From an archaeon (GTDB lineage Archaea > Nanobdellota > Nanobdellia > Woesearchaeales > GW2011-AR9), in contig JAUYKZ010000006.1 of assembly GCA_030704845.1 (NCBI GenBank), positions 18,046 to 82,045 of the forward strand: a stretch of 64,000 nucleotides of DNA, given 5' to 3'. This document shows positions 1 to 64,000 of this stretch, one piece after another. Position 1 is the stretch's first letter. Each line of letters starts with the position of its first letter. Under the pieces are notes generated by a model. It saw nothing but the letters and a program-made list of their open reading frames with translations. It had not been told where the DNA came from and made no database searches. Position numbers and translations under genes: made by a program.

Positions 1-375
1 ATATATGCTAAAAGAAATCTTCCAATACATTATATCACCAACTGGGAAGGAATTGAAACTGTTATTCCAAGCAAAGAAGATTTAAAGGCATACATAGAAA
101 TCGAACGAGAATTTAGGGAAACACCTGATCAAAAACAGAAATTAGAAATTGATTATCGAATAGTTTCTCCACACGGAATGATTGTTATAAGAAATCTTCA
201 GTTAGGATATAACGAAGATGATCTAGTTAAATTCTATGAACACATTACATATCAACAATTAAAAGAGAAAGCCAGTATAGAAAGTAAATCAGAAGCTATC
301 AGAGAAGCAATGAAAAGTATTGCAAGAAGTATGGACGGAATCTGTTCAGTTAATTTTATTGAGAGGAAGAGATAA
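1..375 (+). CDS. 5'-truncated hypothetical protein. The open frame runs from position 1 with no upstream stop. Its C-terminal domain is paralogous to ORF 5867..6658 (LEIDYRIVSPHGMIVI vs LEIDFRIASPHGLITMVF).
   Basis: Frame traced back to nt 1 without a stop; shared motif with 5867..6658. Confidence 0.4.
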   Translation: MYAKRNLPIHYITNWEGIETVIPSKEDLKAYIEIEREFRETPDQKQKLEIDYRIVSPHGMIVIRNLQLGYNEDDLVKFYEHITYQQLKEKASIESKSEAIREAMKSIARSMDGICSVNFIERKR

Positions 376-376
376 A

Positions 377-940
377 ATGCGAGAACTAGATGAAACTAGA
401 AGAGGATATCTTGAACGAGCATTAGAAATGTTAAAGGAATACGAACCTTCAGCAGAATTTATTGAACCATTTTATAGTGGCCCTAGCGCCATTTTACATG
501 TTAAATTAAATGAAGTGGAATATGTTTTCAAACCAGCATTAGTTATAGCAGACAATGAACAGTTACCAAAGGAAGCAAGAATATTAAACGATTTGAGAAA
601 TGTTAGAGGAATAACTCATCTCGTTGAGAAGTATTGTAATAAATTAGGAGTAAGAGCTATATTAAAAGAATTTTTTCCTGGAAAAAAACTAGGATGGCAT
701 GAACAGATTAGAAGTCCTCAACTACGGAAAAAACTTGAAGATACTATTGCAGAAATTCATCAAGTAGGATATGTTCATTTAGATCTTCATGAAGGGAACA
801 TTATTATTAGTGATGATGAAACCAACATTTGTTTTATTGATCCAATTCAAGGCCACACATTAATGTCAACTAGTGAACGAAAAAGAAACATCGACAAATC
901 CTTGTTAAAACAATTATTCTATCCGGCAAATTATATTTAA
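377..940 (+). CDS. Atypical protein-kinase-like fold protein (RIO/Bud32/Kdo-kinase-like). Start placed at the internal Met preceded by GAGG, which avoids overlap with the upstream gene.
   Basis: Catalytic-loop-like VHLDLHEGNIII, DFG-equivalent ICFIDP, YVFKP lysine motif. Confidence 0.45.
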   Translation: MRELDETRRGYLERALEMLKEYEPSAEFIEPFYSGPSAILHVKLNEVEYVFKPALVIADNEQLPKEARILNDLRNVRGITHLVEKYCNKLGVRAILKEFFPGKKLGWHEQIRSPQLRKKLEDTIAEIHQVGYVHLDLHEGNIIISDDETNICFIDPIQGHTLMSTSERKRNIDKSLLKQLFYPANYI

Positions 941-950
941 TAGATTATAT

Positions 951-3900
951 TTAATCATACAACAGTTCTCGGTCATTCCTTCTTTTAACGATAAATAATA
1001 CCAATAATCCAAGTAATACAAGAACAACTAATGCTGAACCGCCAATAGCAATCATGTTTGGATTGAACCAACTTTTCTTACCTGCAATTGCAAAATAAGA
1101 GAAATGTTTCACAACCGCTTCATATTTAACCGGTTCAGAATCTTCAATCATTTCCGTTGGTAAAGATTTCCATTTACCATCTTGGAAAGTCATTAGAACA
1201 ACATCATTAATATCAAAACCTTTTTCTTCAAGCCAATTTCTACTTACAGCAAAAGTTATTACGGCTTCGTCAAGTTCATCATTTTCAATTCCGATATTAA
1301 TATCCAAATATTTGAAAGTGCCATCTAACTCCGGAAGATCTTCCGGCAACTCGTTTAATACATTAACCCTAACGTTAGCTTCTTTTCCAGTCGAGGATGT
1401 TATTTTTAATTGAGTGATAGGTATTGAGGGATGATTAATTTCTATAATGTATGGTTCGCCTTCCGAGACCATATATCTATCTAAGAACTGCCCTTCCTTT
1501 TCAGGAGAATCCTCGTTAACTGCTAAAGGTGATGCTTCCAAACTACTTGTTTGAAGTTCTGGTTCCTGAGCAGATGTTTCTGAAGATTGACTACTTCCGC
1601 CCGAACCACCGCTACCGCCTCCGCCACCACCGGAAGAACTCGATGAACTGGAACTATCAGATGAATCGTCAGAAGAATCGGTTGCAGCTACAGTTGTAAA
1701 TGTATTTGTACTTGAAGTTTCACAATTTCCAACATCATCACAAGAAGTTACCTTGTAAGAATATTCTGTACCAGCCGTAAGACCAGATAAATCAATATCG
1801 TGAGAATCTGTGAATGAAGTACTTTCTTCAATTAAATTGAGACTGCCGTTAACCCCATATTCAACTGATGAATTTGCATCTTCATCAGTAGTCCAAGTGA
1901 TTGTTGTTTCTGTTTCAGTAGGTGCCCCAGCACTAATACTACTAACACTTGGAGAAGTTAAATCAACCGCGATTGTAAAATTAGATGAAGCGAATGATGA
2001 ATGAGAACTGTTGTCTGTAGCTAAACAATTCCAAACGAAATCTCCTTCAGTTAGAGTTTGATCAAATGTATGGTTTGTTTCAGTTACCGTTTCTACTGCT
2101 TGCCATGAACCACCCCAATCCGTATAAATAGTTAAATTCTCGATAACAGCATCATCCGTTGCCGAACAGGTAAATGATATGGTTGATGAAGAAGTTTTAT
2201 CTTCATTTGCAGGGGATTCAAGAGTTACTTGAGGGATTGTATTAATTACATTGAGGGTATTATTTTCAGAGAAACCGACATTTCCTACAACATCATCACA
2301 ATAAACTTGCCAAATATGTTCACTGAACAAAAAATTGTTAACAAAATTTAATGAATCATTTACAGTGATATTATTATCTGTGCTAACTAATGTACCATCA
2401 ACAAGAAGAGAACAAGAAGTTACCTCAGAGTCGTCAGTAACATGATATAATAAGGATAAAGATGATTCTTCAGAAGAACTTCCGTTAAGTGGTGATTCTA
2501 ATTCTACTGTTGGAGCAGTAATATCTACAACAATATTTCTTAATTCGCTATCGTTCAAATTACCTAAAGAATCTTCCGCAAGAACGGTTATTATTTGTGA
2601 CCCCTCATTAAGTGCAGAAAGATTTAATGAAACTAACCATTCGGTGCCATCTTGAGTAGAAGTAACTAATGAAGATTCATTTCCATTACCATTAGTAATA
2701 TTAAATTGAACAGAGATTATAGATGAAGCCGTATCAACCACGGTTACATTCAATATTAATTCGCCAGATCCTACAACTTGCCCTTCTTGAGGAGAATTAA
2801 AAGTTACCGAAGGCGGAACATTATCAACTTGAAAACTTCTAGATTCTGTTGTGCCAAAAAGATTTGTTGAATCATTACCGAATACTTTGAAGGAGTATGA
2901 TGCAACCGCAAGATCGGATTGAGATAAACTAAAATGGGTTAAATTAACCATAGTCATTGAAAAATTTTCAGAAGTGCCATTCTCATTTGTCCATTGAAGG
3001 ATTGCTGCGTTTAAAGAAACATCTGAAGTAACCGAGATGGTAACGTTATTTCCAGTTAAAGAATTATCGGCAGGGACATTCTCATCAAAATTAATTAACG
3101 GTTTAATTGCTTGATAAAGATCAATCCTGGAATAATTTCTGCCAGAACTTGCAGTATCGTCAATAACTGCACCTGTTAAGAATAATTTATTTTCTAACTC
3201 TGAAGGAGACGGTACAAGATTATAAGCTAATTTCCAATATTGATGCAATAACGCAATCGAACCGGAAACGTGTGGGGTAGCCATTGATGTTCCGGAAGAT
3301 GTTGCCAGTCCTCCGCCAAGATATGGGGCGGTGATTGAAATACCTGGAGCGAGAAGATTAAGAATTAATCCGCGATTGAATGAAATACTATCTGCACCAT
3401 TTACTGCGCCAACGGGAGTTACATTTTCTACACATGCCGGACTGCTTATACCATTTGTGTAGCCATTATTTCCAGATGCGATAACCACGCTAACATTATT
3501 TTCTACAGCTAGATTTATTGATGGGTTGAATGGGTCGTCACTACAATAAGAATTGTGCGGGGTTGAATCGCCAATACTGATACTAATTACGGAGATGTTA
3601 TATTCCTCAGCTTTACTAATACAATAATCAATTCCAGCGATAACATCGTCAGCAGAACAAGATCCCGCAGAGTTACATACTTTCACTGCAACAATTCCTG
3701 CTTCATAAGCTACACCCCGATAAGTACTATGATTACCCGCAGCAATCCCCGCTACATGAGTTCCGTGACCACGATCATCTTCCGCCGTATTTGCTTCAGA
3801 AGTCCCATTAATGCAACATCCACCGCCTATATTACAATAACAATATTGGTCAAGAATTCTACCTTCAAATGCTGGATGGTCCGTGTCAATCCCAGTATCA

Positions 3901-4331
3901 ACTATACAAATAGATTCACCGGCCCCGGTAATTTTCTGCCCATTAATTTCATAACTTTGAACATCGTCAGCATTTATTTGAGGTATACTTTCATCAAGTA
4001 AGATTTGGTATATTTTATTTTCGTGAATAGATTCAACGTTAGGGTTATCTTCTAATTTATTAAGAGTTTCTTGATCAACAGTCGTACTAAAACCGGATGA
4101 AAGATTTCTGGAGATTAAAATATCTTTATCTTCATTAAAAATAGAAAACATTCCGCCATTGTTAAGATCATCAATGACTTCTTGTTGTGTTCCTTCTTTA
4201 ACTGTAACAATTACTGAAACTTGACCATTCTCTTGAGCTGTTTGGACAACTGAATTTTCAATATCGGCTGCAATTGCAGACATTGAAAGTAGAATGAGTA
4301 CAAATAGAACAACCAAACCACCTTTTCTCAT
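951..4331 (-). CDS. Giant secreted S8 subtilisin-like serine protease. It has a signal peptide, multiple Ig-like repeats, a long Ser/Asp/Gly linker, a PGF-pre-PGF-like C-terminal domain and a C-terminal TM anchor with a KRR stop-transfer.
   Basis: Catalytic triad motifs DTGIDTDHP, HGTHVAGIAAG, GTSMATPHVSG; N-terminal signal peptide; C-terminal hydrophobic helix + KRRNDRE. Confidence 0.85.
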   Translation of the reverse strand: MRKGGLVVLFVLILLSMSAIAADIENSVVQTAQENGQVSVIVTVKEGTQQEVIDDLNNGGMFSIFNEDKDILISRNLSSGFSTTVDQETLNKLEDNPNVESIHENKIYQILLDESIPQINADDVQSYEINGQKITGAGESICIVDTGIDTDHPAFEGRILDQYCYCNIGGGCCINGTSEANTAEDDRGHGTHVAGIAAGNHSTYRGVAYEAGIVAVKVCNSAGSCSADDVIAGIDYCISKAEEYNISVISISIGDSTPHNSYCSDDPFNPSINLAVENNVSVVIASGNNGYTNGISSPACVENVTPVGAVNGADSISFNRGLILNLLAPGISITAPYLGGGLATSSGTSMATPHVSGSIALLHQYWKLAYNLVPSPSELENKLFLTGAVIDDTASSGRNYSRIDLYQAIKPLINFDENVPADNSLTGNNVTISVTSDVSLNAAILQWTNENGTSENFSMTMVNLTHFSLSQSDLAVASYSFKVFGNDSTNLFGTTESRSFQVDNVPPSVTFNSPQEGQVVGSGELILNVTVVDTASSIISVQFNITNGNGNESSLVTSTQDGTEWLVSLNLSALNEGSQIITVLAEDSLGNLNDSELRNIVVDITAPTVELESPLNGSSSEESSLSLLYHVTDDSEVTSCSLLVDGTLVSTDNNITVNDSLNFVNNFLFSEHIWQVYCDDVVGNVGFSENNTLNVINTIPQVTLESPANEDKTSSSTISFTCSATDDAVIENLTIYTDWGGSWQAVETVTETNHTFDQTLTEGDFVWNCLATDNSSHSSFASSNFTIAVDLTSPSVSSISAGAPTETETTITWTTDEDANSSVEYGVNGSLNLIEESTSFTDSHDIDLSGLTAGTEYSYKVTSCDDVGNCETSSTNTFTTVAATDSSDDSSDSSSSSSSSGGGGGGSGGSGGSSQSSETSAQEPELQTSSLEASPLAVNEDSPEKEGQFLDRYMVSEGEPYIIEINHPSIPITQLKITSSTGKEANVRVNVLNELPEDLPELDGTFKYLDINIGIENDELDEAVITFAVSRNWLEEKGFDINDVVLMTFQDGKWKSLPTEMIEDSEPVKYEAVVKHFSYFAIAGKKSWFNPNMIAIGGSALVVLVLLGLLVLFIVKRRNDRELLYD

Positions 4332-4334
4332 TTT

Positions 4335-5255
4335 CTAAATAAGCATAATTCCTTGCCCTGCCTCCTCTTTTAATTGTGACGCGAATCCTTCGCCGATATG
4401 AAATGAAAATGAGGAAAACACACTGGTTAATAAATCTAACAGTCCCGTCGGCGGTTGATAAGTAACATAAGAAATTTCTTGTAATCCATATTTTGTTCTG
4501 AGATATTGTTCTGCAGTTGAAAGATCTCCCAATTGATCAATTAATCCAAGGTTTAATGCTTCCACACCTAAATAAAATTCTCCTGTAGCCAAACGAGCAA
4601 TTTCTTCCCGAGGAATATTTCTGTTTTCTGAAACTTCGTCAACAAAAAATTCATGAATAAATTGGATTTTATTCTGAAGAATATTTTTTTCAGTTGGTTG
4701 TAGACTTTTGAATGGAGTTCCAAGATCCTTAAATGGTCCGGAAACGAGACGTTCATAACCTACCCCGTAATCTTCCATCATACCACTGAATTCTAAATAA
4801 GATGATATTACGCCAATACTTCCAGTGATTGACATCCTATTTGCAATAATATAATCGGTTGAAGAAGCTATCCAATATCCACCAGAAGCACCAGCTTCTC
4901 TGATAACAGCAACTGTTGGTTTGGTAGATTTTTTTACAGCCGATGCAATTTCATCTGATGCTACAGCTGAACCGCCGGGAGAGTTAATTTCTAGAATGAT
5001 AGCTTGAATATGAGAATCTCTTTCAGCATCCGCCAGAAATTCTGTAATTTGAGATGAAGAAACGGTTGTTTGACCAAGAGTGCTTGCTCCGCCATCTGTA
5101 GTAATTACTCCCTCAATTGGTATAATTGCAACGTTGCCTTTAGATGATGGCCCATCATCAAATAATATTGGGATTAAGAGGAATAATATAATTATGGGAC
5201 CAAGGGTATAAAGAATTATTTTAACGGTATCTCTCTTACGATCCCTCTTTTTCAT
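4335..5255 (-). CDS. sppA: Signal peptide peptidase SppA (S49 family, 36K type). Lies 3 nt upstream of the S8 protease gene, so likely the same operon.
   Basis: LEINSPGGSAVASDEIASAV and GASGGYWIASSTDYIIANRMSITGSIGV motifs; N-terminal TM. Confidence 0.8.
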   Translation of the reverse strand: MKKRDRKRDTVKIILYTLGPIIILFLLIPILFDDGPSSKGNVAIIPIEGVITTDGGASTLGQTTVSSSQITEFLADAERDSHIQAIILEINSPGGSAVASDEIASAVKKSTKPTVAVIREAGASGGYWIASSTDYIIANRMSITGSIGVISSYLEFSGMMEDYGVGYERLVSGPFKDLGTPFKSLQPTEKNILQNKIQFIHEFFVDEVSENRNIPREEIARLATGEFYLGVEALNLGLIDQLGDLSTAEQYLRTKYGLQEISYVTYQPPTGLLDLLTSVFSSFSFHIGEGFASQLKEEAGQGIMLI

Positions 5256-5352
5256 AGGAAAAGTTAAAAGAAAGAGGTATTTAAATGTTTCTTGGAAAAC
5301 CTCAGTGCCTAAAAGGGAAAGTTTTATAAGTAATTACTGAGGGGAAGATTTT

Positions 5353-5856
5353 ATGATATACAAATCACCAGAAGAACGCAGAATAAGAAAACTAACAGAA
5401 TGGGAAGAAAGAGTATCTAGAGAAATCTCCCCAAAGCTAGAATTCTTGAAAGAAGGTGCCAGAAATTCATTATTTAAAATCCCAATTAGCTACCAGATTT
5501 ACATTAAATATCACGAAACCCACATGCATGCTTTAGTTGCAAAACTGGAAGATTTTCAAGATGGACTTTTGGTCTATGTAGAGAGCGGTTCTCAGCATGA
5601 CGATTTACGATTATATCAAATTCCCAAAGTTCTAACAGAGGCTAGAGCCGAACCGGTAAGAGTTATAGGAAGCTACGAGAGAATAAGTAAGAGAATAGAA
5701 TCAATATTTATTCCGAGAGATGCAATATTATCTGCTTCTTATCAAGGAACATTTGAAGACTTGATTACAAATCCAAATATTAGCTTACGTTTACCAGAAG
5801 ATAAGAATTTGGCTGAGAAAATTCTTGAAGAGATTGAGAGATTAACGAATGCTTAA
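5353..5856 (+). CDS. Hypothetical protein
   Basis: Intact ORF with a TTTTATAA box ~30 nt upstream; no recognisable motif. Confidence 0.4.
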   Translation: MIYKSPEERRIRKLTEWEERVSREISPKLEFLKEGARNSLFKIPISYQIYIKYHETHMHALVAKLEDFQDGLLVYVESGSQHDDLRLYQIPKVLTEARAEPVRVIGSYERISKRIESIFIPRDAILSASYQGTFEDLITNPNISLRLPEDKNLAEKILEEIERLTNA

Positions 5857-5866
5857 ATAATCAAAA

Positions 5867-6658
5867 ATGGCAACAACTATTTATTACAATACTAACAGCG
5901 GGGAACCCTTTAGAGATTTAAGTAGGGATAGAAAAAAACTTTTCTTATCAACAGAACCATACTTCATAAAAAGAAGCCGTGAAGACGAAGAAAGAGATCT
6001 GGAAGAACTTGTTGACACGGAAGAAAATGAAGGCGTATGGTTATTTGATGCTAAAGGATCAAGATGGTATAATTTGGTTCAAAGACAATCTAAATTAGAA
6101 GAAAATGGAGAGATAGTAGAACTGTCTTGTGAGACTATCCCTCTTGAAGCTGTCGACGGGATGCAGTTAAAAGTAGAGAATTGCAGCCATTATCATACTC
6201 ACCCCCTAAAAATCGGTGAAATATTTAAAAGACAGATTAAACAAAGAGAAACAACATCTGATAAACCACTTTCAGAGAAAGAAAAAAGATTCATAGATTG
6301 CAGTGTTGCTATAAATCTATCTCTGCCTTCATTAGACGATATAAGAACTTATAAAAACATTTTAAAGAGACTTCCCGTATTAGAGATAGATTTCAGAATA
6401 GCCTCCCCACACGGATTAATAACGATGGTTTTTAAGAACGGAGCAATAGAAGCAGATGAGACCTATCAAAATTACCATAAAATGAGAGAAAATGGACTTC
6501 AGGTAACACACTCAAAAGACTGGTTTTACTCATCAGAATACGAAAGCCATGCTGTCTTGCAAGGAATTCAATATTTCAGAAGCGTAATGAAGCCGTATTT
6601 AAAGATAGATTTCAAATTTAGAGAAGAATTAGCAAAGAGACCATTTGGATTTATATGA
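5867..6658 (+). CDS. Hypothetical protein. Paralogous domain to the truncated ORF at 1..375. Contains HYHTHP, a weak resemblance to the JAMM H-S/T-H-P motif, but the rest of the motif is not conserved.
   Basis: Shared LEID(F/Y)RI(A/V)SPHG motif; HYHTHP. Confidence 0.4.
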   Translation: MATTIYYNTNSGEPFRDLSRDRKKLFLSTEPYFIKRSREDEERDLEELVDTEENEGVWLFDAKGSRWYNLVQRQSKLEENGEIVELSCETIPLEAVDGMQLKVENCSHYHTHPLKIGEIFKRQIKQRETTSDKPLSEKEKRFIDCSVAINLSLPSLDDIRTYKNILKRLPVLEIDFRIASPHGLITMVFKNGAIEADETYQNYHKMRENGLQVTHSKDWFYSSEYESHAVLQGIQYFRSVMKPYLKIDFKFREELAKRPFGFI

Positions 6659-6675
6659 TCTTAGCCGATTTTCCC

Positions 6676-6701
6676 AAAACATTTATAAATAACCACCTTC
6701 T
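6676..6701 (+). promoter_or_regulatory. Candidate archaeal BRE/TATA promoter for the ribosomal-protein operon (AAAACATTTATAAAT)
   Basis: Same AAACATTTATAAA motif recurs upstream of the rRNA operon and the L41e gene. Confidence 0.35.
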
Positions 6702-6778
6702 CAAACCAATAATCAGCCCGAGTTAACGCGCTTTAGGGTTCAAAAGATTATTCTTGAGCTGACTATAATATTCATAAA

Positions 6779-7243
6779 ATGGCAGAACAACCAAAAGAAA
6801 ATTTCAAGTATATTGTTAGGATTGCAAACGTTGATATTCCTGGAGAGAAACAAGTTCGTATTGCTCTCACTAAAATAAAAGGAATTGGAACAAATCTTGC
6901 AGATGTATTATGTACCCTAGCTGGAATTAATAAATCTGCTAAGACAGGTAATCTTTCTGACAAAGATATTGCTTCTTTAAATACAATTGTTTCTGATCCA
7001 TTAAAACATGGTCTTCCAACTTGGTTTGTTAACAGAAGGAAAGATTATGAAACAGGAGAAACAACTCATCTTATTACGGGAAAATTACAATTCACTCAAG
7101 ATAATGATCTTAAAAGATTAAAGAAAATTAAAACTCTTAGAGGAGCTAGACATCAGAAAGGCCTTACAGTAAGAGGTCAAAGAACAAGGTCTAATTTCAG
7201 AAAGAGTAAAGGTAAGGTAATTGGTGTTAAGAAGAAGAAATAG
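6779..7243 (+). CDS. rps13: 30S ribosomal protein S13 (uS13)
   Basis: IRIANVDIPGEKQVRIALTKIKGIG signature; operon context. Confidence 0.9.
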   Translation: MAEQPKENFKYIVRIANVDIPGEKQVRIALTKIKGIGTNLADVLCTLAGINKSAKTGNLSDKDIASLNTIVSDPLKHGLPTWFVNRRKDYETGETTHLITGKLQFTQDNDLKRLKKIKTLRGARHQKGLTVRGQRTRSNFRKSKGKVIGVKKKK

Positions 7244-7254
7244 GTGAACATTAA

Positions 7255-7872
7255 ATGGGAGATCCAAAAAAGTTTAGGAAAAAGTACGAAACTCCAATGC
7301 ATCCTTGGAAAAAGAATGTTATTGAAGAAGAGAAACAGTTAAAACGAGACTTTGGACTTAACACTCAAAAAGAAATTCTTATCGCTAAAACATTTTTAAA
7401 GAAATATAAAAATATTGCAAAAAGATTAATTGCTCAAAAAACAGCACAGGGATTAAAAGAAAAAGAGCAAATTTTGGGTAAATTACAACGCTTAGGTTTC
7501 CTTCCTGTTGGATCAGATCTTGATCAAATTCTAAATTTGGGTATAACTGATGTTCTTAACAGAAGACTTCAAAGCGTAGTAACAAAGAAAGGCTTAGCAA
7601 GAACATCAAAACAAGCAAGACAATTTATTGTACACAGACATATTGTTATTGGAGATAAAGAAATCACCTCACCATCATATTTAATTTCTCTTGAAGAAGA
7701 ATCTCTTGTTGGTTTTAAAACAAAATCAACTTTAGCTAGTGAAGATCATCCTGAAAGAGTTACCGTTGAAAAACCAAAAGAAGATAAAAAGAAAGAAATT
7801 AAAACAGAAGAACCTCAAAGAGAAGAATTTACTGAAGAAGAATTAGCTCCAGTAAAGGAATTGGAGATTTAG
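7255..7872 (+). CDS. rps4: 30S ribosomal protein S4 (uS4), with a Lys/Glu-rich C-terminal extension
   Basis: Archaeal S4 N-terminus [14 protein letters not shown]; S4 domain; operon order S13-S4-S11. Confidence 0.9.
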
Positions 7873-7876
7873 TATA

Positions 7877-8326
7877 ATGGCAAAGAAAGATGCAATAGAA
7901 GAACAAGTTGAACGACAAGATAGACCTATGAGGCAGCAAAGAATACGCTGGGGTATCGCTCACATTTTATCTACATATAACAATACAATCATAACCGTAA
8001 CTGACGTTACAGGAACCGAAACATTAGCAAGATCAAGCGGTGGACAAATTGTAAAATCTGACCGACTTGAAAGTTCACCTTCCGCAGCGATGGGAGTTGC
8101 AAAAAAGATTGCAGAGATTTGTAAAGAAAAAGGTGTTAACGGTTTATTTATCAAAGTTAGAGCAAGAGGAGGTCATAATGGACCTAAAACTCCTGGACCT
8201 GGAGCTCAAGCTGCAATTAGAGCATTATCAAGAGTAGGAATCAGAATTGGAAAAATTGAAGAAGTAACTCCTGAGCCACATAATGGTTGTAGAGTAAAAG
8301 GCGGCCGTCGTGGAAGAAGAGTATAA
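7877..8326 (+). CDS. rps11: 30S ribosomal protein S11 (uS11)
   Basis: [21 protein letters not shown] and C-terminal RGGHNGP S11 motifs. Confidence 0.9.
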
Positions 8327-9124
8327 TTGGAAAATAATACAATGACAATAAAAATTGAAAAAATCAAAGAAGAGAAGAAAATAAACAAGCTAACTTTTAT
8401 GATTAAAGGAAGCGATGAAGTATTTGCAAATACCATCCGCCGAATGATTTTAGAAGAAGTTCCAGTGCTTGCGATAGAAGATATCGAAGTTAAAGCAAAT
8501 AGTTCAGCTCTTTACGATGAAATGCTTGCATTGAGATTAGGTTTAGTTCCAATTAAAACAGATCTTTCAAGTTACCGATTACCAAAAAATCAAGACGAAA
8601 TTGATGAAAAAAGTGCTCAATGTACCTTACAAATTAAATTAAAAGCAAGTAAGAAAGGATATGTTTATGCTGAAGAAGCAGAAAGCACTGACCCTAAATG
8701 CACCTTTGTTTATCCAAAAATGCCTGTTGGAAAATTACTAGCTAAACAAAAATTAGATTTAGTGATGACAGCAGTTATGGGAAAAGGACGAGATCACGCT
8801 AAATGGATCCCAGGATGGGCGTTCTATAGGAACGAACAAAAATTGAAAATTGGAAAAGTAAAAGATGCGGGATTATTGTTAAGCAAATGTACAGATGGAG
8901 TTTTCAAGAAAGACGGTTTAGGCTTGACTGTTGTTGAAGATAAAGCTGCTGAAAGTAACTTACTTGAATACTATGCCGAACTTGACAGTGGTTTAACTGT
9001 TGAATATACTGATAACATCATATTTACATTAGAAAGCTGGGGACAACTCAGCTGTAAACAATTGCTTGAAGCAAGTGCAGATATACTTGCAGAAAAAGCA
9101 AAAGAGCTTGAAGCTCAGTTATAA
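8327..9124 (+). CDS. rpoD: DNA-directed RNA polymerase subunit D (Rpo3)
   Basis: Position after S11 as in archaeal operons; RpoD-like dimerisation motifs. Confidence 0.85.
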   Translation: MENNTMTIKIEKIKEEKKINKLTFMIKGSDEVFANTIRRMILEEVPVLAIEDIEVKANSSALYDEMLALRLGLVPIKTDLSSYRLPKNQDEIDEKSAQCTLQIKLKASKKGYVYAEEAESTDPKCTFVYPKMPVGKLLAKQKLDLVMTAVMGKGRDHAKWIPGWAFYRNEQKLKIGKVKDAGLLLSKCTDGVFKKDGLGLTVVEDKAAESNLLEYYAELDSGLTVEYTDNIIFTLESWGQLSCKQLLEASADILAEKAKELEAQL

Positions 9125-9151
9125 TAATAATAATAATACGAGACAAATAAA

Positions 9152-9508
9152 ATGAGACGAACAGGACCAACCAACTACCAACTGCAAAATCTGTTGAAGG
9201 AATTAGAGACTAAAGCTCTTAGCAGTAAATTTTGGAAAAGAATTGTTACCGATCTCAAAAAACCTTCTAGACAAAGAAGAACAGTTAATGTTTACAAAAT
9301 TGATAAAGTAGCAAAAGACGGCGATACTGTTATCATTCCTGGAAAAGTTCTAAGCGTAGGTGATTTAACTAAGAAAGTTAATGTTGCTGCCTTTACATTT
9401 TCAACTGAAGCAGCTAAAAAAATTACCGATGCTAAAGGAACAATTATGACAATTGAAGAACTCCTTAAACAAAATCCTGATGGAAAGAAAGTGAGGATAC
9501 TTGGATAA
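9152..9508 (+). CDS. rpl18e: 50S ribosomal protein L18e (eL18)
   Basis: Conserved archaeal position RpoD-L18e-L13-S9-RpoN; basic N-terminus. Confidence 0.85.
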   Translation: MRRTGPTNYQLQNLLKELETKALSSKFWKRIVTDLKKPSRQRRTVNVYKIDKVAKDGDTVIIPGKVLSVGDLTKKVNVAAFTFSTEAAKKITDAKGTIMTIEELLKQNPDGKKVRILG

Positions 9509-9932
9509 AATGAAAGTATACGACGGAAAAGATATGATCCTTGGACGACTTGCATCACAAGTTGCAAAAGATTTACTCTTAGGAGAAGAAGTTGCTATTG
9601 TAAACTGTGAATCTGTTGTTATCAGCGGACGTAAAATAAATACTGTTGAGCGTGAAACACAGAAAAGAGATCGAAAAGGATATCCATTAAAAAGTGCTAA
9701 ACATCCAAGACTTCCAGACAGATTTGTAAGAAGAATTATCCGAGGAATGCTTCCATGGAAATTTACAAGAGGTAAAGAAGCTTACAAACGAGTAATGTGT
9801 TACAGAGGAGTTCCAGACGAATTTGTAAATCAACCATTAATCACAATTAAAAAAGCATCATCTAAAAAACTGCCTACCCTAAGATATATGACGGTGGGAG
9901 AAGTTTGCAAAACTATTGGTGGTAAAGCATAA
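9501..9932 (+). CDS. rpl13: 50S ribosomal protein L13 (uL13)
   Basis: ILGRLASQVAKDLLLGEEVAIVNCE L13 signature. Confidence 0.9.
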   Translation: MDKMKVYDGKDMILGRLASQVAKDLLLGEEVAIVNCESVVISGRKINTVERETQKRDRKGYPLKSAKHPRLPDRFVRRIIRGMLPWKFTRGKEAYKRVMCYRGVPDEFVNQPLITIKKASSKKLPTLRYMTVGEVCKTIGGKA

Positions 9933-10327
9933 TGAAAGGATTTATTCAAGAACAAGGTAAAAGGAAACAAGCAATTGCTAGAGCTACTATTCAGTCTGGG
10001 TCTGGTAAAGTTTCAATCAATGGACAAGAATTATCATCTTTTGGAAATGATATGGTGCGATTAAGAATCAGCGAACCATTAGTATTAGCTGGAGATGTTG
10101 TAAAAACTGTAAATATTAATGTAAACTCTCGTGGTGGAGGAATTTACGGACAAGCGGATGCAATTAGGTTAGCAATTGCTAGAGCTTTAGTTGAAAATGA
10201 TAAAAAATTGAAGAAAACATTCACAGAATACGACCGTTTATTACTTGTTGCAGACGTTAGACGTAAAGAAACTTGTAAACCTAACGATTCAAAAGCTAGA
10301 GCTAAGAGACAAAAATCATACAGGTAG
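9932..10327 (+). CDS. rps9: 30S ribosomal protein S9 (uS9)
   Basis: GGGIYGQADAIRLAIARAL and C-terminal KRQKSYR S9 signatures. Confidence 0.9.
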   Translation: MKGFIQEQGKRKQAIARATIQSGSGKVSINGQELSSFGNDMVRLRISEPLVLAGDVVKTVNINVNSRGGGIYGQADAIRLAIARALVENDKKLKKTFTEYDRLLLVADVRRKETCKPNDSKARAKRQKSYR

Positions 10328-10398
10328 AGGAATTAAAAAATGATTACAATAAAAATTCACAAATTTTTAAGCAACCATTGCTTCACTGAGGTGGAACA

Positions 10399-10596
10399 AT
10401 GATTATACCTATCCGATGTTTCAGTTGTGGAAAACCAGTAGGCCACCTTTGGGAAGAATTTAGCGAACGCCGTGAAAAAGGCGATGAAGTTAAAAAAGTT
10501 CTTGATGATTTTGGTTTAGAAAGATACTGTTGCAGATCTATAATGATGGGACATGTCGAATTAATTGATGTAGCTGCCGAATTTAGAAAAGCTTAG
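10399..10596 (+). CDS. rpoN: DNA-directed RNA polymerase subunit N (Rpo10)
   Basis: [15 protein letters not shown] ... [16 protein letters not shown] zinc-binding motif. Confidence 0.85.
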
Positions 10597-10645
10597 TTAC
10601 ATCGACTATTCTTTTTTTTCTATTTATTTGTTGAAATTTACTTTT
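10597..10645 (+). terminator. T-rich putative archaeal terminator after the ribosomal-protein operon
   Basis: TTCTTTTTTTTCTATTTATTTG run immediately after the rpoN stop. Confidence 0.3.
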
Positions 10646-10724
10646 AGGTTTTTTGTCACCAACTAGTGACCCCTTACGAAAACTTTATAAAGTAGTGCCT
10701 AAGAAGACAGTTAGGTAATTCAAA

Positions 10725-11150
10725 ATGTCAATAATTTACGATTTATGTCAACAAATGAGGCCACATTTACATGAGATTGGTCAGGCCGGCTTAATTGGTT
10801 TAACTGCAACTACCGCTCTTGCTACCGCAAGATCACTCAAAGGATCAAATACATTTGCAGATCAAATGAAAGATTCATTTAATTGGGCTACTGGCGCAGG
10901 ATTAGCAACTTTAGCTTACCTATATGACGTTCAACTTCCACCTGAAATAATTACAACTGATAAAGTTTCTACAGCTATTGATTATGTTGGAGCAGCGACT
11001 GCCGGAGCTGGAATTGGAGCTCTTTTAAGAGGAGTGTCTGGACCTGCTGATTGTTCTCTATCGGATAAAGTACGTGAAGGAGCAATAAGAGGAGCAATAG
11101 CTTTCCCGGTGGGATATGCTTTGTTTAATTATATCAGTCAAAGAATTTGA
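10725..11150 (+). CDS. Hypothetical Gly/Ala-rich membrane-associated protein. Its stop overlaps the start of the L,D-transpeptidase gene by 4 nt.
   Basis: ORF with CTTTATAAAG box ~35 nt upstream; hydrophobic Gly/Ala segments. Confidence 0.4.
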   Translation: MSIIYDLCQQMRPHLHEIGQAGLIGLTATTALATARSLKGSNTFADQMKDSFNWATGAGLATLAYLYDVQLPPEIITTDKVSTAIDYVGAATAGAGIGALLRGVSGPADCSLSDKVREGAIRGAIAFPVGYALFNYISQRI

Positions 11151-11932
11151 TTAAAATGAAGAAAGTTACACAAATTGCAATTGCTTTACTTGCGTCCTTA
11201 GGAATACACCAAGAAATAAACTATTATTCTAATTCTAGAAAAAATGAAGTTAAAGCGGAATATTCTAATTCTAAAGAAAAATTAAAAAAAGACTTAGAAA
11301 GTAAAATAGGGGATAATAATTACCAGAGTTCCAATAATGCAAATAAAAAAGAAGTTCTATCAAGATATAACTTTACAAGAAAATCTTTACAAGAGATATT
11401 TGATGAATATCAAAAAGAACATCCTGAAGAAAAATTTGAAAAATCTATTATCGTAGAAAAAGAACCTAGAGTCTTAACAGTTTATGTAAATAATATTCCT
11501 TTAAAATCATATAGAATTGCTCTAAGCGGTGTTCCTGGAGATAAAGTCTTGGAAGGAGATATGAAAACACCTGAAGGAGATTTTTTTATTGAAAGAAAAA
11601 GATATAGTAATTTTGACCATCCTTTAATTATCAGTTATCCGCTTCCAGAAGATGCAGAAAGAGGATTAAAATATGGTATTATTAAGAGATGGAGATATAA
11701 AGAAATAATTGATGCACATAAAAACTGCAAAGTTCCTCCCCAAAGAAATGATGGTCTTGGAAGTAATATTTTAATTCATGGCGGCGGTGGTTATTCTAGA
11801 GGTGATTGGACAGCTGGATGTATTGCATTAAATAATTCTGAGAAAGATGAATTATATCAGTTTATTAAACCGGGATGTAAAGGAACAAAAGTTATAGTCG
11901 TAGGTAGATACTACGATTTTGATGAAGAATAA
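11147..11932 (+). CDS. Secreted L,D-transpeptidase (YkuD-fold) domain protein
   Basis: N-terminal signal peptide; catalytic motif ILIHGGGGYSRGDWTAGCIALN (His...Cys). Confidence 0.7.
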   Translation: MIKMKKVTQIAIALLASLGIHQEINYYSNSRKNEVKAEYSNSKEKLKKDLESKIGDNNYQSSNNANKKEVLSRYNFTRKSLQEIFDEYQKEHPEEKFEKSIIVEKEPRVLTVYVNNIPLKSYRIALSGVPGDKVLEGDMKTPEGDFFIERKRYSNFDHPLIISYPLPEDAERGLKYGIIKRWRYKEIIDAHKNCKVPPQRNDGLGSNILIHGGGGYSRGDWTAGCIALNNSEKDELYQFIKPGCKGTKVIVVGRYYDFDEE

Positions 11933-11955
11933 GAAGAATCAGAATTTTCTTAAGA

Positions 11956-14229
11956 TTATCTTGATGATGTGATAAACGTTTTTCCGTCTTTCGTCCAGAT
12001 CAGTTTTCCAATAGCCATATCACGGAAAAGCCAGGATCTTTCCCCTTTAGTCTTACCAGTATCCGGATCGATTGGACGCACAAGTATGTTATCATTTATG
12101 TCAGATTGGCCAATAACACCAGGCATCAGCTCATTAAGTGGAGCTAGACCATACCACCCTTGAATAAGGTCAACTTCCGGGTATTTATCTATCAGAACAA
12201 CAAGATGTGGCCTAAGTTCACCAGTAGAATCTGGAGGAGGTACCGTATTACAAGAACTATAAAATACCTTTTTTACATCTCCTTCTGGGAAGTCTTTAAA
12301 ATCAATTCGATCTATCGGGTTATGGCTATCATCTTTAGTCTTTACTGATGGTGCATCACGCCAGATATAATCAGAATTTGCCCAATGATGTCCCGTGATT
12401 ACAAGATTTTTACTATTAGTTTTTGGTGGTAAATCTCTGCTGTTAAGAATAAGACATCCAGTGCCACTTTTCCTGCACCATTTTTCCATGCTTTGACCCG
12501 ATGATGCGGCGTCACCAGCAATAATAATCGTCGTGGTTGGGGAAGAACCATCTTTCGATTTAATCACTTTACCAAAAGATTCAGCAAATTTCTGTTCGCA
12601 ATCCTTGTCAACATAACAGGTGACAAATGAGTTTTGTCTTGATGATTCAAAGTAGTTTTCAACATATGCTGACTTTTCGATGTTATAAGTTTTATATCCA
12701 CTGTTAGAAGACCAATGTTGCATCTTTTCTTCATTGGTAACTGGATCTTTAGAAGTCACATCAAAACGACCAACATTCAGTTTAGCCAAATCTTTGTCTA
12801 CGGAGACATCACCATTGCCACTAACAATGACTTCGCTAATAACTTTTTGTTCGGTGGAAGAAATATCTTTCTTTTCGGTTGAACGATAAATTGCTTTTCC
12901 GTTATCAATATGATCAACCAGAACTTTATTAAAATAAGCAGAAGATGAGACAGAAACTTCATCTCCTTGTTTAATTCCCACGTAACGCAATTCTGTACGA
13001 TAACTCGGATCTCTAGTGTTACCATCACGATTAATTAAACAACTGAAACCAGTTTTACAGAAAGTATCTCTTTCTTTATTCTCAGAGTAGTATAATCGAT
13101 CACCTTTAAAATTAATTGTCGTGTCACCAAGTTGATCTTTCATTGACCCATCACCAATTAAAATAAATTCGTTCATAGCCGAAAGAAATTGATTCTTTGT
13201 CCTATCTCCCGGCTCAAGGACTGTTCCTTTAATCACCTGGGCAGTAGCTGTATATTCTTCAACACCAAAAGTATAATGTTTTGAAGATACTGACGATAAA
13301 CGTAAAAAGTCTTCACCTTCTGTACTTGCGACAATATCACCCTCATCTCCCCTAAAAAAACGAAAACTACCTTTGTAAAGAATCTTTCCAGAAACTGATT
13401 CCCGCGTCGGGGTATCTTTAGGGAGAACTTTTTTTGGTAAATTAACCTCAATACTTGCACACTTTCTGATATCTGTACCAGGACAATCAGCAAAAATAGC
13501 GACTTCTTTAACATCGGCATCAATTTGAAGAGTTCCCCCGGTGATCTGATAATTATTCTGTCCTTCAGTGATTAATGGATTTCCACCCGGACCTCTAGCT
13601 AATTTGAAATCCTCGGTTCCGCTAACTTCACCAAATGGAACTATTAATCTTCCATCTTTTAATACTCTAGAACCGAGAGGTACTTCATTAACTGTAAATT
13701 TAGTAGTTCTAATATTTTTATTAACATTATCCAGTCCAAGAATTTCTATTTTTTTTCCATCAAAAGAATTGATTTCCGCCCCTTCATCTTTAACACCATA
13801 ATTATAAAACCAAACTTCTTTGATTTTATAATTGTCATTTAAGATGGAAGTATCTTGCTGAAGTCTTGTACTTACATCTAGAAAAATTGGATTAAGTTTT
13901 CCGTTGATTAAAGAAGGATTAAAATTTACAGCGCGGACAAGATCTGGAGTTTGAAGTTTATTACTTACAGATGGATTAATATCCAAAGCAGAAGCTAATT
14001 TGTCAGTCGTGACAATAGACATGTCGCTTATTTTCCCTTGTTCAATAGCGGTAGCTAAATCTGTGGGTCCAAGATTATTCACATAATCAGGACTACTATA
14101 ATCTGCTTGCTGGTCTTCTGCTGGACAATCTGGTGGACATTCAGCTAAAGCTAACGGAAGTACAACTAACAAAACCATCATAACCAACAGTACTTTTCCT
14201 ACCTTACTTCCAGTAACCATCTTTTCCAT
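11956..14229 (-). CDS. Large Sec-secreted surface protein (757 aa), Cys-containing, no recognisable catalytic motif
   Basis: Signal peptide MEKMVTGSKVGKVLLVMMVLLVVLPLALA; start overlaps the stop of the upstream prepilin-like gene. Confidence 0.6.
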   Translation of the reverse strand: MEKMVTGSKVGKVLLVMMVLLVVLPLALAECPPDCPAEDQQADYSSPDYVNNLGPTDLATAIEQGKISDMSIVTTDKLASALDINPSVSNKLQTPDLVRAVNFNPSLINGKLNPIFLDVSTRLQQDTSILNDNYKIKEVWFYNYGVKDEGAEINSFDGKKIEILGLDNVNKNIRTTKFTVNEVPLGSRVLKDGRLIVPFGEVSGTEDFKLARGPGGNPLITEGQNNYQITGGTLQIDADVKEVAIFADCPGTDIRKCASIEVNLPKKVLPKDTPTRESVSGKILYKGSFRFFRGDEGDIVASTEGEDFLRLSSVSSKHYTFGVEEYTATAQVIKGTVLEPGDRTKNQFLSAMNEFILIGDGSMKDQLGDTTINFKGDRLYYSENKERDTFCKTGFSCLINRDGNTRDPSYRTELRYVGIKQGDEVSVSSSAYFNKVLVDHIDNGKAIYRSTEKKDISSTEQKVISEVIVSGNGDVSVDKDLAKLNVGRFDVTSKDPVTNEEKMQHWSSNSGYKTYNIEKSAYVENYFESSRQNSFVTCYVDKDCEQKFAESFGKVIKSKDGSSPTTTIIIAGDAASSGQSMEKWCRKSGTGCLILNSRDLPPKTNSKNLVITGHHWANSDYIWRDAPSVKTKDDSHNPIDRIDFKDFPEGDVKKVFYSSCNTVPPPDSTGELRPHLVVLIDKYPEVDLIQGWYGLAPLNELMPGVIGQSDINDNILVRPIDPDTGKTKGERSWLFRDMAIGKLIWTKDGKTFITSSR

Positions 14230-15530
14230 GTTCCGCCAAATTCATTTTTTACATTTACCCTTATTGAATGGGTTCCTAGATCATCTTTTGTTGGCGTAAA
14301 ATTAATAATTCCGGTTTCAGAATTGATATCAAATAAATAACTTTCATCGGTATATGTAATTCCACCACGATCATTAGAAATTGGAATTTTAAACACGTAC
14401 TCCTTACCTACTTCAGCAGTCTGTTGAGGAATGTTTTGAATTATTGGTAAATTGCCCGGATTTACATTAACATTTATCACAAAAGGAGCAATATTTTCAT
14501 TGTCAAAATTATCAGTTGCAATAACATAATAAAGATATTCGTCATTGGGAAAATTTTTTGTATCTAACGTAATAATTCCAGTTACCGGATTTATCGGAAG
14601 AGTTGATGGATCAGTGCTGAATGACACTTTATCATTTTCGCTTCTTGCTTCCAAATTATAAATTCCAGGCATGTCAATATTCCATTCGTCAGGTAAGATA
14701 ATTGAAACTGAAGGTTCTGGTTCAAAATCAGTAGGCGGAATTTCTATCGTTTCGGTAACCCAATCAAATCCTAAACCAAACCGATATAAAATTGGTTCTT
14801 CCTCTAACCCTTCATCGTAAACAAAATTTAGAACAACGTCTTTCCCCTCATCTCCGTACTGATTAAACCCGTAAATGAAATTATTCTCATATGCGGCCGA
14901 AGATAAAGGACTTATTTGGAATGTTTCCGGAGATTCTTCCTGCGTTTCAAGGTATCCTTGAACAAATTCATATTTACTGACAAAATCAAACGGAATCAAT
15001 GAAATGAATTGATTATAACCGCTTTCCGTTTCTCCAAGTTTTATTGTGACCGGATGTGATAAAGAAACCCTTGTTCCTGAACGTGTGAAAGCAATTTTAA
15101 TTTCGGGCTGGCCAGCATTAATAACATATCCTTTTTCTTTGAAAAAATTAAAATTATCGAGACATTCTTCATATATAGGGATAGCTCCCAAAGCAGTCTG
15201 GTCTGCAACAGTATTCAAAGATGGCAAGGAAGATTGTTTATTTTGGAAATAGTATGGAAGCGCAAAAACATTTTCTTTCTCAGTGAACGAAAGAAGAGAA
15301 AGGTCTAACGGATATTGGTTATATCCACCATTGTTAAGAGTTGTATATAACGATTTAGTTGTACTTTTTTCTAAACATTGTTCAATAAATGAAGTAACTG
15401 AAGCCGTTTCAACTTGATTAATAGATTTAGTATCACCAAAATTATCTTTAAGGAAGAAAAAAGATCCAGCTACAAGCAGAATAATTATACCTATAATTAT
15501 AAAAATCGTAACTTGTCCCCTTTTTTGCAT
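14199..15530 (-). CDS. Large protein with a class-III (prepilin/archaellin-like) signal peptide (443 aa), a putative pilin-like adhesin
   Basis: N-terminus MQKRG|QVTIFIIIGIIILLVAG: a basic residue-Gly cleavage-site-like motif followed by a hydrophobic helix; paralogous N-terminus in ORF 24676..27198. Confidence 0.55.
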   Translation of the reverse strand: MQKRGQVTIFIIIGIIILLVAGSFFFLKDNFGDTKSINQVETASVTSFIEQCLEKSTTKSLYTTLNNGGYNQYPLDLSLLSFTEKENVFALPYYFQNKQSSLPSLNTVADQTALGAIPIYEECLDNFNFFKEKGYVINAGQPEIKIAFTRSGTRVSLSHPVTIKLGETESGYNQFISLIPFDFVSKYEFVQGYLETQEESPETFQISPLSSAAYENNFIYGFNQYGDEGKDVVLNFVYDEGLEEEPILYRFGLGFDWVTETIEIPPTDFEPEPSVSIILPDEWNIDMPGIYNLEARSENDKVSFSTDPSTLPINPVTGIITLDTKNFPNDEYLYYVIATDNFDNENIAPFVINVNVNPGNLPIIQNIPQQTAEVGKEYVFKIPISNDRGGITYTDESYLFDINSETGIINFTPTKDDLGTHSIRVNVKNEFGGTWKRWLLEVR

Positions 15531-15549
15531 AATGTTAACACCTAACTAA

Positions 15550-15588
15550 AAAAAGGTCTAAAGGACATAGTCCTTTCTCTACCTTTTT
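15550..15588 (-). terminator. Nested palindrome followed by a T-run on the minus strand. Candidate terminator of the NT/HEPN pair and/or an operator before the prepilin-like gene.
   Basis: AAAGGAC-ATA-GTCCTTT inside AAAAAGGT...ACCTTTTT arms. Confidence 0.35.
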
Positions 15589-15645
15589 TGCATATGAAAT
15601 AAGTAAGAAATGGACGTATTTAAAGGTAACTATTCGAGAGGTATT

Positions 15646-16089
15646 TTATTTTAACATCTCTCTTAATTTTAAGTATTGTTTCTTTGTAAATTCAATAGCT
15701 TTTTGAGCATAGTTCTTCTCAAGCATTGTTCCATAATAAAGCATTCCATTCCTGAAATATCTTAATTGGTCTGCAAACTGAACATCACGTTCATTAAATC
15801 CTACGGTTCTCATATAAGCTACTTCTGCTTCGTGAGCTCCAAAGCCAGATGCATTATATCCATCTAAAAGCATTTTTGCTCTTATCAACTCCATTAAAAT
15901 ATCATAACATACTTTTATTAACATGTTTGCAGTATCATCAGAAACTTTTAATTTTTCTATTATCTTTAATAAATTGTTATAGCTATTTTCAGATTCTTCA
16001 ATTAGGAATTTTGCTCTTGATTTGTCAGGATATTGTTTCTTTACAACATTATCCTTAATAAACTCTTCAAAATGCCTTATTGCCTTCAT
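15646..16089 (-). CDS. HEPN-like protein paired with the upstream nucleotidyltransferase (putative toxin partner). The Rx4-6H motif is not canonical.
   Basis: 4-nt overlap with the NT gene; all-helical ~150 aa; synteny with MNT. Confidence 0.45.
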   Translation of the reverse strand: MKAIRHFEEFIKDNVVKKQYPDKSRAKFLIEESENSYNNLLKIIEKLKVSDDTANMLIKVCYDILMELIRAKMLLDGYNASGFGAHEAEVAYMRTVGFNERDVQFADQLRYFRNGMLYYGTMLEKNYAQKAIEFTKKQYLKLREMLK

Positions 16090-16634
16090 AATTCAACGCC
16101 ACCAACCAGAACAATACCATTGAAAAGGTTCTCTTTTAAGTGTTTATGTATTTTATTGAATGATTCATAGAAATTAATGTTTATTGTTCTTTCAAGTAAT
16201 TTTTCATAGACAGACACCACAAACAGTTTATCTTTTCTTCCGATTACTGCAATATCTATATCTGAGTTTATTAAGTCATCTCCTCTTGCATATGATCCAA
16301 ATAGTATTATAGTTGCTCCAGCAAATTCCTTTTCAAGAAAATCCGCTAGCCCAGATTCATAAATTTGTCGTAGGTTGTCTACTCGTTTTAACTGCATAAC
16401 TGTTTGAGAACTTCTATTTAACTCTATAGACCACCTTTTAGATGCTTTATCCTGCTGTACTTTTACAAAGTGCTCTTTTTCCAATGTTGGAATTGCCTTC
16501 ATAACAGCTGGTTGTGATACATCCAGAAACAGGGATATTTGTCTTTGGTTTAATGCTGTGCCAGCTTTTACAAATAATAATCTCAAAATCTCCTGTTGCA
16601 AGTTTGTTAACTTAAGTTTATATGTGTTTGCCAT
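16086..16634 (-). CDS. wHTH-fused minimal nucleotidyltransferase (MNT-type antitoxin-like)
   Basis: GSYARGDDLINSDIDIAV polymerase-beta-type NT motif; N-terminal winged-helix. Confidence 0.7.
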   Translation of the reverse strand: MANTYKLKLTNLQQEILRLLFVKAGTALNQRQISLFLDVSQPAVMKAIPTLEKEHFVKVQQDKASKRWSIELNRSSQTVMQLKRVDNLRQIYESGLADFLEKEFAGATIILFGSYARGDDLINSDIDIAVIGRKDKLFVVSVYEKLLERTININFYESFNKIHKHLKENLFNGIVLVGGVEL

Positions 16635-16682
16635 AGTTTAGATATGTAAACCCTTGTTAATATTTAAATGTTTTGGTTAGAT

Positions 16683-16748
16683 GGGCTCCGTAGAAAGAGT
16701 CTCGTTCAGAGCCCTGCCAAAAGCTGTTTAATCCTCGTCATGCAGGGC
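16683..16748. ncRNA. Candidate small structured RNA: two overlapping GC-rich hairpins in an otherwise AT-rich intergenic region
   Basis: GGGCTC-19nt-GAGCCC and GCCCTGC-24nt-GCAGGGC stems; local GC well above background. Confidence 0.2.
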
Positions 16749-16877
16749 GACCTTATTTAGTTTTACCAAGAATTGTTTTTATTTCTTTTTCAAACTTTCT
16801 TAGTGTCCGGAAGAATCTCATCTAGTTCATTTAAATAAGTATTCATTATATAAAGAAAGACCAGTGATTATTTGAAA

Positions 16878-17699
16878 TTATCCCTTAACAATTCTTGCCA
16901 CATATAACCTAGCCCAAGCAATTACTATCAGAAGGAAACCTAACCCAATCATAGTAAGAATCCATTTTGGCTGGTAAATAAATACTCTTTGGATAAGGTA
17001 ACTTATCACGTTAGCTGCAAGCATTACAACTAGCATCAGAAGAATTCCATACGATAACAAAGACCAATTTTTCTTCCAGTTATGGAAAGACATCCCAATA
17101 GATTCCCAAACCTTGTTACTTTTTGCAAAAGATTTGTATGCAAGGAACATGAAAACAAGGAATATAAACATGAAGAAAGCCGTAATCATGTTCGTATAAA
17201 ATAAACCTAACACTTGATTCTTAAAAGGAGTAAGGAATACGAACGGCGATTTAAGAGCAATTGATAGTAAAGAGTATAACACTCCGGTTACAATCATCAA
17301 CAATGAAATTAAATTCCATTTAAGGAAACTTCTCACGGAAGTATGTTTCTTCATGATAGTATCCCAGATAACCATTCTTGAGAATGAATATACGGCTAAC
17401 GCTAAGAGTATTATTAAAAGAGAACCGCCAACCATGATAAACAAGAAATTTCTTACATTATCCGAGAATGCTTTATTATAATCTTGTGAGCCGGAAAGAA
17501 GTGCTGTTTTAAGTTGTTCAACAGTTAAACCGCCACTGATATCGTAAGCTTTCGCAGTTAGCAATGAGCCGAAACTTAAGAATAACCCGATGATTAGCGC
17601 GAACGCTATAACGTCAGTTAAAAGAGTTTTCCAAAAAATGTGATCTAATTTAAACGAATCCAAGAATGTTTTCAGATGTCGATTTATTTTTAGTTTCAT
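16878..17699 (-). CDS. Polytopic integral membrane protein (about 6-7 TM)
   Basis: Multiple ~20-aa hydrophobic segments; 1-nt spacing from the upstream 604-aa gene. Confidence 0.55.
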   Translation of the reverse strand: MKLKINRHLKTFLDSFKLDHIFWKTLLTDVIAFALIIGLFLSFGSLLTAKAYDISGGLTVEQLKTALLSGSQDYNKAFSDNVRNFLFIMVGGSLLIILLALAVYSFSRMVIWDTIMKKHTSVRSFLKWNLISLLMIVTGVLYSLLSIALKSPFVFLTPFKNQVLGLFYTNMITAFFMFIFLVFMFLAYKSFAKSNKVWESIGMSFHNWKKNWSLLSYGILLMLVVMLAANVISYLIQRVFIYQPKWILTMIGLGFLLIVIAWARLYVARIVKG

Positions 17700-17700
17700 T

Positions 17701-19515
17701 TTATATATTCAACGTAACTCCGGGTGATGACGAAGTAATTGAAGGTAATCTTTGGGAACCTTCATATTCAATTTCTCCTTTCTCTATTTCTTTTATGTCA
17801 GCACAAATTTCTGAGATGTCACTTCCAACAGAGGATTTTATGTTATGTTTAAACCGGATACATGCTCGCGTGAAATCTTCCGGCCTATATTTAGCAACGA
17901 TAGCCCCATCTGTATCTCCGTTATTTAATTGAATTACATCCGTACCAGTTATGAATTCTCCCCGTTTATACACTGGAAGAGCTTGACCAGATCCTTCTAG
18001 GAATATGTTGAATGAAACAGCTACCCCGTTCTCGTCAACGAATGGAGTGAATTTCTCATCCTGCGGAGCAGTTACTCTCCAATGAATTTTATAAAATTTA
18101 CCTTTAACTGGTTCTTCATCATCTTCGTTCTTGTAACAGAACTCATCATTTTTACATACGAAATCTTCCGGACAAATAAATTCTTGATCTGATTCCTCGT
18201 CAGGATTTCTGTCGCAAAGAATAAATGATTGTCTTGGCGATTTTTCTACTTGAAGTGCGCCAACAGATTGGTACGTTCCAGATTGAGTTCTGAAAAATGC
18301 AGTAGATTGTCCAGGGGATTCTGCTCTTTGCCGATCGTCATTTAAACAAACCGCTGAACTAGCGAATGCAGGAAGATCTGCAAAAAAGTTAAGAGTTTCA
18401 TCATTTGCATCTATCAACCAGCCATTCTTAGTTGCATCTGGGAAAATTAAATTTGATAATGATCTATAACTTCCTAAAGCTTGCAATGCTCTAATTCCGC
18501 CGCCAGCAACTTGACCGAAACCACTTTGACCTTTAACAAGAGTTTGGTATCCTTCGCTACCAATTCCTTGCCACCATCGAGTTTTTACTGAAGCAGATTC
18601 CGCATCTTGTCTTGCTGCTTCTGCGCGTTTTTTAGTAGCTGCGTATTCTGATGATTGGATTGATTCTGCATTTTGTTGCACTTCTAGATCAGATTTTACT
18701 TCTCCAGTTTTTGTTTCTCTCCATAATTCACCTTCTTTTACATAGGTTTTTCCGCCAATTGTTGCTTGCCAACCATCGACTGCTGACGAGAATAATTCTT
18801 TGTTTTCTTTTAATTCTTGTTGGGTGTGGATAAATGAATCTGCTTTCTCTTCATAACCAACGGCAAGACCTTCATATAAAGTTGCTGCATCGTTGTCTGA
18901 TAGTTTGAAGTTTTTGCAGGTTGGGGTGTGGAAACAATTGGTTGCTTGTTTTATTTCTTCACGATTTAAACCTTTTTTAGGAACAGTAGTAAGCCCCATC
19001 TCTTCTGCGATATTGGCGACTGCTATCCTTTCGGCATTATTTTGTTGTTTTAATTCTTCATCTATTTTAGCTGCTTTGGCTTGAAGACCGTTTGCTTTCG
19101 CTTTTTGTTGTGCTGCTTGGAGATTTTTTAAAGCTGTTGGGTTCGCCTTTATTTTGTCTGTGTATTCTTTTTGTTTTGCTTGATCGACTTGCTTACTATT
19201 TTGATAGAATATCCCATTTTCATCAACACTAATGTCGTCAAATAATGTTTCAGTAAATTGTGCTGCAACTTGAACACCACTCGGAGTAGTTGAAGACGCA
19301 GAAGCTTTTAACCATTCATCGAAAGTAGCTGGAATGGGGTTTGCTGGGGGATTTTTCACTCTTTCTTCCTTTTCATTTAACAACAAGCTAAGGGGACTAC
19401 CCTTAATAACAGCCTCTCCTGTTTCACCGTTAGACTTAACCTCTTCTTGAGCGACTATCAACGTACTTAAAACTATTACAAAGAGTACAAACATCATCGC
19501 TTTTTTTAAATTCAT
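17701..19515 (-). CDS. Sec-secreted protein (604 aa) with an Ala/Gln/Lys-rich coiled-coil segment and a Cys/acidic-rich C-terminal module
   Basis: Signal peptide MNLKKAMMFVLFVIVLSTLIVA; CxxxxxC clusters near the C-terminus. Confidence 0.55.
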   Translation of the reverse strand: MNLKKAMMFVLFVIVLSTLIVAQEEVKSNGETGEAVIKGSPLSLLLNEKEERVKNPPANPIPATFDEWLKASASSTTPSGVQVAAQFTETLFDDISVDENGIFYQNSKQVDQAKQKEYTDKIKANPTALKNLQAAQQKAKANGLQAKAAKIDEELKQQNNAERIAVANIAEEMGLTTVPKKGLNREEIKQATNCFHTPTCKNFKLSDNDAATLYEGLAVGYEEKADSFIHTQQELKENKELFSSAVDGWQATIGGKTYVKEGELWRETKTGEVKSDLEVQQNAESIQSSEYAATKKRAEAARQDAESASVKTRWWQGIGSEGYQTLVKGQSGFGQVAGGGIRALQALGSYRSLSNLIFPDATKNGWLIDANDETLNFFADLPAFASSAVCLNDDRQRAESPGQSTAFFRTQSGTYQSVGALQVEKSPRQSFILCDRNPDEESDQEFICPEDFVCKNDEFCYKNEDDEEPVKGKFYKIHWRVTAPQDEKFTPFVDENGVAVSFNIFLEGSGQALPVYKRGEFITGTDVIQLNNGDTDGAIVAKYRPEDFTRACIRFKHNIKSSVGSDISEICADIKEIEKGEIEYEGSQRLPSITSSSPGVTLNI

Positions 19516-19829
19516 ACTATCTTAATCCCATTCTTTACTGCTTCTTTAACTATACCAATCTCTTTCTTTCGTTTATTAAATTCTTCAGGAGTTAAACATA
19601 CAAAATCAACAGGATATCCTAGATCCCACATCAGATATAATGGTGGAGATCTCTTTAAATGTCTTTTTCCTCGGAATTTTGATGAGACCATAATCAAATC
19701 TACGTCACTATCTTTTCTCACCTTTCCAGTTGCCCTTGAACCGAATAAGTACATTGAGCGTAAAGGGTACTCCTTAGAGATACTTTCTGCAAAACCTTTC
19801 AAAGATCCAATTAATTTTTTTGTATCCAT
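19512..19829 (-). CDS. Minimal nucleotidyltransferase (MNT antitoxin-like)
   Basis: LFGSRATGKVRKDSDVDLIMV motif. Confidence 0.75.
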   Translation of the reverse strand: MDTKKLIGSLKGFAESISKEYPLRSMYLFGSRATGKVRKDSDVDLIMVSSKFRGKRHLKRSPPLYLMWDLGYPVDFVCLTPEEFNKRKKEIGIVKEAVKNGIKIV

Positions 19830-20188
19830 TGTAAAATTATTTCCGTAAGTTTTAGGATATATTCAGCTTCTTTTTTATTTACTTTCTCAAAAGGTAATTC
19901 ATTACCTTCTGGATATCTTACTTCCACATATACTGGGTTTATTTCAGCGCAGGCTTTAATAATATTGTCTGGTGCTCCAACTTCCCGCGCTAATTTTACT
20001 AAATCATGTATTCTTAATAAATCTTTATTTTTCTGCAGATAATGATATTTAAGAGATTTTTCAACCGCTTGTTGACAAAGTAAGGCCGTAACATAGTAAT
20101 CACCAGAAATTAAACTATTCTTAGCACTTTTAAGATCTCGTTTTGCTTGCTTCAACCATACCTCAACATCATTTCTCATTATTGACAA
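19811..20188 (-). CDS. HEPN domain protein (toxin-like partner of the MNT)
   Basis: AQQAVEKSLK ... LRIHDLVKL HEPN signature; overlaps both neighbours. Confidence 0.7.
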   Translation of the reverse strand: MSIMRNDVEVWLKQAKRDLKSAKNSLISGDYYVTALLCQQAVEKSLKYHYLQKNKDLLRIHDLVKLAREVGAPDNIIKACAEINPVYVEVRYPEGNELPFEKVNKKEAEYILKLTEIILQWIQKN

Positions 20189-20754
20189 TATACCTCTACA
20201 ACCTTAAAAACGTTTCCATAAATCAGATGATCCTTCCGTATCTCTATCGCTAAAGCATTCTTCCTACGTAAACTTTCAGCAAATCCTTTCCAAGTGCTAA
20301 ATTCTATGTTTATTTCCCGTGGAAAGACTCGTTTTGCCTTGTTAATATCATCTTTCTTTCCGCCAATAACAATTAAATCCAAATCTGAGCTTTCTTTTTG
20401 TCTTCCCTTTGCAAAACTTCCGAAAACAATTATCGTCTCTGCAAAAGGAATCAAGCCTTTCATAATCAATGAAAATTCACTCTCCTTCAAAAGAAAAGAG
20501 GCTTTATAAGTCTCCACAATCTGAATCATTTGCTTCGCGAGAACACTTTTCCTATTAAGAACATATTTTTTGTTCCTTCCCTCTTTTGTGAAGAGAATAA
20601 TTTTATCTTTTACTAACCCATTCAATATTGTAAGAGCATTCTGCGGACTTGTTCCTACCGCCCTTGAGATTTCTCTGCCAGTGAAAGAAGCAGAGTAGTC
20701 CCTCGTGTAAAGCGCAAGAATGTCCATTTTTTTAGACATATGTCTATTTTTCAT
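20179..20754 (-). CDS. wHTH-fused nucleotidyltransferase (MNT-like)
   Basis: VFGSFAKGRQKESSDLDLIVIGG motif; N-terminal HTH. Confidence 0.7.
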   Translation of the reverse strand: MKNRHMSKKMDILALYTRDYSASFTGREISRAVGTSPQNALTILNGLVKDKIILFTKEGRNKKYVLNRKSVLAKQMIQIVETYKASFLLKESEFSLIMKGLIPFAETIIVFGSFAKGRQKESSDLDLIVIGGKKDDINKAKRVFPREINIEFSTWKGFAESLRRKNALAIEIRKDHLIYGNVFKVVEVYCQ

Positions 20755-21184
20755 TGATTTTCTTCCTCAATTGGATAATATCAAGCGCTTCTACAATAGC
20801 ATGACATTTAACTACAAATTTCTTCACTTCAGGTAAATTATCCAATTCTTGCTTCTCTAAATAATACTGAGCCCGTATTCTTTTATATTTAAGATTAGAC
20901 ATAAAGCTGTAATCATTTCCATTAAACTCATCAATTATTGTCATCAGCTCTATCGTGCAGTCATGGATTTCTGATTTAATCCCGGCTTTCATCAAGATGG
21001 AATATAACGCATTATAGCACGCATAGTACGCCATTATAACATCCCATTTTGATCCAGTTCCAGAAATCTGCTGTAAGGTTTCTTGCGCCTCACTAAAATA
21101 CTTCTCAGATAAATTCTCATTCTCTTCAACAAGTTCAATTCCTTTTTTCTGTTTTAAACACCAGTCAATCTTACTTCGCGTCAT
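20744..21184 (-). CDS. HEPN-like helical protein, first gene of the HEPN-NT-HEPN-NT tetrad
   Basis: SEIHDCTIELM region; size and synteny; 11-nt overlap with the NT gene. Confidence 0.45.
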   Translation of the reverse strand: MTRSKIDWCLKQKKGIELVEENENLSEKYFSEAQETLQQISGTGSKWDVIMAYYACYNALYSILMKAGIKSEIHDCTIELMTIIDEFNGNDYSFMSNLKYKRIRAQYYLEKQELDNLPEVKKFVVKCHAIVEALDIIQLRKKINEK

Positions 21185-21278
21185 TTTTTATACCTAAGTA
21201 GTTTTCTGTAATTGGGATATTTAAGATATTTCTGTCCAGATATGTCGGACAAATGTCCCTTTTTCTTAGACACAATTC

Positions 21279-24200
21279 TTATCCTCCAGTTAACTCATTT
21301 AAATCTATATTCTCAGCCATGTCACAATATGGAAGTTTAGTTGCATCGGGCGTTTGTTCAATAGCTCCAATTACCGTATCTGTAATATCTACTAAGATGT
21401 TAAGACCGGTAGTAATTTTACACAGTGGAATAGCTGCTGATGTTCCAGCCGGATCAAAACAAAGATCTGCACAAGCGGCCATTTCTATCCATTTAATAAC
21501 TCCAACTAGAGATGTGAACGCTGCTTTGATAGCTTTTCCGATATATGAAATACTTCCCAGAGGAGTGAAGTCAAATAATGGGCCGTAAACGAATTCACAC
21601 ATTTGGATGTCATATAAAGCATCACATCCTTCAAATGTAGTAAGACCGGATGGAACTTCACGACCATAACATACAATTTTTCTACACATAACTTGTCTTG
21701 CTTTTTCTGCTTGATATAATAATCCTGGGACACATAAACCCAAACCAGAAGTATAAAGATTTTCATATAATGATGTTGCTGGAATACCCAACAAACCTCT
21801 TCCAGAAAGAAGATTATAAGTTTCTAGAATATTGTCTTGGAATTGACCATATGCACCCAAATTTCCTGGATCTGGACTACAGCTTAAAATATCGATAGGA
21901 ATCTGGATATATTCTACAAATTCGAATGCCGTTTTCTGGCCAACTTCTAAGGTTAAACACTGACCACGTAAGGCCGTTCCAACACCAACTGCTCCACCAC
22001 CAGTCTTCTCTACAACTGTTGCAACTCCAACTAAATTACCGCTTACCAAATCAATAAATCTACTAGTCTTATCAATTATTGAAAGAATGTTTCCAATATA
22101 TCTAGCCCATTCAAGCGCAGTGTTAATATAACTCAATGCATCAAGGAATTCAAACCAATCTTCATTTTTCAATGCCCTTACTTTCTTCGCTAAATTTTCA
22201 TCCAATGCACCAATAGTACTAAATCCAAAAGGAACTTCAACTTGCACTTCCTGTAATTCAGGAGAAGCAATAGCATCTTTACCAACTTTAGAAAATACTC
22301 TTAATTGACATGAATAAGACACAACAGCTTCCGCAAATCCGCCTTCAGTAGCAAACATTTCTCTGCCATTGAATGGAGAAAATTCAAGAATCATTGTAGC
22401 CGTAGGTTCAATCTCACCGTCAGGATAATTTCCACCATATAATATAGTCCGGCTTACTTCAGGACCGCTAGAACTTTCGTTACCTTGATCAACAGGCGAA
22501 CAACCAACTAGATCTGCACGTAACATTTGCGCTTGCGGATGTCCGGCTCCGAATTTAAGTTCAACCGGCATTCTAGTATAAGTTAACTCGGTAGTATCTA
22601 AATCAATGAAATCTATTAAAGGACGTGGAGCTCTTTGAAGTTCCCAGTAATCAGGATTTTCTTCCGTAACTAATCCCAATAAATTAATTTTAAATTTCCC
22701 ATCTCTTCCAGAAACAACATTCTTAGATTCACCTTCCCAATCAATAGCCTTAGCTTCATTACCAGCAGTATCATGAACAAGAATCTCAACATCCGCACTT
22801 GGATCTGGACCGGATTTCATTGGAGTTGTTTCAATGGAACATACCCATCTTGCTTCGGAACGGACACAACTTTCTTCATTGAAAACTTGCCATCCGTCAC
22901 CTAATCCTCTACTAGCACTTCCTTCAGGGAAAGATAATTCTGAATCAAGAACGATATCTTTTGTATTTACTAATATATTAAGTCCGTTTGTTTCTCTTAT
23001 AGTGAAATCAATTCTTAACCGATCATTACTTTGGAAGAAATCTTTCACGCCAATTAAATCTGAAACACCAAATAATTCTACTTTCTCTATTACAGGTGCG
23101 GAAGCATCGGAGAATAATTGTACGTCCGGTGAACTTCCTTTATTACCCACGTTATCTTCAAACACAGATAACCCAGTTATCGCAACATCTGTACTTCCAG
23201 CAAAACTGACATCCCAGTAACAGAACAATTTTCCGTCTTCCGTTTCTGAACATTCATCAGGAGCTTCGGCTGCTCCCATGCCAAATGCACTTAACCTTGC
23301 TCTAATTCCGTTCTCGGTGATTCCTGCTCCTTGATCTCTAACTAATAAGATAATTCTATTTTCTCCTTTCATGATGAAACTCTTGTCATCAAATATTTGT
23401 TCAGTACCCATGAATTCAATCACGGGAGGAGAAGTATCTACCACAAAATCACTTCTGCCAATTCTTTGTTCAACCGAATTGCCAAACCTATCGGTTACAG
23501 TTACGGTTAATTCTAAACTGGTAGATGGCTGAATCTCAACATTCTCCCAAGTACAATGATATAAACCTAGTTCTTTATCATCTTCATAACAATTTGCGGG
23601 AGTTCTATCTAAATCAACTTGAATCGATGATGCAGTTACGCTAGCTAAATTATTTTCTTTAACATCAAGAGTAATATCCGTTTTGATAGAAAATTCGCCG
23701 ATAAATTTTCCTAAATCAGTGAAATTAAGAGTTCCGCCAAGAATAACCGGGTCAATGAAATCGCTTCTGAAAGAACCGATTGCAGGATGTTCAGTAATAT
23801 GTCCTAAACGATCTTCAGCAGTTATCTTTATTCTTTTAACTCCTTCCCCAGCAAGTTCCGCTTGAAGTTTTCCACCAAATTCAGCAATATTACTATATTT
23901 AAATTCTTTCTGACCAACTTCTAATCTTGAACCACCAATGGTTTGTAAGATTTGGTTAGTATCGGCGTCAATAATTTCAATCTTGCTTATGCCCACTGAA
24001 GGAATGTCTCCCCGGGTATCTTTAACAAGGAAATCAAGTTCAACTTCACCAAGAAGATTTTGTTTTAATTTAGTTATCTCAACTGTTGGAGCAGTTCCAT
24101 CTGCTCTAATTACATCTGCGTTTTTTACAGTTGCTGGATTTAAAACTTCATTTAAGTAATGATAAACAACTTCAAACAAGTATGCATCTTCACGAACACC

Positions 24201-24515
24201 ATCCGTTAAAGGACTGATATATTCACAAGAAACTCCTTGCGGTGTACTTGCGCAAGCATTGAATGGTGATTCTTTACTTCCAACTTTCATTACAACATTC
24301 TTTGGATCAATATTTTCTTCAGTTGCCGAAGTAATTAAAGCGTTAACTTTCCAAGTGTCCCCATCAGCGTCAATAAATTTGTCAATGTTAGCTTCTCCAG
24401 AATTTTTAGTTATGCTAACAAGTGGAACAGCCATAACACTTGCACTGTAAACAGGTAGAGTTACAAATAAGAAAATCATCCACAAACCTACCACTTGCAA
24501 CGCTCTTTTTTCCAT
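21279..24515 (-). CDS. Giant Sec-secreted protein (1078 aa), function unknown
   Basis: Signal peptide MEKRALQVVGLWMIFLFVTLPVYSASVMA; long uninterrupted ORF. Confidence 0.6.
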   Translation of the reverse strand: MEKRALQVVGLWMIFLFVTLPVYSASVMAVPLVSITKNSGEANIDKFIDADGDTWKVNALITSATEENIDPKNVVMKVGSKESPFNACASTPQGVSCEYISPLTDGVREDAYLFEVVYHYLNEVLNPATVKNADVIRADGTAPTVEITKLKQNLLGEVELDFLVKDTRGDIPSVGISKIEIIDADTNQILQTIGGSRLEVGQKEFKYSNIAEFGGKLQAELAGEGVKRIKITAEDRLGHITEHPAIGSFRSDFIDPVILGGTLNFTDLGKFIGEFSIKTDITLDVKENNLASVTASSIQVDLDRTPANCYEDDKELGLYHCTWENVEIQPSTSLELTVTVTDRFGNSVEQRIGRSDFVVDTSPPVIEFMGTEQIFDDKSFIMKGENRIILLVRDQGAGITENGIRARLSAFGMGAAEAPDECSETEDGKLFCYWDVSFAGSTDVAITGLSVFEDNVGNKGSSPDVQLFSDASAPVIEKVELFGVSDLIGVKDFFQSNDRLRIDFTIRETNGLNILVNTKDIVLDSELSFPEGSASRGLGDGWQVFNEESCVRSEARWVCSIETTPMKSGPDPSADVEILVHDTAGNEAKAIDWEGESKNVVSGRDGKFKINLLGLVTEENPDYWELQRAPRPLIDFIDLDTTELTYTRMPVELKFGAGHPQAQMLRADLVGCSPVDQGNESSSGPEVSRTILYGGNYPDGEIEPTATMILEFSPFNGREMFATEGGFAEAVVSYSCQLRVFSKVGKDAIASPELQEVQVEVPFGFSTIGALDENLAKKVRALKNEDWFEFLDALSYINTALEWARYIGNILSIIDKTSRFIDLVSGNLVGVATVVEKTGGGAVGVGTALRGQCLTLEVGQKTAFEFVEYIQIPIDILSCSPDPGNLGAYGQFQDNILETYNLLSGRGLLGIPATSLYENLYTSGLGLCVPGLLYQAEKARQVMCRKIVCYGREVPSGLTTFEGCDALYDIQMCEFVYGPLFDFTPLGSISYIGKAIKAAFTSLVGVIKWIEMAACADLCFDPAGTSAAIPLCKITTGLNILVDITDTVIGAIEQTPDATKLPYCDMAENIDLNELTGG

Positions 24516-24544
24516 ATTTTCTAACCTACTAATGTTAATCTATT

Positions 24545-24647
24545 TATATACTAAAAGGAATTAGGTTTCTAGACCTAATTCCTTTGGTATGTATAAAGGG
24601 ATAGTTTTCCCTTTTACATACAAAAGGCTTCTGCCTTTTAGTATATA
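24545..24647. repeat. 103-nt element bounded by perfect 14-nt inverted repeats (TATATACTAAAAGG / CCTTTTAGTATATA), containing a perfect 13-bp-arm palindrome and a second imperfect palindrome
   Basis: Read directly; terminal motif TATACTAAA shared with the 31.4-kb and 49.5-kb repeat elements. Confidence 0.4.
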
Positions 24648-24649
24648 CC

Positions 24650-24686
24650 AAAATTCATAGATTTCTGTTCGGAATCTATGAATTTT
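24650..24686 (-). terminator. Perfect 14-bp-arm hairpin overlapping the stop of the 840-aa gene
   Basis: AAAATTCATAGATT-9nt-AATCTATGAATTTT followed by T-run. Confidence 0.4.
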
Positions 24687-27198
24687 TAGTATATGTTGGT
24701 TCTAACGATGCTCTAACTTCCGGTCTTCTTGAAACTTCACCAAGCAATCCTGAAATTTGCATATCTTCAATGATTCTTCCCCCAGCCATAACTGAAGTGT
24801 CTTTACATACATCAAATAAACATCCCACACCAGGAATACAACTGTATCCGCCACATTCTTTCATTGGCACTTTAACTTGTTCTGGAATTGAAACAATATC
24901 TTGCACAGGGACATATAAAGTAATCTCATCCGCAGTATATAATTGTTCAGGAGTTATCGTTAAATAAGTAGCTGGTGTTTCCCAGGCAATATTACCCGTA
25001 ACAAAACCTTCGGAAACACTTTCATCAAGAGTGAATTTTTCTTCTTTATCATAACCTAGGATTGAATAAGTTGAACTTCTAGTTTCAGCTGGAATTCTTA
25101 CTTGCTGAGATGTAGTTGCGAATCCACTTATTTTATACACACCAGGAACTAACTGGACATTACTTCCAGCAGAACCTTTAACAGCTACCGAAGCAACAAA
25201 CTCATTACTTATAACTTCACCATGGAATCCGCTCACTCTTTCAAGAGTTAAAAGAACTTCTTCATCATCTCTTAAGTCAACAGATCTGTCATTCAAGTAA
25301 TAGTCATTATATTTAGTGATACTTTGATTTACTTCAAGAGATATAATTGGGGTTCCGGCACCAAGAACACTAGAACCGCTATCAAAGAAACATTGTTCTG
25401 CTCCTTGCGAACAAGATATATCACTGTAAGGAATAAAACTTACCCCATCGCCTGCTTGAGTTGGACCTGATCGGGTATATTTACATTCTAAAGCACGGAT
25501 ACATTTCTGGACTGGTTTTTTCTTAATATTAACATTAATCGTTTTGATTCTATCCATTTCTATAACTTTTTCAGTTGGTGCATTTGCAACCGCATATCCC
25601 AGAACAGCTGGCTGATCTTGATAATTATATGTGTCTATCGGATAGAAATTTGATAAGTAACCTAAAGCAGCAAAATTAATAACTCCACCATATACCGCAG
25701 GATATTTACTTTCTAATTCTCCACTTTGATCAGTTAACCCCATTTCACAACTTTGATCATCCGGAATTGTAAATCCGATTTTAACAGCTTCAATTGGTTC
25801 TTTAGTGAAAGAATCAACTACGACCGTTTTAAGCAATTCGGTATCTCGATGTGCTTCATCACAAGATATAGGAGATATTCCTTTTGGATAAACTTCCCGA
25901 ACAGATTCATCCTCAGCAGGTCTGTTGTTTCTAATATTAGATTCTAAGGCCATAACAAATCTGTAACCTTCGCCATTAAATGCAGCTTCATCTTTAATTG
26001 TAACAAGGACAGGGTAACTGACATCATAATGAGTTTCATATTGTTGATTTCCAAATGATAAGATTTCATAATTAATGTAAATACTGTTTGGTTTTATGAT
26101 TCCATCTTCGCTGTTTGTTTTAAAGTAAGGATTCCAGCCAAAATAATCAAATGAAACGCCCACATCATCAGCTCCACTTAATGGAAGAACCATATTATCT
26201 ACAACATGCTGAGCTAACCGTTCAGATTCAGGGAATGTTGAATAATAAAATCTTTCACTACCTAAAAATCTAAGCATTGGGACATAAGAGGTTAACAATC
26301 CTTTATATTGTTGTTCAACTGTATCTTCCTGCCAAGATAAAGAAGAAAATAATTGGTATCCGGTATCTGAAGTTGGAGGAAGCGCTTGAGCATCTTTCCT
26401 AGAATAAACTGAAATCAATTCCAATCCTTGCCGTTCCAAGAAATTAAATTCTTTTTCAGCATTTGCGATTTGTTCAGCAACTTCATAATAATGTCTTAAA
26501 TCTAACGGCACTCTTACAAAAAATACATTTAAATCAGTTGAAGCATCTCCTATTGAAACACTAACATCCATGTCCATTCGGAAATCAACCAAACCATCGC
26601 CGATAGTAACTTTAATCGTTTTATCTGGGTCTTGCACAACGTCAAATCCTTGAGAAGTAAATGGAGCGTAATCGTTTAGGCAACCATCAATTCTTTCATC
26701 AATAAACCTTTCAAGTTGAGATTCCATGCTTAACGCCGGATCATCTGCTTTTTTAATTTCTGGTTTTAAAGATGAGATTGCAATATTTTTAGCAGAATTT
26801 GGAGGCGTGTTATAATGCCAGTAAGGAACTTTAAGAGGTTCAAGATTTAATCCATCGCTATCTGTTGGATTAGTTGAAGAAAATTCCCCAGCCAACTCTG
26901 GATAGATATAACCGCCTTGATCTCCTAGAATAAGTAGCCCTCGTTTTGCAAGTTGTCCAACACATTGTTCGGTATAAGATTGAACCGGTCTAAATTCTTC
27001 GGGAACACTACTTAAAATTGGCAAACCTTCAGAAGTAAATTTTTGTTGGATAGAGCCCGATGTAAAATAAAGTATCCCTGCGAATGTAAAAAGAATAACG
27101 ATTCCGATAATAATAAATATCGTGATCTGCCCTTTCTTTGAAGAGAAGCCAAACCCTCCGGTATTACATCTACTAATACTACCTCTTTTTATCACCAT
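24676..27198 (-). CDS. Giant protein (840 aa) with a class-III prepilin-like signal peptide, paralogous at the N-terminus to ORF 14199..15530
   Basis: ...SSKKG|QITIFIIIGIVILFTFAG; palindromic TTTATAAA ~27 nt upstream of the ATG. Confidence 0.6.
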   Translation of the reverse strand: MVIKRGSISRCNTGGFGFSSKKGQITIFIIIGIVILFTFAGILYFTSGSIQQKFTSEGLPILSSVPEEFRPVQSYTEQCVGQLAKRGLLILGDQGGYIYPELAGEFSSTNPTDSDGLNLEPLKVPYWHYNTPPNSAKNIAISSLKPEIKKADDPALSMESQLERFIDERIDGCLNDYAPFTSQGFDVVQDPDKTIKVTIGDGLVDFRMDMDVSVSIGDASTDLNVFFVRVPLDLRHYYEVAEQIANAEKEFNFLERQGLELISVYSRKDAQALPPTSDTGYQLFSSLSWQEDTVEQQYKGLLTSYVPMLRFLGSERFYYSTFPESERLAQHVVDNMVLPLSGADDVGVSFDYFGWNPYFKTNSEDGIIKPNSIYINYEILSFGNQQYETHYDVSYPVLVTIKDEAAFNGEGYRFVMALESNIRNNRPAEDESVREVYPKGISPISCDEAHRDTELLKTVVVDSFTKEPIEAVKIGFTIPDDQSCEMGLTDQSGELESKYPAVYGGVINFAALGYLSNFYPIDTYNYQDQPAVLGYAVANAPTEKVIEMDRIKTINVNIKKKPVQKCIRALECKYTRSGPTQAGDGVSFIPYSDISCSQGAEQCFFDSGSSVLGAGTPIISLEVNQSITKYNDYYLNDRSVDLRDDEEVLLTLERVSGFHGEVISNEFVASVAVKGSAGSNVQLVPGVYKISGFATTSQQVRIPAETRSSTYSILGYDKEEKFTLDESVSEGFVTGNIAWETPATYLTITPEQLYTADEITLYVPVQDIVSIPEQVKVPMKECGGYSCIPGVGCLFDVCKDTSVMAGGRIIEDMQISGLLGEVSRRPEVRASLEPTYTKNS

Positions 27199-27298
27199 GG
27201 TATTGACTTTAGAAAGAGAAGATGATTTATAAAGCTTGTGGGAAGTGGAGTCTTGATTACAATCAAATTAACCATATTATAAAATCATTTTTGAAAGA

Positions 27299-29389
27299 TC
27301 AACAAATCTTAGACCCATCCTTAACCTTAACTACAACGTCTCGGCCGTCAACTTGCAAATTCTTACCATCAAAATTCACTCGACCATCCTTAACAGCCAT
27401 CTTAATTTTAACAAAATCCTCAAAACTAACCTCGGAAGATAACTCCGGAGGATTCATTTCTTCAAAACAAGCATTACTCCCTAAATTAGAATCAACCTCT
27501 AGTAAAGTTATTTTATGATCTTTATCTTCCGCAACAAGAGTCATCGCTTCTGACATCTCCCCCCGGATTTTTGCTTTCTTTAAATTAACTAGGAATAATG
27601 CTTTCTTTCCAACTAATTCCTTAACTGTAAAATGTTTCTTTAATCCGGCAACTACTTGTCTCTTCTCATTACCAATGTCAACTGTCATCACATAAAGGCT
27701 GTCGGCATTTGGATGATCTTTTACTTCAACAATCTTTCCAGATTTGATCAATAATGGAAATACCGGAGTTTCCAGGGGCACTTCAACTTTACTCATTAAC
27801 AGTTCTGGTTTTTTAACAGTTCCTTTCCAATTGAAAACGATGTCATCCCAATAAAGACTTTTCTTAGATTTACCAGAAAGACTTCCCTGAACCTTCTCTG
27901 AAAAAGAAGGTAAAATTGGTTGCAGGATTATCGATAAGGTTCTCGCTAGATTAACACAGAACCCAACTTCATCTTGCTTCATTTCCGGATTTTTCCATGG
28001 TTCAGCTTTCTGGAAATATGAATTTCCTTCGTCAGCAATTTGAAGAATTAATTTTACTGCGTCCTTGAAATTTTGATTAGAATAATGTTCCTTGATACTT
28101 TTCAAATGTTTCTCAATCTTTCTCTGGAGAGATTTTTCTTCCGTAACCTGGGTGATTTTTCCATAATTCTTGTTAGCAAAAACTAATGTCCGGTAACAAA
28201 AATTCCCGATGTTTGCAACTAGAACATTATTTGTTACGGCTTGGAAGTCGGAGAAATTGAAATCTATATCCACCACTTTTCGATCAAGATGGTTCGCATA
28301 ATAAAATCTTAATGATTCCGCTGAATATATCGATAAGAAATCTTTCAAAGTAAAGAAAGTTCCCCTTGACTTGCTCATCTTCTGACCGTTAACCGTAATA
28401 AATCCGTGCGTGGTTATTTTTGGGACAGGAATATTCATAGCCATCAACATAGCCGGCCAAAATAAGTAATGGAAATAGATGATATCTTTACCAATGAAAT
28501 GATATACTGAACCATTCATCCAATAATCTTCCCAAGAAGATTTTTTCTTACCACTTTGTTTATCGCAATAATTTTTAGTTGAAGAAATGTAACCAATCGG
28601 AGCGTCTAGCCAGACATAGAAATATTTTATCGCGCCGGCTTCTTTCTTTGATTCGGGAATTTCAAAACCGAAATAGGGAGCATCTCTGGAAATACACCAA
28701 TCCTGCAATCCTTCCTTAAGCCAGCCTTCAATGAAATTACGAATTTCCGGTTGAATGGTTTTATCGTTTTTCAACCAAGAAGTTATCTTAGGACTCATCT
28801 CTTTTAATTTGAAATAGTAATGGGTAGATTTTTTTAGGATGGGTTTAGTCTTTGTTAAGACAGAATAGGGGGTTTTTAATTCTGTAGGATTGTAAGTCGC
28901 GCCACATTTCTCGCAAGCATCGCCATACTGGTCTTCCCCACCACATTTGGGACAAGTACCTTTCACAAATCTATCCGGCAGGAACTGGTTTGCCTGCGAA
29001 TCGTACATTTGTTCTGTCTCTTTCAAATAGATTAATTTTTTTTCTTTTAGCGTCTTAAAAAACAATTCTGCTAACCCCTTATTTTCTTTAGAATGTGTTT
29101 TATGGAAATTATCAAACTCGACCAGTAAGTCCTTTAAATCACTTTGCTGGGATTTAGAAAACTGCTCGGCAAATTTCTCTGGGTCAATTCCTGCTTCCTT
29201 CGCTTTAACCTCGATTGGGGTCCCATGCATGTCGGAAGCACAGATAAATAATGCCTCTTTTCGGAAAAGTTTTAATGATCTGATAAAAATGTCGGTCTCA
29301 ATAAATCCCAAGCTATGCCCTAGATGAAGTTGCCCATTAGCATAAGGCAGAGCATAAGTCACGACGATTTTTTCCTGGTCAGATTTCAT
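27299..29389 (-). CDS. metG: Methionyl-tRNA synthetase with a zinc knuckle and a C-terminal EMAP/Trbp111-like tRNA-binding domain
   Basis: HLGH and KMSKS motifs; CPKCGGEDQYGDACEKCG; C-terminal OB-fold motif. Confidence 0.9.
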   Translation of the reverse strand: MKSDQEKIVVTYALPYANGQLHLGHSLGFIETDIFIRSLKLFRKEALFICASDMHGTPIEVKAKEAGIDPEKFAEQFSKSQQSDLKDLLVEFDNFHKTHSKENKGLAELFFKTLKEKKLIYLKETEQMYDSQANQFLPDRFVKGTCPKCGGEDQYGDACEKCGATYNPTELKTPYSVLTKTKPILKKSTHYYFKLKEMSPKITSWLKNDKTIQPEIRNFIEGWLKEGLQDWCISRDAPYFGFEIPESKKEAGAIKYFYVWLDAPIGYISSTKNYCDKQSGKKKSSWEDYWMNGSVYHFIGKDIIYFHYLFWPAMLMAMNIPVPKITTHGFITVNGQKMSKSRGTFFTLKDFLSIYSAESLRFYYANHLDRKVVDIDFNFSDFQAVTNNVLVANIGNFCYRTLVFANKNYGKITQVTEEKSLQRKIEKHLKSIKEHYSNQNFKDAVKLILQIADEGNSYFQKAEPWKNPEMKQDEVGFCVNLARTLSIILQPILPSFSEKVQGSLSGKSKKSLYWDDIVFNWKGTVKKPELLMSKVEVPLETPVFPLLIKSGKIVEVKDHPNADSLYVMTVDIGNEKRQVVAGLKKHFTVKELVGKKALFLVNLKKAKIRGEMSEAMTLVAEDKDHKITLLEVDSNLGSNACFEEMNPPELSSEVSFEDFVKIKMAVKDGRVNFDGKNLQVDGRDVVVKVKDGSKIC

Positions 29390-29576
29390 AGAACAAAGAA
29401 CGGAAGAGCTTTATATAAAGATTACTATCCAAATTTTAATTGTCAAAAAAAGGAGATTCTTAATTTCAAACCGTAAAACTTAAATACCTAGTTTCATATA
29501 CAGAAGTCGCTTTTAACTGTTTTTAACAAAGGGGGTTCAAAGCAAAAAAAAACAATACAAGGGAGGGTGTGTAAAA

Positions 29577-29741
29577 ATGGAGACAATAAACACCAAAGAT
29601 TTGATTGAAGAAGAAGTAAATAGCGTCTGGGAAGAGGAAGAAGAAGATGACGACGACGATTCCTGGGACGACGGCGATGATGACGACCAAGACGACGACA
29701 GCGATGACGGCGACTCGGACGATGATGATGACCAGTACTGA
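29577..29741 (+). CDS. Highly acidic 54-aa micro-protein (Asp/Glu >50%)
   Basis: GGGAGGGTG Shine-Dalgarno 8 nt before the ATG; METINTKDLIEEEVNSVWEEEEEDDDDD... Confidence 0.35.
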   Translation: METINTKDLIEEEVNSVWEEEEEDDDDDSWDDGDDDDQDDDSDDGDSDDDDDQY

Positions 29742-29767
29742 GGTCTATTAAAAAGGAGGTGACATAG

Positions 29768-29830
29768 ATGGCCGCTAAAAAGAAAGCTGCAGCTAAAAAA
29801 TCAGGAGCTAAGAAGAAAGGTAAAAAATAG
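29768..29830 (+). CDS. 20-aa Lys/Ala-rich basic micro-peptide (MAAKKKAAAKKSGAKKKGKK)
   Basis: AAGGAGGTGA Shine-Dalgarno 7 nt before the ATG; followed by T-rich terminator. Confidence 0.25.
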   Translation: MAAKKKAAAKKSGAKKKGKK

Positions 29831-29927
29831 GAGCATCGTTATTTTTGACTTTCTAACCTGAACATTTTATTTTTTTTTATTTTTTTGTTTATTCTTAAAA
29901 AATTGTGATGTCAAAATCCTTAATGTA

Positions 29928-30881
29928 TTATTTATTCTCGGGATTAATTATCAAATCGCATACTACCGACTTATGATCAGAATAATATACATCAGGAACA
30001 AAACAATCCTCGTAAATGAAATGTTTGCTTGCAATGATGTGATCTATGGCAACCGGATCATTATTAGAAGTAGGAAATTTTCCATCGTCTTTGAATAAAC
30101 TGAAATAGCCAGTATTTAGTAAAACATTAATAGCTGGACCACCAGGTTCAGTATTCAAATCGCCGGTAATGATTACTGGAGTATCTTCTATAAGATCATC
30201 TAGAACTTCATCCCTAATAATCTCAGCTTGACCGGTTTTATCTCCCCCACCAAGATGAGTATTAACAAAATTGATCTTGCGGCCGTTATCAAGATAGATA
30301 TCCATGAAACTATGTTCCCCAACAAAAGTGTCTACGAAAGAATCAGTTTTATCCAACGAAAGATTCCTGCCGGAAAGTGGATATTTACTAAGCACCCCAT
30401 TGCCGCAATGAATCTGAAAAAATAGTTGAGAATTCCATTTAGTGCCATAAGCATAATACTTCATACCTGTTTTTTCGGAGAGATATCTTAATTGGTCAAC
30501 TTCAAAACTCCAATAAGCATTAAAATCTATTTCGTTTAATGAAACTACTTCCGGATTAATTTGAATTATTAACTCAGCAATTTCATCAAGTTTACGATAC
30601 ATGCTTTCTTTGGTCATCTGAGAATTTAAACCAAACTCATAAAAGAATGAACCATAACTTCTAGGAAATCTTGATACATTCACTGGACCTCTACCATGGG
30701 CAATGTTATAAGTCATTACTCTAAGAGCATTATTACCATCAACATCGGGCATCTCTTGATTAATTGAAAGATTAATATTTGTTCTATCAGAGAAGTCTGG
30801 ACTGGTCGTATAATGTGATCCGCAAGAAGATAGAATTAACGATAATGCGGAATGTTTAAGAAAATCGAATAAACCTTTCAT
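29928..30881 (-). CDS. Endonuclease/exonuclease/phosphatase (EEP) family lipoprotein
   Basis: Lipobox-like LILSSCGS; EEP motifs VMTYNIAHGRG, GDLNTEP, SDHKSV. Confidence 0.6.
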   Translation of the reverse strand: MKGLFDFLKHSALSLILSSCGSHYTTSPDFSDRTNINLSINQEMPDVDGNNALRVMTYNIAHGRGPVNVSRFPRSYGSFFYEFGLNSQMTKESMYRKLDEIAELIIQINPEVVSLNEIDFNAYWSFEVDQLRYLSEKTGMKYYAYGTKWNSQLFFQIHCGNGVLSKYPLSGRNLSLDKTDSFVDTFVGEHSFMDIYLDNGRKINFVNTHLGGGDKTGQAEIIRDEVLDDLIEDTPVIITGDLNTEPGGPAINVLLNTGYFSLFKDDGKFPTSNNDPVAIDHIIASKHFIYEDCFVPDVYYSDHKSVVCDLIINPENK

Positions 30882-30897
30882 AATAATTATAATAAAC

Positions 30898-31392
30898 CTA
30901 TCCCTTAACCTTCTTAACCTTTAATTTCTTTAATTTCTTGGTTATAGGAATTGTTTGATGACAATGTTCGCAATCTACAAGATATGCTTGGGCACCTTTG
31001 AAGGATTTTCTTTGATATGTCGTAGTTCCTTCACCATCTTTGCCACAATATGGGCAGGTATATTTTGCTTCTAAAGTCAAAGATTCTTCATGTTCTTTTT
31101 TCTCTTCCTCATACCCGCACGAATGACAAACATATTTAATTGCCCTAGTTTTAACCTTACCTTTCTCAATTGGTTTGCCCATTTTATCTTTTTTACATTT
31201 AGGACATTCTTTTCGATAAACCCAAGCTAGAACATTTCCATCATCAATAGAACGATTACTAAAGTAAAGACATTCATCCATTGACGTTGGTACCTTAAGA
31301 GCCATATTTTCAAAATAACCCTGATTATATTTAAATGTTGTTGTTAAGTTACTCCAAGCCACTAGTATACCTATTGAATAATAGACTTTCAA
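30898..31392 (-). CDS. Zinc-ribbon protein with four CxxC pairs
   Basis: CPKCKKD, CHSCGYEE, CPYCGKDG, CEHCHQT. Confidence 0.5.
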   Translation of the reverse strand: MKVYYSIGILVAWSNLTTTFKYNQGYFENMALKVPTSMDECLYFSNRSIDDGNVLAWVYRKECPKCKKDKMGKPIEKGKVKTRAIKYVCHSCGYEEEKKEHEESLTLEAKYTCPYCGKDGEGTTTYQRKSFKGAQAYLVDCEHCHQTIPITKKLKKLKVKKVKG

Positions 31393-31407
31393 CCTTAATG
31401 AAGGATA

Positions 31408-31502
31408 TATACTAAAGTGCCAAAGCTTTCGAACTTATTTTTGGCACTTGATATATATATAAAATGCGTTAATATATTCGAAATCTAACGCATTTTAGTA
31501 TA
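31408..31502. repeat. Copy A of a ~95-nt element with two internal hairpins and TATACTAAA...TTTAGTATA termini
   Basis: Near-identical (2-nt indel in an AT run) to the reverse complement of 49461..49554. Confidence 0.7.
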
Positions 31503-31596
31503 AATAAATCAAATAAAAAAAGGTTATGATTTTGAAGGAAACGAAATACCTTCAAATAGAATAGTCTGTGAATATTTTAGAATTTGCCGATAACAG

Positions 31597-32418
31597 TTAA
31601 ACAATCCGTTTTATTTCGATACTTATCGCTTTCCGATTAACTCGAATATATCTTGGACATTCTGTCCATTCAAGGTCGTTTACCTTACAATAAGAGATTA
31701 ATTTTTCTTTCTCGGCATCAGTAGAAAATGCTACAACTACAACAAATCCGAGATCCGTTGGATGAAGGATTTCTAATGAAGATAAATCGTCAATTACTTT
31801 TTTTCGTATTGTTAAAAGGGAATTTATTCTTTCTGGAAGTTCAGTTAATTTTTTTTCGATGATATTTAAAGAACTTTCATCTACTAACTCTTCTACATTT
31901 AATTTATTAAATATCTTATCATCCTTACAAGAAATAAATCCGCCAACATGAGCTTCCACTAATTTCCATTCTCCAAAGCTCCCAACCATAATATCAGCAT
32001 AATTACCATCACAAAGAGAAGTGCCGATACAACCAGAAACGTCCATGATTACTAAACAATCGTTCTTTTCACATAATTCAAATATTCTCTTAGAATTCTG
32101 TTCTGCAAAATATCCCCCGGGATTTTCATAAAGGAAAGCCGACGGTTTCAGTTTGATTAATTTATCTTCAAGGTCAATCAAATCGATAACCGCATCATTA
32201 CATTTTACTTCAATTTCTTGCAATCCTTGTTTTTTAGGAAGAGTTCTATAACTTAACCAGCCACCTTCTTCCGGAATTAATATTGTACTACTTTCAGCAA
32301 AAATAGAAAGGGCAGCTGCAATAGCAGTATTACCTCGAGTGGTTATCTTTAGATGAGAATGACCAGTAAGACTTATAATTTTATTAGATACGACTTCCAC
32401 GACACTTAAATGATTCAT
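31597..32418 (-). CDS. Short fold-type-I PLP-dependent enzyme-like protein (aminotransferase/desulfurase-like). Tentative.
   Basis: TTRGNTAIAAAL, IMDVSGCIG, SFGEWK motifs. Confidence 0.35.
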   Translation of the reverse strand: MNHLSVVEVVSNKIISLTGHSHLKITTRGNTAIAAALSIFAESSTILIPEEGGWLSYRTLPKKQGLQEIEVKCNDAVIDLIDLEDKLIKLKPSAFLYENPGGYFAEQNSKRIFELCEKNDCLVIMDVSGCIGTSLCDGNYADIMVGSFGEWKLVEAHVGGFISCKDDKIFNKLNVEELVDESSLNIIEKKLTELPERINSLLTIRKKVIDDLSSLEILHPTDLGFVVVVAFSTDAEKEKLISYCKVNDLEWTECPRYIRVNRKAISIEIKRIV

Positions 32419-32441
32419 GAACCTTTAATTAAGCTAGTTTA

Positions 32442-33545
32442 TTAAATATCTTTCCGTGAGAATTTTAATTCCCAAAGTAAGCGGTTAATCACGGCTTTCT
32501 GGGAAACAATACCTGAGAGTTTACCTTTCTCCATTACCGGAAGTACTTCCATGTTTCTTTCAGAGAATAAGCGGAAAGCATCATAAACCGATTGGGAAGG
32601 TTTCAAGGAATCCACTGAATTATAACCTGGAGTGATTTGGCGAAGAGTAATCCTTGATTGAATCTTTGGAGGCACTTTTGAGATTTGTTTTATATCAAGT
32701 AATCCAAGAAAATTTTTTCCTTTCACAACAAAAACATCCACTTCAGTATTTTTATATTTCTGAAGGAAATTACTGAAACTCATGCTGGGATCTAATGTAA
32801 GAAATTTTTTCTGAATTAATTCTTTAAGAGAGATTTTACCTAGAGCTTCCTTGATAACAACCTGTTCATAACTTGCACCGGCAATGAAATATAAAAACAT
32901 CCCAATAAGAATAAACCAAAGACCACCACCACTAAAGGTAAGTATTCCAAGAACGATAAGTAGTAGTGCTACAATTCTTCCACCATAAGAAGCTATCCTG
33001 GTAGCTTTTCGTAGATCTTTATAATGCCAAAATAATATTGCTCTAAAGGCTCTTCCACCATCTAAAGGATATCCTGGTACAAGATTAAATGCTCCAACAA
33101 TGAAATTTATTTGGTAAAGGTAATATGATATGGCATGAAGATATCCATTTCCATTAAAGGCATAGATCAAATAAAATAAACCGGCGATAGAAAATGAAAA
33201 TATTGGTCCAGCGATGGCCATCAGGAATTCTGAAGCAGGTTCAAGATCTTCCCTAGTTATTCCGGCAACTCCACCAAAAAAGAACAAAGTAATACTCTCA
33301 ACTTTGATTTTTCTAAATCTAGCTACAATTGAATGACTTAGTTCATGTAATAAAACTGAAACGAAGAGAAGTAATGAAGAGATAACTCCCATAACCCAAT
33401 ATTCGATAGAGGTATATGTCGGGAAGAAAACTGGAAAGAAAGCCGTAGATAAACTCCAGGTCAAAATAGCAAAGATAATCCACCAAGAATAATGTAATCG
33501 GATATCAATCCCTAAAATAGTAAAGAGTTTTAAACCTTTCTTCAT
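32442..33545 (-). CDS. Site-2 protease (M50) family metalloprotease with a C-terminal CBS domain pair
   Basis: HELSHSIVAR HExxH in a TM helix; multiple TM; CBS-like C-terminus. Confidence 0.8.
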   Translation of the reverse strand: MKKGLKLFTILGIDIRLHYSWWIIFAILTWSLSTAFFPVFFPTYTSIEYWVMGVISSLLLFVSVLLHELSHSIVARFRKIKVESITLFFFGGVAGITREDLEPASEFLMAIAGPIFSFSIAGLFYLIYAFNGNGYLHAISYYLYQINFIVGAFNLVPGYPLDGGRAFRAILFWHYKDLRKATRIASYGGRIVALLLIVLGILTFSGGGLWFILIGMFLYFIAGASYEQVVIKEALGKISLKELIQKKFLTLDPSMSFSNFLQKYKNTEVDVFVVKGKNFLGLLDIKQISKVPPKIQSRITLRQITPGYNSVDSLKPSQSVYDAFRLFSERNMEVLPVMEKGKLSGIVSQKAVINRLLWELKFSRKDI

Positions 33546-33624
33546 AATATTAAGAAGAATTATTTACTTTAAAAGAATGTGTGTTCATTTTAGAATAAGA
33601 AAAAAAAGAAAAAAAAGTTAAAAA

Positions 33625-34176
33625 CTAATTGTTACAAGTTCCCGCTTTTTCACATTGGGATAGATGAGTAGTTACATCCATACATCCAGAGTAGGTAGTA
33701 TTATCAGTTCTACACCAACTATTGTAACTTTGACAATCAAATGTTCCTGTTGAATTAGTTGCTACAGCCATATTACAACTAGGAGCTGCAACTGGAGCTA
33801 CACATTGAGCATCTTTAACACCAACCGTTTCACATCCGTCTTCACAAGCAGTAACACATAATCTTACAATACCATTAACACAACTGACTTCTGTTAATTG
33901 GCCAGGAACCCTAGTTGAACATTGATCCCAGGTACCAACATCTTTTTTAGTACTCGTATCGTATCTAATTGAACTATTTGTAATTTGTCTACAATTAAAT
34001 CGAGTTGGATAATCCTTACAAGCACCAGCAATAGCTTGACCAGCAATAGCGCCACCTTCATCTTCCCAATCAAGGTTACCTTCAAAATCCTCTGACGTTT
34101 CCGGTTCAGTAGGAACACAACCAACAACAAGAACAAATAACGCTAAAACACTTAACACCAAAATTAATTTCTTCAT
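33625..34176 (-). CDS. Small Cys-rich secreted protein (lipobox-like Cys after the signal peptide), paralogue of 34261..34620
   Basis: Signal peptide + VVGCVPTEPETSEDFEG; about 16 Cys. Confidence 0.5.
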   Translation of the reverse strand: MKKLILVLSVLALFVLVVGCVPTEPETSEDFEGNLDWEDEGGAIAGQAIAGACKDYPTRFNCRQITNSSIRYDTSTKKDVGTWDQCSTRVPGQLTEVSCVNGIVRLCVTACEDGCETVGVKDAQCVAPVAAPSCNMAVATNSTGTFDCQSYNSWCRTDNTTYSGCMDVTTHLSQCEKAGTCNN

Positions 34177-34260
34177 CTATAAACACCTCATTAAATAAAT
34201 TTTTATTAGAAGAAGAAGAAGAAGAAGAAGTATATATATCTTTCTAAAAATTAAAATTAA

Positions 34261-34620
34261 TCATCTACATGAAGATTTATTTCCACAGCCATCAACACAT
34301 TCAACTTCACAACGCACAAGAACACCTTCAGAACAACTATAATGCAACATTAAATTATCGTAACATTCATTTAACAAAGAAAATGAAACACCAGTTGAGG
34401 TTCTAACATTAACTGAAGCACCATTATCATTACACCCATAACGAACATAACGCTGACAATTATCTGATTGAACAAGATCATTTTCAAATGCATGACCCGC
34501 GATTGAACCTCTGATTGCTTGTTCCTCAAACTCTTCTTGATTTAATGGCTCGCTAGGTAGACAACCGGAAATTAATAATAATGTTAAAAAAATAATTATT
34601 GACAATAATATTCTCTTCAT
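34261..34620 (-). CDS. Small Cys-rich secreted protein, paralogue of 33625..34176
   Basis: Signal peptide + LISGCLPSEPLNQEEFEE; about 12 Cys. Confidence 0.5.
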   Translation of the reverse strand: MKRILLSIIIFLTLLLISGCLPSEPLNQEEFEEQAIRGSIAGHAFENDLVQSDNCQRYVRYGCNDNGASVNVRTSTGVSFSLLNECYDNLMLHYSCSEGVLVRCEVECVDGCGNKSSCR

Positions 34621-34904
34621 AATACTTTGAAATAAAATAAAGGTATAAATATCTTTTTAATTTTTTACAGATTGATTTAGACTGCGATCAAACTCTTGAT
34701 AGAACTATTATAGAACTAGTGATTGCTCATCATTAAAGAGCTAGGAAAAACGCAAATAGTTTGTTTGAATATAGCTAAAGCTAATTTTGAAAAAATTAAA
34801 AAAAAAAGAGTAATGAAAAAATCATTACTTGTTTTTGTAAAAAAAAACAAGAGGACAAAAGCCCTCTTGTTTTGTAAGGAAAACCATATGTACATTTAAC
34901 ACAA

Positions 34905-37800
34905 AAATTGTGAACGTTAGTAAGCGCATGCTGAATACCTCGTTGCCTTGGTACTTACACATCGCTTCTATCAAACGGCTGTTCTTGCCGTGTTCTAAGG
35001 TGTCTCTTTTCAAGGGGCACTTCGTGCTTAGATGCTTTCAGCACTTATCGCTTATAGCGTAGCTGCCCGGCGTACCTTGTCAGATAACCGGTCGACCAGA
35101 GGCTACGAACCTTCGTTCCTCTCGTACTAAAAGGTCCTTCCTTTCAGACACCCAACACTCCCAGTAGATATCAAACAAACTGCCTCACAGCGTTCTGAAC
35201 CCAGCTCACGAACCCTTTTAATGGGTGAACACCCCCACCCTTGGCAGCTTCTGCACCGCCAGGATAGGATGAGCCGACATCGAAGTAGCAAACCGCGCCG
35301 TCGATATGAACTCTCGGGCGCGACAACTCAGTTATCCCCGGAGTAACTTTTCAGTCATTCCCAGCCCTCATTAAGAAGGCATGGGAGTTCGCTAGGCCAC
35401 ACTTTCGTGTTTGAAGTTCTTTATGTTCGAATTTCAATCAGGCTGGCTTATGCCCTTGCACTCAACTCCGGATTTCTAAACCGGATGAGCCAACCGTTGG
35501 GCGCTATTGATATCTTTTCAACAGCGTGCCACCCCAGCCAAACTGTCCACCAACCGGTGTCCCTTCAAAAGAAGGTAAGTGATGTAATTCATGAAAAGTG
35601 GTGTTACATCGTTGCCTAAGCCAGTATCTGACGACATTGGCCTCAAACGGCTCCCACTTACGCTATATAGCACGAACCACAACACAGCGACAGGCTACAG
35701 TAAAGTTTCACGGGGTCTTCGCTTCCCACTGGAAGTCCCTGGCCTTTGCACCAGGAAAGTGTATTCGGGAGACTCTAGGTTGGGACAGTGGCGATCTCGT
35801 TACACCATTCATGCAAGCCGGCATTCAACCGGCAAGGTATTACGCTACCTTAAGAGAGTTATAGTTACTCCCGCCGTTTACCAGCTCTTCACTCCGTTGA
35901 AACGAAGCTTAAAGTACTGGCACTGGGCAGATGTCACCTTCTATACACAGCGTTACCGCCTAGCAGAAAGTTAAGTTTTTGTTAAACAGTCGGACCGCCT
36001 TTGTTACTGAGCCCTGACATCGCATCCATACGGATACGAAAGCAGGGATCCCTTATACCGAAGGTACGGGACTAATTTGCCGAATTCCCTAACCTAGATT
36101 AAACTCACACATCTTAGGCTTCTCACCTAGGGGCACCTGTGCCGGTTCTGGGTACGGTTACCTTGTATCTATCGTTGTTCCCTTTTCAGGGACTCCAGAA
36201 ATCAGCCAAACAGACCATAGGCCTGCTATTCTACAGTTTACTCTGGTTCTCATCATTACGATACTCCCCAGACTTATCTGCATTAACACTTCAGACAAGA
36301 AGTGTTAGCTTATCCCAAAGCGTCAGAAACAACGCTTGTGTTGCCACGTATAACAAAGTAGTAGTGGAGTATTAACCACTTTCCCTTTCCCGTACATCCG
36401 TTAGGAGTACAGTTAGGACCGACTAACCCTTGGCTGATGAACATCGCCAAGGAACCCTTGCCCTTACGATGACAGGGATTCACACCCTGCTAGGATCCTA
36501 CTCTCACCAGGATTTTCATTCCATAGAGGTCCACTTCTCCTCACGGAGAAGCTTCTGCCCTCTAAAGACGCCTGCCTATACCCACTTATCGTGGTCTATG
36601 GTATCGGCAATCAGCTTAGACCCGTCAATCTTCCGGGCCCACGACCTCAACGAGTAAGCTGTTACGCACTTTTTAAAGGATGGCTGCTTCTAAGCCAACC
36701 TCCTCGCTGTCTCAGATCACGGACACCGTTAACCCTTTCTCACTTAGCTGATATTTAGGGGCCTTAACCATAGGCTGGGTTGTTCCCCTTTCGGAAATCA
36801 AGTTTACCCCAAGATTCCCTGTTTCCCAGAGTCTACAACGTTATGGCATTCGGAGTTGGACAGAAGGCCGACAGGTTTCCCCGCCTAAGCTTCCTATCCG
36901 TAGCTCTACAACCATAACCATCTCGTCTGAGACTTGACTAAGGTCAATTTCGGCAGGAACCTGCTATCGCCGAGCTCGATTGGCTTTTCACCCCTATTCC
37001 CAGGTCAGAAGAACACTTGCACGTAGAACCTCTTCAGACCTCCACGAAGTTTTACCCTCGCTTCATCTTGCCCAGGAATAGATCGCTCGGTTTCAGGTCG
37101 TGTCCATGTGACTTATGGCACTTTCATACCACTCCCCTCGCATGCTGCGGGATCTTGCTTTCGCTTAGGATGCCCCTTTTCGGGTTATCCTCGCCACATA
37201 AACACACTCCCTGGCCCGTTATTCAAAACGCACGGTGGAACTCCTAAAAGCACCACCATACTATAACTACTAGGTTTCAGAGTCTTTTAACTCCCTGTTA
37301 AGGGTTCTTTTCAACTTTCCCTCACGGTACTGTTTTCTATCGGTTTCGAAACGTATTTAGTATTAGAGGTTAATGCCCCCCAGATTCCCACTCCAATATC
37401 GAGGAGTAGTACTCAGGATACTTCCTAAGACCTTTCTTCTTTCCTCTACGGGACTATCACCCTATAGTGTGTTCCTTTCCAGGAAACTTCGAGTCAGAAT
37501 TAAGGCCGTAAGAGAAGTCCTACAACACCACATCTCCATTACCTTACGGCAACGGATTCAGTTTGTACTGGACCGCTTTCAGTCGCTCTTACTAACGGTA
37601 TCTCGGTTGATTTCTTTTCCTGCAGGTACTAAGACGCTTCAATTCCCTGCGTTCCCCGGCTCCAAAGAGCCATCAAAGAGAGAAGTCTCATTCGGAAATC
37701 TTTGGTTCAAAGCTTACGTTCAACTCGCCAAAGCATATCGTAGCTTGTCACGTCCTTCATCGGCGTTTCGAACCGAGTCATCCACCTAGTAGCGTACCTA
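34905..37800 (-). rRNA. 23S rRNA; ends are approximate
   Basis: Sarcin-ricin loop AGTACGAGAGGAAC (reverse complement at ~35110); 5' GGTGGATG...GAAGGACGTG; perfect 19-nt inverted repeats flank it at 34885..34903 and 37807..37825. Confidence 0.9.
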
Positions 37801-37960
37801 GATGTGTTAAATGTACATATGGCTCATTACTATGATGTGATAGCGTATAAGATTAAACCCATACTCCATCATGTTCAACCATTGCCGCCAGGATTTGGCC
37901 ATTCCTGAAGGCACCTATTGCCCGTAACCTCTTTTGAGAGATTTTCGGGAACATTAAATG

Positions 37961-38054
37961 TGGACCCGACGGGATTTGAACCCGTGGCCTCCTGCTTTCT
38001 ATGCTTGTTAAACAAGCGTGCAAGGCAGGCGCTCTCCCCCTGAGCTACGGGCCC
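37961..38054 (-). tRNA. tRNA-Ala(UGC) with a 21-nt intron at canonical position 37/38; CCA not encoded
   Basis: GGGCCCGTAGCTCAGGGGGAGAGCGCCTGCCTTGCA[CGCTTGTTTAACAAGCATAGA]AGCAGGAGGCCACGGGTTCAAATCCCGTCGGGTCCA. Confidence 0.8.
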
Positions 38055-38148
38055 TTTATTGAGGATTGTGATATTTTTATTTGTTAAACAACGTTAACCT
38101 TCCATGATATCAATCAAATTTTTTCTCATGATATTGTGAGTATAAAAA

Positions 38149-39622
<1,474 letters not shown>

Positions 39623-39820
39623 AGAAAATTTGTTTATTTGTACGATCGCGTACTTCCATCTTAAAAGAATTTCTGGATCACCTCGTTCGCACTCAAGATT
39701 AATTGAGCACACATGTTTTAAGATTGGCGATAAACAAAAACGGATAAGTTTTTGATGCTTGCTTAGAGCAAACAATCACCATCCCCGAGGACAAACCTCG
39801 AGTTTTATTCTTGGAATGCA

Positions 39821-39840
39821 GGTTGTTTATAAATGTTTCC
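39821..39840 (-). promoter_or_regulatory. Candidate rRNA operon promoter (GGAAACATTTATAAACAACC on the minus strand)
   Basis: BRE/TATA-like; ~190 nt upstream of the 16S 5' end; motif shared with the rps13 and rpl41e promoters. Confidence 0.3.
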
Positions 39841-40028
39841 CTATTATTTAATTCAATTCTACGGGTGATTTTCAATATTTTTACAACAGAATAGTTTCTA
39901 TAATTATTTTAATGCCTTTTTTTATTAAAATCTTTAGATTAATTCATTGAATTAATTCAAATAAAAGTAGAAAATAAATTAACAATCTGGTTCTAACTAT
40001 CAATGAGATTTAATTAAGTTAAGTATTT

Positions 40029-40078
40029 AAAAATAAATTAAAATAAATTAAAATAATTTAAAATAGATTAAAATGATC
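40029..40078. repeat. Five tandem 10-bp units AAAAT(R)RWTT: phased A-tracts, predicted intrinsically curved DNA
   Basis: aaaataaatt aaaataaatt aaaataattt aaaatagatt aaaatgatct. Confidence 0.3.
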
Positions 40079-40098
40079 TTAAAATTATATTCAAAAAT

Positions 40099-40206
40099 CT
40101 AACTAGCTTGGATTCTTCTACGTCTTTTAGCCTTCTTCATTTTCTTGCGTTGCCATTTCCAACGCATTTGGCCTTTCTTTTTCCAACGTCGTGAGCTTCT
40201 TTTCAT
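40099..40206 (-). CDS. rpl41e: 50S ribosomal protein L41e (eL41), 35 aa: MKRSSRRWKKKGQMRWKWQRKKMKKAKRRRRIQAS. Absent from the six-frame ORF track because it is under 60 aa.
   Basis: WKKKGxMRWKW matches the archaeal L41e core as recalled; TTTATAAA box 25 nt upstream implies a leaderless transcript. Confidence 0.55.
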   Translation of the reverse strand: MKRSSRRWKKKGQMRWKWQRKKMKKAKRRRRIQAS

Positions 40207-40295
40207 CTTTTGCTGTGGAGAAGTAATCCGTTTATAAATGTTTCTACGAGCAATTGTGTATCTTACCCTAAACACTTAACCTTCCGATAAGTTGT

Positions 40296-41318
40296 TTAAC
40301 CATAAACTCTCTCCCACTCTTTTAAAAATAATTGAGCGATATTCTCGTCTTCAATAATCAAAATATTTTCATCATTTCTGGTATTTCCACCACCAGTTGG
40401 ATTCATTGAACCAGTGATAACAGTTTTGCCATCAATAATGAATACTTTATGATGCATATTTTGTTTATTCTGATCTTTAACAACATCAACACCTTGATAT
40501 AATAACTGCTGATACACAGAATCTTTGGTAACTTGCCTTGCTTCCATAACCCCTCGAATAGTTAGATTATCCAATTTTTTGAGCAGTAGAATGTTTGAGA
40601 TCTCTTGGCTAGTGAAAGAAAAAGTCATGAAATGAATTGATTCTTTAGCTTTAGCAAGTTCCCCTTTTATTCTTTCAGTGCAATGATCTTCCGGGCAGAA
40701 ATAATTTTGTATTTTTGTTTCACTTAACATTACACGCGAATTTTTTACCGGATCTCCTTTCTTAAAAGTTCCAGACCACATCTCTTGGAATTCGTCATCA
40801 TAATTTTGAGCGAGAATTTGCGATTCAATCAGGAGAAGATTATTATCGTTTTTTGTAGCCCCGTTTAGGGTTGGATTCATTGAACCGGTAGATATTTTTT
40901 TGCTGTCAACAATACAAAATTTATTGTGCATCAAACCCCAAGAATCTTCCTGAACAAAAGGATAATCAAATTCATCCAGATAATCATTATCAGTTACAAC
41001 TTTAACATCAATAGAAGATGATTTTTCCAAAAGAACTTGCTGGACTTTTGGAAGATTGAGTTCAAACAATGCACAATGGATAGATTCCTGAGCTGATGCT
41101 AAGAAATTAGTGAGTATAGTTTCGCAATCTTCTTGCGGACAAAAATTGGTTTCAATTGAACCGTAATCTTGAACGAAAGATTCAGTTATTGAAGAGGGGG
41201 AATCTAACTCAGTTTGTGATAATAAAGAAGTTGTTCCACTGTAAATAAATGGAATTATTAAAATTAGAAAAATTGTAATAAATAGTTTCTTAACTGTAAA
41301 TCTTCTTTTTCCAGCCAT
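40296..41318 (-). CDS. Phospholipase D superfamily protein with two HKD motifs and an N-terminal membrane anchor
   Basis: HNKFCIVD...GSMNPT and HHKVFIIDGKTVITGSMNPT. Confidence 0.75.
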   Translation of the reverse strand: MAGKRRFTVKKLFITIFLILIIPFIYSGTTSLLSQTELDSPSSITESFVQDYGSIETNFCPQEDCETILTNFLASAQESIHCALFELNLPKVQQVLLEKSSSIDVKVVTDNDYLDEFDYPFVQEDSWGLMHNKFCIVDSKKISTGSMNPTLNGATKNDNNLLLIESQILAQNYDDEFQEMWSGTFKKGDPVKNSRVMLSETKIQNYFCPEDHCTERIKGELAKAKESIHFMTFSFTSQEISNILLLKKLDNLTIRGVMEARQVTKDSVYQQLLYQGVDVVKDQNKQNMHHKVFIIDGKTVITGSMNPTGGGNTRNDENILIIEDENIAQLFLKEWERVYG

Positions 41319-41420
41319 AAGTCGCTTAGAATTAAAATTGTTTATTAAGATTTAGAGAATTGAGGATAATTGTCTACACAGAAACCTATTTAAACCACAA
41401 AAATAATTCAAAATTAAAAG

Positions 41421-42128
41421 ATGGTGAAGAAGTTTATCATAGTAACGTTAATAGTACTAACAATTATTCTTATAGGTTGCAAGCCCGGAGAAACCTCTAG
41501 CGATTCTTTAGATAACGCATCAATAATTGGAGGATCGGATGTTGAAACAACTAACGAGAATCTTCCTGAAGGCCAATGCCTCCCTCAATGGAAATGTGTT
41601 AGTTCTACCTACAAAGCTTTCCAAAGTGAAGATTGTTCTTTTGGAGAAAAAACGGAATGTAAATTAGGTTGTGAAGATGGTAAATGTCATCTCCCAGCAA
41701 CTTGTGAAAGAAAATTTGCATGTAAGAACACAAGAGATAAAGGATTGCAAGTAGAAGACTGTTCTTGGGTTGGCGTAATTCAATGTGAATGGGGATGTAG
41801 TGAAAATGCATGTAATCCTGAACCAGAACCAAGTAATGTAACGACTAGCACTGTTAATGAAACAGAGGAAGTTATTCCAAAAGCAACAGTTTATTCAGTA
41901 AAACAAGGAGAAAGTATTTCTTTAAGTGCCGGAGGAACAGAACATAACATCAGCATTTATATTATTGAAACCGGAAAAGCTCGATTAAATGTAGATCAAT
42001 ACAAAACTGAATGGTTGGAGGAAGGTGGTAACGCAACATTTAGCACAGGAATAACTATTTACATTAAAGAAATATTATTTCAACCATATGATGGTGGACA
42101 AAGATCTGTTGGATTTACAACAGAATGA
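41421..42128 (+). CDS. Cys-rich secreted lipoprotein-like protein
   Basis: Signal peptide ...ILIGCKPGETSS; about 14 Cys in CxxxxC patterns. Confidence 0.5.
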   Translation: MVKKFIIVTLIVLTIILIGCKPGETSSDSLDNASIIGGSDVETTNENLPEGQCLPQWKCVSSTYKAFQSEDCSFGEKTECKLGCEDGKCHLPATCERKFACKNTRDKGLQVEDCSWVGVIQCEWGCSENACNPEPEPSNVTTSTVNETEEVIPKATVYSVKQGESISLSAGGTEHNISIYIIETGKARLNVDQYKTEWLEEGGNATFSTGITIYIKEILFQPYDGGQRSVGFTTE

Positions 42129-42137
42129 TTTAGTTTC

Positions 42138-42482
42138 TTAGTTTAATTTTTTCCCTTTAGAATATCCAATATAACAATCCATAAATTGATTTATCAATCC
42201 ATGGGCAGAATGATCTATCCTGACTGTTAAATAAACTGTAACATCATCGATCGTTACAATTCTAAATCGATCCGAATTGTCTTTCAAAAATCTTTCAAGA
42301 GTTGAAGATTTGTTAACATCCCCTTGCAATTTCAATGCTGAGCTACCATTAATAGAAGTGTCTGTATACCATTTTCCATCCCTACCTCTCGCAACAAGAA
42401 ACACAGTATTAGATCCTATTGAAGAAATCATGCGTGAAGTGGTATATAATTCCATACTCGCAGCGGTATTTTCTAAACCCAT
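42138..42482 (-). CDS. Hypothetical protein
   Basis: ORF only. Confidence 0.3.
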   Translation of the reverse strand: MGLENTAASMELYTTSRMISSIGSNTVFLVARGRDGKWYTDTSINGSSALKLQGDVNKSSTLERFLKDNSDRFRIVTIDDVTVYLTVRIDHSAHGLINQFMDCYIGYSKGKKLN

Positions 42483-42549
42483 TATTTTCGAAAATGATTA
42501 GATGAATTAAATAAATTTAGGTTATTCTCCATATACTTACGTTAAATAG

Positions 42550-42873
42550 TTATGAATAATCTATTAACAACACTGCATAACCCCAAGCACAAATTCCCGC
42601 CGGTTCAAGTTTGTTAAATTGATTATCACAATAAAAAGAAGGCACGTAAGTTACATGAACCAAATTATTTACCCCGGCCAGGTTAGCTGCTTTTTTTAAT
42701 GCTTCTCTAGATTCATCTATTGAAACAGGATAAAGATTATATCCCTTAAGATTACCGGTTGGTGGAGTAATTATTTTAACTGGATTATCATCTTTATCTC
42801 TTATTGGAAGATAAGAATGTCTAGTTAATCTTTCTAGATCATTTAAAGAACCTTCAAATAATAAAATAGTCAT
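42550..42873 (-). CDS. Hypothetical protein
   Basis: ORF only. Confidence 0.3.
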   Translation of the reverse strand: MTILLFEGSLNDLERLTRHSYLPIRDKDDNPVKIITPPTGNLKGYNLYPVSIDESREALKKAANLAGVNNLVHVTYVPSFYCDNQFNKLEPAGICAWGYAVLLIDYS

Positions 42874-42901
42874 AAGAAAAAGTATAAAAAAAAAGAAGAA
42901 T

Positions 42902-43423
42902 TTATGCTTTTCGCAATCCCCGACTAGTCTTTGCAGAAGATGTTTTACCTTGGAATACTCTACTGTGATGTTTTTTATCCTGTAACCATTGCAAATTCTT
43001 GTCAGATTTTATAACCGGATGATGCGGATCTACAAAGATTATTTCAAACCAGTAAAACTTACCATCGTCAGCAACCCAGTATGAGTTTAGAACAGTTAAG
43101 TTAACGAATTTTTTTTGCGCTCTTTCTTCAGCAATTTGTTGGTAACTCTTATCAAGATTAAGTCTGATACCATATCTCTTAGGTCTTCTTCCACCACCAG
43201 GCTTAGTACGTGTATGTCCACCACGTGGAACTCTTTGTCTTACAACAACGATACCTTGCTTAGCTTTGTAACCGAGAGAACGTGCTTTATCAATTCTTGT
43301 CGGTCTTTCAATTTTTATAGTGGTCGGTTCTCTTCTCCACTGAATTAAGCGTTCTCGCCATAATTCTGGCATGTTTGTTTTTGGTTTTTTCCATGCTTCC
43401 CTTACTCTTTGGTATAATCCCAT
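42902..43423 (-). CDS. rpl15e: 50S ribosomal protein L15e (eL15)
   Basis: PTRIDKARSLGYKAKQGIVVVRQRVPRGG; VLNSYWVADDGKFYWFEII. Confidence 0.9.
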   Translation of the reverse strand: MGLYQRVREAWKKPKTNMPELWRERLIQWRREPTTIKIERPTRIDKARSLGYKAKQGIVVVRQRVPRGGHTRTKPGGGRRPKRYGIRLNLDKSYQQIAEERAQKKFVNLTVLNSYWVADDGKFYWFEIIFVDPHHPVIKSDKNLQWLQDKKHHSRVFQGKTSSAKTSRGLRKA

Positions 43424-43630
43424 TTTTTAGCCTCCAGTTTTAGATTCTATATTACTCATCTCAGATTCAGGTAAGCTACTACCCACATCTCTGAATGATG
43501 GAAAGAATTGACAGTTTCTTTAAAAAGGTTTCCTAAAGGATGGCTCATGTTCCAAATAGACGACAACTTTAAATAATCCAAGATTCATCAAATTAGATAT
43601 ATATAGTGATAAAAAACGAGGTGTGTCTTA

Positions 43631-44773
43631 ATGGAAATAACTCCAGCAATTAATACGAATTTTCTTCAAATAGATGAAAGCGTAAGTCTTTCTCAAATGA
43701 TTGGAAAACTGAAAGAATCAGATAAAAAATCAGGACTCATTTTTCAGAAAGGAAAGTATATGGGAATTCTTGATAAAAAAAGAATACTTCAAACAAAGTT
43801 AGATTCTACTAATGTCGGATTAAGTAAATTTATACAAAGAACCCCAATGATTAACGAACATGCAGATATTATTGAAACATCGGCTATGATGTTTAAAAGT
43901 AATATTGACCTTCTTCCAGTTGAAAGACAGAAACAAGTAATTGGAGTAATTTCCAGTCTTAACCTAGCTAAAATTGGTTCGCAATTGCCAGAAACATCGG
44001 CAATGAAAGTTAAAGATTGTACTTTAGATAAACCAACCTTAATCCAAAAAGATGATTCTATCGCTAGAGCAATAGAAATCATGTATCAAGAACACACTGA
44101 ACACATCCCAATCTTTGATAAAGGTAAATTGTATGGAATAATCAGTTCACAAGATGTTCTTAAAAAATATTTAAGTTGGCCTTCCCAAAGATCAGTATCT
44201 TCAAGATTAGGGAAAGGTGTCGGAAAAGTAACCAGAGGATCTCAAACAGACACTTCTAAATTTGCTTTATTACCGATAGAAAATTTAAGCACGAACCAGG
44301 ACTTGGTAACGATAAGTAGTAAGAGTAGTTTAAAGGATGCCGTGAGTTTAATGGTGAAGAAAAATATTTCTGCTTTAATTGTAATGGATGGAAATAAGTT
44401 GATTGGATTACTTCCGGTAAAAAATGTACTTAGAGCAATTGGTAGTTTAGAAATTCCAGAAAATTTCAACATTAAATTTGTTGGATTAAAAGAATTGGAT
44501 TGGCATTCTTACGATGTTACTGCATTGAAAAAAATTGCAGGTAATGAAGCATTTAAATTACAGAGAGCTCTCAAAAATGATTTTGATCTAGTAATTCATA
44601 TGAAAGAATATCAAAAAGATGCCAAGAAACATAAATACTCTGTTCACATGAAAGTTGAATTCCCTGGCAGGATTGTAACCGTTTCACAAGATGATTGGGA
44701 TTGGAAAACCGCGGTTAGAAAGACTTTTGCTAATGCTAAGAATAAAGTTGGCAAACAATTTAAAGGAAAATAG
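43631..44773 (+). CDS. Four CBS domains fused to a C-terminal ~100-aa domain resembling ribosome hibernation factor HPF/YfiA/RaiA (S30AE family)
   Basis: Four CBS-like repeats; C-terminal NIKFVG...FKLQRALKNDFDLVIHMKE...VHMKVEFPGRIVTVSQDDWDWKTAVRKTF aligns by eye to E. coli HPF (QLNITG...FAKLEQYFDRINQVYVVLKVE...LHVNGGEIHASAEGQDMYAAIDGLIDKL). Confidence 0.55.
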   Translation: MEITPAINTNFLQIDESVSLSQMIGKLKESDKKSGLIFQKGKYMGILDKKRILQTKLDSTNVGLSKFIQRTPMINEHADIIETSAMMFKSNIDLLPVERQKQVIGVISSLNLAKIGSQLPETSAMKVKDCTLDKPTLIQKDDSIARAIEIMYQEHTEHIPIFDKGKLYGIISSQDVLKKYLSWPSQRSVSSRLGKGVGKVTRGSQTDTSKFALLPIENLSTNQDLVTISSKSSLKDAVSLMVKKNISALIVMDGNKLIGLLPVKNVLRAIGSLEIPENFNIKFVGLKELDWHSYDVTALKKIAGNEAFKLQRALKNDFDLVIHMKEYQKDAKKHKYSVHMKVEFPGRIVTVSQDDWDWKTAVRKTFANAKNKVGKQFKGK

Positions 44774-44795
44774 AAATTAAAAAATAATTCTTTTT

Positions 44796-45152
44796 TTATT
44801 GATTTTCATTCATTTTTTTTCTTCTAAATTTCTCAGCATTTTCTTCGCTAACAAATCTATAGATTTTTCCATCAATCTCAGCTTCAACCACATCTTCAAT
44901 GTCCATTAATGGTTCACCAGTAAGAGCATCTTTTCCTAACTGACCAGCGCCACTTGCGCCTTCCATGAAACCTTCTTCCCAAGAATCAATTTCATCGTCG
45001 TCTTCCAATTTCTCGCGACCTTCCTCAGTGTAGATATCTTCATCTTCTTCACCGTGTTCCATAGAATCTTTTTTTTCTTCAGAAGTTTCTTCCTCATCAA
45101 TGCCTTGTTCTTCAGCTGCATCGTATTCCTCTTCTTTTGTCTTTGTTGTCAT
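44796..45152 (-). CDS. Highly acidic protein with a C-terminal degenerate YHS/TRASH-like motif lacking the metal-binding cysteines
   Basis: IDGKIYRFVSEENAEKFRRK vs YHS consensus YKGKTYYFCSEGCKEKF. Confidence 0.4.
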   Translation of the reverse strand: MTTKTKEEEYDAAEEQGIDEEETSEEKKDSMEHGEEDEDIYTEEGREKLEDDDEIDSWEEGFMEGASGAGQLGKDALTGEPLMDIEDVVEAEIDGKIYRFVSEENAEKFRRKKMNENQ

Positions 45153-45374
45153 ATCTTCTAGGAAGAAAAATGAGATTTAAAAGGTTTTCTAGAGTAGAGG
45201 AGCTGTATGAATCAAATAAAAACAATAAAAGGGTTTATAAACTAAACGTTCTTTTTCAGAAAAACGAGTAAAATCCTTCAGAGTATAGAAGTTTTTAATC
45301 GATCTTTGATTGATCTTGATATAAATTATCAAGAAATAGATTAAGGACAGAAACAACCAAGAGGTTAAACGAAA

Positions 45375-45596
45375 ATGAATGACAGAAATAATCGGCGGGA
45401 TAACAACCGACCACAAGGCGGAAATCAATACGGCGGCGGAGGCTTTAGAAGTTCAGGACCAAGCACAGGACCAAGAGAAATGCATAAAGCAACTTGTTCA
45501 GAATGTGGAAACGAATGTGAAGTTCCTTTCAAACCAACCGAAGGAAAACCAGTGTATTGTAGAGACTGCTTCAATAAAAGAAAACCACGATTCTAG
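45375..45596 (+). CDS. Small protein with a Gly/Arg-rich N-terminus and a C4 zinc ribbon, putatively nucleic-acid binding
   Basis: CSECGNECEVPFKPTEGKPVYCRDCF; GGAGG-like RBS (GAGGTTAAACGAAA ATG). Confidence 0.5.
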   Translation: MNDRNNRRDNNRPQGGNQYGGGGFRSSGPSTGPREMHKATCSECGNECEVPFKPTEGKPVYCRDCFNKRKPRF

Positions 45597-45743
45597 ATAA
45601 GCATCCTTAGTTTTCTATTTTCAGGTAAAATCTTTTAAGAAATTTTTTATTATTTTTTTTTCACATTTATTCTAATTTAAGTTTATAGAATTAAATTTAT
45701 AGAAATGAACAATAAATGAAATGGGTTAAATAAATTATAATTC

Positions 45744-46202
45744 TCAGATTACAATATACTCTTCTTCCTTAGAAAGATCTTGCAATCGCAATACTTCTTT
45801 AACAGTATCCAGAATTGAAGATATTTTCGGTTCAAACTCTGACAAGTTTTTAATAGAAACCCACTGATACTCAGAATATTCTTCATTTAAAATAACTTCT
45901 CCTTCAAGATGAATTGCTAAATAATGTGGAAGAATCATAGAATTTCCAGCCTTTTTTCTGAAAAGTAAATTATAACTAAATTTGGGATAAATTTTAATCT
46001 TAAAATTTTCTCCAACTTCTTCGTTCTTTTCTCTTTGTAATCCTTCAATGATATTTTCGTCAGTAGTTTCCATCTTTCCACCAATGAATGAAAATATTCC
46101 ATCATAGTCAGCTTCCCCTTTTCTTTTACATAGAAGAACTTTAGTTTGATCACTAGAAAGAACTACTATTTTCTGGCAGTATTGAAAGTTGTATTGTTCC
46201 AT
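45744..46202 (-). CDS. NUDIX hydrolase
   Basis: Nudix box GGKMETTDENIIEGLQREKNEEVGE. Confidence 0.75.
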   Translation of the reverse strand: MEQYNFQYCQKIVVLSSDQTKVLLCKRKGEADYDGIFSFIGGKMETTDENIIEGLQREKNEEVGENFKIKIYPKFSYNLLFRKKAGNSMILPHYLAIHLEGEVILNEEYSEYQWVSIKNLSEFEPKISSILDTVKEVLRLQDLSKEEEYIVI

Positions 46203-46255
46203 AGATCCGGTTTATTAAAGATTATTTTTAAGATTTATGTTAGAATATTGATATT

Positions 46256-47491
46256 TTAAACAAAATCTATTTCCATTTCAAGCTGATCAGCAGTTGGATA
46301 TTCCACAACTATTGCCGGAACTAAACCAACATTCTTTATAGCTTGAGATTTCTTCTGAACAATCTTTTTAGAAGTAAGAATTCTTAATTTGGCGGTATCA
46401 ATTACCATCATGTCATCTTCTGCTTTGGTGATTTTTTTTAAATCAGGCAGTAGTTTAGTTAATTTTGCTAAGATTTCTACCTTGTTAGCTTTAGATAATT
46501 CTTCCCGATATTGAAAACCAGGTTTTAATTCAGGGAGATAGATTGCTCCCCGATGAAAAAGACCTTCCTTATCAACGATATCAAACGGCCTTTTACTAAA
46601 TTCTCCTTCTCTCTTAATTCGATTTGCAAGTTGAGTTCTATCTTTCAATTTAGCTGTACAAAGATGTACCGAAAGAGAATATCCTTTATTCTCAGCATAT
46701 TTCATTAATTTAAAACCAGTAATTAAAGAACCTTCAATTGCGTAACTGAATTGTTCCTTAGTTTTCATTCCTCTTTCTGACAATTCAGATAAAGTATTAT
46801 CTGCTCTTTCCAACTCATTCAAATTAATGAATTTAACTTTGTCATGGATGAAATCAATTAATTGAGTTAATTCTTTTTCTTTATCTGGAACAAGCGGAAC
46901 TTCTACCCCAATATCCCAGGAATATTCTGCAGCAAGTTTAATTCTATCCCATAATTTTTCGTCATCTAAATCGAAATGGAACCTAATTTCATCTAAACCG
47001 GCATCAAATAATTTTTTAAGAATACTTGAAGTTACTAAATTTAATGAAGTATAAAGATGAATATGAAATTCAGGGCCAAAAGTGTTTTTCAAAGCGATGA
47101 TATAATCGCAAACTCGATCGACTTTCATTAAAGGATCTCCACCAGTAATACCTGCCCCTTTAGCACCCATAGCTTTAATTTCAGAAAGAATATCTTCAAT
47201 CTCTCTTACTTCTCTCTCGTTAGCAAATTGTACGTCGTGACCATATTTTTGATCTGAAACAGGGCAGAAGTAACATTTTCTTGGACACATGCCAGTTACA
47301 AAGATAACTACCTTTTCTCCTTTTACACAGTACTGGCAGCCTTTCGGCAATTCTCCTTGATTATAGGAATAAAATTCATTTACTTTAACCATAAAGCTTG
47401 AATTTAAGACTTGCTTTAAAAGATTTACTGGAGAGATGGTGATTATGAGATTTGTGAAGGTGTTATAATTGATTATATCACAAAAAGCCAC
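46256..47491 (-). CDS. Radical SAM domain protein. The true start is probably the internal Met at 47392 (MVKVNEF...).
   Basis: CPRKCYFCP CxxxCxxC motif. Confidence 0.7.
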   Translation of the reverse strand: MAFCDIINYNTFTNLIITISPVNLLKQVLNSSFMVKVNEFYSYNQGELPKGCQYCVKGEKVVIFVTGMCPRKCYFCPVSDQKYGHDVQFANEREVREIEDILSEIKAMGAKGAGITGGDPLMKVDRVCDYIIALKNTFGPEFHIHLYTSLNLVTSSILKKLFDAGLDEIRFHFDLDDEKLWDRIKLAAEYSWDIGVEVPLVPDKEKELTQLIDFIHDKVKFINLNELERADNTLSELSERGMKTKEQFSYAIEGSLITGFKLMKYAENKGYSLSVHLCTAKLKDRTQLANRIKREGEFSKRPFDIVDKEGLFHRGAIYLPELKPGFQYREELSKANKVEILAKLTKLLPDLKKITKAEDDMMVIDTAKLRILTSKKIVQKKSQAIKNVGLVPAIVVEYPTADQLEMEIDFV

Positions 47492-47515
47492 TGGTCACTT
47501 AGACAACCGCAAGCA

Positions 47516-47860
47516 ATGTTTATATATACAAACAAATCGGAAAAAGGAAGAAAAATGAAAATAAAATATACTTCAAAAAATCAAAGAATGAACGTAGAAA
47601 TAGATTCTGATTCAGTAAAAGATACGTTCAAAAAACTTGCTGAATTTCAAGAAGTTTTTGATGAGTCTAGTTGTACATTATGCAATAACGATGACCTGCA
47701 ATTTGTAGTTAGAACCGTTGATGGAAATGATTTCTATGAACTAAAATGCAAAAAATGTTCTGCTAAACGAGCTTTTGGTCAGCATAAATCTGGAGGTAGT
47801 TTATTCCCAAAGAATGGTTGGCATAAATGGAACGGCAATCAGAACGGAACAACCGGATAA
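47516..47860 (+). CDS. Small zinc-finger protein (CxxC...CxxC)
   Basis: CTLCNND ... CKKCSAKR. Confidence 0.35.
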   Translation: MFIYTNKSEKGRKMKIKYTSKNQRMNVEIDSDSVKDTFKKLAEFQEVFDESSCTLCNNDDLQFVVRTVDGNDFYELKCKKCSAKRAFGQHKSGGSLFPKNGWHKWNGNQNGTTG

Positions 47861-47863
47861 ATT

Positions 47864-49057
47864 ATGAACATTCAAAGGGTACGTTATAAGGATATCGAAC
47901 AAATTCCTCATCTTCATATCAAGAAAGATTTTAAACAAGATTTTCAGGGAACTGCGCCTGCCCCATTCATTGGACGGTTTGGTTATCCATACGTTAACGT
48001 AGGTATTCTATCCCCACAAATAATGGGTGAAACTTCACAGTACGATTCTCCGAGACATTGGAGTAACTCTAACACTTCGATAGGGCAAGTTGCTAGTTTA
48101 AGATATTCATTAGTTAATTCACGAACCCAAGCAACAGTAAAACAATTGTCTGGAAAATTCTTAGATGTGATTAAAGAAGTCGGCATGGCCAAAAGGCCCG
48201 CGGAAGTAGAAGTAGCATTGAAAACAAAACCATCTTTGAAAATGAATTCTGAAAGAGAAGTTACCCCATTTGGCCCAGGTAGTGAAATGATGAAAGCTAG
48301 AATAACAAGTAACGTAAACGTTGATTCAAGAGTTGAGAGAGTTATTTCTGATACTGATCTTAAAGCATCTTCGGCAATAATAGATTTGTATAAAAAAGGA
48401 TTTGAAGAAAGTACCTTAAACAAATTGATTTCCGTTGGTAATCTTGGAATTAAAAATAATCGAAAACTTGTTCCAACAAGATGGAGCATAACCGCTGTTG
48501 ATGATACTATTGGTAAAGAACTGATTAAAGATATCAAAGATTTTTCGGTGGGAGAATATGCTGCTTATTTTGGTGGGGAATGGGGAAATTATTATTTGTT
48601 ACTATTTTTTCCAGAAGTGTGGAGTTTTGAATTGTTTGAAACTTATCTAGCATCACCAGTTAATCCTTGGAGTAAAGGCGGACATAAATATTCTACCGAT
48701 TATGAAGCTTATGAAGGTAGAAAGAATTATGCGGAAGAAACTGCGGGAGGATATTATGCTTGCAGAATTGGAGTTCTTGAAAAAATTAAAATGTTAAAGA
48801 GACAACAGTCTTGTTTAGCTTTAAGATTTATCACGCCAGAATATAACATCCCTTTAGGCGTCTGGGTTTGCCGAGAAGCAACAAGGAAAAGTACGGAGAC
48901 TAAGCCGATATATTTCGGTGATGAGAAATTATTATTACAATATGCTAGAACATTTATCCAGAATAAATTTGGGTTTGATTTAGATTTATTATTAAAAGAA
49001 TCTAAACTTCTCAAAGAGAAAAAACAGCAAGTTAAATTGAAAACTTTTTTTACATGA
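47864..49057 (+). CDS. Conserved hypothetical protein (397 aa)
   Basis: ORF 4 nt after the previous gene; no confident motif. Confidence 0.4.
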   Translation: MNIQRVRYKDIEQIPHLHIKKDFKQDFQGTAPAPFIGRFGYPYVNVGILSPQIMGETSQYDSPRHWSNSNTSIGQVASLRYSLVNSRTQATVKQLSGKFLDVIKEVGMAKRPAEVEVALKTKPSLKMNSEREVTPFGPGSEMMKARITSNVNVDSRVERVISDTDLKASSAIIDLYKKGFEESTLNKLISVGNLGIKNNRKLVPTRWSITAVDDTIGKELIKDIKDFSVGEYAAYFGGEWGNYYLLLFFPEVWSFELFETYLASPVNPWSKGGHKYSTDYEAYEGRKNYAEETAGGYYACRIGVLEKIKMLKRQQSCLALRFITPEYNIPLGVWVCREATRKSTETKPIYFGDEKLLLQYARTFIQNKFGFDLDLLLKESKLLKEKKQQVKLKTFFT

Positions 49058-49460
49058 AAATCGGCGAGAAAACTTAGGTTTTATGAGAGAGGATAATTCT
49101 CGCTAATTTTCTGTTCCAAAAGTCCACGGACTTTTGTTACCTAACCAATAACAACTTAACTTCCCTTTCTGCAGTGATAAACAAACTTTATAAATAAAAG
49201 ATTGATTTGAATTTTCGTCAAGGAGGTGGTTTTTGATGGTAAAAGATATCGATCAAGAATTCGAAGAATTTGTCAGGAAGAACCCCCAAAAACTAACGAA
49301 AAATCAAAGAGAGATTTGCAAGATACTTGGCATATCCCTTAGTTAGTTTTGAAATCATATGCCACAATGGCGCGAGATATAATCTAATTCATTTCCTGGG
49401 GGGAATTATGAGTTTGATTCATAAAAAATTATCTTGCCGCCAACGTGGAACCTTTTTTTC

Positions 49461-49554
49461 TATACTAAAATGCGTTAGATTTCGAATATATTAACGCATT
49501 TTATATATATAAAGTGCCAAAAATAAGTTCGAAAGCTTTGGCACTTTAGTATAC
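49461..49554. repeat. Copy B of the ~95-nt hairpin-rich element, inverted relative to copy A
   Basis: Reverse complement matches 31408..31502 except for a 2-nt AT-run indel. Confidence 0.7.
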
Positions 49555-49621
49555 ATAGAAAGGCTCTCAAATAAGGAGATATAGAGAAAAATTTATAATC
49601 CCTCTTCCCTTAATCTAGATA

Positions 49622-49963
49622 ATGAGCATCTATAAAAAGACGTGGTGGCAGAAATTACATAAGAAAAGTTCTACACAAAAAGTTGATATTCTCCATGATA
49701 TTGAAGCTATCAAAGAATTTCTAGGTGATGTTAACCTTGATTCTAAAAGACTTCTAAAACAATTAGATCTAATTGAAGAGTTTGAAAAAGAAAGGAAAGT
49801 AGGAAGAAAAGAAATTAAAAAAATCGCTTCACAAACTGAAGAGAAAACCTTAACAGAATTTTCTAAGCAGTATGGTTTCTTTCAAAATGATGTAATCCTT
49901 AATGGAGTAAGAGTTAGGATGATTAAAGAACAATTTGATAAAGAAGTTTTTGATGAAGAATAA
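49622..49963 (+). CDS. Hypothetical Lys/Glu-rich protein
   Basis: TTTATAAT box 15 nt upstream of the ATG (leaderless); ORF. Confidence 0.4.
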   Translation: MSIYKKTWWQKLHKKSSTQKVDILHDIEAIKEFLGDVNLDSKRLLKQLDLIEEFEKERKVGRKEIKKIASQTEEKTLTEFSKQYGFFQNDVILNGVRVRMIKEQFDKEVFDEE

Positions 49964-49977
49964 ATTAAAAATTAATG

Positions 49978-50538
49978 TTAAGTAAATATTCTATATTTTT
50001 CTTTTCCATCCAATTCTGACATTATTCTTTTAACAATTGCTTGCTTTGGATTTGGCAATAGTTTAACTCTAGATTTAAGATCGTCAAAACCTTCAAATGG
50101 TCTTTCTCTTCTAGCTTCAAGGATTTCCCACATGTGTTTCTTACCTAAACCTGGAAGAAGTTCTAATTGATGCATTCTCATACTTAATGGTTGAGCCTTA
50201 TTGAAAAACTCAACAAACCGTTTCTCATCACTAGAAACTAATTTTTCAACCGCGTGAGGAAGTTCTGCCCTTGCCGTTGAAGTTAATTTCTCTGAAGGAA
50301 TTCTTCCTTTAATATGATGAATTTCATCCCGCTTACCTTCCCCGATGTAAACTTCCTGATGTAAATTAAGAAAAACATCTTTTTTAGGTATTAATTCAAG
50401 TAATGTAAGATGGCTTAATCCCAAAGCTTGAGCTATAGAACTTTTTAATGCACCCTGTTCAGTAGCATAGCCGTGTGGGAGAAAATCTAAAATAATCGCT
50501 TTTTCTTCCCGTACTTGTTGGCTTTGTTGTTGTTCCAT
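49978..50538 (-). CDS. DUF655/COG1491-like nucleic-acid-binding protein with a helix-hairpin-helix motif
   Basis: LELLPGLGKKHMWEIL HhH; conserved archaeal synteny L21e-RpoF-DUF655. Confidence 0.55.
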   Translation of the reverse strand: MEQQQSQQVREEKAIILDFLPHGYATEQGALKSSIAQALGLSHLTLLELIPKKDVFLNLHQEVYIGEGKRDEIHHIKGRIPSEKLTSTARAELPHAVEKLVSSDEKRFVEFFNKAQPLSMRMHQLELLPGLGKKHMWEILEARRERPFEGFDDLKSRVKLLPNPKQAIVKRIMSELDGKEKYRIFT

Positions 50539-50604
50539 TTTTGTTTTGTTTTCTTAGTAAGTAGTTTATCTTAATAAAAATTATGCTTTTTCCAAAGAAA
50601 AAGA

Positions 50605-50985
50605 TTATAGAACGGCCTTTACCGCATCAACAATGCTTTCCTGATCCTTTTTAGGAAGGCTTAGCGGGTATGCCTGAAATACTGTTTTCAAGTCATCCAC
50701 CGTTTTAGGTAGAAAATCGATAATTTTCACAAAATGTTCTTCTTTTAACCTAGTTAAATTAAGTTCTTGAAGTTTTTTAAGTAATTCTTCCCGTTTTTCT
50801 ACGGTAACAATTTCTAAAGAAAAGTTTTCTACAAAATCTTTAGCTCTAGTAGACCTGAAAGCTACTTCTGCTTCTATTTCAGTCACTTCTTTTAGAAGCT
50901 CCGCTACTTCACTTAAAGTTACTGGCTTCTCTCCTATAAATTCAGGGTTATGCATTGTGTGAATGTAAATGAATTGGATGTACAA
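50605..50985 (-). CDS. rpoF: DNA-directed RNA polymerase subunit F (Rpo4). The start is likely the internal Met at 50955.
   Basis: Synteny downstream of rpl21e; RpoF-like helical pattern VTLSEVAELLKEV ... VKIIDFLPKTVDDLKTVF. Confidence 0.6.
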   Translation of the reverse strand: MYIQFIYIHTMHNPEFIGEKPVTLSEVAELLKEVTEIEAEVAFRSTRAKDFVENFSLEIVTVEKREELLKKLQELNLTRLKEEHFVKIIDFLPKTVDDLKTVFQAYPLSLPKKDQESIVDAVKAVL

Positions 50986-51247
50986 AAACTAGTTTTTCCT
51001 TGTCACCATCACGGATTTTTACTTCATAGCAGGATCCCTGCAATTTTCCGGTGATTGTTCCTGTGAAACCATGAAATCTTGGGAAAAATCTTCCTTTTTG
51101 GACTGCTGGATGAAGTTTCATACCAACTTTTTCTCCTTTTTGGAATTCCTGAAAGTATTTACTAACAGAGATTTTTCCTTTTTCTCGGTAATTTCTAAGA
51201 AGCTTATGCCGAGTTTTCCTTTGTTTTGTTCCAATCCTAGTTACCAT
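50948..51247 (-). CDS. rpl21e: 50S ribosomal protein L21e (eL21)
   Basis: TRHKLLRNYREKGKISVSKYFQEFQKGEKVGMKLHPAVQKG. Confidence 0.85.
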   Translation of the reverse strand: MVTRIGTKQRKTRHKLLRNYREKGKISVSKYFQEFQKGEKVGMKLHPAVQKGRFFPRFHGFTGTITGKLQGSCYEVKIRDGDKEKLVFVHPIHLHSHNA

Positions 51248-51306
51248 AGCAGTCTGGGAGAACGGTTGGTTTATAAATATTACGCTTTAAACTTGAGATT
51301 TCTGGT

Positions 51307-52086
51307 CTAAGACCCATCATTTCTCTGTTGTTTTAATATATTTTCATAAATTGATAAATTCCCGATTTCAAGCTCAGCTATGGTGAAGATAGCAATCCCC
51401 AAGCTATATTTACCCGGCCTTGGGAACTGAAATTTAGTTCTTTTTCGTTCATCAGATCCTGAAATTTTCTGCATAAATTCTTTTCTGGGGTTTACATTAT
51501 GACCTCTGCAAAGAAGATCATAAACCATAACTAAGGCTTTATGTGTTTCTTCATGAACTGGCCTATACCATCTTGAATCGTTTTCTGTTCTAGCCTTAAC
51601 TAAAGAACCCCACCGTTCAATACGCATGGCATAGCCTTCTAGGAAAATGTCGTTTAAGGAAAGTAATCTCATATCTTTTAGTTGCGTTGCCCTATATGAA
51701 ATATGATGAGCATATTCATGCAAACAATGAGAATAAACCCGTGCTTCGTCTCTTGGCCAGAGAGTTATTTCTCTTCGAGATGGAGAATATAAACTAGCAG
51801 GAAATTTGATCATTTTCTCAAAAAAACTGTAAAATCTAACTTCTTTAACTGGTGGTGGATTTACTCTAAGAAATCCGTCAACAAATCTTTTAGCTTCTTC
51901 AAAAACTGCTGGAAGTTCTTTCTTTGAAACTCGTTTATCTTTAGTTTTACGTGCCGGAAGAGATTTCATAGTTCTTTCTTCCATTGAAATAATTTCTTCT
52001 AGTGCTTCAACAAAATGTTTGTCAGAGTGAATAAGTTCTTTAAGAGCGTTATCCGTTACAGATTCCAGATATTGTCTAGGGATCAT
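51307..52086 (-). CDS. Hypothetical protein with an HExxH motif (LHEYAHH), possible metallopeptidase-like
   Basis: Motif only. Confidence 0.35.
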   Translation of the reverse strand: MIPRQYLESVTDNALKELIHSDKHFVEALEEIISMEERTMKSLPARKTKDKRVSKKELPAVFEEAKRFVDGFLRVNPPPVKEVRFYSFFEKMIKFPASLYSPSRREITLWPRDEARVYSHCLHEYAHHISYRATQLKDMRLLSLNDIFLEGYAMRIERWGSLVKARTENDSRWYRPVHEETHKALVMVYDLLCRGHNVNPRKEFMQKISGSDERKRTKFQFPRPGKYSLGIAIFTIAELEIGNLSIYENILKQQRNDGS

Positions 52087-52197
52087 TTAGGCACTTAAAC
52101 AGAGATCTATTTAAAAACTTTAGCAGAGAAATTGAATTAAACCAAGTATCAATTTCCGACCAAAACCCTAATAAAAGAACTAAGAAATTAATTAGCC

Positions 52198-53889
52198 ATG
52201 TCTTGGGAGATAGCACTTACAGAAATCATTGAACAAATTAAATTACAAAACATAACAGCTCAAGCATCATTAAATTTTCTTAAAAGAGATATTTCTAAAA
52301 AGTATAAACTTCCAAGAACACCAACAAACATTGAAATTCTTCTTTCGCTACCTGAAGAAGCTATCCCCGATTATAAAAAAATTCTTTTAACAAAACCAAC
52401 CAGAACAATTTCAGGAGTTTCGCCAGTTGCTATCATGACCAAACCAGACAGATGTCCACATGGTAAATGTACTTTCTGTCCAGGTGGAATTAATTCGCCG
52501 TGGGGAGATGTTCCTCAATCATATTCCGGCCACGAACCAGCAACAATGAGGGGAATTAGAAACGATTATGATGCATATTTACAGGTGTTTAATCGGCTAC
52601 AACAATATGTTCTGTTAGGACAAACCCTTGATAAAATAGAAATCATTGTTATGGGAGGGACATTCACCGCAACACCTAAAGAATACCAAGAAGAATTCAT
52701 TCTAGGAGCATTTCAAGCCATGAACGATTTCTCAGAATTATTTTTTGATCAGAATGGAGAAGTAGATTACCTTAAATTCAAACAATATTTCCTTCTTCCA
52801 GGAAAACTTCATGACAAAGTGCGTGAAGAAAAAATAAAACAGAAAGTTGCCGAAAATAAATTAAGAAGAGTTACAACCCTAGAAGAAGAACAGGTTAAAA
52901 ATGAAAATTCTGCGGTGAGATGTGTAGCATTATGCATTGAAACCAAACCGGACTGGGGATTCCTGGAACATGGAAACGAAATGTTACGGCAAGGTTGCAC
53001 CAGAGTAGAATTAGGTATCCAATCTGTTTACGATGATGTACTTGAATATGTGCATCGAGGACATACAACTCAAGATTCAATTAAATCTATTCAAATTTTG
53101 CGTGACTTAGGCTTCAAGATTAATTTCCATTACATGCCTGGATTGCCATTAACCAATTACAAAAGAGACATGGACGGCATGAAACAATTATTTTCTGATC
53201 CAGACTACTGCCCAGACATGATTAAGTTATATCCATGTATGGTTGGTCCAGGGACTGCATTGTATCATCAATGGAAAAAAGGTGAATTCACTCCAATAAC
53301 TACAGAAGAAGCTGCAAAGAGAGTAGCAGAATTTTATGATTTTGTACCGGAATATTGCAGAATTCAACGAGTTCAAAGAGATGTTCCAACAAAATTCTGG
53401 GAAGCTGGTGTTGATAGAACAAATCTCCGCCAATATGCCGATGAAAAATATGGCGTAAGTTCCAGAGATATCAGAGCTAGAGAACCAAAAGGTAAAGATA
53501 TTAATTGGGAAAATATTCAAATACGTGTTACCGAATTTGCTGCATCTAAAGGAAAAGAATTTTTTATCCAAGCAGAAGATCCACAGAACGATGTGATTAT
53601 CGGTTTCTGTAGATTACGATTTCCGAAAGAGTTCCTTAGAGAGGAGATTATAGAAGGAAGTGCTTTGTTAAGAGAACTTCATGTTTATGGAACAGCTACA
53701 GCTATTGGAGAAAAAGGAGTTGTACAACATAAGGGATGGGGAAGAAAATTAATGGAGAAAGCTGAAGAGATAGCTAAAGAACATGGAAAAATTAAAATGG
53801 TGGTTATCTCGGGAGTTGGTGTGAAAGAATATTATAGAAAAAAATTGGGATATCATAAAGAAGGACCATACATGGTAAAGGAGTTATAA
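52198..53889 (+). CDS. elp3: Elongator protein 3 homologue (radical SAM + GNAT)
   Basis: CPHGKCTFCPGG radical SAM; C-terminal GNAT HKGWGRKLMEKAEEIAKEHG. Confidence 0.85.
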   Translation: MSWEIALTEIIEQIKLQNITAQASLNFLKRDISKKYKLPRTPTNIEILLSLPEEAIPDYKKILLTKPTRTISGVSPVAIMTKPDRCPHGKCTFCPGGINSPWGDVPQSYSGHEPATMRGIRNDYDAYLQVFNRLQQYVLLGQTLDKIEIIVMGGTFTATPKEYQEEFILGAFQAMNDFSELFFDQNGEVDYLKFKQYFLLPGKLHDKVREEKIKQKVAENKLRRVTTLEEEQVKNENSAVRCVALCIETKPDWGFLEHGNEMLRQGCTRVELGIQSVYDDVLEYVHRGHTTQDSIKSIQILRDLGFKINFHYMPGLPLTNYKRDMDGMKQLFSDPDYCPDMIKLYPCMVGPGTALYHQWKKGEFTPITTEEAAKRVAEFYDFVPEYCRIQRVQRDVPTKFWEAGVDRTNLRQYADEKYGVSSRDIRAREPKGKDINWENIQIRVTEFAASKGKEFFIQAEDPQNDVIIGFCRLRFPKEFLREEIIEGSALLRELHVYGTATAIGEKGVVQHKGWGRKLMEKAEEIAKEHGKIKMVVISGVGVKEYYRKKLGYHKEGPYMVKEL

Positions 53890-53890
53890 A

Positions 53891-54274
53891 ATGACATATT
53901 TGGTGATAAGTAATAGGGAATATTTTGTTAACAAAGAAGGATTGACTAAAAAAGAATATAAGGATTTAATTAAAATATTTGTAGAAACAATTTTATCGTT
54001 ATCCAAACCGTTCTTACAAAAGGATAGATTAAATTTTGTGAGAGGAAGTATTGACAATCTAGAAAGAGTTGTCAGTGAATATTTTACTGCCGATAAGCCC
54101 AGAATTGAAGAAGATAATGATGGATTCTTTCCACCACATAATTGGTTAGCTTACGAATTAAACGGGAAAACGATTGTAATCGATCCAAGTTATGGATACA
54201 TAGGTATACCCCAATTTGCTGAAGGTGGTGGTTTTACTTATTATATGACTAAACAACCCACATTTAATTATTAA
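53891..54274 (+). CDS. Hypothetical protein
   Basis: ORF 1 nt after elp3. Confidence 0.35.
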   Translation: MTYLVISNREYFVNKEGLTKKEYKDLIKIFVETILSLSKPFLQKDRLNFVRGSIDNLERVVSEYFTADKPRIEEDNDGFFPPHNWLAYELNGKTIVIDPSYGYIGIPQFAEGGGFTYYMTKQPTFNY

Positions 54275-54579
54275 TCTCTTGGAATTAAAGTGTATTTTGC
54301 ATTAAGTCCTTCATGGGTTAATGAAGCATAATTTCCAGAAATTTTAACCAACCCAGCTTTTTCTAATTGTCTTATCCTAGATTCTAATGAAGGGTTTGGC
54401 CCAGTGATTAACTTTTTTTTAGTATCATAGATGTCTTTTAACAATATGGCATCTGGCGGGATTATAGTGTGTGTGGAAGTTAAAACAGAACTGGCTCTAT
54501 AGGTGATTACACAACTGTGATAAGCATCTAAATATCGAGGAATGTCCCCAATGGCAATATTTTCAAGTTTATCTACCAT
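54271..54579 (-). CDS. Hypothetical protein
   Basis: ORF only. Confidence 0.3.
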   Translation of the reverse strand: MVDKLENIAIGDIPRYLDAYHSCVITYRASSVLTSTHTIIPPDAILLKDIYDTKKKLITGPNPSLESRIRQLEKAGLVKISGNYASLTHEGLNAKYTLIPRD

Positions 54580-54650
54580 GCCCTTGGGATATTTTAGTTA
54601 TTTAAATATTTAATGTGAAAATTTATAAAAACGGTGGTTAAATAGACAAC

Positions 54651-55406
54651 ATGTTATATATTATAGGAATCGGTTTAAGCAACGAGAAAGATATCACAGT
54701 TAAAGGACTGGAAGCAGTAAAACACTGTGAGAAGATTTACGTAGAGAATTATACCTCACTTCTTCAATGTTCATTGCAAGATCTTGAAAAGTTTTATGGT
54801 AAAGAAATAACTCCGGCTCCGAGAGATTTAGCGGAACAAGGAGTTGACCAGATCATTAAAGAAGCAGAAGAAAAAAATGTTGCATTTTTGGTTATAGGAG
54901 ATCCGTTCTCAGCAACAACTCACGTAGAGATATTTAAACAAGCAAAATTGCTCGGAATTAAAGTTGAAATTATCCATAATGCTTCAGTTCTTACAGCGGT
55001 TGGAATTACAGGATTACAATTATACCAATTTGGCAAAACTACTTCCATCCCTTTCCTTGAAGACCATCCAAATTTAGAGACACCATATAATGTGATTTTA
55101 GAAAATAAAAAGAATGGATTACACACTCTTTGTTTATTAGATATTAAAGCTGATCAGAATAAATTTATGACGGTTTCACAAGCTTTGGAAGTCTTGAAGG
55201 ACATAGAGATACGTAAAGAAGAAGGATTGGTAAATGATGATCTTCTAGTTATCGGTTGCGCTCGTTTAGGAAGTGACGATTTCATTGTTAAAGCTGGAAC
55301 CGTTTCAGAAATTAAAAAGATGGATTTCGGAAAACAACCACATTGTTTAGTAATTCCAGGTAAGATGCATTTTATCGAAGAAGAAATGCTTGAATTATGG
55401 AAGTAG
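54651..55406 (+). CDS. dph5: Diphthine synthase
   Basis: MLYIIGIGLSNEKDITVKGLEAVKHCEKIYVENYTS; TTTATAAA 20 nt upstream (leaderless). Confidence 0.85.
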   Translation: MLYIIGIGLSNEKDITVKGLEAVKHCEKIYVENYTSLLQCSLQDLEKFYGKEITPAPRDLAEQGVDQIIKEAEEKNVAFLVIGDPFSATTHVEIFKQAKLLGIKVEIIHNASVLTAVGITGLQLYQFGKTTSIPFLEDHPNLETPYNVILENKKNGLHTLCLLDIKADQNKFMTVSQALEVLKDIEIRKEEGLVNDDLLVIGCARLGSDDFIVKAGTVSEIKKMDFGKQPHCLVIPGKMHFIEEEMLELWK

Positions 55407-55417
55407 AAATTAGTTAA

Positions 55418-55678
55418 CTATTTACGCTTACCAATTGTCAAATTTAATTCTTTGATACAAGATTGGAGGAGTTGACAAATATCGTCGCTTTCTATCCATG
55501 AATCTCTAATACTAGAAATATAATCCAACCCTTGTTGAGTTAGAAATTGTCTGTTATCAAAGTGTTCTGGTTGAAAACCATATTTATCGTTTTTAAAAAC
55601 TGTATCCAAAAAATATAACGAGCCCGCAAAGCAGGATAAAACAAACAAATCCGATAATTCATTGATATATTTTCCCAT
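55418..55678 (-). CDS. Hypothetical small protein
   Basis: ORF only. Confidence 0.25.
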   Translation of the reverse strand: MGKYINELSDLFVLSCFAGSLYFLDTVFKNDKYGFQPEHFDNRQFLTQQGLDYISSIRDSWIESDDICQLLQSCIKELNLTIGKRK

Positions 55679-55706
55679 TATTATTTTTTAGAACAAACAG
55701 ACATAT

Positions 55707-56855
55707 TCAAAAAACCTGGCCCGTAAATCCTTCCTCAGCTGCTGCTTTCTTAAGATATCGTCTTTCGTCTTTAATTACAACATCAAAATCAAACAAACTT
55801 CTTTCTATTTGAACCTCAACTACTTCCCAATTTACTTCATCATTCTCAGAGACTTCAACACGCACATACCTTTTTTTCTTAGGGGTTAGTTTCCTAGTTT
55901 CTTCATCCAGGATATATTCATCACGCCAAGTATCTGGATGAATTACTACCCACCCGTCTTTCTCTTCAATATACTTTTTATGGATATGACCCAAAATATG
56001 AACCTTATTCTGCAATCGTTTTCTTCGTTTACGTTTCGTTTTAAATTTTTCAACGATATCATCCAAATCCCAATGAACACTCTTAATTCTTCGATATAAT
56101 TCACGGAACAATTCTCTGGGCATCATGTAATAAGTGGGATCATAAAAATATCTGAATGGGTAGTATAATGTGCTCTTGATAACGTAGTCTAACGAACGCC
56201 AACTTAATTTTTTTAAAACAACTTTATGGTGTGAAAATAAAACTGGATACGGACTGATTCTTTCAAGGAATGGGTGTTCTTCTTTAAGATTCATGAATTT
56301 ACTTACGACACTTAACGAAATCCAGGGGATGTTCAGAATTTTCTGTTTACGATATGTAAGAAATGGCCGTTTAGGATTTATTCTATTTAAGAAATCTAAC
56401 TGATGACCATGTTCAGCATAAACATTATGATAATGGTATTGAAGTCTGAAATAAATATTAGAATGACTCTTTAACAGAGATTTTATCTTTGTCTGAACTT
56501 TTTTGAAAAACAAATCGTGATCATGATTGCCAATAATAAAGAATATTTTGTTTTTCTTTTTCTGACAGAACTGTTTAAGAGCATCAAAAACCAGTTTATG
56601 GGCCTTATAGATACCAGCTAATTTGCCTAAAGATACATCTTCTGTAATATGCCTCGGAAAATTCTTTTTACCATTTTCAATGTATGGACATTTCAAAAAA
56701 TCTAAAGTGTCTCCATTTAAAACTAAATCAATCGGATGTTCCCGCTTACTTAAATCAACTATTAAAGAAGAAAGAGCTCCATCGCTGATAAAATCATCCG
56801 TCAAAGTGCCAGCCCCGAGTTCTATATCACCAAGAACTATGATTTCCTTCTTCAT
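55707..56855 (-). CDS. Calcineurin-like metallophosphoesterase
   Basis: VLGDIELGAG, LNGDTLDF, GNHDHD motifs. Confidence 0.65.
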   Translation of the reverse strand: MKKEIIVLGDIELGAGTLTDDFISDGALSSLIVDLSKREHPIDLVLNGDTLDFLKCPYIENGKKNFPRHITEDVSLGKLAGIYKAHKLVFDALKQFCQKKKNKIFFIIGNHDHDLFFKKVQTKIKSLLKSHSNIYFRLQYHYHNVYAEHGHQLDFLNRINPKRPFLTYRKQKILNIPWISLSVVSKFMNLKEEHPFLERISPYPVLFSHHKVVLKKLSWRSLDYVIKSTLYYPFRYFYDPTYYMMPRELFRELYRRIKSVHWDLDDIVEKFKTKRKRRKRLQNKVHILGHIHKKYIEEKDGWVVIHPDTWRDEYILDEETRKLTPKKKRYVRVEVSENDEVNWEVVEVQIERSLFDFDVVIKDERRYLKKAAAEEGFTGQVF

Positions 56856-56947
56856 TACTGAGATGTAAGGAAAATATCTATTTAAATATTTGGGAATATA
56901 ACTGATTATTCTAATTCGCTAACTTTATAAGCTTCTTTTCCTTTATA

Positions 56948-57568
56948 ATGAATATGATAAAAGTAAAAATCATATCTGTAGATTTCCAAAAAGATTTTAC
57001 TTCAAAAGGGGGAGTATGTTATAAACAGCGCCAAAGCGTGGGATTCATAAAGAAAATTCTAGTACCTTTTTTAAGAGAACATAAGATAAAAATTGCTGAA
57101 ATAATCTCAGATTATAGACAACCTCGTCCAGGAGATAAAGGCGATTGTTGTCACCCAGGTGAGAATGGTTATGAATCTGAAATCCCCGAAGATGTAAAGT
57201 TGAAAAATATTTGGATTAAGTGTATGAATTCACCAATATGGGTTAGAAACAATATCGGTCTTGCCAATAAAAAACCAGGACTTCCTTATCAAGATATAAA
57301 TTATTTTAACAAATGGTTAGAAACAGTTATTGGTAAACCTAAAGATGTTGACGAAGTGATATTAATTGGTTTAACTGTTGATTGCTGCGTATTATGTCTA
57401 GCACAAGAACTGAATTGGCGGGGTTATAACGTTAAAATTCTTGAAGAAGCCGTTGATAGTTACAACGGAGGTACAATAGAAAAGAAACAGATACTTGATA
57501 ATCCACCATTAGCTAATTGGGCCAATAAAATTTCTTGGAAAAAACTTCGAAGTAAACTTTTAGAATAG
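56948..57568 (+). CDS. Isochorismatase-like cysteine hydrolase family protein. Tentative.
   Basis: ILIGLTVDCCVLCLAQEL resembles the catalytic-Cys motif. Confidence 0.45.
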   Translation: MNMIKVKIISVDFQKDFTSKGGVCYKQRQSVGFIKKILVPFLREHKIKIAEIISDYRQPRPGDKGDCCHPGENGYESEIPEDVKLKNIWIKCMNSPIWVRNNIGLANKKPGLPYQDINYFNKWLETVIGKPKDVDEVILIGLTVDCCVLCLAQELNWRGYNVKILEEAVDSYNGGTIEKKQILDNPPLANWANKISWKKLRSKLLE

Positions 57569-57601
57569 TTTAAATGAAATGGTTAATAATTATAAACCAA
57601 C

Positions 57602-60103
57602 TCAATACTCTCCTAAATTCTTCTGATCTTCTAATTTCTTAGCATTAAGCTTTTTCATCATATCATCATCTTTCTCAAGCAAATTTTGAATTTCTCTAGC
57701 TCTTAAAACTACTTCGGAAGGCAAACCAGCTAATTGAGCAACATGAATCCCATAACTTTGATCGGTACTTCCCGGAATCAATTTATGTAAGAAAACAACG
57801 TCCCCTTTTTTTTCTCGGACAGCAATAGTATAATTCTTTACCCGGCTACATTTATCAGCAAGTTTATTCATAACATGATAATGGGTAGCAAACAAAGTTT
57901 TTGCCTTAATTGAATTATAAATATGTTCAGCGACACTCCAAGCAATAGATACCCCATCGAAAGTAGAAGTTCCCCTACCGATTTCATCAAGAATAATTAA
58001 ACTTTTACGGGTAGCATTGTTAAGAATTGATGCTGTTTCGTTCATCTCAACCATGAATGTAGATTGACCTGAAGTTAAATCATCATGCGCTCCAACCCGG
58101 GTGAATATTCTATCAGTGATTCCTAATATCACTTCTTCCGCTGGTACGAAAGAACCAATCTGTGCCATTAAAACAATTAATGCTGTTTGACGCATAACTG
58201 TTGATTTCCCAGCCATGTTTGGACCAGTGATAATCATCATTTCGCCGTTGTTAAGAAGAACATCGTTAGCGATAAAACGAGGAGTGTATTGTTCAATTAC
58301 CGGATGACGACCGTTTTTAATGTGAAGAATATTATCTTCTACAAATAAAGGTTTAACATAATTGTGTTCCGCGGCAACTTTCGCAAATGAACAAAGAACG
58401 TCAAGTGCTGCAAGATGAATCGATGCTTGCTGAATTTCAGAAGTTTTCTCAGAGATTGTATGAAGAAGTTCTTGATATAAAGAATATTCTAATTCCACCA
58501 TTTTTTCTTGAGCTCCAAGAATTTTTTCTTCTTCCAATTTTAATTCTTCAGTAATATAGCGTTCAGAATTAGCTGTCGTTTGTTTCCGGATATATGATGG
58601 CGGAACCAAAGAAACATTTTTTCTAGTTACCTCAATATAATATCCGAAAACTCTAGTGTAACCAATCTTCAAAGTAGAAATTCCGGTTTTTTCTTTCTCC
58701 CGTTGTTCCAATTTTTGTAAGTAAGATTTACTATTTTTAGTTATCTCAGTAAGCGCAGCCAATTCTTGGTTATAACCTGGTTTAATCATGCCACCTTCAC
58801 GCAAGGTTAATGGAGCATCCACACGGATAGAATTCTCAAGCAAAGCCTGAACCCATTCCAAACTTTTAACCTCTTTAACATTGTTAAAAAAATGTCCAGA
58901 TAACGAATGTAGAACTTTCTGAATTTTTGGAATTTGAGCTAGTGACTGTTTCATCGCCAGAAGATCTTTCGGATTAGCGTTCCCATAATTAATTCGACTG
59001 ATTAATCTTTCCATGTCATATAAATTACGGAAAAGTTCGTTCAATTCTTCGCGGATAATTAAATTTTTTACGAGAACTTCTACTGTCCCAAGACGTTGAT
59101 CAATCATCTCAACATGTAGTAAAGGATTTTTCAACCATTGTTTAAGCATACGTGCACCCATTGCGGTAACAGTTTTATCTAACACCTCCAACAAAGTTCC
59201 TTTGGAAGAACCGTCACGCATATTTTTTACAAGTTCTAAATTACGGTAAGTGCTTCCTTCAAGTAACATAGTTAACGTATTGCTTCGTACAGAAATTTTT
59301 GTGATATGATTTAATGATTTTCTCTGAGTTTCGGTAAGGTAATATAACAAAGCTCCCGCGGAAGAAATAGTTTTATCATATTCACTCATTCCAAAAGAGT
59401 CTAAAGAAGTTTTATTGAAATGTTCAAGTAAAACTGACCTCGCCGTATCCATCTTGAAATGAGAATCATCTAACGGATTAAGAAAACAACCCGCATCTTT
59501 CATCTTCTTAATTATCTCTTGATTTACTTGTAAGCTTGCCGGGATTAAACATTCTCGCGGACTAAATCTGATTAATTCATTAAGAGCCGAAGAGAAAGAA
59601 GGATGAGTTGTAGTGAAAAATTCGCCAGTAGAAAAATCAGAAAATGCTAACGCGAAAGAATTACCAAACGATGTTAAAGCTGCCAGATAATTGTTTTCGT
59701 TTTCTTCAAGCAAGGAAGATTCAATTAGTGTACCAGGAGTTACAATTCTAACAAGACCGCGTTTCACTAACCCTTTTGCTTTCTTTGGATCTTCAAGTTG
59801 TTCAATGATTGCTACTTTATGTCCCTTTTTTACAAGTCTACCTAAGTAAGGTTCTAATGCATGAAAAGGTATCCCCGCTAAAGGGGCTCGTTTCTCACCT
59901 TGGCCTCTCGCCGTAAGAGTGATTTCTAATTCTCTTGAAGCGGTTATTGCGTCTTCATAGAACATTTCATAAAAATCGCCCATCCGAAGCATTATTAAAC
60001 AATCAGGATTTGCCATTTTAGCTTCCTGATATTGCTTCATTCCGGGAGTTAATTGCGAGGACGGAATGTTCAGAATACTTACCTCTTTAATCTCGTCCAC
60101 CAT
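57602..60103 (-). CDS. mutS: DNA mismatch repair protein MutS
   Basis: Walker A GPNMAGKSTVMRQ; DEIGRGTSTFDG; N-terminal mismatch-binding region. Confidence 0.9.
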   Translation of the reverse strand: MVDEIKEVSILNIPSSQLTPGMKQYQEAKMANPDCLIMLRMGDFYEMFYEDAITASRELEITLTARGQGEKRAPLAGIPFHALEPYLGRLVKKGHKVAIIEQLEDPKKAKGLVKRGLVRIVTPGTLIESSLLEENENNYLAALTSFGNSFALAFSDFSTGEFFTTTHPSFSSALNELIRFSPRECLIPASLQVNQEIIKKMKDAGCFLNPLDDSHFKMDTARSVLLEHFNKTSLDSFGMSEYDKTISSAGALLYYLTETQRKSLNHITKISVRSNTLTMLLEGSTYRNLELVKNMRDGSSKGTLLEVLDKTVTAMGARMLKQWLKNPLLHVEMIDQRLGTVEVLVKNLIIREELNELFRNLYDMERLISRINYGNANPKDLLAMKQSLAQIPKIQKVLHSLSGHFFNNVKEVKSLEWVQALLENSIRVDAPLTLREGGMIKPGYNQELAALTEITKNSKSYLQKLEQREKEKTGISTLKIGYTRVFGYYIEVTRKNVSLVPPSYIRKQTTANSERYITEELKLEEEKILGAQEKMVELEYSLYQELLHTISEKTSEIQQASIHLAALDVLCSFAKVAAEHNYVKPLFVEDNILHIKNGRHPVIEQYTPRFIANDVLLNNGEMMIITGPNMAGKSTVMRQTALIVLMAQIGSFVPAEEVILGITDRIFTRVGAHDDLTSGQSTFMVEMNETASILNNATRKSLIILDEIGRGTSTFDGVSIAWSVAEHIYNSIKAKTLFATHYHVMNKLADKCSRVKNYTIAVREKKGDVVFLHKLIPGSTDQSYGIHVAQLAGLPSEVVLRAREIQNLLEKDDDMMKKLNAKKLEDQKNLGEY

Positions 60104-60205
60104 AAGATTATTTGTTATGATTGATTTTAAAAAGATTGTTGTGATTGAGCGTTAAACTGGAAAAGAACAGAACTATCCAAAACATTTAAAAAACACCACC
60201 TTACA

Positions 60206-61426
60206 GTGATGGACATGGCAGAACTAAGCTTTGAAACATTAACCTTTAGAACCACCAAAGACGAATTAGTGATAACTCTGCTTAATATCTGTAATACAAA
60301 AATTCCTAAAGAAGAAGTGGAAGCGATAGCTCCGTTTACTTTGAGTGATAACCACACCATGGTCTTTGATAAAATTGATCAAGAAAAAGCTTCAACAAAA
60401 TTTTCTTTTCTTCTTACAAAATATTTTGATTCTTTAAAAAATATCCTTACTGGCAATAAAGTAACATACATCCATCGTAATTCTGGTATTCCTTTAATTG
60501 GTAATGTAGCTTTCGGAATCGTTTACAGAGGTTCATCCATAATTGAGATTAAACCAGTAACCTCTTGTAATTTAGATTGTGTTTATTGTTCAATTTCAGA
60601 AGGATTATCATCTAAAAAAAATGATTTCATTATCGAGAAAGAATATCTCATCGAAGAATTAGAGAAACTGGTTAAATTTATTGATGAACCAGTCGAGATT
60701 CATATCGGAGTACAAGGAGAACCATTTCTTTATTCTGACATGGAAGGCTTGATTGCTGATTTACAGGCAATGGAGAATGTTCGTACGATTTCAATTGATA
60801 CCAACGGTACAATTCTAAATAAGGATAAAATTGATCGACTAGCTAAAAATAACAAGTTACAGGTTAATTTATCCCTTGATGCAATTAATGAAGAAGAAGC
60901 AAGGAAAATAGCGGGAGTTAAGACATATAATGTTAAACACGTAAAAGAAGTAATTAGTTATGCCTCCCAAAAATTAAAAGTAATCGTAGCTCCAGTTCTC
61001 GTTCAAGGATTTAATGACGAGGAATTAGAAGAGATTATTAAATTTGTCAAATCTCTGCCAGTGCAACCAATACTTGGAATCCAAAATTTCTTGCGATATA
61101 AAACTGGAAGAAATCCGGGCAAGGAGATGTCTTGGGAAAAATTTTATTCGTTACTTGAAGAACTAGAGAAAAAACATCAGATTAAATTAAAATTACAGAA
61201 AGAAGATTTTAATATTAAAGAAACGAAAGAGTTGTCGAAACCATTTAAGGAAGGAGATATCGTAAAAGCCGTGATTAAATGTCCGGATAGATTTCCTAAT
61301 TCCTCCATTGCGGTTTCAGGAGAAAGAAGTATTTCTATCCCCAATTGCCAATTCAAGAAAGATAAAAAGGTTTCTGTAAAAATTGCTAGGGATAAACATA
61401 ATATCTTTGTGGGAAAGTTAGTTTAG
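60206..61426 (+). CDS. Radical SAM domain protein with a C-terminal TRAM-like domain
   Basis: CNLDCVYCS CxxxCxxC motif. Confidence 0.65.
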   Translation: MMDMAELSFETLTFRTTKDELVITLLNICNTKIPKEEVEAIAPFTLSDNHTMVFDKIDQEKASTKFSFLLTKYFDSLKNILTGNKVTYIHRNSGIPLIGNVAFGIVYRGSSIIEIKPVTSCNLDCVYCSISEGLSSKKNDFIIEKEYLIEELEKLVKFIDEPVEIHIGVQGEPFLYSDMEGLIADLQAMENVRTISIDTNGTILNKDKIDRLAKNNKLQVNLSLDAINEEEARKIAGVKTYNVKHVKEVISYASQKLKVIVAPVLVQGFNDEELEEIIKFVKSLPVQPILGIQNFLRYKTGRNPGKEMSWEKFYSLLEELEKKHQIKLKLQKEDFNIKETKELSKPFKEGDIVKAVIKCPDRFPNSSIAVSGERSISIPNCQFKKDKKVSVKIARDKHNIFVGKLV

Positions 61427-61448
61427 ACACAAAAGATTTATATATCAT

Positions 61449-61784
61449 ATGTTGATTTTATCATGCATGGATAATTCATTAGATGTTTACAAACTATTTT
61501 TTGGATCTCTAGCTAACCCAAACAGGTTACAAATTCTTACGATACTGCGTACTGGTGCAATGAATGTTACAGAAATCTGTAAGAAGTTGAAATTTGAACA
61601 AACCATGGTATCGCATAATCTTAAACGATTAGAAACTTGCGGGATGGTTTTTGCCGAACAAAGAGGAAAAAACAGGTATTATTCCTTAAATAATAAAACG
61701 ATTAAACCGTTAATGGAGTTAATTGATAAACATACATACCAATATTGTGAGCATGTTGTTAGTGAAAAAAAGTTCAATAAGTGA
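61449..61784 (+). CDS. ArsR/SmtB family metal-responsive transcriptional regulator
   Basis: [30 protein letters not shown]; directly upstream of the P-type ATPase. Confidence 0.75.
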
Positions 61785-61794
61785 GGTTAAAAAT

Positions 61795-64000
61795 ATGGTA
61801 GACAAAAAACAAGTTAGATTAGACATCAAAGGAATTCATTGTGCAAGTTGCGTTTCAAAGATAGAAAATGCTCTAAATAAAAAAGGAGGGATCACTAAAG
61901 CTACAGTGAATTTTGCCACATCGAAAGCTAGCATAGAATATTTGTCAGATAAAATTTCCACAAGAGAAGTCAAAAAAGTTATCGAAGATTTAGGATATAC
62001 TGCTTTAGAAACTGAAGAACGTAATAAAGGTGAAGCTATTGCTAATTTACGTATTATTGGTATGGATAATCCACACTGCGTAAGCATGATCGACAATGGT
62101 TTAAAAGTTCTCGAAGGAATAATATCAAAGAAGTTATTAGTTACCGGAAAAGCTGCAATAACTTATGACCCAAAAAAAGTATCATTAGATAAGATTAAGA
62201 AAACAATTAAAGACATAGGTTATAAAGCATTGGAAGGAAATGCACCACAAGACACAGAAAAAGAAGAGAGAGAGAAAGAAAGTCTTGATCTCAAACGCAG
62301 AACAGTTATAGCAATTATTCTTTCAATTCCATTATTATATATCGCAATGATTGCCCATCTTTTCGGATTACCTTTACCGCTCTTCATTAAAAACAACACA
62401 GCTATCTTTCAATTATTGTTAGCTACACCCGTATTATTTGCCGGATCAATGTTCTACACTCAAGGGATTGGATCGCTAATCAAAACAAGAACAGCCACCA
62501 TGGACACTTTAGTTGCCATAGGTACGGGAACGGCATACGTTTATTCATTGATTCAATCAGTTCTTTTATGGACCGGAAAAATTGCAATGGCCGAATTATA
62601 TTATGAAGTTGCTGCTCTGCTGGTGGCATTTATACTTCTGGGAAGATTCCTTGAAGCAAGAGCTAAAGGGAAAACTTCAGAAGCGATAAAGAAATTGATC
62701 GGTTTACAACCGAAGAAAGCTCTGGTAAAAAGAGGAAATAAAGAAGTTGAAGTTCCAATAGAAGAAGTTGTCGTTGGAGATTTGGTCATTGTTAAACCTG
62801 GACAAAAAATTCCCGTTGATGGAACAATTGTTGACGGTCATTCATCTGTAGATGAAAGCATGATTACCGGAGAAAGTATCCCCGTTGAAAAAAGTAAAGG
62901 AAGTAAAATTATCGGAGCAACTATTAACAAAAATGGTTCGTTCACATTTAAAGCCGAAAAAATTGGTGCAGAAACTGCACTTGCTCAGATTATCAAATTA
63001 GTTGAAGAAGCTCAAGGAAGTAAAGCACCAATTCAAAAATTGGCAGATAAAATTTCCGCGATTTTTGTGCCAACAATTGTTTCCCTAGCCGTGATTTCAT
63101 TCTTGGTATGGTACTTCTTAGGATTCGGTGTGTCATTCGCCTTAACTACTTTTGTTGCAGTTTTAATCATCGCTTGCCCATGTGCTTTAGGATTAGCTAC
63201 ACCAACCGCAATAATGGTTGGAACAGGTAAAGGAGCAGAGAACGGAATTTTAATCAAAAGTGCAGAAGCTTTACAGAAAGCTCAATCCGTCGACACAGTT
63301 GTGTTCGACAAGACCGGAACTTTAACTAACGGTAAACCAGAAGTTACAGAAGTTATTTCATTAAACGGTTTCTCTGAAAAAGAAGTTCTTCAATATGCCG
63401 CTATCGCTGAAAAAAGAAGCGAACACCCATTAGGAGAAGCTATCGTAAAAGAAGCTCACAGAAAGAAAATTACCGTGAATGATCCTAGCTCGTTCAAAGC
63501 AATTACCGGGAAAGGTTTAGAAGCCAAACATAACGGGAAAACTATTTACCTAGGTAACAGAAAATTGATGGAAGAAAAAAATATTCCAACCAAAAGTATC
63601 GAGAATGATTTGCAAAACCTAGAAAATGAAGGAAAAACAGCGATGATTCTAGCCGTTGATAAAAAAGTTGCAGGAATTATTGCAGTTGCTGACACAGTAA
63701 AAGAACATTCAGCAGAAGCTGTAGAATTACTAAACAAATTAGGATTAGAAGTAATAATGATTACCGGAGATAATAAACGAACTGGACAAGCTATCGCTAA
63801 ACAAGTTGGAATTAAAAACGTTCTAGCGGAAGTTCTTCCGGAAGATAAAGCTAAGGAAATAAAACGATTACAACATCAAAAAAAGAAAGTTGCAATGGTC
63901 GGAGATGGAATAAATGACGCGCCAGCATTAGCCCAAGCAGAGATAGGTATCGCAATCGGGTCAGGTACAGACGTCGCCATAGAATCGGCAGATATAGTTC
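61795..64000 (+). CDS. copA: Heavy-metal (Cu+/Ag+) P1B-type ATPase, 3'-truncated by the window end
   Basis: Two HMA domains ([12 protein letters not shown]; GMDNPHCV), CPC motif [27 protein letters not shown]. Confidence 0.85.

Follow-up and report, generated by a model that had tools for sequence, protein, structure and literature searches.

The closest described system to the gene analysed here is HibA, a protein seen on hibernating 70S ribosomes of P. abyssi (Madru et al., bioRxiv October 2025, Nat Commun April 2026; PMC13324472), with genes PAB0961 in P. abyssi and TERMP_00697 in Thermococcus barophilus and structures PDB 9SR9-9SRF. In P. abyssi HibA, residues 1-269 form the CBS module and residues 270-392 the HPF/RaiA-like domain to which it is fused (PMC13324472). 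Its Haloferax volcanii orthologue, AHA (HVO_2384), was described independently (Souza et al., bioRxiv February 2026; PMC12934967). These factors are supported by cryo-EM on 70S ribosomes, translation inhibition, knockouts and AMP binding (PMC13324472, PMC12934967). In T. barophilus and H. volcanii, knockout of the gene leads to a loss of 70S ribosomes or of ribosomal proteins and to poor recovery after stationary phase. In the solved complexes, the HPF domain lies in the mRNA/tRNA channel of the 30S subunit, where it contacts h18, h24, h28, h31, h44, uS7, uS9, uS11, uS12 and uS19; the CBS tetrad binds the 50S subunit; and a long loop that follows CBS3 enters the peptidyl-transferase centre (PTC), around a universally conserved adenine, in one of three conformations. 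The CBS module of HibA binds AMP, ADP and ATP with dissociation constants of 12 uM, 65 uM and 113 uM, respectively (PMC13324472), and native AHA-ribosome complexes of H. volcanii contain two AMP molecules adjoining the PTC loop (PMC12934967). Neither AMP nor ATP clearly altered ribosome binding by P. abyssi HibA in vitro, and its authors propose, without naming one, a sequestering partner (PMC13324472); release from the ribosome by ATP has been shown for the CBS-only ARC factors only. Published trees derive the CBS module of HibA/AHA from a SriA-like/CM-5 ancestor.

About 47% of archaeal genomes, spread over all major lineages, encode HibA, and another 8% encode standalone HPF-like proteins, these being "mostly DPANN and Nitrososphaerales" (PMC13324472). 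The AHA survey of 6,968 species counted 3,160 AHA homologues, spread over 2,723 species and 17 phyla, as well as 926 HPF homologues (PMC12934967). An earlier, sequence-only reading of the locus had held that proteins of the HPF family are atypical in archaea, a view that these counts overturn, and had been aware of no description of a CBS-HPF fusion. Three independent reports of 2025-2026 cover the fusion of a CBS tetrad to an HPF domain (HibA, AHA), so the architecture is already known and the claim of novelty has been overtaken. The source data of the HibA genome set include at least 122 Woesearchaeales entries (PMC13324472), so the lineage considered here fell within the published survey.

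The window is the whole stretch of 64,000 nucleotides that was analysed. It contains an archaeal 16S-tRNA(Ala)-23S operon (34895-39618, reverse strand) of 41-48% GC versus approximately 33% GC outside the operon, next to which no 5S was reported at Rfam gathering thresholds. The tRNA-Ala(TGC) in the 16S-23S spacer (37960-38054, reverse strand) is 95 nt long versus the 71 positions of the Rfam model, which suggests an intron or a long insertion. The features of the locus are as follows.

42902-43423, reverse strand: rpl15e (eL15; Pfam Ribosomal_L15e, E=1.8e-66), the divergent upstream neighbour of the hibA-like gene
43568-43575, forward strand: candidate archaeal TATA box TTTAAATA, read from the sequence
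43618-43623, forward strand: Shine-Dalgarno-like GAGGTG, 7 nt before the ATG of the hibA-like gene, read from the sequence and of presumed function
43631-44773, forward strand: hibA/AHA-type gene of 380 aa in the open reading frame list, with an ATG start and a stop codon at 44771-44773
43631-44446, forward strand: CBS module of four tandem CBS domains, residues 1-272 (Pfam CBS, AF2 model, fold matches)
44177-44269, forward strand: long basic CBS3-CBS4 loop, residues 183-213, counterpart of the HibA "PTC loop" and the AHA "loop 3"
44456-44770, forward strand: HPF/RaiA-like domain, residues 276-380, predicted blocker of the 30S decoding centre and mRNA channel
44796-45152, reverse strand: acidic 118-aa protein, convergent with the hibA-like gene and its most consistently linked neighbour

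The open reading frame at 43631-44773 is real, running from ATG to stop at exactly these coordinates. Its product is identical to MDP3989881.1 of NCBI, titled "MAG: CBS domain-containing protein [archaeon]", and has 82 full-length homologues of 41-77% identity, which makes it a conserved gene and no chance reading frame; the lengths of these homologues are 358-413 aa, apart from one fragment of 223 aa. AT-rich TATA-like boxes precede the gene within a 207-bp intergenic region that it has in common with the divergent rpl15e, and seven consecutive T come after the stop codon. The named ones among the 82 close homologues are all from Woesearchaeota/Nanoarchaeota MAGs, as are all 35 reference-genome loci; this origin, together with the archaeal rRNA operon, indicates a DPANN-type archaeon. 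The gene is an ordinary member of the HibA/AHA family, lacking the family annotation, from a Woesearchaeota-type (DPANN) archaeon. The only other CBS-containing open reading frame in the window (32442-33545, reverse strand) encodes an M50 site-2 protease that carries a CBS pair at its C-terminus and has no relation to hibernation factors.

The two N-terminal CBS pairs recognized by the sequence-only reading are borne out. In a Pfam scan the protein shows four CBS stretches (E=1.6e-27); the AF2 model of the module contains four beta-alpha-beta-beta-alpha units with pLDDT mostly 83-93, the best fold matches of which are ribosome-bound SriA (9znf_4, E=2e-19), Dri and AMPK-gamma, with the CBS tetrad MJ1225 matched as well. 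This module is predicted to be the 50S-binding and adenylate-binding part of the protein. Between CBS3 and CBS4 lies the long loop, disordered in the AF2 model (pLDDT <50 across residues 183-207) and with a net charge of +4, the length of which is held at 32-36 aa among 46 orthologues that conserve the pattern W-S-P-K-R-x-x-S-x-K-F-x-K...L-P-V within it. The loop aligns with residues 186-208 of P. abyssi HibA, which contact PTC nucleotides; Leu193 of the window protein, at a position that is Phe in most orthologues, aligns with the PTC-stacking Tyr195. Across the 46 orthologues, the CBS3 motif G-I-I-S-x-x-D keeps G169 and D175 without exception and allows Ser or Thr at position 172. By homology with HibA/AHA, the window protein probably binds an adenine nucleotide (AMP, ADP or ATP) at the CBS3/CBS4 interface. 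The CBS4 motif of the window protein is G-L-L-P-V-K-N, with Pro262 (codon 44414-44416) versus Thr in 42 of the 46 orthologues, and this T262P substitution in the ribose/phosphate motif G-h-h-T-x-x-N might weaken one of the adenylate sites.

The last approximately 100 residues had been aligned by eye with bacterial HPF/RaiA, and a direct match to PF02482 (Ribosomal_S30AE) had been put forward as a check. That check fell short: the Pfam gathering threshold is 23.7 bits, and the window protein scores 13.2 bits at full length and 16.8 bits (E=0.012) with its last 103 aa alone, the match of the domain spanning positions 13-82 of the 88 in the profile. Scanned singly, 26 of 29 orthologous C-terminal domains match PF02482 (best E=8.6e-6), and no other family recurs in more than three of them. 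Intermediates tie the domain to the family. Two relatives, one standalone (P0122) and one CBS-fused (P0123), match the C-terminal profile at approximately 2e-20, and the PF02482 scores of P0122 (39.2 bits), P0123 (34.3 bits), P0155 (29.2 bits) and P0103 (27.8 bits) are all above the cutoff. Against the PDB, the narrow C-terminal profile retrieves only four bacterial HPF chains (E=0.015-0.044). A broader profile (A3), built from 46 diverse C-terminal domains and that of the window protein itself, matches bacterial HPFs (E=7.8e-5 to 7e-3) and, at E=0.02, the C-terminal domain of P. abyssi HibA; its ten remaining matches (E 0.1-1) are five more chains of the HPF family and five unrelated chains. 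In a Foldseek comparison with the PDB, the top 25 matches of the domain are all HPF, RaiA, pY or PSRP1 (TM up to 0.74), and the fold is thus of the HPF type, as the by-eye alignment had implied. A phmmer search of the PDB with the C-terminal 103 aa returned chance matches to the NMDA receptor and nothing else, and an hhalign comparison of the narrow profile (Neff 2.5, shallow) with a single E. coli HPF sequence was uninformative (probability 0.2%). From the orthologue scans, the intermediates and the profile and fold matches together, the C-terminal domain is an HPF/RaiA fold homologous to the bacterial family, and the domain call made by eye was accurate, in essence anticipating the published function.

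A HMMER search with the C-terminal profile over 1.84 billion representatives gave 723 matches at E<=1e-3. The best 150 of these (151 matched stretches) include 51 in proteins of at least 340 aa, where the match is C-terminal, and 88 in standalone proteins of no more than 160 aa; among these best 150, the exhaustive search recovers exactly the two published architectures, CBS-fused and standalone. Some of the standalone matches are perhaps gene fragments on short contigs. One standalone HPF-like protein of 128 aa (P0083) is very near to the C-terminal domain of Woesearchaeal HibA (E=1e-42), and relatives of this kind fit the published idea that standalone HPFs of archaea arose repeatedly by loss of the CBS module.

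Over its full length, the profile of the window family (A1) is colinear with P. abyssi HibA (9sr9_H), positions 2-375 aligning with 5-372 at E=1.7e-33. The A1 profile also matches 9l96_a, a second solved chain with CBS domains, with which the fused relative P0123 aligns over both modules. Homology of the HPF part to solved HibA is carried mainly by fold and colinearity, the C-terminal domain alone giving the E value of 0.02 noted above. The list of P. abyssi contacts was mapped onto the window protein through the alignment of A1 with 9sr9_H, which has low posterior support in the HPF domain. Among the equivalents of residues that contact 16S rRNA, those of Y317 (H323, invariant in the family), R336 (K341) and Q277 (K282) are kept or similar, and that of H358 (R363) is Arg or His in orthologues; the core tryptophan W351 is kept as W356, and many other contact positions are not conserved in the window protein. 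This mapping may be taken as weak corroboration at most. The HPF-like domain is basic (net charge +9, pI 9.76). The window protein ends approximately five residues past helix alpha2 (44759-44773), at about the equivalent of HibA residue 375; such a short C-terminus occurs in 17 of the 46 orthologues, and a longer tail, often basic and aromatic, in the other 29.

With the domain architecture, fold, homology and conservation of this family in place, the window protein is very probably a ribosome hibernation factor of the HibA/AHA type, for which we infer ribosome binding, nucleotide binding and any energy-charge gating from its described relatives. Judged from homology to the P. abyssi and H. 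volcanii complexes, its basic HPF/RaiA-fold domain would occupy the 30S decoding centre and the mRNA/tRNA channel, its CBS tetrad would dock on the 50S subunit over the A/P (or E) tRNA sites, and its CBS3-CBS4 loop would insert into the peptidyl-transferase centre. One polypeptide would thus clamp an empty 70S ribosome, block translation and protect the ribosome in starvation or stress.

Of these properties, gating by energy charge is a plausible hypothesis for the window protein and is unproven for HibA itself. A HibA-type factor might instead lack nucleotide gating, its CBS tetrad serving mainly as a structural dock on the 50S subunit and its activity being set by expression level, by competition with tRNA and mRNA or by a sequestering partner; this alternative rivals only the gating part of the interpretation. 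The HibA authors propose such a partner, in vitro work on P. abyssi HibA showed no gating, and the T262P substitution lies in the CBS4 nucleotide motif of the window protein itself. However, on native H. volcanii ribosomes the two AMP molecules of AHA adjoin the PTC loop, ATP releases the related CBS-only ARC factors from ribosomes, and the CBS3 motif, with its invariant G169 and D175 and with Ser or Thr at position 172 across the 46 orthologues, has been maintained. On balance, a factor without gating is quite possible, if somewhat unlikely.

An altogether different function, in which the CBS tetrad belongs to a regulator that has nothing to do with the ribosome (an HhpR-like transcription factor, for example), would require the HPF likeness to have arisen by convergence or to belong to a dsRBD-like RNA-binding domain. 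Some JGI annotations suggest an HhpR-like protein and one homologue is titled "predicted transcriptional regulator"; dsRBDs do appear lower in the fold lists, and the direct PF02482 score is sub-threshold. NCBIfam gives a weak HhpR match as well (E=4e-8), but the score for NF053603 (HhpR) is 32.7 bits compared with a cutoff of 520 bits, and a regulator of this kind is highly improbable.

The sequence-only reading had drawn attention to the position of the hibA-like gene beside rpl15e. The adjacency holds in the window, where rpl15e is the divergent neighbour, and the link is weak: by tblastn, rpl15e is within the flanks of 12 of 39 related loci. A functional rpl15e-hibA operon is rejected on the grounds of this count and of the divergent orientation. 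The gene of the acidic 118-aa protein, by the same method, lies no more than approximately 3 kb downstream of the hibA-like gene in 33 of the 39 loci. This protein has 43 Asp and Glu residues, a net charge of -29 and a pI of 4.06, and its invariant motifs include EGR...W-E-x-G-F-x-x-GA and KDALTG-x-PL...G-x-x-x-RF...NA-x-x-F. At E<=1e-3 there are 681 homologues; no Pfam domain is present in the best 120 of them, and the named ones among those 120 are all titled "hypothetical protein" and come from Woesearchaeota/Nanoarchaeota or unclassified archaeal MAGs. At its C-terminus the acidic protein is similar to a YHS domain devoid of cysteines, with a weak YHS match in 7 of 15 members (best E=8e-4), and a solved relative was sought in the PDB and none was found.

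Because the acidic-protein gene stays near hibA in 33 of 39 loci while the other neighbours, rpl15e included, are shuffled, and because its charge is opposite to that of the basic HibA, the acidic protein may be proposed, as a speculative and rather improbable reading, to be a lineage-specific partner of the HibA-like factor in Woesearchaeota-type archaea that acts as a nucleic-acid-mimicking sequestering or release factor. It could be the sequestering partner that the HibA authors postulate. The two genes are convergent and not co-transcribed, and their linkage may reflect either a functional tie to hibA or a stable syntenic block. This linkage is possibly a new lead, and the sole one at the locus.

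Two further observations concern the gene neighbourhood. A 73-aa protein (45375-45596, forward strand) combines a Gly/Arg-rich N-terminus with a treble-clef zinc finger (PF23477, E=1.6e-20), and in loci L004 and L008 a member of the PF23477 family separates rpl15e from hibA. A Woesearchaeota-type hibA of 44-49% identity, in most cases with the acidic neighbour, also occurs in thirteen TPA MAG records (loci L010-L012, L014-L017, L020, L022, L024, L029, L030 and L039) under the title "uncultured Methanosarcinales archaeon"; these organism labels look like placeholders or mislabels.

The CBS-HPF fusion joins a hibernation module common to bacteria and archaea (HPF) to an adenylate sensor resembling AMPK-gamma, and its significance was established in 2025-2026 for Thermococcales and Haloferax. 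To these the locus adds a divergent DPANN orthologue, annotated so far just as a "CBS domain-containing protein", and a candidate linked gene, that of the acidic 118-aa protein. The conservation of hibA across Woesearchaeota/Nanoarchaeota MAGs is consistent with retention of ribosome hibernation by DPANN archaea of reduced genome.

Among known systems, eukaryotic AMPK gamma resembles the window protein in being a four-CBS disc with adenylate sites (query TM approximately 0.55, target TM 0.65-0.70), but it is a subunit of a kinase heterotrimer with no ribosome-binding domain, and the likeness is one of fold and ligand class only. The CBS-only factors SriA-D/ARC-A,P of Methanosarcina and Methanolobus and Dri of Pyrobaculum share the CBS tetrad fold, SriA (9znf_4) having the nearest fold to the CBS tetrad of the window protein (E=2e-19, target TM 0.82). 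All of these factors lack an HPF domain, Sri/ARC binding as separate proteins and Dri being a double CBS tetrad, whereas the window protein carries the HPF fold; the published phyletic patterns of Sri/ARC/Dri largely exclude HibA. Bacterial HPF/RaiA (YfiA, pY) and plastid PSRP1 have homology to the window domain at the profile level (PF02482), and the published archaeal complexes occupy the same 30S site. The bacterial proteins are standalone or have a C-terminal dimerisation domain (long HPF) and no CBS module, whereas the HPF domain of the window protein is C-terminal to a CBS tetrad and has longer beta2-beta3 hairpins and a longer alpha1. From solved HibA/AHA, which are from Thermococcales and Haloferax, the window protein differs in its DPANN origin; in low sequence identity, such that the C-terminal domain is barely detectable pairwise; in the replacement of the PTC-stacking Tyr/Phe by Leu and of the CBS4-motif Thr by Pro; and in the absence of the tail R376-E386 (approximately 11 residues), which in P. 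abyssi HibA reaches h23, uS7, uS11 and eS28 on the mRNA exit side. Common to HibA, AHA and the window protein are an archaeal host and parts of like size in the same order: first a CBS tetrad of approximately 270 aa, which includes the long CBS3-CBS4 loop, then a short linker, and last a basic C-terminal HPF/RaiA domain of approximately 105-120 aa.
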